Part shown: positions 1-14,982 of the stretch, in pieces
How the letters are laid out: every line of letters starts with the position of its first letter
Position numbering within the stretch: the first letter of the stretch is position 1
IMG/VR virus record: IMGVR_UViG_2547132281_000001
Reading direction: 5' to 3' (one strand)
Origin: a virus
Lineage: Duplodnaviria; Heunggongvirae; Uroviricota; Caudoviricetes
DNA length: 14,982 nucleotides
Program-made: the position numbers and the translations under genes
The notes under the pieces: model-generated
Told to the model about the DNA's origin: nothing
Seen by the model: only the letters and a program-made list of their open reading frames with translations
Database searches by the model: none

Positions 1-31
1 AATGAAATCGGATGTTTATTACGGAACTGTT

Positions 32-223
32 TTAAAGACCTGCCGGGATTTCGTTATTATCCTGGTGAATAACTTTATCGACCGGGTAACAGTTACCGGG
101 AATTTTCTGTTCGGTTGCTGCAGTCACACACTCCTGCATTGTCCTGTGAACACTGACTGCAATATCAACTGGCTCTCCGGAAACAAGAAAAACTGTCAGA
201 ACAAGTGCAAATGCTGTATTCAT
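32..223 (-). CDS. ydfD: YdfD-like small lysis protein (63 aa; internal Met of the 81-aa track ORF)
   Basis: Translation MNTAFALVLTVFLVSGEPVDIAVSVHRTMQECVTAATEQKIPGNCYPVDKVIHQDNNEIPAGL matches my recollection of Qin YdfD. Start overlaps dicB stop as ATGA. Synteny dicB-ydfD. Confidence 0.75.
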   Translation of the reverse strand: MNTAFALVLTVFLVSGEPVDIAVSVHRTMQECVTAATEQKIPGNCYPVDKVIHQDNNEIPAGL

Positions 224-408
224 TGCCAGCATCCTTTTTGTATCGGACGTAAACGGGCCAACATTGAAAGAATGCATATTTTATTTAATAGCTCCCGTTC
301 GTGTTTTCTCTTGTTAATGGCATCTTCAGTAAATACAGGGTTACTGATAGTGACACCAATTTCAAAACAACCTTCAGACGTATTAACGTTTGGTAATAAC
401 GTTTCCAT
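220..408 (-). CDS. dicB: DicB cell-division inhibitor (62 aa)
   Basis: Internal Met of track ORF 220..513 gives METLLPNVNTSEGCFEIGVTISNPVFTEDAINKRKHERELLNKICILSMLARLRPIQKGCWQ, near-identical to recalled K-12 DicB. SD GAGGA upstream on minus strand. Lies downstream of DicF. Confidence 0.85.
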   Translation of the reverse strand: METLLPNVNTSEGCFEIGVTISNPVFTEDAINKRKHERELLNKICILSMLARLRPIQKGCWQ

Positions 409-577
409 TATCGCGTCCTCAACAATGAATTTTGTGATGCGGTGCCTGGTGCCTCCAGGTGACGTTAACCAGTTAACAATTAACGCCGGATACAGAGAAT
501 CCACCCATAACACTGTTTTTGGTTTTAACTGTTCCGCGTGCGCTCAGCCGCATTCACCGCATCACAAAATTCACTTT

Positions 578-635
578 AAAAAGGGCGGCAGAGCAGTCAC
601 GGAGTAAAACTGATACCGCCAAACGTCACCAGAAA
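578..635 (-). ncRNA. dicF: DicF small RNA (ftsZ/manX-targeting sRNA of the dicB operon)
   Basis: Reverse complement of 578..635 reads TTTCTGGTGACGTTTGGCGGTATCAGTTTTACTCCGTGACTGCTCTGCCGCCCTTTTT, which matches the DicF sequence as I remember it, including the 3' GC stem and U-run. Positioned between ydfC and dicB as in Qin. Confidence 0.85.
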
Positions 636-947
636 ATTGATAACAGAGGGCGTTGCAGCGGGGTTGTCACTTAAGCGTATGGTCAACCTGACAACCCGGT
701 GTCCTCAACGGGGGAAGGAATAACCCCGCCATACTTACCGCCGCACCATTTCGCGGATTGCCACAACCGGAAGCGCACGGTCGACGAAAATTTAACGACA
801 GGCTATCTATGAACCAGCTACCTCGCCGTGCGCTTTCGCGTTATGGTCTGACTTTGCAGGGAAATATCCTTTCAGTAAACTGTCTGTGCCGGATGCTCAC
901 CCGTGGAGAACTCCTTACTTACCAACCTTAGCTTCGTTGGTTAGCTA

Positions 948-1166
948 TTAACGCGGGTATGTAATCATTCTGGCAATGCTTAATGCCGCTGCTTTTTCCA
1001 GATTAGTGATATCCTGCTCCAGAGCGGACAGATTTTCAGCCTGCTTAGCTCTGGCTTCATTAGCCCATTTCAGATCCTGCGCTGCATTAATTTTCTGGCG
1101 CATCCACTCATAAAGTTCATCATCGGTATAGTCTGGCGCGATGATGACGGGTTCTCGTTTCTGCAT
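948..1166 (-). CDS. ydfC: YdfC-like protein (72 aa)
   Basis: Track ORF MQKREPVIIAPDYTDDELYEWMRQKINAAQDLKWANEARAKQAENLSALEQDITNLEKAAALSIARMITYPR. Size and position as for ydfC in the dicB operon. Confidence 0.75.
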   Translation of the reverse strand: MQKREPVIIAPDYTDDELYEWMRQKINAAQDLKWANEARAKQAENLSALEQDITNLEKAAALSIARMITYPR

Positions 1167-1195
1167 ACTGATTCCTCGCGGTGCTGTTTCGCTTA

Positions 1196-1324
1196 TCAGC
1201 CGTTAGATTTTGCCGAACTGGAAAGCGCCTGTTTAAATTCGTTGAAGCTGTGAGCTTCTTCGCCTTCGGCAAGGCCTTCGAAGTATTCTTCGTAAGCCTT
1301 TTCCATGATTTTGTCAAAATCCAT
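1196..1324 (-). CDS. ydfB: YdfB-like small protein (42 aa)
   Basis: Hand translation of minus strand gives MDFDKIMEKAYEEYFEGLAEGEEAHSFNEFKQALSSSAKSNG. Start lies 1 nt after ydfA stop (TGATATG). Below the track length cut-off. Confidence 0.7.
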   Translation of the reverse strand: MDFDKIMEKAYEEYFEGLAEGEEAHSFNEFKQALSSSAKSNG

Positions 1325-1325
1325 A

Positions 1326-1481
1326 TCACTCACCTGAGTTTCTTTCCAGCCAGCGACGGGCACCATTTTCGGTTTTAAACGTTTTGCTTTTGGTATACGT
1401 CATCGCGGTGAACGTACCGTCCTGGTTGGGGAACACGCCACATACCAGAGATTCGCTGTTGCCAAGATCGATAGTATCCAT
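1326..1481 (-). CDS. ydfA: YdfA-like protein (51 aa; internal Met of track ORF 1326..1535)
   Basis: MDTIDLGNSESLVCGVFPNQDGTFTAMTYTKSKTFKTENGARRWLERNSGE with SD AAGGGGA upstream on minus strand. First gene of the dicB operon downstream of dicA. Confidence 0.75.
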   Translation of the reverse strand: MDTIDLGNSESLVCGVFPNQDGTFTAMTYTKSKTFKTENGARRWLERNSGE

Positions 1482-1561
1482 GCTGACCTCATTTCCCCTT
1501 AACGCTGGGGTAGCGGAACAGTTTGCTGAGAACACCGTGCGGTGTGTTGATGCAAATAAGA

Positions 1562-1612
1562 TTAGCTATGGCTAACATATAGGTCAAGTGATATTGTATG
1601 TTATAGCTAACA
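1562..1612. promoter_or_regulatory. Putative DicA operator pair and dicB-operon promoter region between dicA stop and ydfA
   Basis: TTAGCTATGGCTAA (1562-1575) and TGTTATAGCTAACA (1599-1612) share TGTTA/TAACA or TTAGC/GCTAA half-sites with the palindromes in the dicA-dicC intergenic region. Confidence 0.45.
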
Positions 1613-1647
1613 TGATTGATGTGGTAAAAGATAACTCATTGATGATG

Positions 1648-2055
1648 TTATCTTTTATTTGTCCGCTGACGGGCTTTTAGTAATTCTTCAAAGAGTTTAT
1701 TGAAGTTTTTTACTCGAGCTCGCATTTCGGCGAGCTGGGTATCCTGTTCTGATTCTGGCAGTGCATTAAACAGCTCAAGGAGCTCTAGTTCTTTGGGGGA
1801 TAAGGCAACTGGCTTCTCAACAGGTGGTGTTGGTTGCTTGTCTTCATCGCCAAATAGAATCCATGTTGGTGAGCATTGCAATACTTTGCTGAGGGCAAAA
1901 AGGTTCTTCCCTGTAGGTTCACTATCATCCCGTTCCCATTGTGATACAGACACATGGGAGATTTTCAGGGCTTTAGCAAGAGACCTTTGGGTGTGTTTGA
2001 GGTTTTTCCGACGATACCTAATGCGTTCGCCGATAGTTAAATTTTTTGTTTCCAT
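1648..2055 (-). CDS. dicA: DicA, XRE-family HTH repressor (CI-like immunity repressor)
   Basis: 135-aa track ORF METKNLTIGERIRYRRKNLKHTQRSLAKALKISHVSVSQWERDDSEPTGKNLF... matches recalled K-12 DicA essentially throughout. Divergent from dicC. Confidence 0.9.
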   Translation of the reverse strand: METKNLTIGERIRYRRKNLKHTQRSLAKALKISHVSVSQWERDDSEPTGKNLFALSKVLQCSPTWILFGDEDKQPTPPVEKPVALSPKELELLELFNALPESEQDTQLAEMRARVKNFNKLFEELLKARQRTNKR

Positions 2056-2057
2056 AG

Positions 2058-2123
2058 TTAGCTAATGCTAAATCGTATTGACTATGTTTTTGTTAACATC
2101 TATTTTGTTAGTCATGACTAACA
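2058..2123. promoter_or_regulatory. dicA/dicC divergent promoter-operator region
   Basis: Perfect 18-bp palindrome TGTTAGTCATGACTAACA (2106-2123) 16 nt before the dicC ATG. TGTTAACA (2091-2098). TTAGCTAATGCTAA (2058-2071) abutting the dicA start. Confidence 0.55.
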
Positions 2124-2138
2124 ATAAAGGTGTTTTAA

Positions 2139-2369
2139 ATGCTTAAAACTGACGCTCTTTTGTATTTCGGTTCAAAAACAAAACTTGCACAAGCAGCAGG
2201 TATTCGTTTGGCTTCGCTTTATAGCTGGAAAGGGGATTTAGTTCCCGAAGGTCGCGCGATGCGTCTACAGGAGGCATCTGGCGGGGAGCTTCAGTATGAT
2301 CCCAAAGTTTATGATGAATATCGTAAGACGAAGCGGGCGGGGCGGTTGAACAATGAAAATCACTCCTGA
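2139..2369 (+). CDS. dicC: DicC, Cro-like regulator (76 aa)
   Basis: Track ORF MLKTDALLYFGSKTKLAQAAGIRLASLYSWKGDLVPEGRAMRLQEASGGELQYDPKVYDEYRKTKRAGRLNNENHS matches recalled DicC. SD AAAGGTG upstream. Confidence 0.85.
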   Translation: MLKTDALLYFGSKTKLAQAAGIRLASLYSWKGDLVPEGRAMRLQEASGGELQYDPKVYDEYRKTKRAGRLNNENHS

Positions 2370-2874
2370 ACAGGCTCGTGAGGCTCTGGATGCCTGGATA
2401 TGTCGACCAGGAATGACACAGGAGCAGGCGACGATATTAATCACTGAAGCATTCTGGGCTTTGAAAGAGCGCCCGAACATCGATGTTCAGCGTGTCACAG
2501 ATGAAGGTGGCGCGGTTGATCAGCGAGCGCTTGGCGTTAATCGAGTGAAGATATTCGAACGCTGGAAGGCTATCGACACCAGGGATAAGCGTGAAAAGTT
2601 CACGGCGCTAGTGCCTGCGATTATGGAGGCTATCCGGATTAGTGATTTCAGGTTGTATCGTGAGATCAGTGATGGAAAAAGTATTACGTACATGATCGCC
2701 GGGTTAAATAAAGAATATGGCGATGTGGTGGAATCCGGACTGCTTTTTGCAGATCCTGCCGTTGTAGATCGTGAAACTGACGAACTTATAGAAAAAGCAA
2801 TTGCTTTCAAGCTTGCGTATCGACAGCAATACCAACAAAAAGCTGGATGGAATTATGAGTCTTCTTTTTGCTGA
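2353..2874 (+). CDS. Hypothetical phage early protein (173 aa)
   Basis: Long ORF directly after dicC, overlapping its stop by 17 nt, co-oriented with replication genes. No family recognised from sequence alone. Confidence 0.55.
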   Translation: MKITPEQAREALDAWICRPGMTQEQATILITEAFWALKERPNIDVQRVTDEGGAVDQRALGVNRVKIFERWKAIDTRDKREKFTALVPAIMEAIRISDFRLYREISDGKSITYMIAGLNKEYGDVVESGLLFADPAVVDRETDELIEKAIAFKLAYRQQYQQKAGWNYESSFC

Positions 2875-3820
2875 ACGCCCACTGGTTATAAACACGCAGC
2901 TGGCAATGAAAATTGGCTTAAACGAAGCCATTGTTTTGCAACAACTGCACTACTGGTTGAGAGATACCAACTCCGGCATGGAATGTGATGGTGTTCGCTG
3001 GATTTATAACACAACGGAACAATGGCTGGAACAGTTCCCATTCTGGTCAGAGTCAACGTTAAAGCGCGCGTTTGCAAGTCTGAAAACGCTGGGGCTTTTG
3101 CGTTGTGAAAAGCTCAATAAATCAAAGCGCGATATGACCAATTTCTACACGATCAACTACGGGAGCGAGCTTTTAGATGGTGGCAAATTGAGCGAATCCA
3201 TCGGTTTAAAATGCGCCGCTCCATCAGGTCAAAATGACACGATGGAAGAGGTCAAAATGAAACGCTCCATTGGTTCAAAACGACTCAATGTCATCGGGTC
3301 AAAATGGCCTGATGATCTTACAGAGAATACAACAGAGATTACTACAGAGAATAAAAAGACTTCTCGTCCGGAAGCTTCGCAACCGGACCCGCAGACGGTT
3401 GAACAGGATTTTTTAACCCGACACCCTGACGCGGTTGTGTTCAGTGCGAAAAAACGCCAGTGGGGCAGCCAGGAAGATTTGGCGTGTGCGCAGTGGATCT
3501 GGGGGCGAATCGTGAGTCTTTACGAGCAGGCCGCCAGCGATGATGGCGAGATTTCGCGACCGAAAGAACCCAACTGGACCGCATGGGCCAACGACGTGCG
3601 CACAATGCGGATGCTGGATGGCAGAACTCACAGACAAATTTGTGAAATGTTTGGTCGGGTGCAGCGGGATCCATTCTGGGTAAAAAATATCATGAGTCCG
3701 TCAAAGCTTCGCGAAAAATGGGATGAACTGGTTATCCGCCTGGGGCGTTCGTCTGTACAGCGTTGTGTGAATCATATTTCTGAGCCGGATACCGAAATTC
3801 CGCCGGGCTTCAGGGGGTAA
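2855..3820 (+). CDS. Phage replication initiation protein: replisome-organizer-like N-terminus with DnaT-like (primosomal protein I) C-terminus
   Basis: ATG at 2855 preferred over the track's TTG at 2801 (the 2801 start would overlap the preceding ORF by 74 nt). C-terminus ...NHISEPDTEIPPGFRG closely resembles the recalled E. coli DnaT C-terminus ...SEPDSQIPPGFRG. Sits in the lambdoid O/P slot. Confidence 0.7.
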   Translation: MSLLFAERPLVINTQLAMKIGLNEAIVLQQLHYWLRDTNSGMECDGVRWIYNTTEQWLEQFPFWSESTLKRAFASLKTLGLLRCEKLNKSKRDMTNFYTINYGSELLDGGKLSESIGLKCAAPSGQNDTMEEVKMKRSIGSKRLNVIGSKWPDDLTENTTEITTENKKTSRPEASQPDPQTVEQDFLTRHPDAVVFSAKKRQWGSQEDLACAQWIWGRIVSLYEQAASDDGEISRPKEPNWTAWANDVRTMRMLDGRTHRQICEMFGRVQRDPFWVKNIMSPSKLREKWDELVIRLGRSSVQRCVNHISEPDTEIPPGFRG

Positions 3821-3860
3821 GTGTTAATTTCTGGTCATGAGGTAATTTTCAGGAGGGCTT

Positions 3861-4283
3861 GTGGCAAAAGTTTTTACACAAGAAGAGCGGGAAAAAATTA
3901 AAGGGCAGGTTGTTGAACTCGTACGCCTGAGTGGGCGCGAGACGTTACGACAACTGGAAACTAAAACTGGGGCAACAAGATATCTGATGAGCGTTCTGGC
4001 CAGAGAGCTGGTTGCCAGTGGCGATGTATACAACTCTGGTTACGGGTTATTCCCGTCTGAACAGGCGCGTAAGGACTGGCAAAATGCCCGTAAAAAGCTC
4101 TCAAGGGCAAAGCCGAAGAAACCATCTGCGGTTGATCCGGACCTTATCTGGTCATTACCAGACGGAGAAATACGCCGCTACGACAGGCGCCTGAATATAA
4201 TCTGTCGCGAGTGCCGGAAGAGCGAAGCTATGCAGCGTGTACTGGCTTTCTATCAGGGTAATTTTCAGGAGGCGGTACTGTGA
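3861..4283 (+). CDS. Hypothetical protein (140 aa), GTG start
   Basis: SD AGGAGG at 3851-3856 then GTG at 3861. Basic C-terminal half with a CRECRK motif. Function not recognised. Confidence 0.55.
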   Translation: MAKVFTQEEREKIKGQVVELVRLSGRETLRQLETKTGATRYLMSVLARELVASGDVYNSGYGLFPSEQARKDWQNARKKLSRAKPKKPSAVDPDLIWSLPDGEIRRYDRRLNIICRECRKSEAMQRVLAFYQGNFQEAVL

Positions 4284-4402
4284 GTGAAATTAGCTATCAG
4301 GCTTCAATTGCCGCTGGCATTCGCATCAAAGGAGAGGAGCATGGAAATAAAACCAGAGGATTAGTTAAGCAATATCGTTTTATTTCCGATAAAAGAGGAT
4401 GA
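4280..4402 (+). CDS. Possible small ORF (40 aa), GTG start
   Basis: Second copy of GGTAATTTTCAGGAGG lies 7 nt before GTG 4280. Hand translation VSEISYQASIAAGIRIKGEEHGNKTRGLVKQYRFISDKRG. Overlaps the stop of the previous gene. Speculative. Confidence 0.25.
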   Translation: MSEISYQASIAAGIRIKGEEHGNKTRGLVKQYRFISDKRG

Positions 4403-4793
4403 CCCTCGTAATCAGGTTAATTTTCTTTATGAGCCATCGGAAAGACCATATTGCCATCACGCTTCTGTCCGGGTTGACGAAAAAAAGTGCGTCAGGTCCG
4501 CTATAAAATCTGCGGTGCAGTTGTGGAGCCATTTGACTGGATGCTCTCTGTGGCGAAAAGAGAAACCAGACTGGCAGATGATGTAAGGCTCTTGCGCCAG
4601 GAGGAACGGGAAAGGCGAAAAAAATACAGAAAAGCTAATTCAGATTGAGCGTAACGGGAAAGCGCGGATACGCAGGGTGACAAAATCCAGAACTGAATAA
4701 TTAAATTTAGCACTGTTAAAAATTTAATCCTTAACCGGAGGGATTTCTGCACCCTCAGAACATCAGGAGGCCGCCCGAAAGGGCGGTAGTTAA

Positions 4794-4928
4794 ATGCGAA
4801 AGTTTAAAATAATTATTGAAACGGGAATAGCCGGTGGAGATTTCGAGGATGAATTCGAAGTGGATAATGATGCGACGCCTGATGAAATACATGACGAAGC
4901 AAAAGATATTTTCTTTAACTACTGCAAT
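4794..4928 (+). pseudogene. ORF truncated after codon 45 by the IS1 insertion
   Basis: Track ORF 4794..5009 is native only to ...DIFFNYCN; from 4929 the reading frame runs into the IS1 terminal repeat. Acidic N-terminus MRKFKIIIETGIAGGDFEDEFEVDNDATPDEIHDEAKDIFFNYCN. Confidence 0.45.
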
Positions 4929-4943
4929 GGTAATGACTCCAAC

Positions 4944-5447
4944 TTATTGATAGTGTTTTATGTTCAGATAATGCCCGATGACTTTGTCATGCAGCTCCAC
5001 CGATTTTGAGAACGACAGCGACTTCCGTCCCAGCCGTGCCAGGTGCTGCCTCAGATTCAGGTTATGCCGCTCAATTCGCTGCGTATATCGCTTGCTGATT
5101 ACGTGCAGCTTTCCCTTCAGGCGGGATTCATACAGCGGCCAGCCATCCGTCATCCATATCACCACGTCAAAGGGTGACAGCAGGCTCATAAGACGCCCCA
5201 GCGTCGCCATCGTGCGTTCACCGAATACGTGCGCAACAACCGTCTTCCGGAGCCTGTCATACGAGTAAAACAGCCAGCGCTGGCGCGATTTAGCCCCGAC
5301 ATAGCCCCACTGTTCGTCCATTTCCGCGCAGACGATGACGTCACTGCCCGGCTGTATGCGCGAGGTTACCGACTGCGGCCTGAGTTTTTTAAGTGACGTA
5401 AAATCGTGTTGAGGCCAACGCCCATAATGCGGGCAGTTGTCCGGCAT
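4944..5447 (-). CDS. insB: IS1 InsB reading frame (transposase C-terminal part, expressed as InsAB' by frameshift)
   Basis: 167-aa track [61 protein letters not shown]... is canonical IS1 InsB. Confidence 0.95.
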
Positions 5448-5641
5448 CCAACGCCATTCATGGCCATATCAATGATTTTCTGGTGCGTACCGGGTTGAGA
5501 AGCGGTGTAAGTGAACTGCAGTTGCCATGTTTTACGGCAGTGAGAGCAGAGATAGCGCTGATGTCCGGCGGTGCTTTTGCCGTTACGCACCCCCCCGTCA
5601 GTAGCTGAACAGGAGGGACAGCTGATAGAAACAGAAGCCAC
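5366..5641 (-). CDS. insA: IS1 InsA (91 aa)
   Basis: Track [94 protein letters not shown] is canonical InsA. Confidence 0.95.
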
Positions 5642-5818
5642 TGGAGCACCTCAAAAACACCATCATACACTAAATCAGTAAGTTGGCAGCATCACCGAAT
5701 ATTTAGACTAAAGAGTTTGTAACGCTATGTAAGTGATTTTTTCTGGTTTAGATATTTATATGTCCGGCCAAATTGAGGTGTGTTTAAATGTAATTGCACA
5801 TTGATTGTAGGAGGAATA

Positions 5819-5998
5819 ATGAAAAACGCATTGCAGTTTTTGTTTGTTGCGTTCTGGTTGTTCGTATCATGTATGCCCATCATCTTCACAGCAAGGTATA
5901 TAGAAAAAGTTGATGTTTTGATATTAATATTTGGATATATAAATGCCCTTTTTTTAGGGGTGTTCATGGCGGTCATGTGCATTGAATACTGGCGGTAA
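5819..5998 (+). CDS. Small hydrophobic protein (59 aa, two predicted TM helices)
   Basis: Strong SD AGGAGG 6 nt before ATG 5819. MKNALQFLFVAFWLFVSCMPIIFTARYIEKVDVLILIFGYINALFLGVFMAVMCIEYWR. Visibly AT-rich context. Confidence 0.5.
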   Translation: MKNALQFLFVAFWLFVSCMPIIFTARYIEKVDVLILIFGYINALFLGVFMAVMCIEYWR

Positions 5999-6256
5999 AT
6001 ACAGCGAACGCCATTGGTTTAGTTGGATATTTACTGTGCCGGACAAAAACGGTTTGCGGGGAAATCTTAGTTAAATAGAATGACTGCGGGTGCTTGAGGC
6101 TATCTGTCTCAGGCATGAACACCAAAAGGCAGATAGAGAAAAGCCCCAGTTAACATTACGCGTCCTGCAAGACGCTTAACATTAATCTGAGGCCATATCT
6201 ATGCGACACATAGAGATTAGCCTCTTACGGACCGAAAGGTCAAGGAGAAGCAGGCT

Positions 6257-6391
6257 ATGAAGCAGCAAAAGGCGATGTTAATCGCCCTGATCGTCATCTG
6301 TTTAACCGTCATAGTGACGGCACTGGTAACGAGGAAAGACCTCTGCGAGGTGGAGGTCGCTGTCTTCACAGCTTACGAACCTGAGGAGTAA
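6257..6391 (+). CDS. hokD: Hok-family membrane toxin, HokD/RelF-like but 44 aa
   Basis: MKQQKAMLIALIVICLTVIVTALVTRKDLCEVEVAVFTAYEPEE. N-terminal 31 and C-terminal 13 residues match recalled HokD. SD AAGGAGAAG upstream. A 19-codon upstream ORF ends in ATGA overlap with the start. Confidence 0.8.
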   Translation: MKQQKAMLIALIVICLTVIVTALVTRKDLCEVEVAVFTAYEPEE

Positions 6392-6461
6392 AAGACCTGG
6401 CGAGGGAGAAATCCCTCGCCACCTCTGATGTGGCAGGCATCCTCAACGCACCCGCACTTAA

Positions 6462-6486
6462 CCCGCTTCGGCGGGTTTTTGTTTTT
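6462..6486 (+). terminator. Rho-independent terminator after hok
   Basis: Hairpin CCCGC-TTCG-GCGGG followed by TTTTTGTTTTT. Preceded by a second hairpin CGAGGGA-GAAA-TCCCTCG around 6400-6418. Confidence 0.6.
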
Positions 6487-6607
6487 ATTTTCAACGCATT
6501 TGAAGTTCTGGACGGTGCCGGAATAGAATCAAAAATACTTAAGTAGCGCGCAGGGATAAGAGGGATGGTCCCTTAAAGGGGAGAGCTAATTATCCGGAAG
6601 GATTCTG

Positions 6608-6859
6608 ATGATGAACAGCGAAGAACTGAGTAAAATTTTTTGTGAAGATGGCCTCTATGCTGTGTGCGTTGAAAATGGAAATATTGTTAGTCATTACCGC
6701 ATTGTGTGTTTGCAAAAAAATGGGGCTGCGTTAATTAATTTTGTGGATGCCCGAGTGACGGACGGATTTATCTTGCGCGACGGTGAGTTTGTCACTTCAT
6801 TACAGGCATTGAAAGAGATCGGAATAAAAGCTGGCTTTTCTGCTTTTTCAGAAGAATAA
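6608..6859 (+). CDS. Hypothetical 83-aa protein (same length and position as rem in Qin)
   Basis: SD GGAAGGA before ATG. MMNSEELSKIFCEDGLYAVCVENGNIVSHYRIVCLQKNGAALINFVDARVTDGFILRDGEFVTSLQALKEIGIKAGFSAFSEE. Identification rests on synteny and length only. Confidence 0.5.
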   Translation: MMNSEELSKIFCEDGLYAVCVENGNIVSHYRIVCLQKNGAALINFVDARVTDGFILRDGEFVTSLQALKEIGIKAGFSAFSEE

Positions 6860-6925
6860 ACTCATCTACAATCTTGCGCGGGGCTGAACTCCCGCTGAGT
6901 AACACCGTGCCACCGGAGAAAACCG

Positions 6926-7204
6926 ATGGCGCACGATACCAAATTACACAATTCTGATGATTCTGCCGTCTTTGCCAGCAGGCACGGGCGGCGTTCCCGC
7001 ACTTTCAAATCTGACTGGTACCAGCATCCCCCATGTACTGAAGAACAAGCTGAATGGCTAATTCAGTGCTACCGCAGACACGGATACGAGATTAAGAAAG
7101 CCCTCAGCCTCGATTATCGTCACTGGATAATCTCCGTCAGGCTTCCTTACTCTGAACGCCCACCGCGTCCGTCCCGCACATTCCAGCAACGCATCTGGAG
7201 GTAA
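6926..7204 (+). CDS. Hypothetical protein (92 aa)
   Basis: SD GGAGAAAA before ATG 6926. Stop abuts the GTG start of the ydfU-like gene. No family recognised. Confidence 0.45.
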   Translation: MAHDTKLHNSDDSAVFASRHGRRSRTFKSDWYQHPPCTEEQAEWLIQCYRRHGYEIKKALSLDYRHWIISVRLPYSERPPRPSRTFQQRIWR

Positions 7205-7205
7205 C

Positions 7206-8255
7206 GTGCGGGTATTACTTCGACCTGTTCTGGTACCGGAACTCGGGCTGGTGATCGTTAAGCCGGGCCGTGAATCCATGCCGGTATTCCACAATACCCG
7301 GGTACTGGTGGAGCCGGAACCGAAAAGCATGCGTAATCTGCCGTCCGGGGTCGTTCCTGCCGTTCGCCAGCCGCTGGTGGAAGACAAAACATTGCTGCCG
7401 TTTTTCAGTAACGCACGGGTGATTCGTGCTGCTGGTGGTGCTGGTGCATTGTCTGACTGGCTGTTGCGCCATATTAAATCCTGCCAGTGGCCACACGGCG
7501 ATTATCACCACAGTGAAACCGTCATTCACCGTTATGGTACCGGCGCAATGGTGTTGTGCTGGCACTGCGACAACCAGTTGCGTGACCAGACCTCCGAATC
7601 ACTTGAGCAACTTGCTCACCAAAACTTGTCAGCATGGATGATTGACGTCATTCGTCACGCAATGAATGGCACACAGGAGCGGGAATTATCTCTGGCTGAA
7701 TTATCCTGGTGGGCGGTCCGCAATCAGGTGGCGGACGCGCTACCGGAAGCGGTATTACGTCGTTCGCTGGGGTTGCGTGCGGAAAAAATCCGCTCAATGT
7801 ACCGTGAAAGCGACATCGTACCGGGAGAGCAGACCGCCACCAGCATACTGAAACAGCGCACAAAAAATCTTGCGCCGCTGCCTCACGCCCACCAGCAACA
7901 GAACCCACCACAGGAAAAGACGGTGGTCAGCATTGCCGTTGATCCTGAGTCTCCGGAATCTTTCATGAAACGACCTAAACGTCGCCGCTGGGTTAACGAG
8001 AAATATACACGCTGGGTGAAGACACAGCCGTGTGCGTGTTGTGGTAAGCCAGCCGACGATCCCCATCACCTGATTGGTCATGGTCAGGGCGGAATGGGGA
8101 CAAAATCTCACGATATTTTCACGCTACCGCTGTGTCGGGAGCATCACAACGAGCTTCATGCGGATCCGCTGGCGTTCGAAGAAAAGCATGGTTCTCAGGT
8201 TGATTTAATTTTTCGTTTTCTTGATCACGCCTTTGCAACTGGCGTGCTTGGGTAA
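7206..8255 (+). CDS. ydfU: YdfU-like DUF968 protein with C-terminal Cys/His (HNH-like) motif, GTG start
   Basis: 349 aa, same length as Qin YdfU. SD GGAGG before GTG 7206. C-terminus CACCGKPADDPHHLIGHGQGG...LCREHHNELH. Confidence 0.75.
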   Translation: MRVLLRPVLVPELGLVIVKPGRESMPVFHNTRVLVEPEPKSMRNLPSGVVPAVRQPLVEDKTLLPFFSNARVIRAAGGAGALSDWLLRHIKSCQWPHGDYHHSETVIHRYGTGAMVLCWHCDNQLRDQTSESLEQLAHQNLSAWMIDVIRHAMNGTQERELSLAELSWWAVRNQVADALPEAVLRRSLGLRAEKIRSMYRESDIVPGEQTATSILKQRTKNLAPLPHAHQQQNPPQEKTVVSIAVDPESPESFMKRPKRRRWVNEKYTRWVKTQPCACCGKPADDPHHLIGHGQGGMGTKSHDIFTLPLCREHHNELHADPLAFEEKHGSQVDLIFRFLDHAFATGVLG

Positions 8256-8267
8256 AAGAGGTGACTG

Positions 8268-8642
8268 ATGCTCATAGATTTGGTTTTACCTTACCCACCG
8301 ACGGTGAACACTTACTGGCGACGCCGTGGCAGCACATATTTTATCTCGGAGGAGGGAAAGCGTTATCGCCGGGCTGTGGCGCTTATTGTTCGCCAGCAGC
8401 GGCTGAAATTAAGCCTGTCCGGAAGGCTGGCGATAAAGGTGATTGCAGAGCCACCGGATAAGCGTCGTCGCGACCTGGACAATATCCTGAAAGCACCGCT
8501 GGATGCGCTGACGCATGCGGGAGTGTTAATGGACGATGAGCAGTTTGATGAAATCAATATCGTTCGTGGTCAGCCAGTATCTGGTGGACGTCTGGGGGTG
8601 AAGATTTACCCCATAATGCATGAAGAGCAGGTCAAAAAATGA
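8268..8642 (+). CDS. rusA: RusA-family Holliday junction resolvase
   Basis: 124 aa. SD AAGAGG upstream. Motifs ...PPDKRRRDLDNILKAPLDALTHAGVLMDDEQ... align with recalled E. coli RusA (...[23 protein letters not shown]...). Confidence 0.8.
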   Translation: MLIDLVLPYPPTVNTYWRRRGSTYFISEEGKRYRRAVALIVRQQRLKLSLSGRLAIKVIAEPPDKRRRDLDNILKAPLDALTHAGVLMDDEQFDEINIVRGQPVSGGRLGVKIYPIMHEEQVKK

Positions 8643-9460
8643 AACTGGAAGATTTACCGAAATACTACTCCCCAAAATCCCCTTGCCTGACCGATGCATC
8701 GGCCTCAACGTCAAAAGATGCGCTGAGTATCACTGATGTGATGGCCGCGCAGGGCATGACACAGAATCGGGCTGAGATGGGGTTTTCTGCGTTCCTGGGG
8801 AAAATGGGCATCAGTATGAATGACAGGGCGCGGGCAACAGAATTACTGGCAGATTATGCACTCAGTCGGTGCGATCGTGTGGCGGCGTTGAGAAAACTTC
8901 CGGCAGAAATAAAACCGGTAGTGATGCGCATTATGGCTTCGTACGCTTTTGAGGATTATGCCCGCAGCGCAGCGAGTAAAAAGCAGTGCCCTTGTTGCTA
9001 TGGGGAAAAATTTATTGAAAGCGTAGTTTTTACAAACAAGGTCCAGTATCCGGATGGTAAGCCGCCGGTATGGGCAAAGTGTACGAAAGGTGTGTATCCG
9101 TCTTACTGGGAAGAATGGAAAAAAGTCAGGGAGGTGGTAAAAGTTGCCTGTCCGGAGTGTGGCGGAAAGGGTGAGGTTTCCACCGCCTGTAAGGATTGCC
9201 GTGGGCGTGGTGTCGCCATTCACCGTGAAGAGTCGGTAAAACGTGGTATGCCTGTTATCAGAGACTGCCAGCGTTGTGGTGGTCGTGGCTATGAAAGACT
9301 ACCATCAACGGAGGCATTTAATGCTATATGCGAGGTGACAAACCAGATAACACGCGCGTCATGGGAAAAAACAGTTAAGAAATTCTATGATGCGCTGGTG
9401 ACCCGGTTTGATATTGAAGAAGCATGGGCTGAGCGGCAGTTAAAAAAGGTAACTAGGTAA
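8639..9460 (+). CDS. Late-gene antiterminator Q (phage 21/QuuD-like, zinc-binding)
   Basis: 273 aa with several CxxC pairs (CPCCYG, CPECGGKG, CKDCRGRG, CQRCGGRG). Lies immediately upstream of a P_R'-like promoter and terminator and the lysis genes. ATGA overlap with rusA. Confidence 0.8.
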   Translation: MKLEDLPKYYSPKSPCLTDASASTSKDALSITDVMAAQGMTQNRAEMGFSAFLGKMGISMNDRARATELLADYALSRCDRVAALRKLPAEIKPVVMRIMASYAFEDYARSAASKKQCPCCYGEKFIESVVFTNKVQYPDGKPPVWAKCTKGVYPSYWEEWKKVREVVKVACPECGGKGEVSTACKDCRGRGVAIHREESVKRGMPVIRDCQRCGGRGYERLPSTEAFNAICEVTNQITRASWEKTVKKFYDALVTRFDIEEAWAERQLKKVTR

Positions 9461-9465
9461 CAAGG

Positions 9466-9493
9466 TTGATTTTTCCGGAATCTGTGGTAAATT
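9466..9493 (+). promoter_or_regulatory. Putative late promoter P_R' (with qut region)
   Basis: -35 TTGATT (9466-9471), 16-bp spacer, extended -10 TGgTAAATT (9485-9493). TAAATT is the -10 hexamer I recall for lambda P_R'. Confidence 0.45.
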
Positions 9494-9542
9494 CGTCATA
9501 ATGATGGGCTTTTTATGCCTGACGTTAGAAGAGTTTCTACAA

Positions 9543-9564
9543 CCCGCCGCCGAGCGGGTTTTTT
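9543..9564 (+). terminator. Rho-independent terminator (tR'-like) downstream of Q
   Basis: CCCGC-CGCCGA-GCGGG hairpin followed by TTTTTT. Confidence 0.6.
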
Positions 9565-9603
9565 ATTGCGGAATTAATTACGGACCGTTATTATTCTGCT
9601 CAC

Positions 9604-9679
9604 GGCCCTTTAGCTCAGTGGTGAGAGCGAGCGACTCATAATCGCCAGGTCGCTGGTTCAAATCCAGTACAGCGCGCCA
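9604..9679 (+). tRNA. tRNA-like sequence with CAU anticodon (Ile2/Met type) but non-pairing acceptor stem; possibly degenerate
   Basis: D arm (GCTC/GAGC), anticodon loop CTCATAA, T arm GCTGG-TTCAAAT-CCAGT and encoded 3' GCCA are all present. Acceptor 5' strand GGCCCTT pairs with 3' ACAGCGC at only 3 of 7 positions. Confidence 0.45.
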
Positions 9680-9816
9680 TATTCATTCTTCCAGATTCCT
9701 TCCGGCAGAGCCTTATACTGAAATATACTTGGCTCAGGATCTTGTTGAAAATATTATATGTTTGTCAAAAATAAAAGTTCTGTTAAGTATTGATTGAGTG
9801 TTTGTTATACCGTCTA

Positions 9817-10143
9817 ATGGTTTTTTCAGCATTAAATATTTATCATTCATATGGTGTGGGTAGAGTGAATATTGATGAGGCGTCGGGGTGTTTCATCCTT
9901 AGGCAGCGTATTGATATAGTCAATGCAGCACGAGCAAAGGCCTTCAGCCGTTTGACAGTTTTGTTTTGTACTCCTGATCGTCTTTCGGGAAGAGACGTTA
10001 TTATTCTGAATAGTGATGCTATACAGAGGGTTTGCGATGAGTTCATGGTTGCTAATTCAGAATTATTTGCTCTTGTTCAGGAGTACAACAGAATAGCCAG
10101 GACCTGTGGTATGGATGAACTTCGGATTACTCATCTGGGGTAG
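9817..10143 (+). CDS. Hypothetical ORF in AT-rich moron region (start uncertain)
   Basis: Track ORF 9790..10143 begins on TTG; first ATG is at 9817. No convincing SD and no family recognised. Confidence 0.3.
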   Translation: MVFSALNIYHSYGVGRVNIDEASGCFILRQRIDIVNAARAKAFSRLTVLFCTPDRLSGRDVIILNSDAIQRVCDEFMVANSELFALVQEYNRIARTCGMDELRITHLG

Positions 10144-10617
10144 ATACATATCTGGATTATCACCTGTTACGGTAAAAAGTTATTGCTTACTGTTTTTGTG
10201 AATGGCATTGCAGCAGCCGGATAATGTCAGTGCTGGCTGACGGTGTGCTGGTGGCGGGTGTGGTGGTTATTGCTTTCCCGTTGCTGAAAAAGAAAACGCC
10301 AGACTGTTAGCCGGGTATCAGTTAGCGGGAGAAATTTTTAAATACTTCACAATTCAGGCGGTTGACTGTTGTCTGGTTTGCGGGGAGTTTGTTAAAAGAA
10401 ACTGGCATGGTGAATCCCCCTGTGCGGAGGGGCAATCAGCGAGTAGGTATATGGGATAATCGCGGATTCAGGTGCTGGTACTGAATTCACCGGGAGGCAC
10501 CCGGCACCATGCACTTCAATAGATTCTCTCCACATTATGGATATTCTTTCAGAATATCCCACGCAGACTTTGTGTAAATGTTAACAAATGTGCGTTTTAT
10601 TTGATCTGATTCGCTGT

Positions 10618-10647
10618 TTGAGCGTCCAAAACAACGGTATATATAAT
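10618..10647 (+). promoter_or_regulatory. Sigma70-type promoter for the first TolA-like lipoprotein gene
   Basis: -35 TTGAGC (10618-10623), 18-bp spacer, -10 TATAAT (10642-10647). SD GAGGA then ATG at 10677. Confidence 0.55.
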
Positions 10648-10676
10648 CCTTTACTATATGACATATGTGAGGAAAA

Positions 10677-11105
10677 ATGGGTTTTCGTAGCGCATCAATT
10701 CTTACGTTGATTATTAGTGGGATTATTATCGGGTGCACTGATGCTGTATCGACAAATTATCATGACCGTACATCATATTACTCCGATAAAGCAATAGAGA
10801 CACAGTATGTGAGTTCATCTGAACGTACTTCTGATGTTAGTGAGGATATCCGTCTGTATGCCCATCAAATCAAGAGCGCCATCGAAAAACAGTTCGGGGA
10901 TGCGAGTAAGTATTCAGGAAAAGAGTGTACACTGAGAATGCATATGGCCCCGAATGGCCTTCTACTGGAGGTTAAAAGAGAAAGTGGAGACCTCGATTTA
11001 TGTCGTGAAGCGATGAATGCGATAAAGAATGCTGATATACCTGCCCCCCCTTCGCCGGAAGTATATAAAGTATTTCAAAATGGGGTGCTGGATTTTAAAC
11101 CCTGA
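10677..11105 (+). CDS. Lipoprotein with TolA C-terminal domain (TolA domain III)-like mature region
   Basis: Signal peptide with lipobox (..IIIGC). Mature part YAHQIKSAIEKQFGDASKYSGKECTLRMHMAPNGLLLEVKRESGDLDLCREAMNAIKNADIPAPPSPEVYKVFQNGVLDFKP aligns along its length with recalled TolA C-terminus YAGQIKSAIESKFYDASSYAGKTCTLRIKLAPDGMLLDIKPEGGDPALCQAALAAAKLAKIPKPPSQAVYEVFKNAPLDFKP. Confidence 0.8.
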   Translation: MGFRSASILTLIISGIIIGCTDAVSTNYHDRTSYYSDKAIETQYVSSSERTSDVSEDIRLYAHQIKSAIEKQFGDASKYSGKECTLRMHMAPNGLLLEVKRESGDLDLCREAMNAIKNADIPAPPSPEVYKVFQNGVLDFKP

Positions 11106-11147
11106 TATTTATTGTTTTGTAATAAACGGTTTCGGCTTAGGTTTGTT

Positions 11148-11176
11148 CTGACACAACTACGGCACTGAGCTAAATT
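11148..11176 (+). promoter_or_regulatory. Putative promoter for the second TolA-like lipoprotein gene
   Basis: -35 CTGACA (11148-11153), 17-bp spacer, -10 TAAATT (11171-11176). SD GAGGAG before GTG 11256. Confidence 0.4.
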
Positions 11177-11255
11177 TAGCGGATAGTCAACTCTGAGCCA
11201 GTGGCGGACGTAACAACTACTATTGCTGAGATTTTAATGGATTGAGGAGCAAGAA

Positions 11256-11651
11256 GTGGGATTAAAGAAAATCGTTATGTTGACTTTTTGGGTCGGTTTT
11301 GTTGCGGGATGCACACCTTTACACCCTTCAGATTGCCACAAAACTACTGCTACAGGTAGTTGCAGTTCAGGACGCTGGGATGATCAGGATGAATGGGGGG
11401 CGCAAGCGCGGGGAATCAGAGCTGCAATTAATGCCAAACTTGATGAGCCGCATAACTGGAAAGGGAAAAAATGCAGGTTGCATATGGAATTCTCTCAGGA
11501 TGGCACGGCGTTAAAAATATCTACCAGTAACGGTGATAAAGCCTATTGCGAAGCGATAAAGTCCGCAGCTCATAAAGCCAAATTTCCGGCCTTCAACAAT
11601 CCGGAAGTCTACAGAGATTTTCAGAAATCTGGCTTTGACATGCGAGGTTAG
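11256..11651 (+). CDS. Second, divergent TolA domain III-like lipoprotein (paralog), GTG start
   Basis: Lipobox VAGC. Mature region KGKKCRLHMEFSQDGTALKISTSNGDKAYCEAIKSAAHKAKFPAFNNPEVYRDFQKSGFDMRG follows the same pattern as the first copy (conserved Cys pair, NPEVY, FQ). Confidence 0.7.
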   Translation: MGLKKIVMLTFWVGFVAGCTPLHPSDCHKTTATGSCSSGRWDDQDEWGAQARGIRAAINAKLDEPHNWKGKKCRLHMEFSQDGTALKISTSNGDKAYCEAIKSAAHKAKFPAFNNPEVYRDFQKSGFDMRG

Positions 11652-11776
11652 CTCTTCAATTACTATATCTCATTCATAGCAAACTGACAGATTTGATGAT
11701 GTTCTATATACGAAACCTGTGATGTCAAGTCTGAGCTAATACAAATAAACATAATATCAGAGAAATACATTTTATT

Positions 11777-11799
11777 AGCTCGCTACGGCGAGCTTTTTA
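11777..11799 (+). terminator. Rho-independent terminator closing the moron cassette
   Basis: AGCTCGC-TACG-GCGAGCT hairpin followed by TTTTT. Confidence 0.6.
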
Positions 11800-11902
11800 T
11801 ATTGCATCGTCTCCAGCATATATATCAATTATGGCTCTGATTGATGTGTCTGGAAGCCTACACATAATAACTATGCCATCCGTTCCGTGCGGAGGTGAGG
11901 CT

Positions 11903-12118
11903 ATGAAATCCATGGACAAAATTTCAACAGGCATTGCCTACGGCACCTCCGCAGGCAGTGCTGGCTACTGGTTTTTACAGCTGCTCGATAAAGTCACGCC
12001 CTCACAGTGGGCAGCAATAGGTGTGCTGGGTAGCCTGGTATTTGGCCTGCTGACGTACCTGACAAATCTTTATTTCAAGATTAAAGAAGACAGGCGTAAG
12101 GCTGCGAGAGGAGAGTAA
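11903..12118 (+). CDS. Class II holin / pinholin (phage 21 S-like) with dual-start motif MKSM
   Basis: SD GGAGGTGAGG then ATG 11903. [71 protein letters not shown] is near-identical to recalled S21 and Qin EssQ. Confidence 0.85.
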
Positions 12119-12122
12119 TCCA

Positions 12123-12430
12123 ATGACTCAAGACTATGAACTGGTTGTGAAAGGAGTCCGTAATTTTGAGAATAAAGTTACGGTAACTGTAGCCTTACAG
12201 GACAAAGAACGCTTTGACGGTGAAATTTTTGGCCTGGATGTCGCCATGGACCGTGTTGAAGGAGCTGCGCTGGAGTTTTATGAGGCAGCAGCCAGAATGA
12301 GCGTCCGGCAAGTCTTCCTGGAAGTAGCAGAAAAATTGTCAGAAAAAGTTGAGTCTTATCTGCAGCATCAGTACTCCTTTAAGATTGAAAATCCTGCCAA
12401 TAAGCACGAGCGTCCTCATCATAAATATCT

Positions 12431-12434
<4 letters not shown>
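12123..12434 (+). CDS. ydfR: YdfR-like protein (103 aa) between holin and endolysin
   Basis: Same length and position as ydfR between essQ and rrrQ in Qin. Stop overlaps the endolysin start (ATGA). Confidence 0.65.
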
Positions 12435-13458
<1,024 letters not shown>

Positions 13459-13818
13459 ATTAATATTAAATCGGATTATTTTTAGCGCTGAATGTGAAAT
13501 TTAAATAAAAAGGACTCTTCCATGAGTCAAAATCCTTGAAATCTTAAGGGTAAGATAAAAGGTCATTAGACAGAATGACACGTTTTATTAATAAATAAAG
13601 CTATTGTTTCATTCGTGTGTTTTTCTTTACAAAAGTAATCCTTGCTATGGTTGGTTAATCATGCGTTAATGGTGTTCTGGTTTGTTACAAAATTATCTGA
13701 AGCAGTCATTGTTATAATTTTATTATTTGTACCTCTTGAGATTTCCTTGTTGGTTTTTCTCTCTGATATTTTTTTTCGGACCATTCTGCCCAAGGGCTAA
13801 CTTCTTCAAAAGGTAATA

Positions 13819-14034
13819 ATGATGTCTAACAAAATGACTGGTTTAGTGAAATGGTTTAACCCTGAAAAAGGTTTTGGTTTCATCACGCCGAAAGATGGTA
13901 GCAAAGATGTGTTTGTGCATTTCTCAGCTATTCAGAGCAACGATTTCAAAACGTTAACTGAGAATCAGGAAGTCGAATTTGGTATTGAGAACGGACCTAA
14001 AGGCCCTGCAGCTGTTCATGTAGTGACACTTTGA
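13819..14034 (+). CDS. cspI: Cold-shock protein CspA family (CspI-like)
   Basis: [71 protein letters not shown]; RNP motifs KGFGFI and VFVHF present. Preceded by about 360 bp of AT-rich leader. Start could be the second ATG at 13822. Confidence 0.85.
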
Positions 14035-14044
14035 GGTAGAAAAT

Positions 14045-14233
14045 ATTACAAACCATATTCACTTTAGATGCCCGTGTTGCCATGGTTCTCAGTATAGAAC
14101 ATCATCTTTTGATGTTTCTGACAGAAATCCTTTCGGGGCAAAATGTATCTTTTGTAAATCAATGATGATTACATTTGATAATATTTCACAATACTTAAAT
14201 GTTAGCCATCTGTCGTTAGATTTAAGAAAGTGA
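14045..14233 (+). pseudogene. Zinc-ribbon-like small ORF lacking a canonical start codon
   Basis: Open frame ...RCPCCHGSQYRTSSFDVSDRNPFGAKCIFCKSMMITFDNISQYLNVSHLSLDLRK* with CxxC..CxxC. Between the upstream in-frame stop and the motif there is no ATG/GTG/TTG, only ATT at 14045 and 14057. Start coordinate is nominal. Confidence 0.35.
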
Positions 14234-14241
14234 AAATGAAG

Positions 14242-14261
14242 GCTCCTTCGGGAGCTTTTTT
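14242..14261 (+). terminator. Rho-independent terminator
   Basis: GCTCC-TTCG-GGAGC hairpin followed by TTTTTT. Confidence 0.65.
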
Positions 14262-14387
14262 GCTTAGTGTCTAGTCGATGGATACTCACATATTACGGTA
14301 ACATTATGAAAAAAATGTAAGCGTACAGCCTGAACCGTCTGGTCAGAATCTGACAAATTAGACAAAGTGGTGTCCACCAAATAAGTA

Positions 14388-14789
14388 GTGGGAACCAAAG
14401 TGTCAGATATGCAGAAAAATGTGACTCCCGGCAGGCGAAAAGGCTGCCCTAATTATCCTCCCGAATTTAAACAGCAGCTCGTTGCTGCCTCCTGGGAACC
14501 CGGGATATCCATCTCAAAACTTGCTCTTGAAAATGGCATTAACGCCAATCTGTTGTTCAAATGGCGACAACAATGGCGCGAGGGAAAGCTGCTATTACCT
14601 TCTTCAGAGAGCCCCCAGCTACTTCCTGTGACTCTCGATGCAGCTGCCGAACAGCCAGAATCGCTCGCAGAGGACCCGGAAACCCTCAGTATCAGCTGTG
14701 AGGTAACGTTCCGGCACGGGACGCTCCGCTTCAATGGCAATGTCAGCGAAAAGCTCCTGACTCTGCTGATACAGGAACTGAAGCGATGA
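14388..14789 (+). CDS. tnpA: IS66-family accessory protein TnpA (orf1)
   Basis: 133-aa track ORF; GTG at 14388 or ATG at 14409 (MQKNVTPGRRKGCPNYPPEFKQQLVAASWEPGISISKLALENGINANLLFKWRQQWREGKL...). Stop overlaps the tnpB start. Confidence 0.75.
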   Translation: MGTKVSDMQKNVTPGRRKGCPNYPPEFKQQLVAASWEPGISISKLALENGINANLLFKWRQQWREGKLLLPSSESPQLLPVTLDAAAEQPESLAEDPETLSISCEVTFRHGTLRFNGNVSEKLLTLLIQELKR

Positions 14790-14982
14790 TCCCGTTACCT
14801 TCCGGGACCAAAATTTGGCTGGTTGCCGGTATCACCGATATGAGAAATGGCTTCAACGGCCTGGCTGCGAAAGTACAAACGGCGCTGAAAGACGATCCCA
14901 TGTCCGGCCATGTTTTCATTTTCCGGGGCCGCAGCGGCAGTCAGGTTAAACTGCTGTGGTCCACCGGTGACGGACTGTGCCT
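14786..14982 (+). CDS. tnpB: IS66-family TnpB (orf2), 5' part only
   Basis: Hand translation MIPLPSGTKIWLVAGITDMRNGFNGLAAKVQTALKDDPMSGHVFIFRGRSGSQVKLLWSTGDGLC... matches the conserved IS66 TnpB N-terminus. Runs off the window end. Confidence 0.8.
   Translation, partial: MIPLPSGTKIWLVAGITDMRNGFNGLAAKVQTALKDDPMSGHVFIFRGRSGSQVKLLWSTGDGLC

Follow-up and report, generated by a model that had tools for sequence, protein, structure and literature searches.

The window considered here is the whole stretch of viral DNA that was analysed (IMGVR_UViG_2547132281_000001; 14,982 nucleotides). Its positions 1-2400 are a near-identical, ordinary copy of the control region of a Qin-type E. coli prophage, with 96.2% nucleotide identity to E. 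coli K-12's Qin prophage and an unchanged gene order (ydfD, dicB, DicF, ydfC, ydfB, ydfA, dicA, and dicC). All of the switch-region genes lie on the minus strand, the sole exception being dicC on the plus strand. The operon downstream of dicA, on the same strand, has six of six members in K-12 order (ydfA-ydfB-ydfC-dicF-dicB-ydfD), the full membership that had been claimed in the original prediction; ydfE is left out of this count, as the window ends at the left. The first gene of the dicBF operon is ydfA (1326-1481; 51 aa), which matches Pfam DUF1391 at 96 bits and is identical to its K-12 counterpart at 49 of 51 residues. It is followed by ydfB (1196-1324; 42 aa, 39/42 identical) and ydfC (948-1166; 72 aa), whose product is identical to K-12 YdfC. 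The DicF sRNA (583-635) scores 76.7 bits against Rfam RF00039 (gathering score 48) and is identical to K-12 b1574 at 53 of 53 positions, which bears out the exact match that had been predicted. The cell-division inhibitor encoded by dicB (220-408; 62 aa) matches the Pfam DicB family over its full length (127 bits) and agrees with K-12 DicB at 55 of 62 residues, five of the seven differences falling within the C-terminal 17 residues. The last member, ydfD (32-223; 63 aa), encodes a reported lysis protein (Pfam DUF1482, 88 bits) that is identical to K-12 YdfD at 59 of 63 residues. The contrast with a degraded remnant that was drawn in the original prediction fails, as K-12 Qin has the same full set and, in 762 complete E. 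coli genomes, 80% or more of the stretch is found at a single place.

Of 5426 complete E. coli genomes, 4677 have parts of the stretch, and the Qin prophage of K-12 is cryptic yet has this region intact and regulated (PMC10448788). Such a distribution would be in keeping with a domesticated host module, serving as a conditional division brake and in phage exclusion, rather than with a switch that still governs immunity in an inducible phage. The same may be said of the IS1 at ~4944-5641, the transposase gene fragment at the right end of the window, and a 29-bp deletion relative to K-12 within the operon (ydfC-dicF spacer). On the other hand, the same module is found in the sequenced temperate phages PhiR42_1, mEp460_ev081, and Tritos (PMC10448788), and ydaT-like, replication, RusA, Q-like, and lysis genes are still present in the window on the right-hand side of dicC. 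Domestication is a serious candidate, though somewhat on the improbable side; it and the reading as an immunity switch are not mutually exclusive. As to the latter, positions 1-2400 very probably represent a Qin-type lambdoid immunity and early-left region with a layout like that of P22 immC and with the operator arrangement described below.

The repressor gene dicA (1648-2055, minus strand) encodes a short protein of the CI/C2 type (135 aa; Pfam HTH_3, 58 bits, and Phage_CI_repr), which is identical to K-12 DicA at 134 of 135 residues, the sole difference being G43D. Residues 7-71 match the DNA-binding domain of P22 C2 (PDB 1ADR, E = 8e-20), further PDB matches of the N-terminus (1ADR, 2R1J, and 3JXB) have E-values of ~1e-19, and residues 8-70 are 58.7% identical to the P22 C2 N-terminal domain. 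The Pfam matches of DicA are of the HTH type only: a peptidase domain was not matched, and the C-terminal LexA/S24-type domain for self-cleavage and dimerisation, which is a mark of P22-type immC, is absent. The missing Ala-Gly bond of DicA has been noted in the literature, and RecA is not needed for dicBp switching in K-12 (PMC10448788). Divergent from dicA is dicC (2139-2369, plus strand), which encodes a 76-aa Cro analogue (Pfam P22_Cro, 44 bits) identical to K-12 DicC, and the 83-bp operator region between the two genes (2056-2138) is colinear with K-12. In K-12, deletion of dicA leads to a 22-fold derepression of a dicBp-lacZ fusion, the bistability of the switch depends on DicC, and Rem is an antirepressor of DicA (PMC10448788). 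A rem homologue lies at 6608-6859 (plus strand), outside the region covered by the original prediction, and its product is identical to K-12 Rem at 76 of 83 residues.

Three putative operators, termed Oc, Om, and Oa, fill the 68 bp before the dicA ATG. Oa (AGTTAGCTAATGCTAAAT; 2056-2073) abuts the ATG and has an exact TTAG-N6-CTAA core. Om (2081-2098), the weakest match, occupies the 25-bp register between Oa and Oc and lies in the -35/-10 spacer of dicCp, a PR-like promoter (2078-2106, plus strand; TTGACT, 17 nt, TATTTT) that matched at 9 of 12 positions in a promoter scan and whose position is in accord with the dicC promoter proposed in PMC3441716. Oc (2105-2124; 18-bp site 2106-2123) appears to cover the final bases of the dicCp -10 and to run on into the beginning of the transcribed region; between its 18-bp core and the dicC ATG at 2139 there are 15 nt. 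Oc is a perfect 20-bp palindrome (TTGTTAGTCATGACTAACAA) because of one central base change relative to K-12, the centre being TCATGA here and TCATAA in K-12, while both half-sites are identical. In vivo, DicA binds to the K-12 allele of Oc (TTGTTAGTCATAACTAACAA) and no longer does so once a single change is made in a half-site; from Oc, it represses dicC and activates dicA (PMC3441716). For Om and Oa, the same work reports no DicA binding in an rpsL reporter assay, the only assay reported for Om, the data not being shown there (Yun et al. 2012, PMC3441716).

Beyond the other end of dicA, the PL-like promoter dicBp can be read from the sequence at 1559-1587 (minus strand), with a -35 of TTGACC (1587-1582), a 17-nt spacer, and a -10 of TAATCT (1564-1559). 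Its ACTTGACC and CATCA start region are common to the annotated P22 PL; a simple promoter scan did not list it. Two sites may be assigned as dicBp operators. The proximal site (GATTAGCTATGGCTAACA; 1560-1577) fills the -35/-10 spacer, overlaps the -10, and has an exact TTAG-N6-CTAA core, and the distal site (TGTATGTTATAGCTAACA; 1595-1612) lies immediately upstream of the -35 with two mismatches to TGTTAG-N6-CTAACA. Within the distal site is a 14-bp palindrome (1599-1612), one of the operator-like palindromes of the original prediction; K-12 has TGCTATAGCTAACA at this position, and the palindrome is a by-product of a polymorphic central base in the distal operator. Three operators at dicBp are given in the literature (PMC10448788), and two convincing sites were found near the promoter here. 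Candidates for a third either had at least four mismatches or belonged to a different AT-rich inverted repeat at 1625-1657.

In the original prediction, three palindromes with TGTTA/TAACA arms had been joined into a variable-spacer family, TGTTA-N(4-8)-TAACA, present at both DicA-controlled promoters. Palindromes do occur at both promoters, far beyond chance: a search of the full 15 kb for TGTTA-N(0-12)-TAACA gave two exact matches (1599-1612 and 2106-2123), against 0.20 expected, and two matches were reached in 2 of 200 shuffles. The second of these matches is the predicted 18-bp palindrome upstream of dicC, that is, Oc. The third palindrome, on the other hand, is an 8-bp sequence with overlapping arms (TGTTAACA; 2091-2098) inside Om, and the variable-spacer motif itself was rejected as the unit, being in the wrong register, inconsistent in its spacing, and, in K-12, without one arm of the 14-bp palindrome. 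The operator units are instead most consistent with five 18-bp sites of fixed 6+6+6 geometry around a TTAG-N6-CTAA core, three of them before the dicA ATG at 25-bp intervals and two flanking the dicBp -35, with TGTTAG-N6-CTAACA as the consensus of the strong sites. This core occurs exactly three times in the window (1562, 2058, and 2108) against 0.18 expected (probability of three or more, 6e-4 in 5000 first-order Markov simulations), and all three cores sit in the short intergenic regions on either side of dicA, as does every match to TGTTAG-N6-CTAACA with up to two mismatches. Sites with three mismatches are also found in other parts of the window, about as often as expected by chance, and the intergenic DNA is AT-rich; both would fit with palindromes that arose by chance in AT-rich promoter DNA and bind no protein.

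A contig scan with DicA alone gave only six loci; the diversity of the locus came from a pair of IMG/VR scans, in which the alignments were ordered differently. Among 54 distinct dicA loci, in which DicA protein identity goes down to ~60%, a core site is found at -68 from the dicA ATG (Oc) in 50 and at -18 (Oa) in 49; the proximal dicBp site lies 71-83 nt past the dicA stop in nearly all of them, and a counterpart of the distal site lies ~35 nt upstream of the proximal one in most. Across 46 Qin-type loci, Oa, Om, and the half-sites of Oc are invariant, and the dicBp half-sites differ in two loci only: the left half-site TGTTAG and the right CTAA core of the proximal site are invariant, and the outer two bases of its right half-site differ in 2/46. 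The distal operator has a conserved half-site CTAACA around a polymorphic centre, and the remaining polymorphism at Oc and the dicBp operators is confined to the central 6 bp; the perfect Oc allele occurs in 8 of the 46 sampled loci. Half-sites at the two promoters shift in concert in other immunity types. For instance, the Oc half-site is CCTTAG in the PPompW and Klebsiella types, and their dicBp half-sites shift toward it (GCTTAG, TCTTAG, and CTTAAG). The palindromes thus recur at the same positions in other prophages and phages, and positions fixed to the base in about 50 of the 54 loci, half-sites conserved around varying centres, concerted change across immunity types, and the genetic evidence for Oc (PMC3441716) effectively refute an origin by chance, which is hardly credible. 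These loci show that the operator layout (three plus two, at fixed distances from dicA) is common to a wide family of short C2-type repressors in Enterobacterales phages.

Which protein uses the sites is a separate matter. They could be mainly DicC (Cro) operators, with DicA acting only at Oc and dicBp being repressed indirectly, via other sequence, or with H-NS, Fis, or YjdC. The lack of in vivo DicA binding at Om and Oa (PMC3441716) would fit with this, as would the DicC ChIP-seq peaks, which flank dicA and yield a motif of the TTNG...CNAA form, TT(A/C/T)G...C(G/A/T)AA (PMC11430063). Moreover, the DicA site at dicB is graded as low-evidence, with its location unknown, in the Reg-Seq paper, and other host factors have been reported to affect the operon (PMC10448788, PMC11430063). 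However, the proximal dicBp site has a full Oc half-site (TGTTAG/CTAACA) on one side and the conserved core on the other, and the homologous P22 C2 repressor binds both OR and OL, which makes a predominant role of DicC quite unlikely. The palindromes are supported as DicA/DicC operators at both DicA-controlled promoters.

With DicA as the main repressor, a DicA dimer would bind the 18-bp operators through their TTAG-N6-CTAA core. At Oc it would turn dicC off and activate dicA, as has been shown in K-12; at 1560-1577 and 1595-1612 it would occlude RNA polymerase at dicBp and thereby keep ydfABC-dicF-dicB-ydfD silent, an effect for which repression has been shown in K-12 and the site positions come from the comparative data. 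DicC would bind on both sides of dicA and repress it, creating a bistable switch as in K-12, and the Rem homologue could lift DicA repression, an activity shown for K-12 Rem. Upon derepression, DicF (through ftsZ and other mRNAs) and DicB (with MinC) would block division and also alter ManXYZ-dependent phage entry, and YdfD could lyse the cells, all of which has been published for K-12. A caveat to this model is that Oc of K-12 is the sole site with experimental DicA binding, and one of its central bases differs here.

The leader of the dicBF operon contains a conserved element at 1495-1519 (minus strand; GTTC-CGCT-A-CCCC-AGCG-TTAA-GGGG), roughly +33 to +57 relative to the start inferred for dicBp, at the same promoter distance as the annotated P22 nutL. 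Of 17 distinct variants, 16 can form the same two stems of a candidate H-type pseudoknot, both stems showing compensatory changes, and a pseudoknot is the probable structure of the element. Across the leaders examined, the first early-left gene, whichever it is, lies ~10-25 nt past the element. At 1532-1545 (minus strand) lies a first leader hairpin (ACACCG-CA-CGGTGT), and most related leaders have a hairpin of varying sequence at this position. Rfam gave no match to the element at E <= 5, the single-sequence fold of the leader was unremarkable (z = -0.8), and RNAalifold found no structure in a MAFFT alignment of mixed leader types. A loose scan, which yields ~3 chance matches per 15 kb, found no GC-rich second copy of the pseudoknot in the window, and therefore no nutR-like partner. 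The leader has neither the boxA consensus GCTCTTTA nor P22 boxB; no N-like ORF was found between dicBp and ydfA, and no gene 24 (N) homologue downstream. By eye the element bears no likeness to HK022 putL/putR, and a tentative link of a third leader type (L125 and L137) to HK022 put, for which the only grounds are the motifs CGAAC-GGC and GGATGA, shared by both, and a weak hairpin in common, is not claimed. A literature search for nutL together with ydfA found nothing. As dicB lies beyond the DicF terminator, its expression needs RNA polymerase to read through there, and the element could serve as an antitermination signal, either independent of protein or dependent on a host factor, in a role similar to that of HK022 put. 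Alternatively, it could affect translation or stability of the first early-left gene. That it constitutes an undescribed cis-acting RNA of DicA-type lambdoid phages is a tentative and rather doubtful proposal; the element is a side observation that may be new.

The finding agrees with published work from 1986 to 2024 and is therefore already known. The locus confirms known biology and does not extend it, repressor-binding palindromes having already been described, and, as a textbook E. coli prophage module that has already been dissected genetically, it adds little. A modest gain is that the two putative dicBp operators can be placed to the base (1560-1577 and 1595-1612) in a fixed 18-bp register, which offers a direct design for footprinting and reporter mutations. 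The shared three-plus-two layout, with its several specificity variants, could serve studies of repressor-operator co-evolution, and of all items only the leader RNA element might be worth new experiments.

Among known systems, the closest is the Qin prophage of K-12 (Bejar et al. 1986, 1988; Yun et al. 2012; Ragunathan & Vanderpool 2023), which shares the genes, their order, the Oa/Om/Oc layout, and dicBp, and whose Rem has a homologue here. The two differ in the Oc centre, DicA G43D, DicB (55/62), and the 29-bp ydfC-dicF deletion, and in K-12 the ydfX and ydfW remnants take the place of the ydaT-like and replication genes found rightward of dicC in the window. In comparison with P22 immC (c2, cro, OR1-3, OL1-3, PL, and nutL), the layout of the window is colinear with the annotated OR1-3 and PL: three 18-bp operators occupy ~66 bp before the repressor ATG, with Oa placed as OR3; PL has a -35 of TTGACC, an operator in its spacer, and the CATCA start region; and DicC matches P22_Cro. 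In contrast to P22, DicA has 135 aa and is without a peptidase/RecA-cleavage domain, the half-site core is TTAG-N6-CTAA rather than of the TTAAG type, and the leader carries its other conserved element at the nutL position, with boxA, P22 boxB, and a gene 24 (N) homologue all wanting. Gifsy-type control, in which a short repressor without a self-cleavage site is inactivated by a small antirepressor (Rem) (PMC10448788), is a further likeness, and the window has a homologue of rem. Of the sequenced phages, PhiR42_1 has a DicA of 99.3% identity and shares with K-12 its operator alleles at Oc, Om, Oa, and the proximal site of dicBp, and mEp460_ev081 has a gene for a 135-aa C2-type repressor, a dicC-type gene, ydfA, and dicB. 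Tritos carries ydfABC-dicF-dicB-ydfD paired with an unrelated, HK022-like repressor and operator set; the dicBF operon is therefore a mobile early-left module that is not tied to DicA.

The DicA/DicC immunity switch (repressor and Cro-like protein, respectively) and its palindromes, as described in the original prediction, are confirmed; the interpretation was right in substance, and the system is one already known. Nucleotides 1-2400 of the window align end to end, at 96.2% identity, with the annotated region of the Qin cryptic prophage in E. coli K-12 MG1655. Among 5426 complete E. coli genomes, the top identity to the stretch is 98.8%; parts of it are present in 4677, and at least 80% of it lies at one place in 762. 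The minus strand carries ydfD (32-223; DUF1482; 59/63 identical to K-12), dicB (220-408; Pfam DicB; 55/62), the DicF RNA (583-635; Rfam 76.7 bits vs. a gathering score of 48), ydfC (948-1166; identical to K-12), ydfB (1196-1324; 39/42), ydfA (1326-1481; DUF1391; 49/51), and dicA (1648-2055; HTH_3; 134/135, G43D), while dicC (2139-2369; P22_Cro; identical to K-12) lies on the plus strand. Gene calls, Pfam, Rfam, and the K-12 comparison agree with the gene list first proposed, including an exact DicF (53/53 identical to b1574). However, the proposed contrast with a degraded remnant does not hold, because K-12 Qin carries exactly the same gene set.

Three smaller features of the locus were recorded. 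At about 897, 29 bp that K-12, PhiR42_1 and the closest E. coli genome all have are deleted; the deletion is flanked by the direct repeat CACGGGTG and falls in the untranslated ydfC-dicF spacer, leaving DicF untouched. Codon 43 of DicA (1927-1929), just past the recognition helix, encodes Asp here vs. Gly in K-12; since the Citrobacter and Serratia homologues have Asp too, Gly43 may be the derived allele. Lastly, a perfect AT-rich 11-bp inverted repeat with an 11-nt loop (TAAAAGATAAC ... GTTATCTTTTA; 1625-1657) overlaps the dicA stop codon; it is without a T-run, and may be the dicA terminator, since a typical GC-rich terminator occupies this position in other immunity types.

A search for TGTTA-N(0-12)-TAACA, the motif originally proposed, returned two exact matches in the 15-kb window (1599-1612 and 2106-2123) vs. 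0.20 expected; the third palindrome proposed is the 8-bp TGTTAACA (2091-2098). These palindromes are real at both matches, but their register was wrong. A variable-spacer TGTTA/TAACA unit was ruled out by repeat analysis and comparison with relatives, and the members of the predicted operator family are 18 bp long and share a TTAG-N6-CTAA core. This core occurs exactly three times in the window (1562, 2058, and 2108) vs. 0.18 expected (P(≥3) = 6e-4), each time within the two short intergenic regions either side of dicA, and a window scan placed every site with at most two mismatches to TGTTAG-N6-CTAACA in the same two regions. Ahead of the dicA ATG, three sites stand in a 25-bp register: Oa (2056-2073), Om (2081-2098), and Oc (2106-2123). 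By promoter scan, the dicC promoter consists of TTGACT (2078-2083), 17 nt, and TATTTT (2101-2106); Om lies in its spacer, and Oc spans the end of its -10 and the beginning of the transcribed region.

The perfect 20-bp palindrome TTGTTAGTCATGACTAACAA (2105-2124) is the published operator Oc. It differs from K-12 Oc, cloned as TTGTTAGTCATAACTAACAA (Yun et al., PMC3441716), at a single central base, and this change makes the palindrome perfect. In vivo repression through K-12 Oc requires DicA, and one half-site change abolishes binding; at Oc, DicA represses dicC and activates dicA, while its binding to Om and Oa was absent in the sole reported assay (Yun et al., PMC3441716). DicC ChIP-seq in K-12 gave peaks either side of dicA and the motif TT(A/C/T)G...C(G/A/T)AA (PMC11430063), which agrees with the TTAG-N6-CTAA core. 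The PL-like promoter of the dicB operon, dicBp, was read from the sequence on the minus strand (-35 TTGACC, 1587..1582; 17-nt spacer; -10 TAATCT, 1564..1559). A predicted proximal operator (1560-1577) fills the -35/-10 spacer and overlaps the -10, and the -35 is immediately preceded by a predicted distal operator (1595-1612). Thus two dicBp operators were found here, whereas the literature speaks of three; according to another source, the DicA site at dicB is of low evidence and unknown position.

The original prediction asked whether the sites are missing from other dicA-carrying prophages; the operators are kept in 46 Qin-type IMG/VR loci and in 54 distinct loci. Among the former, Oa, Om, and both Oc half-sites are invariant, and the dicBp half-sites are conserved in all but two loci, in which outer bases of the proximal site differ. 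All other operator polymorphism falls within the central 6 bp, and such a variable centre between conserved half-sites is the pattern expected of dimer-binding operators. The 14-bp palindrome at 1599-1612 hinges on a single polymorphic central base, where the G of K-12 and most loci removes one arm, and the perfect Oc allele is found in 8 of the 46. L003 (JAIIUG010000151.1), a contig of 2.5 kb that bears a Collinsella MAG label, shares this allele and is about 98-99% identical to the present E. coli prophage region; it probably comes from Enterobacteriaceae and was mis-binned.

Identity of the DicA homologues falls to about 60% across the 54 distinct loci, among which are Citrobacter, Serratia, PPompW prophages of EHEC, one phage of Klebsiella, and another deposited as infecting Stenotrophomonas. 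A core site lies exactly at -68 from the dicA ATG in 50 and at -18 in 49, and nearly all of these loci have a proximal/distal pair after the dicA stop. The Oc of the PPompW and Klebsiella type reads CCTTAG-N6-CTAAGG, and the dicBp sites have moved closer to this half-site, with GCTTAG and TCTTAG for PPompW and CTTAAG for the Klebsiella phage. Half-sites changing together at Oc and dicBp across immunity types argue that these sites behave as functional operators.

The dicBF module is common to the sequenced temperate phages PhiR42_1, mEp460_ev081, where it was already noted in the literature, and Tritos. Tritos joins the operon to an HK022-like immunity region, making it a mobile early-left module. 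Right of dicC, the window holds ydaT-like, replication, and DUF977 genes, with an IS1 (InsA/InsB ORFs; 4944-5641) inserted among the early-right genes, and a hok/sok toxin-antitoxin RNA (6088-6259; Rfam 107 bits). It also carries DUF968, RusA, and Q-like genes, a tRNA-Met (CAT; 9605-9679), lysis genes, a csp gene with a cspA-type thermoregulator leader (13664-14080) and, at the right end, a transposase orfA (14388-14789), presumably IS3-like. Within the late region, the tRNA is followed by an STnc100 RNA (10376-10566, plus strand; full match, 114 bits). A second STnc100 match, below threshold (40 bits vs. a gathering score of 47), covers the DicF-dicB spacer (376-585, minus strand), and the two matches suggest that these regions are related.

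The leader of about 70 nt from dicBp to ydfA is conserved even between immunity types. On the minus strand, an element at 1495-1519, accompanied by a hairpin (1532-1545), has an invariant GTTC followed by interlocking stems, CGCT:AGCG (S1) and CCCC:GGGG (S2), and is a candidate H-type pseudoknot. The same two 4-bp stems are possible directly after GTTC in 16 of 17 distinct Qin-like leader variants, with compensatory changes in S1 (CGCT:AGCG, CGCC:GGCG, AGCC:GGCT) and S2 (CCCC:GGGG, ACCC:GGGT, GCCG:CGGC, GCCC:GGGC); the chance rate of the arrangement is about 1% per shuffled sequence. Its distance from the promoter is that of the annotated P22 nutL, and in the leaders examined the first early-left gene, whatever its identity, begins about 10-25 nt further downstream. 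Against a classical N/nut system or a known family, a boxA, an N-like ORF, a second copy in the window, an Rfam match, and a clear likeness to HK022 put were not found; nor was an earlier description in the literature searched. In Tritos the element remains beside ydfA, far from the promoter, and this placement favors antitermination no more than a role tied to the translation or stability of the first gene. In other DicA-family phages, the same leader position is taken by a boxB-like hairpin, GNNNG-GAAAGA-CNNNC, whose stems covary (L012, L101-L124, L127, and L006, all of them leaders that follow the dicA homologue); the ORF after the Serratia leader L006 includes a run rich in arginine, RERPATYRRKKARRSG, that recalls N proteins. 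A third type (L125, L137-L139) carries the CGAAC-GGC and GGATGA motifs common to HK022 putL and putR. Together, these suggest that the leader slot holds interchangeable antitermination-type elements.

Deletion of dicA in K-12 derepresses a dicBp fusion 22-fold, and bistability depends on DicC (PMC10448788). DicA is without a C-terminal cleavage domain (Pfam), which fits its published control in K-12 by the antirepressor Rem, not RecA (PMC10448788). A Rem homologue at 6608-6859 (76/83 identical to K-12) makes the repressor/antirepressor pair complete in the window prophage. DicA residues 7-71 match the DNA-binding domain of P22 C2 (PDB 1ADR; E = 8e-20; 58.7% identity), and the annotated P22 immC layout is colinear with the region described here: OR1-3 occupy 66 bp ahead of the c2 ATG, and PL has a -35 of TTGACC, an operator in its spacer, and a CATCA start.

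Follow-up and report, generated by a model that had tools for sequence, protein, structure and literature searches.

The replication initiator described here has the modular architecture of the phage lambda O protein and ends in a C-terminal tail of the type carried by the host primosomal protein DnaT; across the loci compared below, the kind of helicase loader can be predicted from the kind of C-terminal tail. The best explanation of the whole, which we hold with moderate confidence, is that of a modular initiator with its origin inside its own gene, whose tail docks a DnaC-type loader, host DnaB-DnaC being recruited in this way. The features on which this reading is built are collected in Table 1, with positions referring to the window, i.e., the whole stretch of 14,982 nucleotides that was analysed.

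Judging from its sequence, the gene encodes the origin-binding initiator, modular in build, of an mEp460/Qin-type lambdoid E. coli prophage. A full-length match joins residues 17-321 of its product to positions 11-298 of the 298-position profile PHROG 391, 'replication initiation O-like' (E 4.5e-95), and the start codon is taken to be the ATG at 2855, as in the annotation of phage mEp460. As in lambda, the gene follows a cII-like gene and precedes a ren-like one. The gene is common, being present in thousands of E. coli genomes; its usual labels are 'hypothetical protein', 'phage O protein family' and 'Primosomal protein I', the last being that of the mEp460_ev081 CDS whose product is 96% identical to the 321-aa initiator. 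An IS1 insertion lies in the window 1.1 kb 3' of the initiator.

Table 1. Features of the initiator gene and of its surroundings, in positions of the window.
Feature	Position	Strand	Description and basis
Upstream immunity/early-right genes, context of the initiator	1648..2874	.	Three genes, DicA-like to YdaT/CII-like
DicA-like repressor	1648-2055	minus	NCBIfam DicA 1.1e-70
DicC/Cro-like	2139-2369	plus	NCBIfam DicC 1.8e-47
YdaT/CII-like	2353-2874	plus	Overlaps initiator start; Pfam YdaT_toxin; PHROG 163 CII-like
Replication initiator gene	2855..3820	+	321 aa; lambda-O-type architecture with DnaT-type C-terminal tail
N-terminal winged helix	2894..3154	+	Residues ~14-100; presumed iteron-binding domain; AF2, weak Foldseek, PHROG, tblastn
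Iteron array	3185..3314	.	Five units, 23-24 bp spacing, core CCATYRGKTYAAAAYG (GGTCAAAATG); repeat search, consensus search
A-rich, low-GC stretch	3315..3360	.	Candidate unwinding element directly 3' of iterons; composition, TRF, repeat search
C-terminal domain	3401..3742	+	Residues 183-296; lambda O C-terminal domain homologue; tblastn, blastp, AF2
Pre-tail linker	3743..3754	+	Residues 297-300 and following; variable, disordered; conservation, pLDDT
DnaT-type tail	3755..3817	+	Residues 301-321, VQRCVNHISEPDTEIPPGFRG-COOH; stop codon 3818-3820
DUF977/Ren-like small winged-helix protein	3861..4283	+	140 aa; Pfam DUF977 7.6e-29; PHROG 142 1.2e-47, 'Ren-like exclusion'
40-aa neighbour ORF	4280..4402	+	PHROG 37408 2e-32

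The N-terminal half, in which a sequence-only reading of the same DNA had recognised a resemblance to phage replisome organizers, indeed matches phage initiator and replisome-organiser profiles (PHROG 6493, 5e-36; PHROG 11233, 1.5e-19), and its residues 2-129 are 46% identical to Staphylococcus and Bacillus phage proteins (tblastn). In the AF2 model this domain shows the secondary structure H-H-E-E-H-H-E-E at pLDDT 55-82; its top Foldseek matches, weak and none of them with E<=1e-3, are winged helices, among them the N-domains of staphylococcal RepA initiators (5kbj, 4pql, 4pt7) and DnaD-N (2v79). No Pfam family is found in the N-domain at E<=0.01, the Phage_rep_O-type N-domain included; unlike lambda O, the initiator thus carries a different winged helix, matching DnaD-like or RepA-like phage N-domains.

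An iteron array, which had been proposed as something to look for in or beside the gene, lies inside it and codes for part of the disordered linker. Each unit displays partial dyad symmetry, the repeat search returning both a direct family and an inverted pair; the 15-kb window holds four matches to the iteron consensus where 0.29 would be expected, and all four fall within 3198-3306. As the consensus was built from these same copies, the consensus search, one of the two that define the array, is partly circular. TRF did not score the array, because its units are less than 70% identical outside the cores. An analogous in-gene array is present in an e14-type homologue (L002, 3627-3749). The stretch that follows the iterons contains the 12-bp repeat ACAGAGAATACA in 2.8 copies at 3320-3353 (TRF), and the segment 3310-3369 has a GC content of 0.35 and an AT skew of +0.28; by analogy with ori-lambda, the stretch may serve as the unwinding element. 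Since the iterons lie within the linker-coding region, with the A-rich stretch behind them, the origin is placed inside the initiator gene. The same order, with four to five iterons at a spacing of ~23 bp in the linker-coding region of a modular initiator and an A/T-rich region behind them, is that of lambda O and ori-lambda.

The likeness to lambda O extends to the C-terminal domain, which is 39% identical to it over residues 183-294 by tblastn (E 6e-18) and 35% over residues 147-294 by blastp (E 1.6e-27), and which recurs in 3047 representative proteins at E<=1e-3; no relative of the domain was found in Pfam, in the PDB or by Foldseek. Modelled alone by AF2, it is helical with a small hairpin (mean pLDDT 73.5, core 84-91); the full-length model is of modest confidence (mean pLDDT 57.9). 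Searches for related loci with a diverse alignment of this domain or with P0249 retrieved only the near-identical e14-type group, and the diversity described below comes from DNA-pattern scans.

A DnaT-mimic domain, as the sequence-only reading had envisaged, has to be abandoned: there is no profile similarity to DnaT beyond the last ~21 residues. By hhalign, a 124-sequence profile of residues 183-299 reached a probability of 0.1-0.3% against DnaT 84-157, 84-179 and 1-83; a profile search of the PDB with 31 sequences gave no DnaT chain at E<=10; Pfam PF17948 has no match in the initiator, and no DnaT is among the Foldseek matches of two AF2 models. The full-length match and the three-helix-bundle ssDNA-binding C-terminal domain which mark the DnaT class (NF002770/PF17948) are both absent, and the initiator, unlike DnaT, has neither the DnaT N-terminal domain nor the acidic PriB-binding linker. 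A five-sequence MAFFT alignment placed the DnaT P[ND]W...IRL and FW/KL motifs on the O-type C-terminal domain; as neither hhalign, the PDB profile search, Pfam nor Foldseek supports it, this line-up was judged to be due to chance.

What is shared with E. coli DnaT (primosomal protein i; PDB 2ru8, 4ou6/7, 6aep, 9zbt/9zbu) is the extreme C-terminus. The 321-aa product ends VNHISEPDTEIPPGFRG (...RLGRSSVQRCVNHISEPDTEIPPGFRG* in the translation of 2855-3820, plus strand) and DnaT ends VNTVSEPDSQIPPGFRG; the suspected near-identity of the two ends holds, with 15 of the last 21 residues identical, and in a phmmer search of PDB sequences the alignments, to the C-terminus of the DnaT chains 2ru8_A, 6aep_A and 9zbt_D, cover the last 21-26 residues only (E 0.008-0.03). 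In NF002770, the NCBIfam model of DnaT, the alignment is confined to positions 158-179 of 179 and scores 17.2 bits, where the cut-off is 201. Nine of the 15 identical residues are encoded by codons differing from those of E. coli dnaT, which indicates conservation at the protein level and not a recent transfer of DNA. The consensus of ~20 residues shared with DnaT reads (R/K)xDVNxxSxPDxxIPxGFRG, and in the initiator's family its core, IPxGFRG, shows at least 90% conservation; the 12 residues 297-308 ahead of it are 29% conserved, with pLDDT below 50 for residues 298-313, and neither AF2 run models the tail itself with confidence. The initiator therefore has the DnaT-class ending ...SEPDxxIPPGFRG-COOH, placed as in the tail-bearing class in general, where IPxGFRG closes the chain behind a variable linker, and as in DnaT, where a flexible segment precedes the tail. 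One conserved aromatic residue and one Arg are found in the tail. The string PPGFRG gave no match in a literature text search.

The tail behaves as a portable module. A DNA-pattern scan of IMG/VR for D-x-x-I-P-x-G-F-R-G-stop returned at least 120 loci; among the matches listed, 112 close an ORF of at least 90 aa, and the same tail follows at least five unrelated classes of domain, namely the lambda-O C-terminal domain, the 'GTEFVQQAxTFFGP' domain, the YdaU/DUF1376-type C-domain (including Rac YdaU, ending NTVSLPDSAIPPGFRG), a Phg_2220_C-like domain and the complete DnaT three-helix bundle. Of the 93 loci with enough flank among these matches, 49 have a DnaC homologue as one of the two ORFs that come next, 44 have no loader and none (0/93) has a lambda-P-like gene. 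The DnaC homologue (Pfam IstB_IS21, 2.5e-19; 96% identical to Rac YdaV) typically starts 7 nt past the stop codon of the initiator. The initiator's own family is divided likewise (14 of 25 with DnaC and 11 without, among the matches listed), the 14 members having DnaC-like and DUF1627 genes between initiator and DUF977.

A control with the lambda-type tail FDNTDWxxG gave the opposite association: 57 of 58 ORFs carry the O-type C-terminal domain motif, and a P-like gene comes next in all loci with enough flank (51/51), both counts among the matches listed. Starting instead from the YdaV-like genes, 75 of 77 upstream ORFs carry IPPGFRG as their last residues. In host genomes 58 of the 59 dnaT genes have dnaC as their next gene, and next to the prophage initiators of species-representative genomes DnaC was found in 15 of 25, no loader in 10 and P in none (0/25), again among the matches listed. 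The exchange can be seen even between close relatives, as in L164, whose C-terminal domain is reported to be 71% identical to that of the initiator, whose tail is WNSAEAWENTL and whose next gene is P (E 6e-43). Tails and loaders also diverge together: IPxGFRG is kept upstream of DnaC homologues 55-80% identical to YdaV (Gifsy-2, Klebsiella phage ST13-OXA48phi12.4, Shigella phage 75/02 Stx), and more divergent loaders adjoin divergent tails (Aeromonas ...PPGFN, Vibrio ...VNHIGTNFEKPEGWA, Morganella ...FIPEDF). The counted loci are not phylogenetically independent, and with the tail-coding DNA 7 nt from the dnaC-like start, co-inheritance could in part reflect physical linkage within a mosaic cassette.

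This gene neighbourhood suggests that the tail may be a docking peptide for DnaC-type loaders, whether DnaC or DnaB6-DnaC6. The tail could instead serve self-association and the enhancement of ssDNA binding, in a cooperative O-some with a stabilised unwound strand, the helicase complex being recruited by another surface such as the O-type C-terminal domain, a possibility which we regard as unlikely. It draws on DnaT itself, which without its last 18 residues (162-179) forms a dimer instead of a trimer (Szymanski et al. 2013, as summarised in PMC5314882), and whose fragment 84-153 binds ssDNA ~2-3-fold more weakly and less cooperatively than DnaT 84-179 (PMC4132743), as well as on the conserved aromatic and Arg of the tail; yet the presence of at least five unrelated domains in front of the tail fits poorly with docking on a cognate core, a general aid to oligomerisation or ssDNA binding should not shun P-type modules as the tail does (0/93 against 51/51, among the matches listed), and the sequence of the tail co-varies with the divergence of the DnaC-like proteins.

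Docking on PriA and/or PriB, by which the host restart preprimosome would be assembled at the opened origin and would then load DnaB, appears improbable. According to sections of a 2026 cryo-EM paper (PMC13377028), the C-terminal domain of DnaT docks on PriA HD2/CTD and its linker on PriB, and the tail comes directly after that PriA-docking domain; moreover, the genuine host-genome matches among those listed whose source was seen all belong to Enterobacterales, the group which possesses PriB and DnaT. The interfaces given in those sections are, however, the surface of the C-terminal domain and the linker; residues ~160-179 are not described there, and the paper nowhere uses the word 'tail'. 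The phage initiator has neither of these two docking elements, and half of the phages with the tail have a DnaC homologue of their own directly downstream, an arrangement that indicates the loader rather than PriA/PriB as the partner. Of the partners named in the sequence-only reading, DnaC/DnaB receives strong, if indirect, support from the association of tail and loader, and PriA/PriB gained none here.

In the prophage itself no loader gene is apparent. A tblastn search of the window with the phage DnaC homologue and lambda P gave noise only, with neither P nor a DnaC homologue; the complete 45.9-kb genome of mEp460_ev081, which is collinear with the window and has DUF977 following its initiator, has no loader homologue by tblastn, and a DnaB homologue is absent from both. 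Neither the P-type loader expected directly downstream of a lambda-type initiator nor a DnaC-like AAA+ gene, which genes of the DnaT class directly precede, is found in the next two ORFs: the first is DUF977 and, as had been supposed, neither the 140-aa nor the 40-aa product is a loader. DUF977 was considered as a cryptic loader and rejected, since this Ren-like class is present in sibling loci with or without a DnaC homologue and is thus no substitute for one. All 80 of 80 e14-type relatives ending IPAGFRG are likewise without a loader.

That the arrangement is a decayed remnant, in which a former DnaC-like gene was deleted, leaving a dead prophage origin and a vestigial tail, seems to us very improbable. 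DnaC-like and DUF1627 genes are retained before DUF977 in the 14 of 25 family members mentioned above, and the IS1 insertion lies in the window 1.1 kb downstream; against decay, the loader-less order also occurs in the complete mEp460_ev081 phage genome, in the 80 e14-type viral contigs and in 10 of 25 prophage initiators of species-representative genomes, and the tail is conserved under synonymous change. In the reading that we prefer, as the phage encodes no loader, the initiator would recruit host DnaB-DnaC: the winged helix is predicted to bind the five iterons in the gene's own linker-coding region, the adjacent A-rich stretch would open, the short disordered linker after the O-type domain would present the DnaT-like peptide of ~20 residues, and the host DnaB-DnaC complex would be brought straight to the opened origin, the initiator being there the counterpart of DnaT in its supposed job at an abandoned fork.

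The initiator differs from lambda O in that no P gene comes next and the lambda tail ...LDLTNTDWIYGVDL is replaced by one of DnaT type. With DnaT it would share the task proposed for both, handing a DNA site to DnaB-DnaC; unlike DnaT, it is predicted to be sequence-specific through the iterons and independent of PriA and fork structure, and its gene is not beside dnaC. The same tail with DUF977 downstream is found in Rac YdaU-YdaV, in the gpO homologue and DnaC-like protein of Gifsy-2 (...RDVNHISAPDKTIPTGFRG) and in gp15-gp16 of Shigella phage 75/02 Stx (...RCVNHISEPDTEIPPGFRG), and half of the initiator's own family shows this pairing of initiator and DnaC-type loader; here, unlike in those modules, the DnaC-like gene and its usual DUF1627 companion are absent, and the tail is preceded by an O-type domain and not by a DUF1376-type or 'TFFGP'-type one. 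A further parallel is DopC-DopE of Cellvibrionales/Oceanospirillales (Brezellec et al. 2017, PMC5509034): DopC, a protein with an O-like N-terminal HTH, has an HHpred match to the DnaT C-terminal structure 2ru8_A, so that DnaT-type C-termini do combine with phage-initiator N-termini, the match stated being to the C-terminal domain of DnaT; unlike the initiator, DopC is chromosomal, lacks iterons and is paired with a P-like protein, DopE.

Taken jointly, the phage and host data allow a broader and more tentative reading, possible but in our estimate short of probable, in which the DnaT peptide (R/K)RDVNxxSxPDxxIPxGFRG would be the missing docking site of the PriA-PriB-DnaT preprimosome for DnaC or DnaB6-DnaC6, as well as a portable 'DnaC-type loader address tag' derived from phages, which those of enterobacteria would graft onto whatever protein binds the origin; this prophage and mEp460, like other phages without a loader gene, would take host DnaB-DnaC directly, and a phage 'initiator(tail)-DnaC' module would be the ancestor of the dnaT-dnaC operon. 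DnaC homologues do lie next to phage proteins in which the tail is preceded by a complete DnaT C-terminal domain. According to papers of 2024 and 2026, no direct contact of DnaC with PriA, PriB or DnaT has been demonstrated, and these papers suggest the N-terminal domain of DnaT; it is this domain, not the tail, that is proposed as the recruiter of DnaB/DnaC in the sections of the cryo-EM paper cited above (PMC13377028).

How DnaB-DnaC is recruited by the restart preprimosome of E. coli is, by published accounts, still unknown, and the tail of the initiator bears on this question: the phage data provide a specific and cheap hypothesis, a 20-residue peptide with a short list of candidate partners, together with a natural experiment in which the type of tail switches with the type of loader even where two initiators share more than 70% identity in their C-terminal domains. 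The proposed docking would account for the ability of lambdoid phages of a widespread class (mEp460/Qin type, e14/CPS-53 type) to replicate with an initiator alone, and the data suggest that the C-terminal tails of initiators could predict, from sequence, the helicase-loading strategy of a phage.

The resemblance of the initiator to DnaT is confined to a C-terminal peptide of about 20 residues. The 321-aa protein ends ...VQRCVNHISEPDTEIPPGFRG, and its alignment to DnaT covers only the last 21-26 residues, at the extreme C-terminus of DnaT (PDB sequences 2ru8, 6aep and 9zbt; NCBIfam model, positions 158-179 of 179); 15 of the 21 final residues are identical in E. coli DnaT, nine of these 15 being encoded by different codons. 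Across the initiator family, conservation is at least 90% in the IPxGFRG core and 29% in the linker just N-terminal to it, a contrast characteristic of a short linear motif ending a disordered segment; residues 298-313 have a pLDDT below 50 (AF2). This pattern, together with the 15/21 identity, therefore bears out the DnaT-like C-terminus described in the sequence-only reading.

The rest of the protein has the architecture of lambda O. It matches PHROG 391 ("replication initiation O-like") over its full length (4.5e-95). The lambda O C-terminal domain shares 39% identity with residues 183-294 (E 6e-18; 1.6e-27 in a second comparison), and initiators of Staphylococcus and Bacillus phages have N-domains similar to residues 1-140 (about 46% identity; PHROGs 6493 and 11233). 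AF2 places a winged helix at 14-100, a disordered linker at 109-174 and a helical C-domain at 183-296 (mean pLDDT 73.5 when modelled alone); Foldseek gave weak, winged-helix-only matches for the N-domain, RepA initiators and DnaD-N among them, and found no fold relatives of the C-domain (model core pLDDT 84-91). A 124-sequence profile of this domain, here O-CTD, aligned by hhalign to DnaT 84-157, 84-179 and 1-83 with at most 0.3% probability; no DnaT chain occurred at E<=10 among the PDB matches of a 31-sequence profile, and Pfam models, including PF17948, gave zero matches to the initiator. Similarity to DnaT is thus restricted to the tail, so that the "DnaT-mimic domain" of the sequence-only reading is refuted on that reading's own terms and the tail alone stands; the initiator is not a member of the DnaT family. 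The O-CTD has a very wide distribution, with 3047 clusters (50% identity, E<=1e-3), and, despite this spread, has no Pfam-A match (hmmscan) and no PDB sequence relative.

The window covers the early-right region of an Escherichia coli lambdoid prophage; its identity to E. coli chromosomes is 99.6%, and it aligns collinearly with phage mEp460_ev081 (LR597641, positions 28981-44172) except in the immunity region and in a segment that contains IS1.

Features of the window
Feature	Position	Strand	Remarks
DicA-like repressor	1648-2055	minus	
DicC/Cro-like	2139-2369		
YdaT/CII-like	2353-2874		
Initiator gene	2855-3820	plus	
Iteron array	3185-3314		five units, core CCATYRGKTYAAAAYG
16-mer GGTAATTTTCAGGAGG, first copy	3841-3856		just 5' of GTG at 3861
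DUF977 / Ren-like	3861-4283		GTG start at 3861
16-mer, second copy	4257-4272		just 5' of GTG at 4280
Segment without counterpart in mEp460_ev081	4270-6067		
40-aa ORF	4280-4402		GTG start at 4280
IS1, complete, 768 bp	4929-5696	minus	InsA 5366-5641, InsB 4944-5447
hok/mok-type "MokW" small ORF	~6257-6412		collinearity with mEp460 annotation
"rem" gene	6608-6859		collinearity with mEp460 annotation
DUF968-type 349-aa protein	7206-8255		flanks rusA
Cysteine-rich 273-aa protein	8639-9460		flanks rusA

The initiator gene is followed by DUF977 (Ren-like) and the 40-aa ORF; IS1 (inserted about 1.1 kb 3' of the initiator gene), DUF968, RusA and a Q-like protein lie farther 3'. The two copies of the 16-mer could represent a common ribosome-binding or junction sequence, possibly a recombination linker joining gene cassettes. 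From the mEp460 collinearity, the MokW and rem stretch is a Qin-like accessory region. The mEp460 record (L554) gives both rusA-flanking proteins the name "Phage antitermination protein Q", which probably fits no more than one of the two.

No credible helicase loader was found in the window by tblastn with phage DnaC-homologue and lambda P queries, nor did the same queries find anything across mEp460_ev081. That lambdoid genome is complete at 45.9 kb, and its sole replication gene encodes "Primosomal protein I", 96% identical to the initiator.

The origin appears to lie inside the gene. The five repeat units, spaced by 23-24 bp and partially dyad-symmetric, overlie the DNA coding for the disordered linker; their consensus, built from the very copies counted, has four matches in 15 kb, all within the array, against 0.29 expected. 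Directly 3' lies an A-rich, 35%-GC stretch with a 12-bp repeat. Iterons in linker-coding DNA with an A-rich flank are the ori-lambda layout, by analogy with which iteron binding and unwinding of the A-rich stretch would be expected. An in-gene array with a period of 15 bp is also present, at L002 3627-3749, in the e14-type O gene of phage vB_EcoM-720R4, whose product is 47% identical to the initiator; the repeat unit, GTCAAAATCTGACSC, contains the TCAAAAT core of the window array, and the array codes for a repetitive DPSKSDASKS peptide.

The tail behaves as a portable module. Among the 3047 O-CTD representatives (E<=1e-3) C-terminal tails are interchangeable; 123 of them include 15 DnaT-type, 17 lambda-type (...NTDWxxG...) and 8 WNxxEAW tails and many others. 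Recurrent classes (P0241-P0389) are ...NTDWxxG(L/V)... and ...HWNSxEAWExxL, the two linked to a partner, which is P-like, and ...GNFxSQDYRAGxxxDGSF and ...RLGIxxPxxEVxL; the remaining classes may point to other types of loader or helicase. One O-CTD protein, P0300, carries a tandem pair of IPxGFRG motifs (...DYSIPKGFRGHDENEGYRGFGSPQKHVSDDVETEIPHGFRG). When IMG/VR was scanned at the DNA level for D-x-x-I-P-x-G-F-R-G-stop, at least 120 loci matched, and in 112 of the matches listed the motif closes an ORF of 90 aa or more. The tail follows at least five unrelated domains in these matches: the lambda-O CTD, a "TFFGP" domain, a YdaU/DUF1376-type C-domain (as in Rac YdaU, with the ending NTVSLPDSAIPPGFRG), a Phg_2220_C-like domain and the complete DnaT three-helix bundle. 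In species-representative genomes, all genuine tails among the matches listed with a title are from Enterobacterales; 34 matches in other phyla, not ORF-terminal, were taken as chance.

The last architecture occurs in phage or prophage proteins of about 270-350 aa, in which a phage-type N-domain is fused to the complete bundle and tail (for example ...FTMPDSWTPDPDFTKRAALWGVNL...AFHHDQWQQKLARSVQ...EPDSEIPPGFRG; IMG/VR loci L230, L170, L198 and L216, GTDB loci L355, L421, L469 and L471). At several of these loci a DnaC homologue comes next, mirroring the chromosomal dnaT-dnaC operon, which suggests that the operon descends from a phage module of this type.

Tail type and loader gene 3' of it, among the matches listed (loci phylogenetically clustered)
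Group	n	DnaC-like	P-like	No loader
DnaT-type tail, viral loci with enough flank	93	49	0	44
Initiator's own family	25	14	0	11
e14-type relatives ending IPAGFRG	80	0	0	80
Lambda-type tail FDNTDWxxG	51	0	51	0
Chromosomal dnaT, GTDB genomes	59	58	0	1
Prophage initiators with tail, GTDB genomes	25	15	0	10

The DnaC homologue at tail loci (96% identity to Rac YdaV; Pfam IstB_IS21, 2.5e-19) lies within the next two ORFs, its start typically 7 nt past the initiator stop codon; DUF977 is directly 3' in 31 of the 44 loader-less loci listed, as in the window. Reciprocally, IPPGFRG ends 75 of 77 listed ORFs upstream of YdaV-like genes. As a control, the O-CTD motif is present in 57 of 58 listed ORFs ending FDNTDWxxG, and L164, whose CTD has a reported identity of 71% to that of the initiator, bears the tail WNSAEAWENTL, with a P homologue 3' of it (E 6e-43). 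IPxGFRG is kept beside more divergent DnaC-like loaders in Gifsy-2, Klebsiella phage ST13-OXA48phi12.4 and Shigella phage 75/02 Stx; it is degenerate in Aeromonas (...PPGFN), Vibrio (...KPEGWA) and Morganella (...FIPEDF) phages, and no clear tail was seen in Burkholderia and Pseudomonas phages with divergent loaders. Part of the co-inheritance of tail and loader may come from linkage, because the tail-coding DNA and the dnaC-like gene are physically adjacent. In most loader-keeping family members (such as L195, L210 and L215) the DnaC-like gene is separated from DUF977 by a DUF1627 protein (YdaW-like, 256 aa, N-terminal HTH), L275 being one listed locus without it; in the loader-less variant it is absent together with the DnaC-like gene.

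In the best-supported mechanism, the winged helix would bind the iterons, the A-rich flank would open, and the C-terminal peptide, on its flexible linker, would dock on a DnaC-type loader complex. A phage-encoded DnaC homologue, where there is one, would be the partner, presumably carrying host DnaB; in phages without one, as in the window, the peptide would dock on host DnaB6-DnaC6. The published record leaves room for such docking. Some published findings weigh against it: the DnaT tail has been linked to trimerisation (PMC5314882, citing Szymanski 2013) and to effects on ssDNA cooperativity (PMC4132743); cryo-EM authors favour the DnaT N-terminal domain as recruiter (PMC13377028); and DopC, matched by HHpred to the C-terminal structure of DnaT, has the P-like DopE as its partner (PMC5509034).

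The initiator is like lambda O in its C-terminal domain, in-gene origin and genome position, and unlike it in its N-domain, the absence of a P gene and the DnaT-type tail. Annotation pipelines already label such proteins "Primosomal protein I", and an O-like protein with a DnaT-type C-terminus was described by Brezellec et al. 2017 (PMC5509034), so the resemblance to DnaT as such is not new; in the literature searched, no description was found of a similarity restricted to a portable tail of about 20 residues, or of its pairing exclusively with DnaC-type loaders or no loader. The main interest of the gene lies in the testable hypothesis that it provides for DnaT.

Follow-up and report, generated by a model that had tools for sequence, protein, structure and literature searches.

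How does a complete IS1 element come to lie within a prophage between two flanks that share no target-site duplication, and what has become of the DNA around it? IS1 makes duplications of 8–9 bp and uses replicative transposition within the chromosome (PMC12428005). In general, missing duplications are put down to adjacent deletion or to recombination between two IS copies (PMC11708052). The locus is part of a stretch of 14,982 nucleotides, referred to here as the window. The window comes from a Qin-type lambdoid E. coli prophage in which IS1 replaces approximately 0.58 kb of accessory genes between the replication/DUF977 genes and sok/hokD; measured on the nearest relative the missing segment is 577 bp, and on other relatives it reaches 727 bp.

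The dicB-DicF-dicA-dicC immunity region and the sok/hokD-rem-ydfU-Q late-control region are present in the same order as in Qin, as judged from Rfam matches to DicF and sok, Pfam matches on the genes of two draft contigs (L007 and L008) and the annotation of colinear relatives. The relBE genes, which lie upstream of hokD in K-12, are absent from the window. The best phage record in a phage collection covers 76% of the window. The following RNA features were placed by an Rfam/ARAGORN scan:

583-634, minus strand: DicF sRNA
6088-6259, plus strand: sok antitoxin RNA
9605-9679, plus strand: phage tRNA-Met (CAT)
10376-10566, plus strand: sRNA STnc100
13664-14080, plus strand: cspA-type 5′ UTR thermoregulator, with a cold-shock-domain gene at 13819-14034

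Near the end of the window there is an ORF with a transposase HTH_Tnp_1 domain (14388-14789), and the last 300 bp (14676-14982) match the tnpA-tnpB region of the IS66-like ISEc22 element in L005 with 80% identity on the opposite strand. By these features, another IS is probably located at the right end. The draft contig L007 leaves the window at ~13571 and enters a different transposase gene (L007 beyond 13086). To the left of IS1, at 4485-4488, the window differs from L007 by a substitution and a 2-bp indel inside a ~107-aa hypothetical gene (6475-6798 in the prophage of E. coli PEC1011, L001). This gene region holds just a 53-aa ORF in the window (4487-4648), which suggests that the gene is probably frameshifted.

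The anatomy of the element is given by the following features:

4929..5696, minus strand: complete IS1A-like insertion sequence of 768 bp, delimited from the sequence itself
4929-4951: IRR-type end of IS1
5674-5696: IRL-type end of IS1
5366-5641, minus strand: insA, 91 aa, with a GTG start and an open frame
4944-5447, minus strand: insB′ frame, open
5384-5390, minus strand: A6C frameshift motif

All features tested place the element in the IS1 family, with the duplication as the one exception, for which the deletion described below accounts. Besides the expected length of ~768 bp, it has the typical ~23-bp imperfect terminal repeats of the GGTGATGCTGCCAACTTACTGAT type, which read GGTAATGACTCCAACTTATTGAT at one end and ATCAGTAAGTTGGCAGCATCACC at the other and agree at 18 of the first 23 positions. 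In IS1 elements, the insA and insB′ frames are joined by a -1 frameshift at an A6C motif; here both frames are open and the motif is present, and for the identical copy in L007, the Pfam domains Zn_ribbon_InsA, HTH_Tnp_IS1 and DDE_Tnp_IS1 are on record. The element is 99.5-99.6% identical to annotated IS1A copies; three SNPs are private to it, and its variants form no mosaic. One of these SNPs presumably gives a Val-to-Gly change in InsA relative to the standard IS1 sequence.

At both boundaries of the element, the adjoining 9 bp were compared with each other and with relatives:

4920..4928: left junction flank TACTGCAAT, 9 bp, followed in relatives by TAA/TAC TCATATCACG... and not by the right flank
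5697..5705: right junction flank GAATATTTA, 9 bp, preceded in relatives by ...GTTTTACGAT

The two flanks are identical at only two of nine positions and are thus unrelated. The ends of IS1 were searched for direct repeats of 7-14 bp, with each boundary allowed to move as far as 5 bp, and none was found, so that the 8-9 bp duplication expected of a simple insertion is lacking. This is a real anomaly, because eight IS1 copies that other E. coli genomes carry in this region have perfect duplications of 8-9 bp. The missing duplication does not argue against the identity of the element as IS1, as it is expected if a deletion came after the insertion. The sequence-only reading had described an IS1 with unrelated flanks that cuts an ORF after codon 45, and this observation is correct in every detail: the renewed search for an 8-9 bp direct repeat brought none to light, and the ORF is interrupted exactly where it was said to be. 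The range 4794-5720 used in that reading comprises the truncated ORF plus IS1, whereas the element proper spans 4929-5696. The interrupted gene is the following:

4794..4928, plus strand: first 45 codons of a DUF7167-family phage gene (Pfam DUF7167, E = 2.2e-10), with its ATG at 4794

The remnant reads on into IS1 for 26 codons, which makes an ORF of 71 aa with its stop at 5009, while the intact homologues in L002, L003 and L013 have 60 aa. In the prophages of PEC1011 and RCAD0514, a TAC-to-TAA change at codon 46 (L001 7027-7029; L010 2140-2277) shortens the DUF7167 ORF to 45 aa, so that it ends exactly at window position 4928/4929, where IS1 starts. That this nonsense end and the start of IS1 coincide is probably fortuitous.

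IS1 is a multicopy element, and an assembler might collapse two IS1 copies flanking a 0.58-kb segment into one. Such an artefact could find some support in two drafts (L008 and L009) that have the left junction in common with the window, as their contigs end at or shortly beyond this junction, in IS1. Nevertheless, an independently assembled 13.5-kb draft contig (L007, LRLR01000123), which is 99.8% identical to the window over 13 kb, spans both junctions with an identical IS1. At the level of assemblies, the check proposed for the two junctions returned the same structure. Moreover, the 71-aa fusion ORF already exists as an E. coli protein (WP_001224666.1) on six contigs, the longest of which, at 4.94 Mb, suggests a finished chromosome. 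Its carriers include GCA_001910905.1, GCA_001912305.1 and GCA_002458215.1, and in the 4.94-Mb record the protein is WNT90376.1. The rearrangement is therefore already in public E. coli records, and an assembly artefact is highly improbable.

To reconstruct the uninterrupted locus, flanks and junctions were searched in 5,426 complete E. coli RefSeq genomes. Both flanks are common prophage DNA, the best match to either being at most 99.1% identical in these genomes. The nearest relative is the prophage of E. coli PEC1011 (L001), with 99.4% identity over 3.7 kb up to window position 4928 on the left side and 97.4% over 5.4 kb from 5697 on at the right side. In this IS-free prophage the last base of the left flank is at 7026 and the first of the right flank at 7604, leaving a gap of 577 bp; in MMC-J-0105 (L002) the flanks are likewise colinear, with 727 bp between them. 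With a query of the two flanks joined, both flanks were located at a single locus in 746 complete E. coli genomes. Among the 60 matches listed, none has contiguous flanks: each falls into at least two pieces, with ~594 extra bp. Related genomes in which the same flanks are contiguous apart from a simple insertion, as opposed to a deletion, were thus sought and not found among the matches listed.

In the window, IS1 is intact, the duplication is absent and the DNA that lies between the flanks of the relatives, in the same order and orientation, is missing. Because the flanks are colinear yet 577-727 bp apart in IS-free relatives, the locus points to an IS1-associated deletion of some kind rather than to a simple insertion, which we consider very likely (roughly 93%). 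This bears out the deletion that had been suggested from the missing duplication and the cut ORF.

The relatives also define what was lost, although the size and content of the deletion are given by these relatives and not by the true ancestor. Their gene order is DUF977, small ORFs, DUF7167 (60 aa), a 58-aa gene, a ~171-aa gene, an AT-rich spacer of about 560 bp, sok/hokD and rem. By comparison, the window lacks the last 15 codons of DUF7167, the 58-aa gene and the ~171-aa gene; the comparison with IS1-free flanks that had been called for thus yields a loss of 577-727 bp with the 3′ end of DUF7167 and two small genes. In the ~171-aa gene, the right junction of IS1 comes 2 nt before the TGA stop codon ends. 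The three affected genes fall into the PHROG families phrog_1997, phrog_519 and phrog_660 (the latter containing the ~171-aa gene), all of unknown function, and the ~171-aa gene is already a frameshifted pseudogene in PEC1011.

To the right of IS1, the remaining part of the intergenic region is found:

5697..6087, plus strand: AT-rich spacer leading to sok/hokD, which in L001 and L002 joins the upstream genes without a break

The right flank had been described as AT-rich and possibly of different origin. The first part of this description holds, with a GC content of 34% over 5697-5996 against 46% for the whole window. The second part does not, as the spacer is a normal continuation of the locus: it follows directly 3′ of the deleted genes in the IS-free relatives aligned, and its first 300 bp share 98-99% identity with PEC1011, a level close to that of the left flank. 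Since identity to PEC1011 is equally high up to both junctions, there is no change of ancestry at IS1, and a chimera of two prophages joined at IS1 was rejected on the same profile (identity per 100 bp), which is unchanged at the junction. Dips in identity to PEC1011 occur further right, in hok/sok and at 6.9-7.1 kb.

These data also bear on a simple insertion whose duplication has decayed, or an IS1-IS1 chimera of two prophages with a foreign right flank. The AT-richness of that flank would suit such an origin, as would the fact that the best relative of the left flank has only 93.9% identity over the first 1.5 kb to the right. Against this, the flanks are adjacent in no relative examined and match at two of nine bases, the dips in identity to PEC1011 lie beyond the first 300 bp, and AT-rich DNA is what follows the deleted genes in the IS-free relatives aligned. 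Of the explanations considered here, this one is the least credible.

The spacer holds a 59-aa strongly hydrophobic ORF (5819-5998), 123 bp right of IS1, with a good Shine–Dalgarno sequence (GGAGGAATAATG). Neither Pfam nor PHROG has a match for it, and the RefSeq relatives leave it unannotated; three IS1 insertions of other genomes land inside it.

By synteny with Qin, it had been proposed that relBE was lost exactly at the IS1 junction. This part of the proposal had to be given up. The Qin-type prophages that bear relBE (L005, L006 and L014) carry it in a 3.27-kb ISNCY′-ydfW-flxA-ydfV-relB-relE module, located between the matches to window positions 5912-6258 and 6243-6686, i.e., at window ~6243-6258. 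This position is ~550 bp right of IS1 and adjoins sok/hokD, and the closest IS-free relatives likewise lack the module, as do hundreds of IS-free relatives in all. The absence of relBE is a mosaic difference between prophages that is unrelated to IS1. The two segments bordering the module overlap by 16 bp inside the sok/hok leader. Besides this, hokD itself (6257-6391) has a 21-bp in-frame deletion between GAGGT repeats, with the deletion point after 6351. Its product has 44 aa and lacks the seven residues that follow ...DLCEV, while the 99.8%-identical L007 encodes the intact protein of 51 aa; by its sequence, the Hok toxin may be inactivated in the window strain.

Different routes can lead from an ordinary insertion to the present structure. 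The adjacent deletion by a resident IS1 is the one that we somewhat favour. In the first step, IS1 would have inserted at one of the two present junctions, making the usual 9-bp duplication. Secondly, in an intramolecular replicative transposition, one IS1 end would have attacked a nearby site on the same chromosome. The resulting adjacent deletion would remove the intervening DNA together with one copy of the duplication, while IS1 is kept. We infer this order of events, as well as a transpositional rather than a homologous-recombination route. IS1-mediated replicative deletions are named in the title of a study (Turlan and Chandler, 1995) that is cited in PMC12428005.

A second route consists of two IS1 insertions in the same orientation, ~0.6 kb apart, at TACTGCAAT and GAATATTTA, each with its own duplication, followed by homologous recombination between the two copies. 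The end products of both routes are identical, so that the sequence by itself does not decide between them. In favour of two copies, the region attracts IS1, with seven different insertion sites, each with a 9-bp duplication, within ~940 bp of related prophages, and the direct IS1 pair that strain PI7 carries 1.4 kb apart in the same region represents the required precondition. In mutation-accumulation lines, moreover, IS1A tends to hop locally: 5 insertions landed no more than 1 kb away from a resident copy, where 0.5 would be expected, and nearby direct IS copies, 1-3 kb from each other, often give rise to deletions (PMC5009759). On the other hand, this route needs three events against two for adjacent deletion, and because fewer events are needed the latter was ranked first. 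There is no SNP mosaic in IS1 that would betray two parents, although identical parents would leave none; indeed, the comparison with nine other IS1A/IS1B copies returned only the three private SNPs and is uninformative on recombination. Finally, no genome among the 5,426 complete ones has IS1 at either exact site. Recombination between two copies is thus a serious but less probable route.

The adjacent deletion by a resident IS1 predicts a precursor, i.e., an IS1 copy flanked by a 9-bp duplication of precisely TACTGCAAT or GAATATTTA. None was found in the 5,426 complete E. coli genomes, and a synthetic precursor-junction query against the same genomes did not retrieve one either. The only full-coverage match of this query, in EC24, turned out to be a Rac prophage with another duplication-free IS1. 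Other junction matches that seemed contiguous were discarded as well, as they have IS1 15-36 bp away with 9-bp duplications of its own, or a divergent IS1 at a distance of 6 bp that connects to rspB.

The missing precursor is also compatible with a one-step event, in which a new IS1 copy arrives and a deletion is made together, without a resident IS1 and without any duplication. An arrival of this type has been proposed for some IS5 and IS481 movements, and one study reports duplication-free IS movements at the centre of deletions that were hard to assign to adjacent deletion or recombination (PMC11708052). However, each of the 14 events that combined an IS with a deletion in the long-term evolution lines, all of them involving IS150, had a preceding insertion, and none of the one-step type is reported for IS1 in the same study (PMC11708052). 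As the absence of a precursor from a limited genome set is weak evidence, we regard a one-step origin as very unlikely.

Related prophages carry many further IS1 insertions in this region. Within ~940 bp (L001 6890-7827, corresponding to window ~4790-5930), seven different IS1 sites with perfect 9-bp duplications were found (loci L003-L006, L010, L011 and L013). One of these is 10 bp from the left junction of the window, and another is 27 bp from the right junction. An eighth insertion in the region, with an 8-bp duplication, lies nearer rem. All IS1 copies found are oriented like that of the window; the search joined same-strand pieces only, so that no bias is read from this.

In six further loci, representing five distinct events, an IS1 without duplication joins the region to unrelated DNA:

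exonuclease gene: partner DNA in L012 and L017
rspB: partner DNA in L014, with a divergent IS1 ending 6 bp from the right junction
trkG: partner DNA in L015
autotransporter gene: partner DNA in L016
kil of Rac: partner DNA in L018

Duplication-free IS1 events thus recur in this prophage region, and the exact junctions of the window are common to none of these six loci. In E. coli TO6 (L014 3001-3768), an IS1 with 92.7% identity is joined on its far side to rspB and lies 6 bp left of the right junction of the window. This is an independent and much larger IS1-bounded deletion, which removed the left half of Qin and stops very close to the right junction of the window. In the draft L008, the prophage integrase lies ~0.2 kb from a fragment of a zinc-type alcohol dehydrogenase gene, which is possibly rspB, as in L014.

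The stretch with the accessory genes and the region upstream of sok may act as a hot spot for IS1, through which prophages are eroded again and again. A bolder view combines such a hot spot, with nested IS1-bounded deletions eroding Qin/Rac-type prophages, with an origin of the window element in a single transposition-plus-deletion step that had no resident precursor. If true, IS1 would join IS5 and IS481, for which duplication-free 'IS-del' events have recently been proposed; we consider this combination to be very unlikely.

Regardless of the route, the event truncated DUF7167 and removed two small accessory phage genes of unknown function. IS1 is known to exert polarity on transcription. 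Because of this property, the early rightward transcription toward Q is probably blocked by the element, and this would further the decay of the prophage toward a cryptic state. The rearrangement itself follows the textbook pattern of an IS1 deletion in a Qin-type prophage and is, as such, already known and ordinary. Its value lies mostly in annotation, as it explains the missing duplication, defines the genes that were lost and corrects the idea that relBE was removed by IS1. More generally, it is one more case of insertion sequences eroding a resident prophage, in a Qin/Rac-type stretch that repeatedly gathers IS1 insertions as well as IS1-bounded deletions.

Compared to known systems, the window element has its length of 768 bp, terminal repeats, reading frames and A6C motif in common with IS1 (IS1A type) of Escherichia coli and Shigella, from which it differs by the lack of an 8-9 bp duplication and by its three private SNPs. 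The adjacent (replicative) deletions mediated by IS1, as described for the classical gal-region cases and named in the title of Turlan and Chandler (1995), cited in PMC12428005, have intact IS1 ends, lose the neighbouring DNA, bear no duplication and keep the orientation of the flanks, all of which applies to the window. In contrast to those deletions, the event in the window is known from its end product alone, and the deletion is small (~0.6 kb). The deletions that result when nearby direct IS copies recombine, once local hopping has placed them there (PMC5009759), resemble the window in their short interval, the IS1A-type element and the IS1-rich region, although no two-copy intermediate was found at the window sites. 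Lastly, the Qin prophage of E. coli K-12 and its fuller relatives have a backbone in common with the window, which runs ydfD-dicB-DicF-ydfA-dicA-dicC-YdaT ... sok/hokD-rem-DUF968(ydfU)-RusA-Q-tRNA-lysis genes-csp. The relBE-carrying prophages of this type (L005, L006 and L014) hold ISNCY′-ydfW-flxA-ydfV-relBE beside hokD, unlike the window. The window in turn has kept the O-like, DUF977 and DUF7167 genes, which we take to be absent from the Qin prophage of K-12.

Follow-up and report, generated by a model that had tools for sequence, protein, structure and literature searches.

A 59-residue helical-hairpin protein probably encoded upstream of hok in Qin- and Rac-type prophages of Escherichia coli and Shigella

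Introduction

A short AT-rich stretch lies between the end of an IS1 element and a hok/sok locus in the prophage DNA analysed here, and the question it raises is whether the 59-codon open reading frame within it (ORF59) is a gene and, if so, what kind of protein it makes. The first-pass annotation, whose interval began at position 5697, directly after the last base of IS1 (5696), had read the ORF as coding for a small membrane protein of two helices, preceded by a strong ribosome-binding site (RBS), and had pointed to toxins, holin-like proteins and modulators of membrane transporters as the classes to consider. In what follows, the window is the whole stretch of DNA that was analysed, 14,982 nucleotides in length.

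The reading that we favor, with a probability of roughly 0.6 for the proposal in full, is that ORF59 is a genuine gene, carried by lambdoid prophages of the Qin/Rac type in E. coli and Shigella, and encodes a 59-aa helical-hairpin protein of the inner membrane. Its most likely class is an accessory inner-membrane protein acting by intramembrane association, and the main functional rival is a membrane-damaging toxin. To recognise ORF59 is to put right the annotation of a prophage block that is very common, is blank in RefSeq and is called on the wrong strand in phage records; the poorly charted small membrane proteins also gain a conserved two-helix member. ORF59 is an ordinary orphan small prophage membrane protein; nothing points to an unusual mechanism, and no new kind of system is opened on present evidence.

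Prophage context and the IS1 junction

The window contained the Qin-type gene set (dicB, dicF, dicA, dicC, hokD, rem, a DUF968 gene, rusA, the Q antiterminator and a lysis cassette) and is a Qin-type lambdoid (cryptic) prophage. The gene order in the closest annotated genome was ydfD, dicB, ydfA, dicA, dicC, a ydaT-like gene, replication genes and DUF977, followed by several small hypothetical genes, hokD, rem, DUF968 (ydfU) and rusA, and then by the Q antiterminator, a tRNA, essD, ydfR, rrrQ, rzpQ, cspI and ynfN. The RNA features located in the window were those expected for a Qin-type prophage, and are listed here together with the insertion sequence:

583-634, minus strand: DicF small RNA (Rfam)
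4929-5696, minus strand: IS1, 768 bp, with insA/insB on this strand, adjoining the AT-rich module
9605-9676, plus strand: tRNA (Rfam)
10376-10566, plus strand: STnc100 small RNA (Rfam)
13664-14080, plus strand: cspA-type thermoregulator leader, 5' of cspI (Rfam)

A segment of about 577 bp present in intact prophages (positions 3424-4000 of prophage locus L001) was replaced by IS1 in the window. The left flank of IS1 ended at L001 position 3423 and the right flank resumed at position 4001, and the replaced segment held the 3' end of a DUF7167 gene, a 58-aa gene and a hypothetical gene described as "frameshifted". No 9-bp target-site duplication was found around IS1 in the window, and the arrangement looks like an IS1-mediated adjacent deletion. 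With IS1 in place and the 577 bp gone, ORF59 in the window is therefore severed from the upstream early operon. The exact junction between IS1 and the module was not found as one contiguous piece at full identity in 5426 complete E. coli genomes. An outward promoter can be read at this junction (TTGGCA at 5683-5688, a 15-nt spacer and TAGACT), which is weak and below the threshold of the consensus scan.

ORF59 and its predicted product

The module to the right of IS1 carried the following features:

5702-6036, plus strand: AT-rich module, made up of about 117 bp upstream, ORF59 and about 38 bp downstream, as delimited by local DNA alignment with positions 4878-5217 of L097, a locus of the second lineage described below
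5809-5814, plus strand: Shine-Dalgarno sequence AGGAGG, with the 4-nt spacer AATA before the ATG
ATG 5819-5821 to TAA 5996-5998, plus strand: ORF59, the probable 59-aa gene (sequence, hydropathy, AlphaFold2 and homologue comparison)
5946-5960, plus strand: homopolymer tract CCC TTTTTTT A GGGG in codons 43-48 of ORF59, the site of frameshift variants

The layout read in the first pass was confirmed, namely a 59-aa ORF with AGGAGG and two hydrophobic segments in a block of 35% GC between the IS1 end (5696) and hok/sok (from 6088). The GC content at 5700-6000 was 0.35, against 0.45-0.58 in the sequence on either side. The pattern AGGAGGNNNNATG, in which AGGAGG is combined with the ATG, occurred once in the 15-kb window compared with an expected 0.05 occurrences. 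Position 5812 was polymorphic among the 33 unique alleles of the lineage to which the window copy belongs (lineage A), with AGGAGG in 25 and AGGGGG in 7. RNA folding over the short range from -49 to +42 revealed no structure hiding the RBS relative to shuffled sequences (z = -0.73 in lineage A and -0.18 in the second lineage, B). A consensus scan of lineage A found no promoter-like site for ORF59 on either strand, and no terminator was found between the ORF59 stop codon and the hok promoter and leader.

The predicted product was MKNALQFLFVAFWLFVSCMPIIFTARYIEKVDVLILIFGYINALFLGVFMAVMCIEYWR, 59 aa in length. Its hydropathy profile showed two hydrophobic segments, one at about residues 4-24 and the other at about 33-55, with the loop ARYIEKVD between them, and the GRAVY value was 1.35. 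AlphaFold2, run with the family alignment, placed helices at residues 2-24 and 31-58 with a mean pLDDT of 72.7. Both predictions agreed with the two-helix membrane protein read in the first pass.

Frameshift variants of ORF59 were clustered at the homopolymer tract. One complete genome (L006) carried a 1-bp deletion at 5946 that frameshifts the ORF, and the truncated protein variants P0019, P0021, P0024 and P0025, with up to 24 member sequences each, diverged at the 5946-5960 tract. These frameshifts could be sequencing errors or could mark a real slippage hotspot that truncates helix 2.

A family of two lineages

When 1.84 billion representative proteins were searched exhaustively with HMMER, one further lineage (P0037/P0042), referred to here as lineage B, came up besides near-identical copies. 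Its protein, from E. coli, was also 59 aa long, was 41% identical to ORF59 (E = 4e-9) and was found in at least 1000 contigs. The two proteins aligned without gaps, shared 19 invariant positions and ended in nearly the same way, with IECWR in lineage B and IEYWR in the window protein. The set that defines the family was a length of 59 aa, the invariant residues W13, S17, C18, P20, I21, I22, T24, F38, G39, N42, A43, L44, E56, W58 and R59, and a lambdoid prophage location upstream of hok. The concern that homologues might reveal a fragment of a larger gene was settled by this comparison, since the sole distant homologue had the same 59-aa length, the same start and the same C-terminal motif. In lineage B, an in-frame stop was located six codons upstream of the ATG; the conserved form is therefore the 59-aa protein and not a 72-aa GTG extension. 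Older GenBank records call the plus-strand ORF as either 59 or 72 aa, "hypothetical protein", and the ORF59 protein is deposited in GenBank and UniProt solely under that name. The two lineages form an orphan family of small prophage membrane proteins.

The lineage A block was present in 1568 of the 5426 complete E. coli genomes (about 29%), always at 95% identity or more, and its carriers included CFT073 (NZ_CP051263.1:1346108-1346287), ST131 strains, O104:H4 and ATCC 8739. The lineage B locus was present in about 1044 of the 5426 genomes (about 19% more), at a single chromosomal site between ttcA with an intR fragment on one side and uspF-ompN on the other. This site is the Rac attachment region, and the locus is a decayed prophage remnant, in which the ORF was surrounded by pseudogenes, with pieces left of an integrase, a DUF1627 gene and a metal ABC permease, the last of them frameshifted. 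Within the lineage B locus (L097 3984-6170), the 59-aa ORF was the sole intact reading frame, and PGAP left it without annotation there too.

The searches made placed the family in E. coli and Shigella only. tblastn matched three phage records, all of lineage A, and six plasmid records that are probably chromosomal pieces. No third lineage was recovered by a two-lineage profile search or by a degenerate-pattern scan of metagenome contigs, and a scan of genome contigs with single-protein patterns returned only close copies and one indel-ridden locus. That locus (L015; CP178302.1, "E. coli ECMA0423", a GTDB representative) matched the module at only 87% identity, with numerous indels and a disrupted ORF; errors in the assembly appear a better explanation than a diverged lineage. 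The ORF59 peptide string did not occur in the supplementary files of the small-gene study of O157:H7 Sakai (PMC5597208), and a literature text search gave no match to it.

Predicted topology, expression and functional class

The hairpin would expose only a short loop to the periplasm, with its two ends cytoplasmic. This orientation is preferred because in lineage B R2 and K3 lie at the N-terminus and the loop has no charged residues besides E26 and E30, both acidic; lineage A is ambiguous. ORF59 would be expressed with the early-right operon (dicC, the replication genes and the Q antiterminator), which lies on the same strand. Since lineage A has no recognisable promoter of its own, the protein would mainly be made by read-through when the early operon is on, and since no terminator follows ORF59, the transcript would run into the hok/sok locus. 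As to its action, we conjecture that the protein would work within the membrane through the invariant residues S17, C18, P20 and T24 of helix 1, G39, N42, A43 and L44 of helix 2, and E56, W58 and R59 at the C-terminus. Its binding partner would be a second copy of itself or a different membrane protein, and the gene would count as accessory, outside the core sets for lysis and replication.

The homology search suggested in the first pass succeeded in so far as it uncovered lineage B, and failed to connect ORF59 with any known toxin, holin or defence family. The window protein had no match in Pfam, and the best NCBIfam score was 11.5 bits against a 45-bit cut-off. No match was obtained in PHROGs at E < 0.1, in PADLOC or in a PDB profile search; Foldseek against BFVD returned generic hairpins only (best E = 2), and no homologue was found outside E. 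coli and Shigella. The lineage B protein gave a weak match to the Pfam family DUF4212 (E = 0.07, 13.9 bits, below the gathering cut-off of 30 bits), which comprises the two-helix subunit of solute:sodium symporters. The match appeared to be driven by hydrophobicity and was confined to lineage B, and no symporter gene was adjacent to ORF59.

Several small inner-membrane proteins of E. coli, including AcrZ, MgtS, MgrB and KdpF, act by binding larger membrane proteins. Each has a single helix, a core-genome location and a known partner, and annotation pipelines typically missed proteins of this kind. ORF59 resembled them in size class, in very high hydrophobicity and in having a few conserved polar or helix-packing residues in the span, and differed from them in having two helices, in being prophage-borne and in lacking sequence similarity. 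Like prophage morons, which are accessory genes set among core phage genes, ORF59 had a low GC content (35%, with about 50-58% in the neighbouring genes) and sat between core early genes in a mosaic block with a variable upstream context. The picture for a promoter and a terminator of its own was mixed: in lineage A neither a promoter-like site nor a terminator before hok was found; in lineage B, the sequence TGATATAAT was located about 75 nt upstream of the ATG (L097 4918-4928) and fits the extended -10 promoter consensus, and the counterpart region of lineage A (about 5735-5750 in the window) had no equivalent. By composition and position, ORF59 fits the loose category of moron-like small prophage membrane proteins.

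The main functional rival is that ORF59 encodes a membrane-damaging toxin or lysis-type protein, resembling either a type I toxin or a holin/pinholin, which would oligomerise and depolarise or permeabilise the inner membrane. Type I toxins are small hydrophobic membrane peptides, as is the ORF59 product (59 aa, GRAVY 1.35, two helices), and most of those known have one helix. ORF59 resembled the Hok/Gef toxins in being a small membrane protein of the same mosaic module with an ancestral adjacency to hok, and differed from them in having two helices instead of one and in lacking sequence similarity. The invariant Asn in the middle of helix 2 also favors such a protein, as Asn is a residue type known to drive helix association, and so do the location of this prophage gene beside a known membrane toxin and the recurrence of frameshift variants at the homopolymer tract. 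Against a type I toxin, no overlapping mok-like frame or structured leader was detected at ORF59, the consensus scan, which may miss a weak promoter, found no antisense promoter-like site on the minus strand in or next to ORF59 in lineage A, and no Rfam family matched positions 5697-6087 even at E <= 1. An unguarded toxin with a perfect RBS would be difficult to keep in 29% of genomes. The ORF was intact in 156 of the 158 lineage A loci sampled, and neither PADLOC nor PHROGs gave a hit.

The holin form of this rival fared similarly. Class II holins and pinholins such as S21 are lambdoid phage-encoded proteins of about 60-70 aa with two transmembrane helices, and ORF59 is like them in size, in having two transmembrane helices, in a topology that probably places both ends in the cytoplasm, and in lambdoid origin; it therefore conforms to the pattern of two transmembrane helices within about 60-75 aa. 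It differed from them in having no charged C-terminal tail, with only EYWR after helix 2, and no dual-start motif. Its neighbours were IS1 (or early-region hypothetical genes) and hok, with no endolysin among them, and it belongs to the early region: in the closest annotated genome some 6 kb separate it from essD, rrrQ and rzpQ, which are located beyond the Q antiterminator on the downstream side. All three classes suggested in the first-pass annotation (toxin, holin-like protein and transporter modulator) gained no support and were not refuted, and we regard a membrane-damaging protein as unlikely.

Conservation of the reading frame

The frame of ORF59 has been conserved as coding sequence for a two-helix hairpin that was ancestrally paired with hok. 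This could not be read from the length of the ORF, which was dropped as coding evidence because an ATG-initiated ORF of at least 59 aa arose with P = 0.10-0.14 in dinucleotide shuffles of the 391-bp AT-rich block. The case for a gene rests instead on the comparison of the two lineages. ORF59 was the only one of the six frames that was open in both, and the DNA alignment contained gaps throughout the upstream flank and none inside the ORF. Identity between the lineages was 58%, 73% and 49% at the first, second and third codon positions, respectively (heterogeneity chi-square p = 0.029), and pN was 0.33 against a pS of 0.70, which gives a dN/dS of about 0.2 with dS near saturation. When the 71 differences were placed at random, the frame stayed open in 2.6% of trials (P = 0.026), and an amino acid identity of at least 24/59 was reached in 1.1% (P = 0.011). 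The hydropathy profiles of the two proteins were correlated (r = 0.82), and a purine-rich RBS preceded both, AGGAGG or AGGGGG in lineage A and AGGGA, 6 nt before the ATG, in lineage B. Because only two lineages exist, each of these between-lineage tests is one pairwise comparison, with p values of 0.01-0.03 each. Taken on this evidence, ORF59 is very probably a real, translated gene.

Within lineage A, codon periodicity was detected in the ORF59 frame (chi-square p = 0.013) and was absent in the flanks. The ORF contained 11 SNP sites in 180 bp compared with 37 in 178 bp of flank, a density lower by a factor of about four (p = 4e-5), counts to which one low-quality assembly contributed in all regions; mosaic recombination in the flanks could add to the contrast. 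The 11 sites comprised 10 nonsynonymous changes and 1 synonymous change, a ratio that indicates no short-range purifying selection on the protein, with counts too small to exclude neutrality. A within-lineage dN/dS was rejected as powerless, all copies being at least 95% identical with 11 SNP sites among them. Intactness of the ORF across the sampled loci was likewise uninformative as a coding test, because the copies are at least 95% identical and many loci were recruited by protein match.

These results bear on the possibility that ORF59 is a chance ORF in an AT-rich spacer upstream of the hok promoter, in which a T-rich strand reads as hydrophobic and nothing functional is made. The ORF length (P = 0.14 in the shuffles) and the 10:1 SNP ratio agree with such an origin and count against a genuine gene, as does the restriction of the family to E. 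coli and Shigella; the position of the lineage B copy among pseudogenes also speaks against the genuine-gene proposal. Codons of the form NTN are hydrophobic irrespective of selection, and all 60 RefSeq genomes listed were left blank here by the current NCBI pipeline. A chance ORF would nevertheless have to account for a copy with 40% nucleotide divergence that kept its start, stop and length without a gap, for second codon positions that were the most conserved and third positions the least, for the low frequencies at which random divergence reproduced the open frame and the amino acid identity, and for a canonical RBS at the right distance. A chance origin therefore appears rather improbable, and the reading of ORF59 as a prophage gene is retained.

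Relation to the hok locus

The region downstream of the module carried the hok locus, with the following features:

6053-6081, plus strand: putative hok promoter (TTTGCG, a 17-nt spacer and TAGAAT), read from the sequence just 5' of the RF01794 match; it fails the consensus scan
6088-6259, plus strand: hok mRNA leader and sok region (Rfam RF01794, 106.7 bits, E = 7e-24)
6257-6391, plus strand: hokD-type toxin gene, 44 aa, with a 21-bp in-frame deletion
6460-6477, plus strand: terminator-like hairpin with a T run, the first such site 3' of ORF59 and hok in the terminator scan

Most of the 162 lineage A loci continued into hok, and 82 of the 162 shared a common left boundary of the module about 200 bp upstream of the ATG. 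In lineage B, a 3' fragment of hok with an internal stop was located 55 nt after the ORF stop (L097 5235-5324), and read VTKKDLHQVRI*GGQMEV where HokD has VTRKDLCEVRIRTGQTEV. The deletion that produced it corresponds to about 6037-6324 of the window and removed the hok promoter, the leader and sok region and the first 22 or so codons. As both lineages lie just upstream of hok, the order of ORF59 followed by hok predates the split between A and B. ORF59 offers a candidate, open to experimental test, for an accessory function tied to the hok locus in prophages of the Qin/Rac type.

A closer tie was also considered, in which ORF59 and hok/sok form a functional two-gene module. The hairpin protein would then be a modulator of, or immunity factor for, Hok, affecting its insertion or toxicity, or a second effector. 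Alternatively, read-through would gate Hok translation: when the early operon fires, the ORF59 transcript would enter the hok locus and change the 5' end or the folding of the hok mRNA. If true, a system regarded as purely RNA-controlled would gain a further layer, at the level of protein or of read-through. In favor of such coupling, the adjacency was kept in both lineages despite 59% amino acid divergence, and no terminator was found from the ORF59 stop to the hok promoter and leader. Against this, lineage B retained an intact ORF59 while its hok was a dead fragment, similarity in about 45 of the 162 lineage A loci ended at the hok start codon (window position 6258), hok/sok was present in 4551 genomes compared with 1549 for ORF59, and the adjacency may reflect co-inheritance of a mosaic block. 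No BLASTP alignment was obtained between the ORF59 and Hok proteins. A functional unit of this kind is very unlikely, and ORF59 is better taken as an accessory membrane protein that shares a module with hok.

Two of the loci with a breakpoint at the hok start, in phage PhiR42_1 (L004, 2884-6177) and in ATCC 8739 (L007, 663-1700), had an insertion sequence directly after it. In the phage locus an ISNCY-type transposase followed the breakpoint, and in both loci flxA, ydfV and relB came next. This hints that the relB-relE-hokD arrangement of K-12 arose when an insertion parted the hok leader from the coding region of hok.

The hokD of the window itself encoded 44 aa instead of 51. The 21-bp deletion (point after 6351) lay between two GAGGT repeats and removed RIRTGQT from the periplasmic part, and the leader and sok region was intact. 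This hokD may be an attenuated or inactivated toxin allele.

The opposite strand

The reading of the module in phage records differs from ours, and its basis is the following ORF:

5725-5982, minus strand: 85-aa ORF, "hornerin" or hypothetical protein (phage-record annotation)

This is the ORF annotated in the deposited phage records ON470612, ON470619 and PV340562 (for example at 2907-3158 in both L003 and L004), and the claim that it and not ORF59 is the real gene is almost certainly wrong. No ORF in the block is longer (P of at least 85 aa = 0.013-0.03 in shuffles), yet two stops interrupt its frame in lineage B, lineage A alleles give it lengths of 85, 79, 63, 54 or 31 aa, no RBS precedes its ATG, and it opposes the direction of the operon. 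Its product would be of low complexity and rich in N, K and T, as commonly seen when a shadow ORF faces a genuine gene, and we take the 85-aa ORF to be such a shadow.

Follow-up and report, generated by a model that had tools for sequence, protein, structure and literature searches.

A hok/sok-type module in a Qin-like prophage with a rare 21-bp in-frame deletion in its toxin gene

A short region of viral DNA raises the question of whether a hokD-like gene that stands without relBE and lacks seven codons from its centre should be regarded as an orphan toxin under some unfamiliar form of control, or as a known type of locus in which the toxin has been damaged. The region belongs to a stretch of 14,982 nt (IMG/VR record IMGVR_UViG_2547132281_000001), which was analysed at its full length and is referred to here as the window. 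According to the original prediction, the gene was an orphan hok with an apparent 21-bp deletion, preceded by a 19-codon ORF in place of relB and relE and possibly subject to a different regulatory arrangement, antisense control included. The reading favoured here, with fair confidence, is that of a complete hok/sok-type module of the HokC/D/W subgroup at 6053-6484, carrying a recent and rare deletion that probably weakens or inactivates the toxin.

The toxin gene, its gap and its prophage setting

The protein-level features considered are as follows.

6257-6391 (+): hokD-type toxin ORF, 44 aa, without R33-T39 of the 51-aa protein (translation, alignment and Pfam)
6374-6377 (+): TACG motif (Tyr codon plus G), a candidate TadA A-to-I editing site read from the sequence, retained

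Translation of 6257-6391 on the plus strand gives the 44-aa HokD form MKQQKAMLIALIVICLTVIVTALVTRKDLCEVEVAVFTAYEPEE, followed by a stop codon. When positions 6040-6500 were aligned with the hokD regions of Escherichia coli 7/2 and K-12 RP437, a single clean gap of 21 nt (ACGAATCCGAACCGGCCAGAC) was found between T6351 and G6352, corresponding to the loss of RIRTGQT, residues R33-T39 of the 51-aa HokD. The in-frame deletion that had been proposed from the sequence is thereby borne out by both the DNA and the protein comparison. Apart from the gap, only four substitutions separate this region from strain 7/2, and the junction itself is clean, with the reading frame preserved and no ambiguous base. 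Because the gap has only one possible placement, there is no microhomology at the junction. Slippage between nearby GAGGT repeats was considered as the origin of the deletion and rejected, since it would take out 27 nt rather than 21 and microhomology is absent; the converse possibility, that the gap is ancestral and the 21 nt are an insertion elsewhere, was ruled out by the fixed length of this spacer across the family.

The shortened protein is still recognised as a member of the Hok/Gef family. It scores 46.2 bits against Pfam HOK_GEF (PF01848; cut-off 22), in a match that spans profile positions 1-42 and contains an internal gap, compared with 82.9 bits for the 51-aa HokD, and it matches PHROG 251, "MokW-like host killing", at 1.4e-21. 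The family hallmarks are kept, namely the hydrophobic residues 6-25, C15, T17 and L29-C30-E31, as judged against the conserved Hok/Gef positions given in bioRxiv 10.1101/2025.08.07.668861. The resemblance to hokD is not a matter of chance, because 4,936 of 5,426 complete E. coli genomes contain homologous DNA annotated as hokD. As the DNA around the gap is approximately 99% identical to hokD, the altered spacer represents a lesion in a Hok/Gef member and does not speak against common descent. TadA editing at TACG recodes Tyr to Cys in hokC, hokD and hokE, with about 6% editing of K-12 hokD (PMC12214031).

The window belongs to a lambdoid prophage of Qin-like type, and its best match is E. coli PEC1011 (98.5% over 88% of the window). 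From left to right, the dicB/DicF region is followed by dicA, dicC, a ydaT-like gene, IS1 and the hok locus, and then by rem, a hypothetical gene, DUF968 (ydfU), rusA and Q, after which come a tRNA, the lysis genes and cspI. The same order, hokD-rem-hypothetical-DUF968-rusA-Q, is found in annotated E. coli prophages, so that the module, lying upstream of rem, DUF968, rusA and Q, occupies its usual site in such a prophage. Furthermore, hokD is present in 79 phage records, where it is labelled host killer, MokW or HokD.

Several other elements of the window were noted in passing. IS1 lies at 4929-5696, with insA (5366-5641) and insB (4944-5447) on the minus strand; it stands in place of approximately 577 bp of PEC1011, and about 390 bp separate its right end from the hok promoter downstream, which is undamaged. 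Between IS1 and the hok locus, an ORF of 59 codons with a good Shine-Dalgarno sequence (5819-5998, plus strand; MKNALQFLFVAFWLFVSCMPIIF...) encodes a strongly hydrophobic peptide; PHROG contains no match to it, and its counterpart in PEC1011 lacks a CDS annotation. Rfam searches of the window further returned the DicF sRNA (583-634, minus strand), a tRNA (9605-9676, plus strand; annotated as tRNA-Met in PEC1011), the STnc100 sRNA (10376-10566, plus strand) and a cspA-type thermoregulator 5' UTR (13664-14080, plus strand) before the cspI homologue, all of which are expected in a Qin-like prophage.

With regard to relBE, the statement that neither gene accompanies the toxin holds for the whole window, in which blastn and tblastn searches with K-12 relB and relE found no match. 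The window does not show the K-12 relBE-hokD arrangement, in which hokD stands right behind relB-relE and has no leader of its own. Homology to K-12 begins only at window position 6243, and K-12-type genomes match from that point on, whereas the full leader is common: in 3,831 of the 5,426 complete E. coli genomes, homology extends over at least 80% of 6040-6500. Because K-12 lacks everything upstream of position 6243, its copy can be regarded as rearranged, in agreement with PMC12214031, which cites Pedersen and Gerdes (1999) for the view that a rearrangement inactivated K-12 hokD. Judged by these sequence comparisons, the K-12 relBE-hokD arrangement is a derived, truncated exception and the full form is the common state. 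The normal leader had been taken as unusual in the original prediction because this rearranged K-12 copy served as the norm. The point has some general bearing, given that relBE-hokD of K-12 is often used as the reference while most E. coli possess the full leader with mok and a Sok-type region.

A complete leader, a foldable mRNA and a candidate antisense RNA

Upstream, within and downstream of the toxin ORF, the following elements were recognised.

6053-6081 (+): predicted weak hok promoter, read from the sequence; -35 TTTGCG (6053-6058), 17-nt spacer, -10 TAGAAT (6076-6081)
6088-6484 (+): predicted full-length mok-hok mRNA, ~397 nt, from a probable start at GGGTGCTTGAGG to the terminator T-run
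6088-6099 (+): tac (translational activator) at the mRNA 5' end, GGGUGCUUGAGG; predicted to pair with fbi
6135-6207 (-): predicted Sok-like antisense RNA, ~70 nt, with putative ends
6143-6149 (+): ucb, or anti-SD box, GCCCCAG, from predicted folds
6187-6193 (+): dcb, the mok Shine-Dalgarno region CTGAGGC; GAGG at 6189-6192, 8 nt 5' of ATG 6201; sequestered by ucb in the full-length predicted fold
6201-6260 (+): minimal mok-like leader ORF of 19 codons, MRHIEISLLRTERSRRSRL then stop, with its own SD and predicted coupling
6214-6243 (-): predicted Sok-type promoter, read from the sequence; -35 TTGACC (6243 to 6238), 18-nt spacer, -10 TAATCT (6219 to 6214)
6242-6247 (+): hok Shine-Dalgarno AAGGAG, 9 nt 5' of ATG 6257; conserved in a 23-locus alignment
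6338-6358 (+): coding-region hairpin containing the deletion; stem GACCUC (6338-6343)/GAGGUC (6353-6358) kept, junction between T6351 and G6352
6398-6421 (+): G+C-rich hairpin of 10 pairs just past the stop codon; by analogy with R1, the expected 3' end and protective stem of the processed, translatable mRNA
6441-6453 (+): fbi (fold-back inhibition), CCTCAACGCACCC / CCUCAACGCACCC, complementary to tac
6460-6484 (+): intrinsic terminator, stem 6460-6477, then the T-run

This canonical hok/sok layout at 6053-6484 is at odds with the notion of an orphan toxin. The 19-codon ORF starting at ATG 6201 does exist and overlaps the hok start as described, its TGA (6258-6260) and the hok ATG (6257-6259) together forming ATGA; rather than being a novelty, it corresponds to a minimal mok. 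Plasmid R1 likewise has exactly 19 mok codons ahead of the hok start, and its mok needs to be translated only as far as the region where hok initiates (PMC9841398). The hairpins and the terminator that had been noticed are likewise present, as the strong hairpin at 6398-6421 and the stem at 6460-6477 followed by its T-run. Mutations that break the stem equivalent to the former in R1 destabilise the truncated hok mRNA (PMC9841398). The deleted 21 bases were also considered as part of dcb, an assignment that was ruled out, dcb being the mok SD region.

Three forms of the mok-like ORF were observed within the hokC/D/W subgroup: 19 codons ending in ATGA, as in the window at 6201-6260; a mok in frame with hok in the common O157-type alleles (P0039 and P0131), which are annotated as a 70-aa "Hok family toxin" on at least 999 contigs each; and an overlapping mok of 68 aa in the phage Rac record MN652886 (L065, 738-944). 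The in-frame form may give rise to a toxin extended at its N-terminus.

The leader is matched by Rfam RF01794, whose full model (positions 1-157) spans 6088-6259 on the plus strand with 106.7 bits against a gathering score of 59. This family is named "sok antitoxin", and it matches the hok sense strand up to the hok AUG while the antisense (Sok) strand is unmatched; in effect, RF01794 matches mark hok leaders rather than the strand of the Sok gene.

Minimum free energy and partition function calculations for 6088-6484 predict the classical closed form of a hok mRNA. In the full-length RNA, tac (6088-6099) is predicted to pair with fbi (6441-6453) at probabilities of at least 0.93, ucb (6143-6149) with the mok SD region (6187-6193), and the hok start region with codons further 3'. 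When the RNA is trimmed back to the 6398-6421 hairpin, tac is predicted to move to ucb with a probability of about 0.5, and this alternation in ucb pairing agrees with the R1 model in PMC9841398.

Comparative support for these pairings was obtained from an alignment of 23 hokC/D-type loci from Escherichia, Kluyvera, Photorhabdus, Pantoea, Citrobacter and unnamed Enterobacteriaceae, gathered with a single-protein query. Projection of the structure onto the alignment left 86.3% of cells paired, compared with about 42% when partners were slid by 1-3 columns; pairs changed on both sides numbered 49, against 17-23 in the slid controls, and on four of five measures none of 500 shuffles came up to the value observed. 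Helix 1, formed by tac and fbi, was paired in 90.2% of cells with five pairs changed on both sides (in Photorhabdus, for instance, C-G replaces U-A), the coding hairpin at 6338-6358 (helix 12) in 93.2%, and the 3' hairpin at 6398-6421 (helix 16) in 96.8% with three pairs changed on both sides. With both tac-fbi and ucb-mok SD pairings predicted, and with compensatory changes over the 23 loci, the suggestion of a different regulatory arrangement loses its footing.

In 23 related loci, TAnnnT hexamers (TACAAT, TATAAT, TAAAAT) line up with the -10 of the hok promoter, equally far from GGGYGC; a generic promoter scan placed this promoter under its threshold, its -35 being poor. On the minus strand, the Sok promoter block GGTCAAGGAG...AGATTAGCC is conserved in the 23-locus alignment, and relative to mok and hok it lies where the Sok promoter of R1 does. 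The generic scan did not call this promoter, whose -10 matches the consensus at three of six positions. The RNA predicted to arise from it would begin with an unpaired 5' tail that is complementary to the mok start region, followed by a long hairpin with a U-rich tail. Folding of 6208 to 6128 (minus strand) gave -33.8 kcal/mol (z = -5.0), a value reached by none of 200 shuffles. The earlier guess of possible antisense control was a good one, in that a Sok-type promoter and hairpin are predicted on the minus strand. Experiments have shown sokW, the homologue in prophage Sp5, to be an antitoxin RNA (PMC8621323).

If it behaves like its homologues, hok/sok of plasmid R1 and the prophage system hokW-sokW, the module would operate as follows. 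A weak promoter would give rise to a stable mRNA of ~397 nt, locked by pairing of its 5' tac with the 3' fbi and of ucb with the mok SD. Slow trimming from the 3' end to the hairpin at 6398-6421 would remove fbi, allowing tac to take up ucb and setting the mok SD free. Ribosomes translating the 19-codon mok would then stop at the ATGA overlap, on the hok start, thereby opening the hok initiation region, while a short-lived Sok-like antisense RNA (approximately 6207 to 6135, minus strand) would bind the mok start region and block the mok step.

The deletion appears to leave this machinery untouched. The 21 missing nucleotides form the tip of the coding hairpin, and in the predicted folds the stem of the deletion allele grows to 9 bp with a GAG triloop. 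Pairing probabilities for tac, fbi, ucb, the Shine-Dalgarno sequences and the start codons are equal in the deletion RNA and the reconstructed wild-type RNA, whether full-length or trimmed. Because the loss is limited to the tip of a single coding hairpin, neither the RNA switch nor the antisense RNA is disrupted, and the regulatory RNA machinery should, according to these models, work in the deletion allele as before. Concerning the hairpin itself, the Leu29 codon is CTY (CTC or CTT) in 33 of 34 unique hokC/D sequences, a pattern much of which is explained by coding constraints.

Rarity of the allele and its probable effect on the toxin

The 44-aa protein corresponds in NCBI to WP_001356334.1 / WNT90380.1, a "Hok/Gef family protein" that forms a singleton cluster on three contigs, whereas the 51-aa HokD is found on at least 1,000 contigs in the NCBI protein cluster listing. 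A 44-aa reference HokD, which the original prediction had named as a ground for refutation, does exist, yet only as this same rare allele, and in substance the prediction of a deletion is not refuted by it. By using a 101-nt junction query, built so that coverage of at least 80% could be reached by the deletion allele alone, the allele was found in none of 5,426 complete RefSeq E. coli genomes and at none of 8,372 hokD places. A 40-nt junction query also returned no match among E. coli genomes, with low-complexity masking as a possible cause, and the exact junction pattern had no match among GTDB genomes, one per species. An identical junction with identical flanking SNPs is present on an 856-nt contig of the independent assembly GCA_002458215.1, a contig common to two samples, and the same 44-aa protein is recorded, at the level of the protein record, on a contig of 4.94 Mb. 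The allele is best read as a rare, recent in-frame mutation in a known toxin gene.

Some related variation was observed along the way. Many representatives of the 50%-identity clusters near HokC/D (P0137-P0223) are frameshifted or truncated after residues 26-40, and in sequenced genomes hokC/D ORFs appear to decay often, or else to be disrupted often by assembly error. Two further rare in-frame deletions, of 18 nt (L007, 421-615) and 12 nt (L005/L006, 3001-3144), fall inside the loop of the same coding hairpin; the former is on a short metagenome scaffold and the latter has N at its junction, so both may be artefacts; were they genuine, the tip of the hairpin would be a hot spot for deletions. 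Near-identical E. coli-type hokD (approximately 90-95%) was also recorded from unrelated hosts, on a 275-nt contig of Acinetobacter idrijaensis (L028) and a 431-nt contig of Xanthomonas pisi (L034), and likewise from Actinobacillus phage vB_Apl-pPE4 (H93), all of which look like contamination or misassignment.

What the deletion changes in the protein is the distance between Cys30 and the C-terminal EVAVF..Y(C)E block, which falls from nine residues to two; two arginines of the periplasmic tail are lost with it, and the stretch between Cys30 and the TadA-recoded Tyr is shortened. Approximately 230 Hok relatives were gathered by two database searches, of which a loose motif search could score 189, and the spacer from this Cys to the Glu of the E-V-A block measured nine residues in 179 of them. 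The ten exceptions comprise seven mis-anchored regex matches and three short-spacer alleles, namely the 44-aa allele itself (P0001), P0017, which lacks six residues and comes from a 941-nt metagenome scaffold, and P0028, which lacks four residues and whose assemblies have N at the junction. Elsewhere in the family the distance from this Cys to the block does not vary, and the deletion would therefore most likely leave the toxin weakened or inactive. In HokB, toxicity requires an intramolecular C29-C46 disulfide, and the edited equivalent in hokD is Tyr47 (PMC12214031).

Structure prediction adds little in this respect. AlphaFold2 returned one long helix each for the 44-aa peptide alone (single sequence) and for the 51-aa HokD (27-sequence alignment); in the 51-aa model, C-terminal pLDDT is below 50, which makes it uninformative on the periplasmic domain. 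A sequence search of the PDB found no solved structure of any Hok relative.

A toxin weakened or inactivated by its deletion has to be weighed against the possibility that the 44-aa Hok is still potent and the locus fully functional, the spacer between Cys30 and the C-terminal block being dispensable, in which case the module would, for instance, help to maintain the prophage or to lyse the cell upon induction in the manner of hokW-sokW. This is a serious alternative, although a clearly less probable one. The transmembrane helix, Cys15, Cys30, the EVAVFTAYE block and the TACG site are all kept, the regulatory RNA elements are intact with unchanged predicted pairing, and a lesion that is in frame rather than frameshifting is what retained function would lead one to expect. 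Moreover, Hok R1 with alanine at conserved residues (C31, E32, E41 and others) still kills when overexpressed, and toxicity was seen for 42 of the 45 diverse Hok homologues examined (bioRxiv 10.1101/2025.08.07.668861); Hok thus tolerates considerable change, and the untouched transmembrane helix counts against attenuation. On the other hand, spacer length is invariant in intact homologues even at about 38% identity, the allele, confined to three contigs, shows no hint of having spread or been selected, the Pfam score is down from 82.9 to 46.2 bits, and killing by Hok R1 at single copy is abolished by C-terminal changes, including C-terminal tags, read-through extensions, M46I and Y48N (PMC9841398). 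A related and rather speculative idea, for which the chances seem slim, is that the 44-aa HokD is not dead, acting as a working "mini-Hok" or as a membrane-inserted non-toxic variant that interferes with full-length Hok paralogues within the same cell, and that deletions at the hairpin tip may recur, as the three alleles would suggest. If such a mini-Hok works, the fixed nine-residue periplasmic spacer would be shown to be dispensable; if hairpin-tip deletions recur, they would provide a route to disabling the peptide while sparing the hok mRNA fold and the Sok RNA.

Two other explanations concern the sequence and its interpretation. The gap might be a sequencing or assembly artefact, through collapse across the hairpin or among hokD paralogues, in a strain that really carries wild-type hokD. 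The missing bases do coincide with the tip of a predicted hairpin, complete E. coli genomes contain a median of two and up to nine hokD-like places, which invites mis-assembly, and the other short-spacer variants are one with N at its junction and one from a short metagenome scaffold. An artefact is nevertheless unlikely, given that the same junction and flanking SNPs recur in the window and on the GCA_002458215.1 contig, that the 44-aa protein is recorded on the 4.94-Mb contig, and that the junction is clean and in frame with no ambiguous bases. Least probable of all is an orphan hok under non-canonical regulation, with a short upstream ORF in place of relBE. It draws on the absence of relB and relE from the window and on the difference between 19 codons upstream and the 70 of R1 mok; yet all canonical hok/sok elements are present, the Sok part as a prediction, the same leader occurs in the 3,831 genomes and 79 phage records mentioned above, and it is K-12, missing all sequence upstream of 6243, that represents the rearranged copy. 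The preferred reading accordingly remains that of a complete module with a probably weakened or inactive toxin, and the locus is properly annotated as a hokD/hokW-type hok/sok module with a mutated toxin ORF, neither an orphan nor a new regulatory type. The locus matters little beyond annotation; the allele nonetheless offers a natural test of whether the Cys-to-Glu spacer is needed for killing by Hok.

Comparison with known systems

Among the closest relatives of the locus are full-length prophage hokD loci of wild E. coli (for example 7/2 and PEC1011) and those of lambdoid phages, which occupy the same position and, for 7/2, show approximately 99% identity over 6040-6500 apart from the gap; the window differs from them only in the 21-bp deletion, the four substitutions and the IS1 inserted upstream. 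In relation to hokD (relF) in Qin of K-12, the coding sequence is identical except for the 21-bp gap, and the same 3' UTR (hairpin, fbi and terminator) and downstream genes rem, ydfU (DUF968) and Q are found. K-12 hokD lacks the promoter, tac, ucb, mok and Sok promoter, and consists of SD and ORF alone, fused behind relBE, whereas the window has the full leader minus seven codons inside the ORF.

The prophage system hokW-sokW, described by Takada et al. [quoted passage not shown] By its description, it resembles the present locus in being a prophage module of HokC/D type; it encodes a 51-aa toxin and an antisense Sok that has its own promoter (PMC8621323), the latter only predicted in the window. 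Its HokW toxin is full length, in contrast to the 44 aa encoded in the window, and hokD-type loci of O157 match the window at approximately 88-89%.

The hok/sok (parB) system of plasmid R1 shares the same order of tac, ucb, mok SD, mok, hok, 3' hairpin, fbi and terminator, together with an antisense Sok, which in the window is a prediction. HokD and Hok R1 share 42% identity over 45 residues. The R1 mok has 70 codons and runs in another frame past the hok start, whereas the mok of the window stops on the hok ATG; and while the R1 locus resides on a plasmid and encodes a toxin of 52 aa with the full spacer, that of the window lies in a prophage.

Follow-up and report, generated by a model that had tools for sequence, protein, structure and literature searches.

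Downstream of the gene for the late antiterminator Q, a sequence of 14,982 nt (IMG/VR record IMGVR_UViG_2547132281_000001, Caudoviricetes; its whole length is called the window here) contains a short element that resembles a tRNA with a CAU anticodon and that carries the label tRNA-Met wherever the same junction has been annotated in complete Escherichia coli genomes. Is this element a working tRNA, and from which gene does it descend? In this work, we compared the element with the tRNA arrays of related prophages, analyzed its folding, and followed its distribution in sequenced genomes. The results point to a hybrid tRNA pseudogene, ileZ::argO, which would be the non-functional relic of a deletion between short repeats. 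We give this reading a probability of about 85%, and we infer with about the same confidence that the product is no working tRNA. As a class, it is a chimeric tRNA pseudogene whose parent genes, genomic slot and deletion mechanism are already known, and the fusion is ordinary gene decay.

The tRNA-like element and its genomic setting

The element was 76 nt long and occupied positions 9604-9679 of the plus strand (GGCCCTTTAGCTCAGTGGTGAGAGCGAGCGACTCATAATCGCCAGGTCGCTGGTTCAAATCCAGTACAGCGCGCCA). Its D, anticodon and T arms were intact (anticodon CAU, U33 kept) and a 3' GCCA was encoded. The one tRNA that ARAGORN called in the whole window was tRNA-Met(cat) at 9605-9679. RF00005, the tRNA model of Rfam, matched 9605-9676 with 47.2 bits (E=1.4e-7) and flagged non-standard pairing in the acceptor stem. 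Since the gathering score of RF00005 is 29, the element passed the family threshold and was well beyond chance. The 7-nt anticodon loop with U33, the T arm with GGTTCRAATCC and the 3' CCA were all present, and the T stem kept five pairs, one of which was now G49·U65. Thus, the near-complete cloverleaf with CAU and GCCA that the first-pass annotation had described was recovered by ARAGORN and in the RF00005 alignment as well as by inspection of the sequence. The features identified around the element were as follows.

583-634, minus strand: DicF sRNA (Rfam)
6088-6259, plus strand: hok/sok (hokD-type) toxin-antitoxin RNA (Rfam)
8639-9460, plus strand: late-gene antiterminator Q, 273 aa (PF03589 Antiterm, E=6.2e-55; 'antitermination protein' in the PGAP annotation of identical loci)
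9466-9493, plus strand: possible PR'-type late promoter, TTGATT, 16-nt spacer, TAAATT (putative, read by eye)
9541-9568, plus strand: intrinsic terminator (tR'-like) 36 nt upstream of the element, with a 7-bp G+C-rich stem at 9541-9560 followed by the T run TTTTATTG (terminator scan)
9790-10143, plus strand: 117-aa ORF in an A+T-rich stretch after the tRNA relic, without Pfam match
10376-10566, plus strand: STnc100 sRNA homologue, about 700 nt downstream of the tRNA relic (Rfam, 114 bits)
10677-11105 and 11256-11651, plus strand: two adjacent ORFs with a TolA C-terminal domain (PF06519; E=2e-23 and 1e-14), between the Q/tRNA region and the lysis genes
13664-14080, plus strand: cspA-type thermoregulator leader, cspI-like (Rfam)

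The presence of DicF, hok/sok and the cspA-type leader identified the window as a Qin-like lambdoid prophage of E. coli. As a whole, the 15-kb window was a mosaic, and the best match in complete genomes covered 88% of it, short of full length. The element started 144 nt downstream of Q and just past the terminator. The candidate promoter at 9466-9493 was not called in a consensus promoter scan (8 of 12 matches, under threshold); its position between Q and the terminator fits the lambdoid late-promoter architecture. Transcription of the element, should it occur, would take place within the Q-dependent late transcript.

In the Stx2a phage Stx2a_F723, the same slot was occupied by ileZ, argN and argO, followed by stx2A, a layout that agreed with the earlier remark that Stx-type lambdoid phages carry tRNA genes at this site after Q. 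The element also lay where such arrays are found, that is, downstream of Q and the late terminator and upstream of late or moron genes. Three tRNA genes have been described in 933W-type and Stx2a phages (PMC4631060, PMC7946995), and the names ileZ, argN and argO used here follow the annotation of AP012533. The window shared the genomic slot and homologous component genes with the Stx2 phage array between Q and stx, but had neither an intact tRNA nor stx, and carried STnc100 and the TolA-domain ORFs downstream instead. The pair of TolA-domain ORFs looks like moron-type cargo; in some relatives these ORFs were frameshifted or interrupted by IS1. At the position of the 117-aa ORF, PGAP had no annotation in an identical locus, the nearest being an 87-nt DUF3927 ORF further downstream.

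Parent genes and the putative deletion

The first 64 nt of the element (9604-9667) were identical to ileZ of phage mEp460_ev081 (L001 1705-1768) at 64 of 64 positions, including the whole anticodon arm, and the last 19 nt (9661-9679) were identical to the 3' end of argO in the same phage (L001 1939-1957). Downstream of 9679, the window continued as the flank of argO. The two runs overlapped in AATCCAG, which divides the element into three parts.

9604-9660, plus strand: ileZ-only part, from the acceptor 5' strand through the D arm, the CAU anticodon arm and the variable loop to the 5' strand of the T stem and the beginning of the T loop, with the A at 9660 that is specific to ileZ; over 9604-9667 the element does not differ from ileZ of mEp460_ev081 or of E. 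coli strain 90-9281
9661-9667, plus strand: crossover interval AATCCAG, present in both the ileZ and the argO T arm, with the putative deletion endpoint somewhere inside these 7 nt
9668-9679, plus strand: argO-only part (last T-stem base U65, acceptor 3' strand ACAGCGC, discriminator G, CCA)

The Arg-tRNA-type terminus recognized in the first-pass annotation was therefore that of argO, a tRNA-Arg (UCU) gene. The hybrid resembled ileZ, a tRNA-Ile2 gene of the CAU/lysidine type found in Stx and other lambdoid phages, in the first 64 of its 76 nt and in the slot after Q and the late terminator, but its 3' T-stem base, acceptor 3' strand and discriminator came from argO. On the other hand, it shared with argO the last 19 nt and the entire downstream flank, and lacked everything 5' of the argO T loop, including the anticodon. 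Its sequence was not identical to any intact prophage tRNA.

Two relatives with intact genes were informative. Phage mEp460_ev081 was 98% identical to the window region and 177 bases longer; its order was an intact ileZ (acceptor GGCCCTT/AAGGGCC), a 100-nt decayed argN, and an intact argO ending in ...CTGGTTCGAATCCAGTACAGCGCGCCA. E. coli O128:H27 strain 90-9281 (L006) likewise had an intact ileZ, an argN remnant and an intact argO, which PGAP annotated as tRNA-Ile and tRNA-Arg. Compared with the window, this strain showed no difference over 1068 nt of the left flank and one SNP over 1033 nt of the right flank. Its extra 177 bases sat exactly between the two T-arm repeats, and the SNP was the sole other difference over 2.1 kb. 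One tRNA was called in the window, two in each of these relatives and three in locus L002; the window thus lacked the two or three separate intact tRNA genes of an array.

The T arms of ileZ (GGTCgCTGGTTCaAATCCAG) and argO (GGTCaCTGGTTCgAATCCAG) formed a 20-nt imperfect direct repeat with an offset of 177. This pair was the top-scoring direct repeat in the parental array of 90-9281 in a purpose-written ungapped scan, whereas an exact-seeded repeat search missed it because its exact seeds are just 7 nt long. Features expected of a deletion between direct repeats were found: the halves were identical to neighboring genes in intact relatives, the flanks were collinear, and the junction fell inside shared sequence. 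The two-part identity and the clean 177-bp difference from 90-9281 hence support the earlier suggestion that recombination between neighboring tRNA genes of a former array gave rise to the element as a chimeric or decayed copy.

We also noted that the argN remnant (L001 1781-1880; L006 7081-7180) matched Stx-phage argN at its two ends (CGCCATTAGCT... and ...GATGGCGGTCCA), with the middle replaced, and that it was called by neither ARAGORN nor Rfam. The argO gene of 90-9281 (L006 7181-7257) had a G-to-A change in the T stem (CACTAG for CACTGG) that broke one T-stem pair, and it was still annotated as tRNA-Arg. The broken pair is a further sign that these arrays are decaying.

Short direct repeats are a textbook cause of deletions. 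The ancestral prophage would have carried, after Q and the late terminator, an array of ileZ (tRNA-Ile2, CAU), an already decayed argN, and argO (tRNA-Arg, UCU). A deletion between the T-arm repeats of ileZ and argO, 177 bp apart and with its endpoint within the common AATCCAG, would then have eliminated 177 bp, comprising the ileZ 3' end, the remnant of argN, and argO as far as its T loop. The 5' acceptor strand of ileZ would thereby have come to stand opposite the 3' strand of argO, with which it could form no stable 7-bp acceptor helix. Such a deletion might have occurred by replication slippage or by short-homology recombination. The reciprocal duplication junction (argO 5' part and ileZ 3' part) was absent from the 5,426 complete E. 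coli genomes; slippage and unequal crossing-over are both compatible with the data, and this absence weakly favors slippage. In E. coli, short direct repeats and tandem tRNA genes are familiar sites of deletion and unequal recombination, as in the lacI deletion hotspots and the tandem copies of tyrT. There, as here, the interval between close short repeats is lost and one hybrid repeat is left; in the present case, however, the repeats belong to two tRNA identities and the product is a non-pairing chimera.

Distribution of the junction and a second fusion

Junctions were counted with a 46-nt query of which neither parent has a 28-nt exact word, so that only true junctions can seed a match; an 81-nt junction-spanning query was unfit for counting hybrids, as pieces of intact arrays are joined in its matches. 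The ileZ::argO junction was present in 42 of the 5,426 complete E. coli genomes, with one chromosomal copy each and at least 99% identity over the query. Over 2.1 kb, the hybrid loci were 99.9-100% identical to the window, and the next-best matches were intact arrays that were 177 bp longer. About 2,900 of the complete genomes contained ileZ-type sequences, compared with 42 for the hybrid, which, judged from these sequences, is evidently a rare and derived form. The junction was also present in 2 IMG/VR contigs. It was not found among 50,697 deposited phage genomes or in an exact-pattern scan of GTDB (one genome per species).

A query representing an alternative crossover (G for A in the T loop) matched 190 genomes, of which 162 had a full-length hybrid and 28 had an ordinary ileZ allele bearing the G. 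The G-bearing allele (GGTTCGAATCC) occurred, for example, in E. coli H250-H255 (pig ETEC isolates), and makes the T arms of ileZ and argO identical over 15 nt. The second hybrid was thus present in 162 of the 5,426 complete genomes, which were STEC of serotypes O157:H7, O145, O111, O121, O45, O103 and others. It was located as follows.

2467-2542 of L007 (E. coli O157:H7 PV15-279) and 1167-1242 of L008, L009 and L010: second ileZ::argO hybrid, identical in sequence in the four genomes inspected

This STEC hybrid shared with the window element its parents, the T-arm repeat, the unpaired acceptor stem and the tRNA-Met label given by PGAP. It differed at three tRNA positions, namely 33 (U to G), 57 (G) and 69 (A, the Stx-type argO allele), and also in its flanks, which were of the Stx-phage type, in the size of the corresponding deletion (174 bp) and in its lower scores. 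RF00005 gave it 37.3 bits as a local match without acceptor stem, and ARAGORN did not call it. Given the G at position 57, the crossover falls within CTGGTTC; with a G57 allele in the parent ileZ, it could lie at any point of CTGGTTCGAATCCAG. In the STEC hybrid loci, STnc100 was found downstream too, followed by the anti-GcvB sRNA AgvB on the opposite strand.

To derive one hybrid from the other would require three substitutions that match lineage-specific parental alleles, so two independent ileZ::argO deletions are the simpler account. Independent fusion at the same repeat marks the site as a recurrent deletion hotspot. The two hybrids therefore offer a natural, datable case, with probably at least two events, of deletion between 7-20-nt repeats derived from the conserved T arms of adjacent tRNA genes, and the fusion junctions could act as lineage markers for these prophage modules. 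The loss of the universal U33 in the STEC hybrid is consistent with a lack of selection on such hybrids. In the lineage of the window there is no drift that would show lost constraint, because all 42 junctions were identical, with at least 99.9% identity over 2.1 kb.

Function and annotation of the hybrid

In the canonical register of the acceptor stem, GGCCCUU faced ACAGCGC as G-C, G·G, C·C, C-G, C·A, U·C and U-A, that is, 3 of 7 pairs, compared with 7 of 7 in both ileZ and argO. The count of three given by the first-pass annotation therefore holds for this register; ARAGORN and Rfam placed the 5' end at 9605, a shift of one base, and this register was better, with five Watson-Crick pairs alongside a C·C mismatch and a bulged C, but still did not amount to a proper stem. 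With the three arms held, the free energy was -14.5 kcal/mol, and adding the acceptor pairs changed it to -9.2 (canonical) or -12.5 kcal/mol (shifted), so the hybrid lacked the seven-base-pair stem of a canonical tRNA in both registers and each raised the fold energy. In ileZ, by comparison, the acceptor stem brought the cloverleaf down to about -29 kcal/mol. Under the arm constraints, the best closing helix of the hybrid was formed with the CCA end itself. The unconstrained fold was no better than that of shuffled sequence (z=-1.6), whereas ileZ had z=-4.0. It had been set beforehand that an alternative fold with a properly paired acceptor stem would speak against a chimeric or decayed gene; none of the alternative folds examined had such a stem.

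The RF00005 score of the hybrid (47.2 bits) was 25 bits below that of ileZ (72.5) and 21 below that of argO (68). The discriminator was G73 instead of the A73 of ileZ, and C5 stood opposite A68. Regarded as a tRNA-Ile2, the element had CAU in an ileZ-type body, but neither the ileZ acceptor stem (GGCCCUU/AAGGGCC) nor A73. RNase P, EF-Tu, the aminoacyl-tRNA synthetases and TilS all rely on the acceptor helix and the discriminator; A73 and acceptor-stem pairs contribute to recognition by IleRS, MetRS and TilS, and in tRNA-Ile2 it is the pairs 4:69 and 5:68 together with A73 that contribute to recognition by TilS and IleRS. Taken with these requirements, the mispaired acceptor, the fold energies, the drop in score and the G discriminator suggest that the element is a non-functional relic.

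Several other readings were weighed against this one. The element might be a working tRNA, as its RefSeq label tRNA-Met implies, with a 5' end at 9605 and an irregular 6-position acceptor helix, charged by MetRS or, if modified to lysidine, by IleRS. Both ARAGORN and RF00005 placed it above threshold, PGAP named it tRNA-Met in all 42 genomes with no pseudogene flag, it keeps sound D, anticodon and T arms as well as the CCA, and the shifted register offers five Watson-Crick pairs. Nevertheless, its body is 100% ileZ, which PGAP calls tRNA-Ile when intact, both acceptor registers are energetically unfavorable, the score lies 25 bits under the ileZ parent, G73 replaces A73, the PGAP gene spans just 71 nt (9609-9679) and omits the 5' acceptor strand, and the sister hybrid in STEC has lost U33. 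We therefore consider a working tRNA unlikely, and a genuine tRNA-Met in particular was rejected on account of the ileZ body, the failed acceptor stem and the G discriminator. A somewhat smaller chance still is given to the possibility that the deletion occurred as proposed and that the hybrid RNA, made from the Q-dependent late transcript, has been kept as a useful tRNA-like molecule in a non-decoding role, such as a processing or punctuation signal in late transcripts or a decoy for enzymes that modify or cleave tRNAs, or that the loss of the phage Ile and Arg tRNAs was itself advantageous. Either possibility would account for a fusion that has arisen twice and is still present in about 200 complete genomes (42 and 162), and tRNA-binding proteins could still bind the three intact arms. 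However, the sequences show no evidence of constraint (the window lineage is too young to tell, and the STEC lineage has U33G), both junctions are absent from the 50,697 deposited phage genomes, and persistence is also expected of a neutral lesion in prophages, all of which makes a retained function improbable.

Two accounts of the junction itself can be set aside almost entirely. Integration into tRNA genes typically yields hybrids whose 3' end has been replaced, and integrases often target the T arm, where the break is located, so a mobile element integrated into ileZ might have brought the substitute 3' end. This is contradicted by the comparison with 90-9281: relative to that intact strain 177 bp were lost and no element was gained. 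Moreover, from the 3' part onward the sequence is identical to that of argO and the adjoining downstream flank in the same type of prophage, and no integrase gene is annotated beside the element in identical loci. Collapse of similar T arms during assembly is hardly more credible. A 15-20-nt near-repeat is indeed common to both parents, but a 20-nt imperfect repeat is far shorter than sequencing reads, and the artefact is contradicted by the recurrence of this junction in 42 complete genomes, obtained independently by different laboratories and from different sources, as well as in the 2 IMG/VR contigs, and by the distinct second junction type in 162 genomes. A relic of deletion between ileZ and argO thus accounts best for the junction.

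If the element is such a relic, its annotation needs attention. All 42 junction copies were annotated as "tRNA-Met" by PGAP without a pseudogene flag, with a 71-nt gene equivalent to 9609-9679 that leaves out the 5' acceptor strand. The "Met" label appeared solely on the two hybrid types, while the same body was tRNA-Ile in PGAP when intact. By descent and similarity the element is no tRNA-Met, its body being identical to ileZ; since that body belongs to a tRNA-Ile when the gene is intact, "Met" seems to be a default based on the anticodon, which by itself confers no Met identity. A high-threshold tRNA caller by itself would not have flagged the problem with the hybrid. The literature covered, which gave general statements on the tRNA genes of Stx phages, contained no description of such hybrids and nowhere named ileZ among tRNA genes; an earlier mention is possible in the papers that first reported Stx-phage sequences, which lay outside this coverage. 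At least 204 complete RefSeq E. coli genomes (42 and 162) therefore list a "tRNA-Met" that is a fused ileZ/argO remnant and almost certainly dead. This mis-annotation swells the counts of tRNA-Met genes and masks the loss of the prophage tRNAs for AUA and AGA/AGG. With both ileZ and argO lost, the prophage would be left without tRNAs decoding these codons, which would have to be read by host tRNAs. In the neighboring prophage genes, AUA, AGA and AGG were used at 14, 7 and 4 per thousand codons, respectively.

Follow-up and report, generated by a model that had tools for sequence, protein, structure and literature searches.

The window analysed here, a 14,982-nt stretch from a cryptic, Qin-like E. 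coli prophage with IS1 and IS66 insertions (PGAP annotation), carries two adjacent genes encoding predicted lipoproteins whose C-terminal parts are homologous to domain III of TolA (TolAIII). The pair is supported as a low-GC moron unit with its own terminator, located between the antiterminator gene Q with its putative tR' and the holin gene, and both genes are under purifying selection. The explanation that we favour, tentatively and somewhat short of calling it probable, is that the two proteins, tethered to the outer membrane, may act as decoys or competitors towards colicins and filamentous phages that depend on TolA; we infer the binding partners and the tolerance phenotype of both lipoproteins.

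Two lipoproteins with a TolA domain III fold

Gene 1 (positions 10677–11105, plus strand) encodes a prolipoprotein of 142 residues composed of a signal peptide (residues 1–19), the lipid-bearing Cys20, a tether (21–54) and a TolAIII domain (55–142). The 131-residue product of gene 2 (11256–11651, plus strand, GTG start) has a signal peptide (1–18), the lipid-bearing Cys19, a Cys-containing module (20–48) and a TolAIII domain (about 49–131). Both proteins score above the 25-bit gathering cut-off of the TolA C-terminal profile PF06519 (gene 1, 82.6 bits, E 2.4e-23; gene 2, 54.6 bits, E 1.3e-14), and phmmer searches against the PDB agree, matching E. coli TolA chains at about 1e-27 and 5e-9, respectively; the homology to TolA domain III proposed for both in the sequence-only reading is thereby confirmed. 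That reading had also aligned gene 1 to TolA over its whole mature length at roughly half identity. The identity is borne out, with 52 of 88 positions identical (59%) in an ungapped alignment of residues 55–142 with TolA 334–421 that reaches the last residue, but the alignment covers the C-terminal 88 of the 122 mature residues, and the first 34 form a tether that is not homologous to TolA. Gene 2 is indeed a divergent relative, with 27 of 79 residues identical (34%) in the ungapped alignment of residues 51–129 with TolA 341–419 and 29% identity to the gene 1 protein. Both retain the TolA Cys pair (C363/C388), invariant across all 17 aligned sequences, and the PEVY..F motif.

In the AlphaFold models, the TolAIII domains of both proteins have a pLDDT of about 90 and adopt the α/β fold of TolAIII, made up of a helix, two strands, two helices and a C-terminal strand. 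When superimposed with Foldseek, the gene 1 model fits 2x9a_B with a TM score of 0.96 and an r.m.s. deviation of 0.6 Å, and the gene 2 model fits 3qdp with a TM score of 0.93 and 1.0 Å, so that the structural match anticipated for both is found. The tethers of the two proteins, 30–34 residues long, are modelled at low pLDDT and without confident structure. Gene 2 has an N-terminal module, C-x-PLHPS-x-CHKTTATGSCSSGRWDDQDEWG, that barely varies from one genus to another. When this module was aligned with the colicin TolB box, DG[ST]GWSSE...W (PMC2821528), as a possible mimic, the Trp was the sole residue in common, and the resemblance was not counted as evidence. The description of both proteins as mimics of TolA suits gene 1, at 59% identity, whereas gene 2 is a poor side-chain mimic; its 34% identity, its own conserved N-terminal Cys module and the chromosomal location of its family in other genera all weaken the label.

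The signal peptides of gene 1 (MGFRSASILTLIISGIIIGC) and gene 2 (MGLKKIVMLTFWVGFVAGC) each consist of a basic n-region, a hydrophobic core and a lipobox, IIGC and VAGC respectively, identified purely by a match to the pattern [LVI][ASTVI][GAS]C. As had been proposed, these are lipobox signal peptides, and the lipobox is kept in every relative inspected. None carries Asp at position +2 (C-T-D in gene 1, C-T-P in gene 2 and C-A/S/G-P in the relatives), which under the Lol avoidance rule would place both proteins at the outer membrane.

Neither gene encodes a bona fide TolA: both lack domains I and II and lie outside a ybgC-tolQRA-tolB-pal-cpoB operon. RefSeq/PGAP annotates gene 1 as an incomplete tolA ("pseudogene, missing N-terminus"), a label that arises because its score of 75.6 bits against TIGR02794 exceeds the cut-off of 59.45 bits, while gene 2 stays below it at 47.2 bits. 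Against NF007065 (cut-off 213 bits) both fall short, with 107.8 and 53.7 bits, and the matched model positions are limited to 265–362 / 293–386. The relatives of gene 2 are named [quoted passage not shown] by PGAP, and the two proteins belong to phrog_5772 (E 1.6e-62 and 6.7e-65), listed in PHROGs as "unknown function"; both entries cover these proteins, but as labels without a function.

The cassette between Q and the holin gene

All features of the region lie on the plus strand. The upstream boundary of the slot is the late-gene antiterminator Q (8639–9460; Pfam Antiterm PF03589, E 6e-55; PGAP "antitermination protein"). Just 3' of it, a terminator-like hairpin followed by a T-run (9541–9568, the hairpin proper at 9541–9560) has a 7-bp stem with five GC pairs and the tail TTTTATTGCG; from its position, it is probably tR' of the late operon. 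A tRNA-Met (CAT) gene (9605–9679; ARAGORN and PGAP) lies between this putative tR' and the cassette, followed by an ORF of 117 codons (9790–10143; phrog_2873, E 3.8e-70, function unknown) that has no RefSeq annotation and occupies the same Q-to-holin slot as the gene pair. Copies of this ORF at 98–100% identity accompany the cassette, and a 59% copy stands alongside a gene 1-like variant. Downstream of gene 2, a second terminator-like hairpin and T-run (11777–11802, the hairpin proper at 11777–11794; 7-bp stem, five GC pairs, tail TTTTATATTG) closes the cassette, so that the terminators said to bracket it are both present. The downstream boundary is the S21-type holin gene essD (11904–12118; Pfam Phage_holin_2_1, E 1.6e-35; PGAP name), after which come DUF1327, lysozyme (12431–12964; Pfam Phage_lysozyme, E 6e-24; PGAP name) and an Rz-like gene. 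The same slot in K-12 Qin is occupied by cspB/cspF.

The GC content of the gene pair region is 0.37–0.48, against about 0.50 in the flanks, and across 34 IMG/VR loci the cassette is joined to differing Q, holin and lysozyme alleles. The pair thus has the properties of a moron: it sits between conserved modules, is present or absent in related phages, has its own terminator and deviates in GC content.

Each gene had been credited with its own σ70-like promoter. Consensus matches do exist, TTGAGC-18-TATAAT upstream of gene 1 (10618–10647, 10/12), the best-scoring site within 9300–12200, and a weaker CTGACA-17-TAAATT upstream of gene 2 (11148–11176, 9/12). However, when upstream regions were compared, the gene 1 hexamers were absent upstream of its 66% variant and the gene 2 hexamers were not common to plasmid or chromosomal relatives; the −10 of the gene 2 site falls in a segment absent from the IncI and pO157 copies, and upstream conservation of gene 2 is limited to the Shine-Dalgarno and start region. 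Nor are promoter-like sites enriched in the region, which has 11 against 6.9 ± 2.1 in shuffled sequences. Since no terminator is predicted between the two genes, they may be co-transcribed. We place the start of gene 2 at GTG 11256 and not at the ATG 11277 chosen by PGAP, because the former aligns with the ATG of the plasmid copies behind a conserved GAGGAG. Position 10618, given earlier as the beginning of the cassette, is the −35 hexamer of the promoter-like site; the genes themselves start at 10677 and 11256.

Of 5,426 complete E. coli genomes, 773 contain the identical cassette, and 1,340, about a quarter, match either the region of the cassette or gene 2 in its plasmid form. Among 50,697 sequenced phage isolates, the pair was found in one, mEp460_ev081. 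A relative of gene 1, 65–68% identical, is present in EHEC-type prophages between a DNA methylase gene downstream of Q and nanS-p esterase/holin. This location, which we take to be the stx position of Stx phage maps, upholds the earlier placement of the cassette in the stx slot. Relatives of gene 2 are carried by pO157, by IncI-complex plasmids, where the gene directly follows the nikB relaxase gene near transfer genes, and by the chromosomes of Enterobacter, Citrobacter and Serratia; other carriers are a Rep3 plasmid and islands adjoining CRISPR-Cas. Beyond these, lipoproteins that are exported and carry TolAIII as a stand-alone domain fall into at least 44 more clusters. One relative shares a three-gene operon with a lipoprotein bearing a TonB C-terminal domain, an exported protein of 144 residues lying between the two; a megablast search of PLSDB with this operon gave no match. 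The notion of a prophage system therefore proved too narrow, as the gene 2 family is also found on plasmids and is chromosomal in other genera. The dN/dS ratio is 0.30–0.40 for gene 1 (against its variant) and 0.08–0.13 for gene 2.

A full-text literature search found no paper on phage- or plasmid-borne TolAIII lipoproteins, and neither protein matched any defence model of PADLOC-DB 2.0 at E ≤ 0.01; together with the PHROGs entry, this agrees with the earlier statement that no description of such a prophage system was known. No similarity of either protein to Cor, Llp, TraT or TrbK was found in Pfam, PHROGs and NCBIfam. A ciprofloxacin-induced CP-933O gene seemingly tied to TolA (PMC11125564) was set aside, its supplement showing a tail fibre protein.

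Ligand surfaces and possible functions

Strand β3 of TolA (residues 415–421, APLDFKP) is the hub strand for the TolB N-terminus, g3p-N1 and colicin N, the contacts being hydrogen bonds of the backbone at D418 and K420 (PMC4339652; PMC7391070). The corresponding strand is GVLDFKP in gene 1, its LDFKP stretch being identical to that of TolA, and SGFDMRG in gene 2, which differs from TolA and is proline-free. In the helix that contacts g3p, gene 1 matches TolA at 12 of 20 positions. The strand bound by colicin A, L375–P380 in TolA (PMC3365938), is conservatively kept in gene 1 as LLLEVKRE, and at this site gene 2 carries the charge swaps K368E and D377K.

These features suggest how a decoy might work. 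After processing by signal peptidase II and Lol sorting, each lipoprotein would be attached to the periplasmic side of the outer membrane by a tether of about 30 residues, displaying a free TolAIII domain devoid of the membrane anchor and of helical domain II. There it could meet g3p-N1, and the TolA-binding epitopes of bacteriocins such as the group A colicins and their relatives, before TolA or in competition with it, as genuine TolA must extend from the inner membrane to reach the same ligands. A copy not coupled to TolQR and the proton motive force would make ligand binding a dead end, and TolA-dependent agents, whether they kill or invade, would be tolerated by the lysogen and equally by cells with a copy on pO157, on an IncI plasmid or on the chromosome. 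Gene 1, which keeps the β3 strand and the first helix of TolA, would be the better mimic, while the divergent gene 2, with its extra conserved module, probably has a different or additional partner.

The proposal of a decoy is favoured by the TolAIII homology and fold of both proteins and, in gene 1, by the intact β3 strand and the kept colicin A strand. The purifying selection on both genes and the retention of the cassette in an IS-riddled cryptic prophage point the same way. The low GC content, the terminator, the stx slot and the varied Q, holin and lysozyme partners fit a lysogenic-conversion moron, and the carriers, IncI-complex plasmids, pO157, the Rep3 plasmid and the CRISPR-Cas-adjacent islands, are ones that would profit from tolerance. 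The I pilus is the receptor of the TolA-dependent phage If1, the solved complex being 2x9a. Further support comes from the operon shared with a TonB C-terminal-domain lipoprotein, TonB being the second import hub that colicins and phages exploit. There is also a precedent, as an exported signal-sequence–TolAIII fusion makes E. coli leaky, with loss of periplasmic proteins (PMC6195910).

Several observations weaken the proposal. Those concerning gene 2 are its 34% identity to TolAIII, its charge swaps, its different β3 strand, and the stability and strong conservation of its family as a chromosomal gene in Enterobacter, Citrobacter and Serratia, a pattern more in keeping with a conserved partner of endogenous origin than with a decoy in an arms race. 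In addition, a free TolAIII domain would also titrate TolB and cause a tol phenotype, costly in bile, so that the expression level in lysogens matters. The weakness of the promoter candidates, the lack of a PADLOC match and the single occurrence of the pair among phage isolates also count against it.

The same TolB-binding strand would serve a modulator of Tol-Pal or the outer membrane, a reading we think unlikely yet worth weighing. Here the tethered domain would bind the TolB N-terminus or another endogenous partner and alter Pal mobilisation; during the lytic cycle, Q-driven read-through would co-produce it with the lysis genes, loosening the outer membrane and aiding lysis or vesicle release, and small amounts of it might adjust the properties of the envelope. 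The retained β3 strand (PMC7391070) and the leakage caused by the fusion (PMC6195910) are consistent with this, as are the late-operon location, which in every phage copy is some 250 nt upstream of the holin gene, and the chromosomal relatives of gene 2, whose dN/dS of about 0.1 and extra module would be expected for an endogenous partner. However, between gene 2 and the holin gene stands a strong terminator, and the unit appears to be self-contained; holin, lysozyme and Rz-like genes already give the window a complete lysis set; and no lysis genes adjoin the copies on plasmids and chromosomes. Moreover, TolA binds TolB weakly, with a Kd of 40–200 μM (PMC7391070), so that a low-level competitor would have little effect, and the detergent sensitivity of a tol phenotype would be a handicap in the gut.

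Some other outer-membrane role of the TolAIII/TonB-like domain, as receptor or adaptor for some further partner, in conjugation entry exclusion or as an anchor for the gene 2 module, appears slightly less likely again. The position directly 3' of nikB on IncI-complex plasmids, the near-invariance of a module for which no confident structure is predicted, and the exported 144-residue protein between the TonB_C and TolAIII lipoproteins would accord with such a role, but no particular alternative partner is indicated, the gene is kept on pO157 although that plasmid is non-mobilisable, and similarity to TraT, TrbK, Cor and Llp was not found in the databases named above. Finally, that the genes are non-functional debris, decaying tolA fragments acquired by the phage, as the pseudogene label implies and the cryptic, IS-interrupted state of the prophage might suggest, is contradicted by intact ORFs with Shine-Dalgarno sites and lipobox signal peptides, which TolA lacks, by dN/dS ratios well under 1, by the identical cassette in 773 genomes, paired with varied phage modules, and by the same architecture in dozens of independent families, and we give this reading almost no weight.

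Relation to known systems and implications

Domain III of E. coli TolA (about residues 325–421; PDB entries 1TOL, 2X9A, 3QDP/3QDR and 1S62) has the same fold and belongs to the same family, PF06519, and shares with both lipoproteins the disulfide pair, with the ungapped alignment to the C-terminus and, in gene 1 alone, the LDFKP of β3. Unlike TolA, the lipoproteins lack the domain I anchor, and with it the coupling to TolQR and the proton motive force, as well as helical domain II; they lie outside the tol-pal operon, their anchor is an N-terminal lipid, probably directed to the outer membrane, and within the aligned part of the domain 41% of the positions in gene 1 and 66% of those in gene 2 differ from TolAIII.

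Engineered signal-sequence–TolAIII fusions are likewise free, exported and uncoupled from the motor, and provide a laboratory precedent for the proposed action. Such constructs are said to have been made by Levengood-Freyermuth et al. in 1993, whose fusion reportedly conferred tolerance to group A colicins and f1, and by Wan and Baneyx in 1998 (plasmid pTA3Y). These fusions are soluble, overproduced and identical to TolA, whereas the natural proteins are predicted to be lipid-tethered, have diverged and were selected in nature.

Cor (phi80/N15), Llp (T5) and TraT/Bor are also small lipoproteins of mobile elements, often morons near lysis genes, that protect their carrier from phages or colicins using a host envelope protein. 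They either bind FhuA, a receptor in the outer membrane, and so mask it, or work at the surface, and they are not copies of host proteins, while the proposed target here is the TolA-binding epitope of the invader, or TolB, in the periplasm. The tolerance mediated by Ff g3p, which occupies TolA in the infected cell, involves the same TolAIII–ligand interface and excludes TolA-dependent entry, but by the inverse strategy: g3p blocks the host hub, and the genes described here would add surplus copies of it.

It is conceivable, though doubtful, that exported stand-alone copies of TolAIII and of the TonB C-terminal domain make up a widespread and so far unrecognised class of "import-hub decoys", of which the tandem pair would be a two-specificity version. 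Its members, mostly lipid-tethered and found in prophages (including the EHEC stx slot), on pO157, in the IncI complex, on islands and on some chromosomes, would intercept Tol- or Ton-dependent bacteriocins and filamentous or other hub-dependent phages in the outer periplasm, giving broad tolerance.

Sensitivity to colicins and other bacteriocins influences the persistence of E. coli strains in the gut, and phages that are filamentous or pilus-specific are under consideration as a means of combating resistance carried on plasmids. Among the carriers of these genes are O157:H7, with its copy on pO157, and numerous IncI resistance plasmids; gene 1 is absent from RefSeq proteomes because it is labelled a pseudogene. 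If the lipoproteins do confer tolerance, they would represent a common and so far invisible tolerance determinant, and a clean natural case in which a mobile element protects its host through a copy of a host hub domain and not through receptor masking. Should they instead tune Tol-Pal, research on TolB-Pal mobilisation and on how vesicles form would gain naturally occurring tools.

Two lipoproteins with the TolA domain III fold

The proteins encoded by gene 1 (10677–11105, plus strand, 142 aa) and gene 2 (11256–11651, plus strand, 131 aa) are members of both the TolA C-terminal domain family, with Pfam scores of 82.6 and 54.6 bits, respectively, for a cut-off of 25, and the PHROGs family phrog_5772. 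Solved E. coli TolA chains are matched with E values of about 1e-27 for gene 1 and 5e-9 for gene 2. Residues 55–142 of gene 1 align with TolA 334–421 without a gap to the very last residue (52/88, 59% identity), and residues 51–129 of gene 2 with TolA 341–419 (27/79, 34%); the two proteins are 29% identical to each other. The signal peptides close with the lipoboxes IIGC (gene 1) and VAGC (gene 2). The Pfam scores, the TolA alignment and the lipobox bear out the sequence-only reading of two lipoproteins mimicking TolA domain III (TolAIII), except that the TolA-like part of gene 1, which had been described as its whole mature region, comprises only the C-terminal 88 of 122 mature residues.

AlphaFold models made from family alignments adopt the TolAIII fold in both proteins, with a pLDDT near 90. 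Superimposition onto crystal structures gives a TM score of 0.96 at 0.6 Å for gene 1 (2x9a_B) and 0.93 at 1.0 Å for gene 2 (3qdp), and on the structural side the interpretation is supported. The 30–34 residues between the lipobox and the domain carry no model confidence in either protein. In gene 2, residues 20–48 (window 11313–11399) form a module, C-x-PLHPS-x-CHKTTATGSCSSGRWDDQDEWG, that has two additional Cys and hardly varies between E. coli phage and Serratia; its pLDDT is below 50 despite this conservation, and its likeness to the colicin TolB box is only faint. Domains I and II are absent from both proteins, so that neither is able to couple to TolQR. Having Thr at position +2, both are predicted by the +2 rule to go to the outer membrane. 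Unlike real TolA, they have no anchor, no domain II and no tol-pal context, and their NF007065 scores are far below the cut-off.

Locus anatomy and gene calls

The window is identical to positions 4493546–4508526 of the E. coli TW14425 chromosome and carries a Qin-like prophage with dicB/dicA/dicC, hok, rem, RusA, Q, essD-ydfR-rrrQ-rzpQ and cspI. The IS1 (4942–5639, minus strand) and IS66 (14420–14982, plus strand) insertions that interrupt it, together with dicB/dicA/dicC and hok, mark a degraded cryptic element, and the phage keeping the cassette is therefore probably unable to grow. Both genes lie between the Q antiterminator (8639–9460) and an S21-type holin (11904–12118), in the slot between terminators originally proposed: hairpins followed by T-runs are found at 9541–9560, just 3′ of Q, and at 11777–11794, about 100 nt 5′ of the holin. 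By its position, the first is tR′ of the late operon. It is directly followed by a tRNA-Met (CAT) gene (9605–9679, plus strand), at the place where Stx phages have tRNA genes upstream of stx. A 117-aa ORF (9790–10143, plus strand), which matches phrog_2873 (E 3.8e-70) and has no RefSeq annotation, co-travels with the cassette; in EHEC-type prophages, the gene 1-like variant is followed by a 59% copy. The GC content is 0.37–0.48 in the cassette interval versus about 0.50 in both flanks.

The separate promoters suggested for the two genes are candidates. The top promoter-like site of the region (10/12 consensus) is situated 30 nt upstream of gene 1, but promoter-like sites show no enrichment over shuffled sequence and the relatives examined do not share the predicted hexamers; autonomous expression of the cassette is plausible. 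The stretch between genes 1 and 2 has no predicted terminator.

Sequence evidence shows genes 1 and 2 to be real genes: their signal peptides have no counterpart in TolA, the lipobox is kept in every relative inspected and dN/dS is low, at 0.08–0.13 when gene 2 is compared with its relatives on plasmids and chromosomes and 0.30–0.40 when gene 1 is compared with its 66% variant (0.23–0.37 within the domain). In RefSeq NZ_CP127265.1, PGAP calls gene 1 an incomplete tolA pseudogene (10843–11103), which accounts for its absence from RefSeq proteomes; the ‘tolA’ label arises because the C-terminal part alone passes the TIGR02794 cut-off. For gene 2 (PGAP feature at 11275–11649), the start is set at ATG 11277, stripping the basic n-region. 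GTG 11256 corresponds to an ATG downstream of a conserved GGATTGAGGAGCAA in the aligned plasmid copies and yields a normal basic n-region, which identifies it as the predicted start.

Distribution of the cassette and of stand-alone TolAIII proteins

The family is much wider than one prophage. Among 5426 complete E. coli genomes, 773 carry the cassette at 99% identity or above and 1340 have some match. Across 34 IMG/VR prophage loci, the two genes invariably lie in tandem, with an S21-type holin about 256 nt downstream; the Q, holin and lysozyme alleles joined to them differ, as expected for a moron moved by recombination. A 65–68% identical relative of gene 1 (start MYCR...) occurs without gene 2 in other prophages, in the order Q, DNA methylase, gene 1-like, (AraC-type regulator), nanS-p esterase, DUF826, holin. 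We take this position to be that of stxAB on Stx phage maps, in agreement with the slot originally assigned; 123 complete genomes contain this relative, annotated ‘tolA’. Copies of gene 2 at about 88% identity are found on 607 plasmids, namely IncI1/B/O/K/Z plasmids, where they lie directly 3′ of the nikB relaxase, and pO157. On pO157 of EDL933, a homologue with 87% nucleotide identity (L011 6995–7426, record 76330–76761) is flanked by the hok/psiAB leading region and toxB; we found no mention of it in papers about pO157. Chromosomal relatives of gene 2 (79–89% identity) occur in Enterobacter (btuE-gene-ridA), Citrobacter and others, and a single sequenced phage isolate of 50,697, mEp460_ev081, has the genes.

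With gene 1 as query, an exhaustive HMMER search returned 333 representative clusters, and 69 of the best 146 are 100–175 aa long. A lipobox is present in at least 44 of these 69, and an ordinary Sec signal peptide in several others; all end in the TolAIII domain, most with (L/M)DF(K/R)(P/L). Beyond its own family, the nearest neighbor of gene 1 is E. coli TolA itself. The motif [VI]DDLF of the real TolA domain II/III junction is kept in 11 of 44 stand-alone lipoprotein clusters (P0173, P0183, P0188, P0210, P0212, P0243, P0261, P0268, P0270, P0291, and P0296) and absent from genes 1 and 2, which suggests that tolA was truncated independently several times. The contexts sampled include a Rep3 plasmid and, in Serratia (L097, L102, L104), a stand-alone TolAIII lipoprotein gene at a fixed chromosomal site, gene-ynfU-lysE, whose variable left flank (fimbrial usher genes, type I-F CRISPR Csy genes, or a phage integrase/capsid remnant) suggests an integration hotspot. 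In Salmonella enterica subsp. diarizonae, a Sec-exported, non-lipidated TolAIII protein of 114 aa (L095 7001–7345) is encoded next to a filamentous prophage (inovirus genes 8484–11122), with 1.1 kb and GC-rich repeats between it and the secretin and Zot genes. An Enterobacter island with mer, Ter and retron genes (L091 6112–7357, also L092 and L093) carries a three-gene operon for a 152-aa lipoprotein that combines a TonB C-terminal domain with the TolA-type junction motif VDDLFGDL, a 144-aa Sec-exported protein of no family and a 118-aa TolAIII lipoprotein; this operon has no megablast match in PLSDB.

Candidate function as hub decoys

TolAIII is a periplasmic hub whose strand β3 (A415–K420) is bound via β-strand addition by the TolB N terminus, g3p-N1 and colicin N, with backbone hydrogen bonds at D418 and K420, while colicin A contacts the opposite strand, L375–P380 (PMC4339652, PMC3365938, PMC7391070). 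Gene 1 has LDFKP exactly, matches TolA at 12 of 20 positions in the g3p-contact helix and is conservative in the colicin A strand; gene 2 has a proline-free β3, FDMRG, and swapped charges at the site for colicin A. Exported fusions of a signal sequence to TolAIII reportedly confer tolerance to group A colicins and f1. Such a fusion also makes E. coli leaky (PMC6195910). From these hub-binding surfaces, the lack of TolQR coupling, the predicted outer-membrane sorting and the fusion precedent, we tentatively infer that genes 1 and 2 could well encode hub decoys, the likeliest of the readings considered. Both proteins would be competitive, motor-uncoupled hub copies where colicin T-domains and g3p first appear, and would make the cell tolerant of TolA-dependent bacteriocins and filamentous phages. 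The carriers (conjugative IncI plasmids, pO157, and islands adjoining defence genes), the pairing of TolAIII with a TonB-domain lipoprotein and the retention in a dead prophage all fit this proposal; the IncI pilus is the receptor of the TolA-dependent phage If1.

TolB uses the same binding surface, the cassette is part of the late operon beside the lysis genes, and the gene 2 family is strongly conserved on chromosomes and carries an invariant extra module. These features would also suit a protein that modulates Tol-Pal, the stability of the outer membrane or vesiculation, which we regard as somewhat unlikely, or binding to some other partner, which appears rather doubtful. Decay of a captured tolA fragment is highly improbable, being contradicted by selection and architecture.

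The decoy function initially put forward is plausible, and neither the literature searched nor the PADLOC models contain such phage or plasmid TolAIII lipoproteins, in line with the original remark that such a prophage system was not known to have been described. As decoys, the two proteins would be closest in mode of action to laboratory periplasmic TolAIII. In biological role they would resemble the mobile-element lipoproteins of the Cor, Llp, and TraT class, from which they differ in having no homology and in their proposed target.

Follow-up and report, generated by a model that had tools for sequence, protein, structure and literature searches.

The open reading frame that follows cspI in this prophage is read here, with a probability of roughly 0.9, as ynfQ, the Qin-prophage paralogue of ymcF: a functional, ATT-initiated gene of 62 codons that encodes a four-cysteine zinc-ribbon microprotein, its translation being possibly coupled to that of CspI. 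Existing annotation and publications already cover both the gene and its start at ATT. This is therefore no new gene, and nothing here is new for E. coli biology; the pattern that ties the start codon to the adjacent csp gene goes a little beyond the existing annotation. The window, as we call the whole stretch of 14,982 nucleotides that was analysed, is a Qin-like lambdoid prophage with dicB/DicF, dicA, dicC, hokD/sok, rem, a DUF968 gene, RusA, an antiterminator, tRNA-Met and a lysis cassette (holin (essD/essQ)-ydfR-rrrQ-rzpQ), which is followed by cspI-ynfQ. The name ynfQ stands in Table 1 of VanOrsdel 2018 for a different ORF of 37 aa between ydfJ and ydfK; we follow the current K-12 record, in which ynfQ is the ORF after cspI. 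Coordinates of the features are collected in Table 1.

Table 1. Features annotated in the window, in order of position
Feature	Position	Strand	Basis
DicF sRNA	583-634	-	Rfam/ARAGORN scan
sok antitoxin RNA beside hokD	6088-6259	+	Rfam/ARAGORN scan
tRNA-Met (CAT), close behind the gene for the Q-type antiterminator	9605-9679	+	Rfam/ARAGORN scan
STnc100 sRNA	10376-10566	+	Rfam/ARAGORN scan, 114 bits
cspA-type mRNA thermoregulator: 5′ UTR, cspI and start of ynfQ	13664-14080	+	Rfam RF01766, 107.4 bits vs gathering score 78, full model 1-428
cspI, CspI of 70 aa; a further ATG one codon upstream at 13819	13822-14034	+	ORF list; RefSeq of the 100% identical locus L001, 1623-1835
TGAGG, cspI stop fused to the ynfQ Shine-Dalgarno core	14032-14036	+	sequence; conserved AGG; T(A/G)AGG with a 9-10 nt gap in 52 loci
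ynfQ CDS, 62 codons and TGA, ATT start, zinc-ribbon, YmcF-like	14045-14233	+	Pfam, RefSeq, K-12 b4724, start-codon survey
ynfR remnant, MKAPSGAFLLSV and stop, 12 codons vs 21 in K-12	14237-14275	+	sequence; RefSeq "too short", pseudo, in identical genomes
Intrinsic terminator of the cspI-ynfQ transcript, 9-bp stem, UUCG loop, U6	14238-14261	+	RNA fold
ynfN, first 11 nt (ATG AAA AAA AT), cut by an insertion sequence	14306-14316	+	alignment with intact ynfN; L001 annotation
IS66-family (ISEc8-like) left end, inverted repeat GTAAGCGTACAGCC, tnpA 14409-14789, tnpB from 14786	14317-14982	+	

The original prediction had described an open frame with two CxxC pairs, followed by a strong terminator and lacking an ATG, GTG or TTG on its upstream side, with ATT codons at 14045 and 14057 and a GAGG at 14033-14036 as candidate initiation signals, and all of these features were retraced in the DNA. 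From the TGA at 14024-14026 the frame runs through CAC TTT GAG GTA GAA AAT to the first ATT, through ACA AAC CAT to the second, and on into CAC TTT AGA TGC CCG TGT TGC; the Val codon at 14036 is GTA, and the first canonical start in frame is the ATG ATG at 14162. Its translation (...ITNHIHFRCPCCHGSQYRTSSFDVSDRNPFGAKCIFCKSMMITFDNISQYLNVSHLSLDLRK), with the motifs CPCC and CIFC, ends at the TGA at 14231-14233, and a hairpin with a U-run follows. The GAGG overlaps the cspI stop (TGA, 14032-14034) and lies 8 nt ahead of the ATT at 14045, and the cspI stop itself is on the same strand, 10 nt upstream of that ATT. Shine-Dalgarno and ATT are both present at ynfQ, RefSeq and K-12 annotate the same ATT, and initiation itself is predicted from these. 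As an annotation check the locus is instructive, as an ORF with no canonical start would be missed by most gene callers.

The product of the ORF matched the Pfam family PF23641 (YmcF-like) with an E-value of 8.5e-34 and 116 bits (gathering score 27), and because of this match the ORF is not a chance frame. The alignment spans profile positions 1-62 of 62 and begins at the Ile of the ATT at 14045, residue 7 of the 68-aa query. NCBIfam returned sub-threshold matches only, and PHROGs only a marginal match to a primase zinc finger. A megablast search against complete E. coli genomes reported thousands of copies, with at least 30 genomes 100% identical over 13700-14316. In such identical genomes (e.g., L001) the RefSeq CDS corresponds exactly to 14045-14233 of the window, is 62 aa long and bears the name ynfQ, its product being given as "cold shock small protein YmcF" or "cold-shock protein." K-12 MG1655 (NC_000913.3) has the gene as b4724, with an ATT start, directly after cspI in the Qin prophage. 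There the order cspI-ynfQ-ynfR-ynfN-gnsB, the 62-codon CDS, its ATT and the TGAGG upstream are as in our locus, while the proteins, 94% identical, differ by R27M, V53A, H55R and R61K (window to K-12), and the window has damage in ynfR, which carries a premature stop, and in ynfN, which carries an IS66-family insertion. The protein search yielded 131 homologues at E ≤ 1e-3, almost all of them from Enterobacteriaceae, and all 120 among the matches listed carry PF23641. The label "ynfN-like" under which the ORF had first been placed is wrong: YnfN is a separate gene, the next one downstream, the family is YmcF/YnfQ, and a BLASTP comparison of the ynfQ product with the YnfN of locus L001 gave no alignment at E ≤ 100.

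The closest relative is the paralogue YmcF (b4723), 66-69% identical, whose gene likewise comes after a cspA-family gene and has the TAAGG, the gap of 10 nt and the ATT (L035, L049). It differs in being a chromosomal rather than a prophage copy, in having CTC instead of ATT as codon 5, and in its C-terminal tail. The csp gene upstream of ymcF in K-12 is one that we take to be cspG. YnfU (PF23499) and ECs_2282 (NF047912) are also small CxxC zinc-binding proteins with two cysteine pairs, but they belong to families separate from YnfQ, and the ECs_2282 model scored 17.7 bits against its cut-off of 37. YnfU is encoded in Qin as well (bioRxiv 10.1101/511675). In Shimwellia blattae (L090, 404-571, minus strand) a YnfU-family (PF23499) gene for a small zinc-knuckle protein and a CSD gene stand head-to-head with the ymcF homologue. 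This arrangement hints at a clustering of several small CxxC proteins around csp genes.

In 2017, D'Lima et al. (J Proteome Res 16:3722) reportedly identified YmcF and YnfQ by comparative proteomics as microproteins induced by cold shock. Detection by mass spectrometry, cold induction and mutational proof of the ATT start are said to be part of that work, and detection of the protein is reported for K-12. It is cited elsewhere for AUU starts in bacteria (PMC10191623), while the main text of Nakahigashi 2016 (PMC4909307) does not mention ynfQ. Two RNA-seq studies report co-regulation of ynfQ with cspI (PMC11228462; PMC11728337), the former listing it as "Qin prophage, cold shock induced", and a 2024 review of the y-ome still counts ynfQ as uncharacterised (PMC11551758).

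We surveyed the start codon in the DNA of the best 80 of at least 275 loci, taking one genome per species. At the codon that aligns with 14045, 60 of these 80 have ATT, 16 have ATG and four have ATC, and its first two bases are invariant. An AGG at positions -11 to -9 is nearly invariant as well in the 75 distinct sequences among 81 (the 80 loci and the window), while the neighbouring intergenic bases vary freely. The presence of ATG at the aligned codon in some lineages indicates that 14045 is the initiation codon, and the predominance and depth of ATT indicate that it is not a recent lesion. The second ATT, at 14057, was rejected as a start on conservation and Shine-Dalgarno spacing, because E. 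coli ymcF has CTC in its place and the Shine-Dalgarno is 20 nt away from it. Some database entries of 70-71 aa (P0007-P0011, P0015, P0036; e.g., a Citrobacter protein beginning MLWLYKGTV-ITNN) take as their start an ATG within csp, nine codons further upstream. As the true start is ATT or ATC, these are most likely starts mis-called by programs that require a canonical one.

The original prediction had left two readings side by side, a rare AUU-initiated gene and a start-codon pseudogene, and it is the former that the data favour. According to the pseudogene reading, the ATT arose by decay of an ATG that the ancestor had, leaving the frame as the dead relic of a small prophage gene. The 16 loci with ATG can be cited for it, as can the decay of the cryptic prophage, in which the neighbours ynfR and ynfN are damaged. 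Homologues with an ATG at the position of an ATT had indeed been named beforehand as a sign against a genuine gene; they exist, but they mark the start codon and do not indicate decay. ATT is the majority codon across many genera of Enterobacteriaceae and is found in the distant Dickeya too, the Shine-Dalgarno is kept at a fixed spacing, and the ORF is intact everywhere. In cross-genus comparisons pN is 0.03-0.15 and pS 0.45-1.0, synonymous change being saturated, with lower values between near-identical Escherichia/Shigella loci; the median omega, where calculable, is 0.063 (dN/dS about 0.06). Variation by codon position is 0.37 at the third, 0.10 at the first and 0.05 at the second. Strong purifying selection, together with the depth of ATT and its annotation as the start in RefSeq and K-12, leads us to reject the pseudogene as very improbable.

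F7, P10, C12, G14, Q16, R18, S20, D23, P29, G31, F36, C37, K38 and M41 are invariant in alignment A1, and C9, C11 and C34 are conserved in at least 90% of its sequences. The family core, HFRCPCCHGSQYRTS…NP.GAKCIFCK, with four candidate zinc-ligand cysteines, is present in the protein of the window.

The start codon varies with the presence of a csp gene upstream. Among the best 80 loci, 52 of the 64 that start with ATT or ATC are preceded by an intact csp ORF whose end is exactly 9 or 10 nt away and whose stop codon is fused to the Shine-Dalgarno (TAAGG or TGAGG); none of the 16 that start with ATG has such an ORF. The ATG loci include the Klebsiella oxytoca group and Raoultella, in which csp is reduced to a relic, Citrobacter sedlakii, in which a frameshifted csp runs in frame into the gene, and Silvania, which has no csp. 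Atlantibacter (two loci), also without csp, has ATT and then directly ATG. Pseudescherichia (eight loci) is one lineage that keeps ATT without csp; there a short upstream ORF, MKKGYYYY and a stop, ends over the start in seven of the eight. The pattern was then used as a prediction and tested on six further genera, all of which fit. Dickeya has a csp stop 11 nt upstream and an ATT start; Enterobacter, Leclercia, K. quasipneumoniae and Kluyvera, in which no csp lies upstream on the same strand, start with ATG; and in Shimwellia, with no adjacent csp, the called ATG lies five codons upstream of a retained ATT. With an adjacent csp (53 loci including Dickeya) the start is non-AUG in 53 of 53, ATG occurs only where csp was lost, and lineages without an adjacent csp mostly have ATG. 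Most loci have 10 nt between csp and the start, those of the Kosakonia type have 9 nt, and Dickeya has 11 nt.

The upstream ORF of Pseudescherichia reads ATG AAA AAA GGA TAC TAT TAT TAC TAA and overlaps the ATT start in L019, L021-L025 and L048, at about 1482-1508; it is absent in P. vulneris (L045). In the C. sedlakii locus (L012, about 1290-1690), the frameshift in the C-terminal part of csp leaves the frame stop-free into ymcF (…GPRGPHFKVTV-MTPHIHFRCPCC…), with an ATG start, so that this is a potential Csp-YmcF fusion ORF.

The pattern suggests, from comparison of sequences, that YnfQ translation is coupled to that of CspI, since wherever the start is non-AUG the csp stop lies at a fixed 9-11 nt from it. 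We keep to this wording because the csp-loss events are few and phylogenetically clustered, the coupling model resting on roughly 4-7 independent losses; the ATT that Pseudescherichia keeps without csp also speaks against the model. A different link between the two frames would be a CspI-YnfQ fusion made by programmed +1 frameshifting at CUU UGA G, a shift site like that of prfB. The window does have CTT TGA at 14029-14034, with the +1 frame, that of ynfQ, open from 14027. The last csp codon, however, is CTT, CTC, GTA, CGT or CGC depending on the locus, and the change of the gap among 9, 10 and 11 nt alters the relation of the frames; as neither is conserved, we rejected the frameshift, which seems to us even less credible than the pseudogene. 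There is in addition no Shine-Dalgarno-like stimulator 3 nt upstream of the CUU, and lineages without csp retain this N-terminus, the aligned codon being ATG there. Least probable of all is that translation is confined to the 23 aa from the ATG at 14162 (MMITFDNISQYLNVSHLSLDLRK), the sole ATG-initiated ORF in the ynfQ frame, as this ATG has no Shine-Dalgarno before it, the invariant residues from F7, P10, C12, G14, Q16 and R18 to C37 and K38 are encoded upstream of it, the tail after residue 45 is variable, and the Pfam model covers the protein from Ile1.

Returning to coupled translation from the ATT, we can outline how it might proceed. ynfQ would be the second cistron of a cspI cold-shock transcript that begins with the cspA-type 5′ UTR near 13664 and ends with the terminator at 14238-14261, and initiation at the ATT at 14045, with fMet, would use the GAGG that overlaps the cspI stop. 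Ribosomes finishing CspI may either reinitiate at the weak AUU or unmask its Shine-Dalgarno, and YnfQ output would then be a small, fixed fraction of that of CspI during cold shock. A stricter version, which we offer tentatively and regard as possible rather than probable, is that the AUU or AUC of YmcF/YnfQ is an obligate termination-reinitiation site, kept only while the stop of an upstream ORF lies within about 11 nt (csp, or the short upstream ORF in most Pseudescherichia) and replaced by AUG when that ORF is lost. If this is true, output of the microprotein during cold shock would be a small, constant proportion of that of the Csp chaperone. The comparative pattern offers a modest, testable lead on why a few bacterial genes keep AUU starts, and it bears on a possible dependence of microprotein levels on those of the upstream partner.

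The classical AUU-initiated genes of E. coli are infC, which encodes IF3, and pcnB, and in infC the AUU serves IF3 autoregulation. ynfQ shares with them an AUU preceded by a normal Shine-Dalgarno, a weak start that is presumably subject to IF3 discrimination. They are first or stand-alone cistrons, whereas the AUU of ynfQ lies 10 nt past the stop of a very highly translated one.

That cspI and ynfQ form one cold-shock transcript is indicated by the terminator scan, which found no terminator between the two genes, by the terminator that follows ynfQ, and by the thermoregulator that covers cspI and the start of ynfQ. The terminator consists of GAAGGCUCC-UUCG-GGAGCUUUU and U6, and a 51-nt segment folds at -15.1 kcal/mol (z = -2.15). 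A consensus terminator scanner called the hairpin at 14238-14261 on the minus strand only, but the plus-strand sequence clearly shows the T-run. A promoter scan reported no convincing sigma-70 site from which ynfQ could be transcribed independently. Folding of the initiation region of ynfQ gave nothing notable (z = +0.67) and so no indication that an RNA switch operates there.

We modelled the protein using AF2 with the family alignment. The core, residues 11-40, was predicted with a pLDDT of about 90 and strands at 17-19 and 32-34, and the tail was disordered. A Foldseek search with the model found no significant neighbour (best E 0.46), its weak top matches being zinc ribbons of TFIIE-alpha, PolD and eukaryotic/archaeal ribosomal proteins (eL43-type), and a sequence search of the PDB with YnfQ gave nothing significant. 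The zinc-ribbon assignment therefore rests on the CxxC…CxxC pattern and on the weak matches to TFIIE-alpha and ribosomal proteins. Metal binding by the CPCC and CIFC motifs is predicted, and we infer that the metal is zinc; a 2026 review modelled YnfQ as a rubredoxin-like metal site (PMC13348028). That YnfQ acts on nucleic acid or on the ribosome alongside the Csp chaperones in the cold is a suggestion in which we place low confidence.

Downstream of ynfQ the locus is damaged. The ynfR of K-12 encodes a cold-induced small protein of 21 aa (PMC6001520). In the window ynfR is shortened by a TAT-to-TAG change; its ATG is 3 nt past the ynfQ stop and its frame crosses the terminator hairpin. The junction between ynfN and the insertion sequence reads ATG AAA AAA AT/GTAAGCG, the slash marking the boundary. 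In the element, tnpA at 14409-14789 is as in RefSeq, and the longest ORF starts with the GTG at 14388. None of the complete E. coli genomes of the collection has the ynfN/IS66 junction, as no record covered at least 80% of 14100-14982. Two other copies of the ISEc8-like element also follow A-rich sequence.
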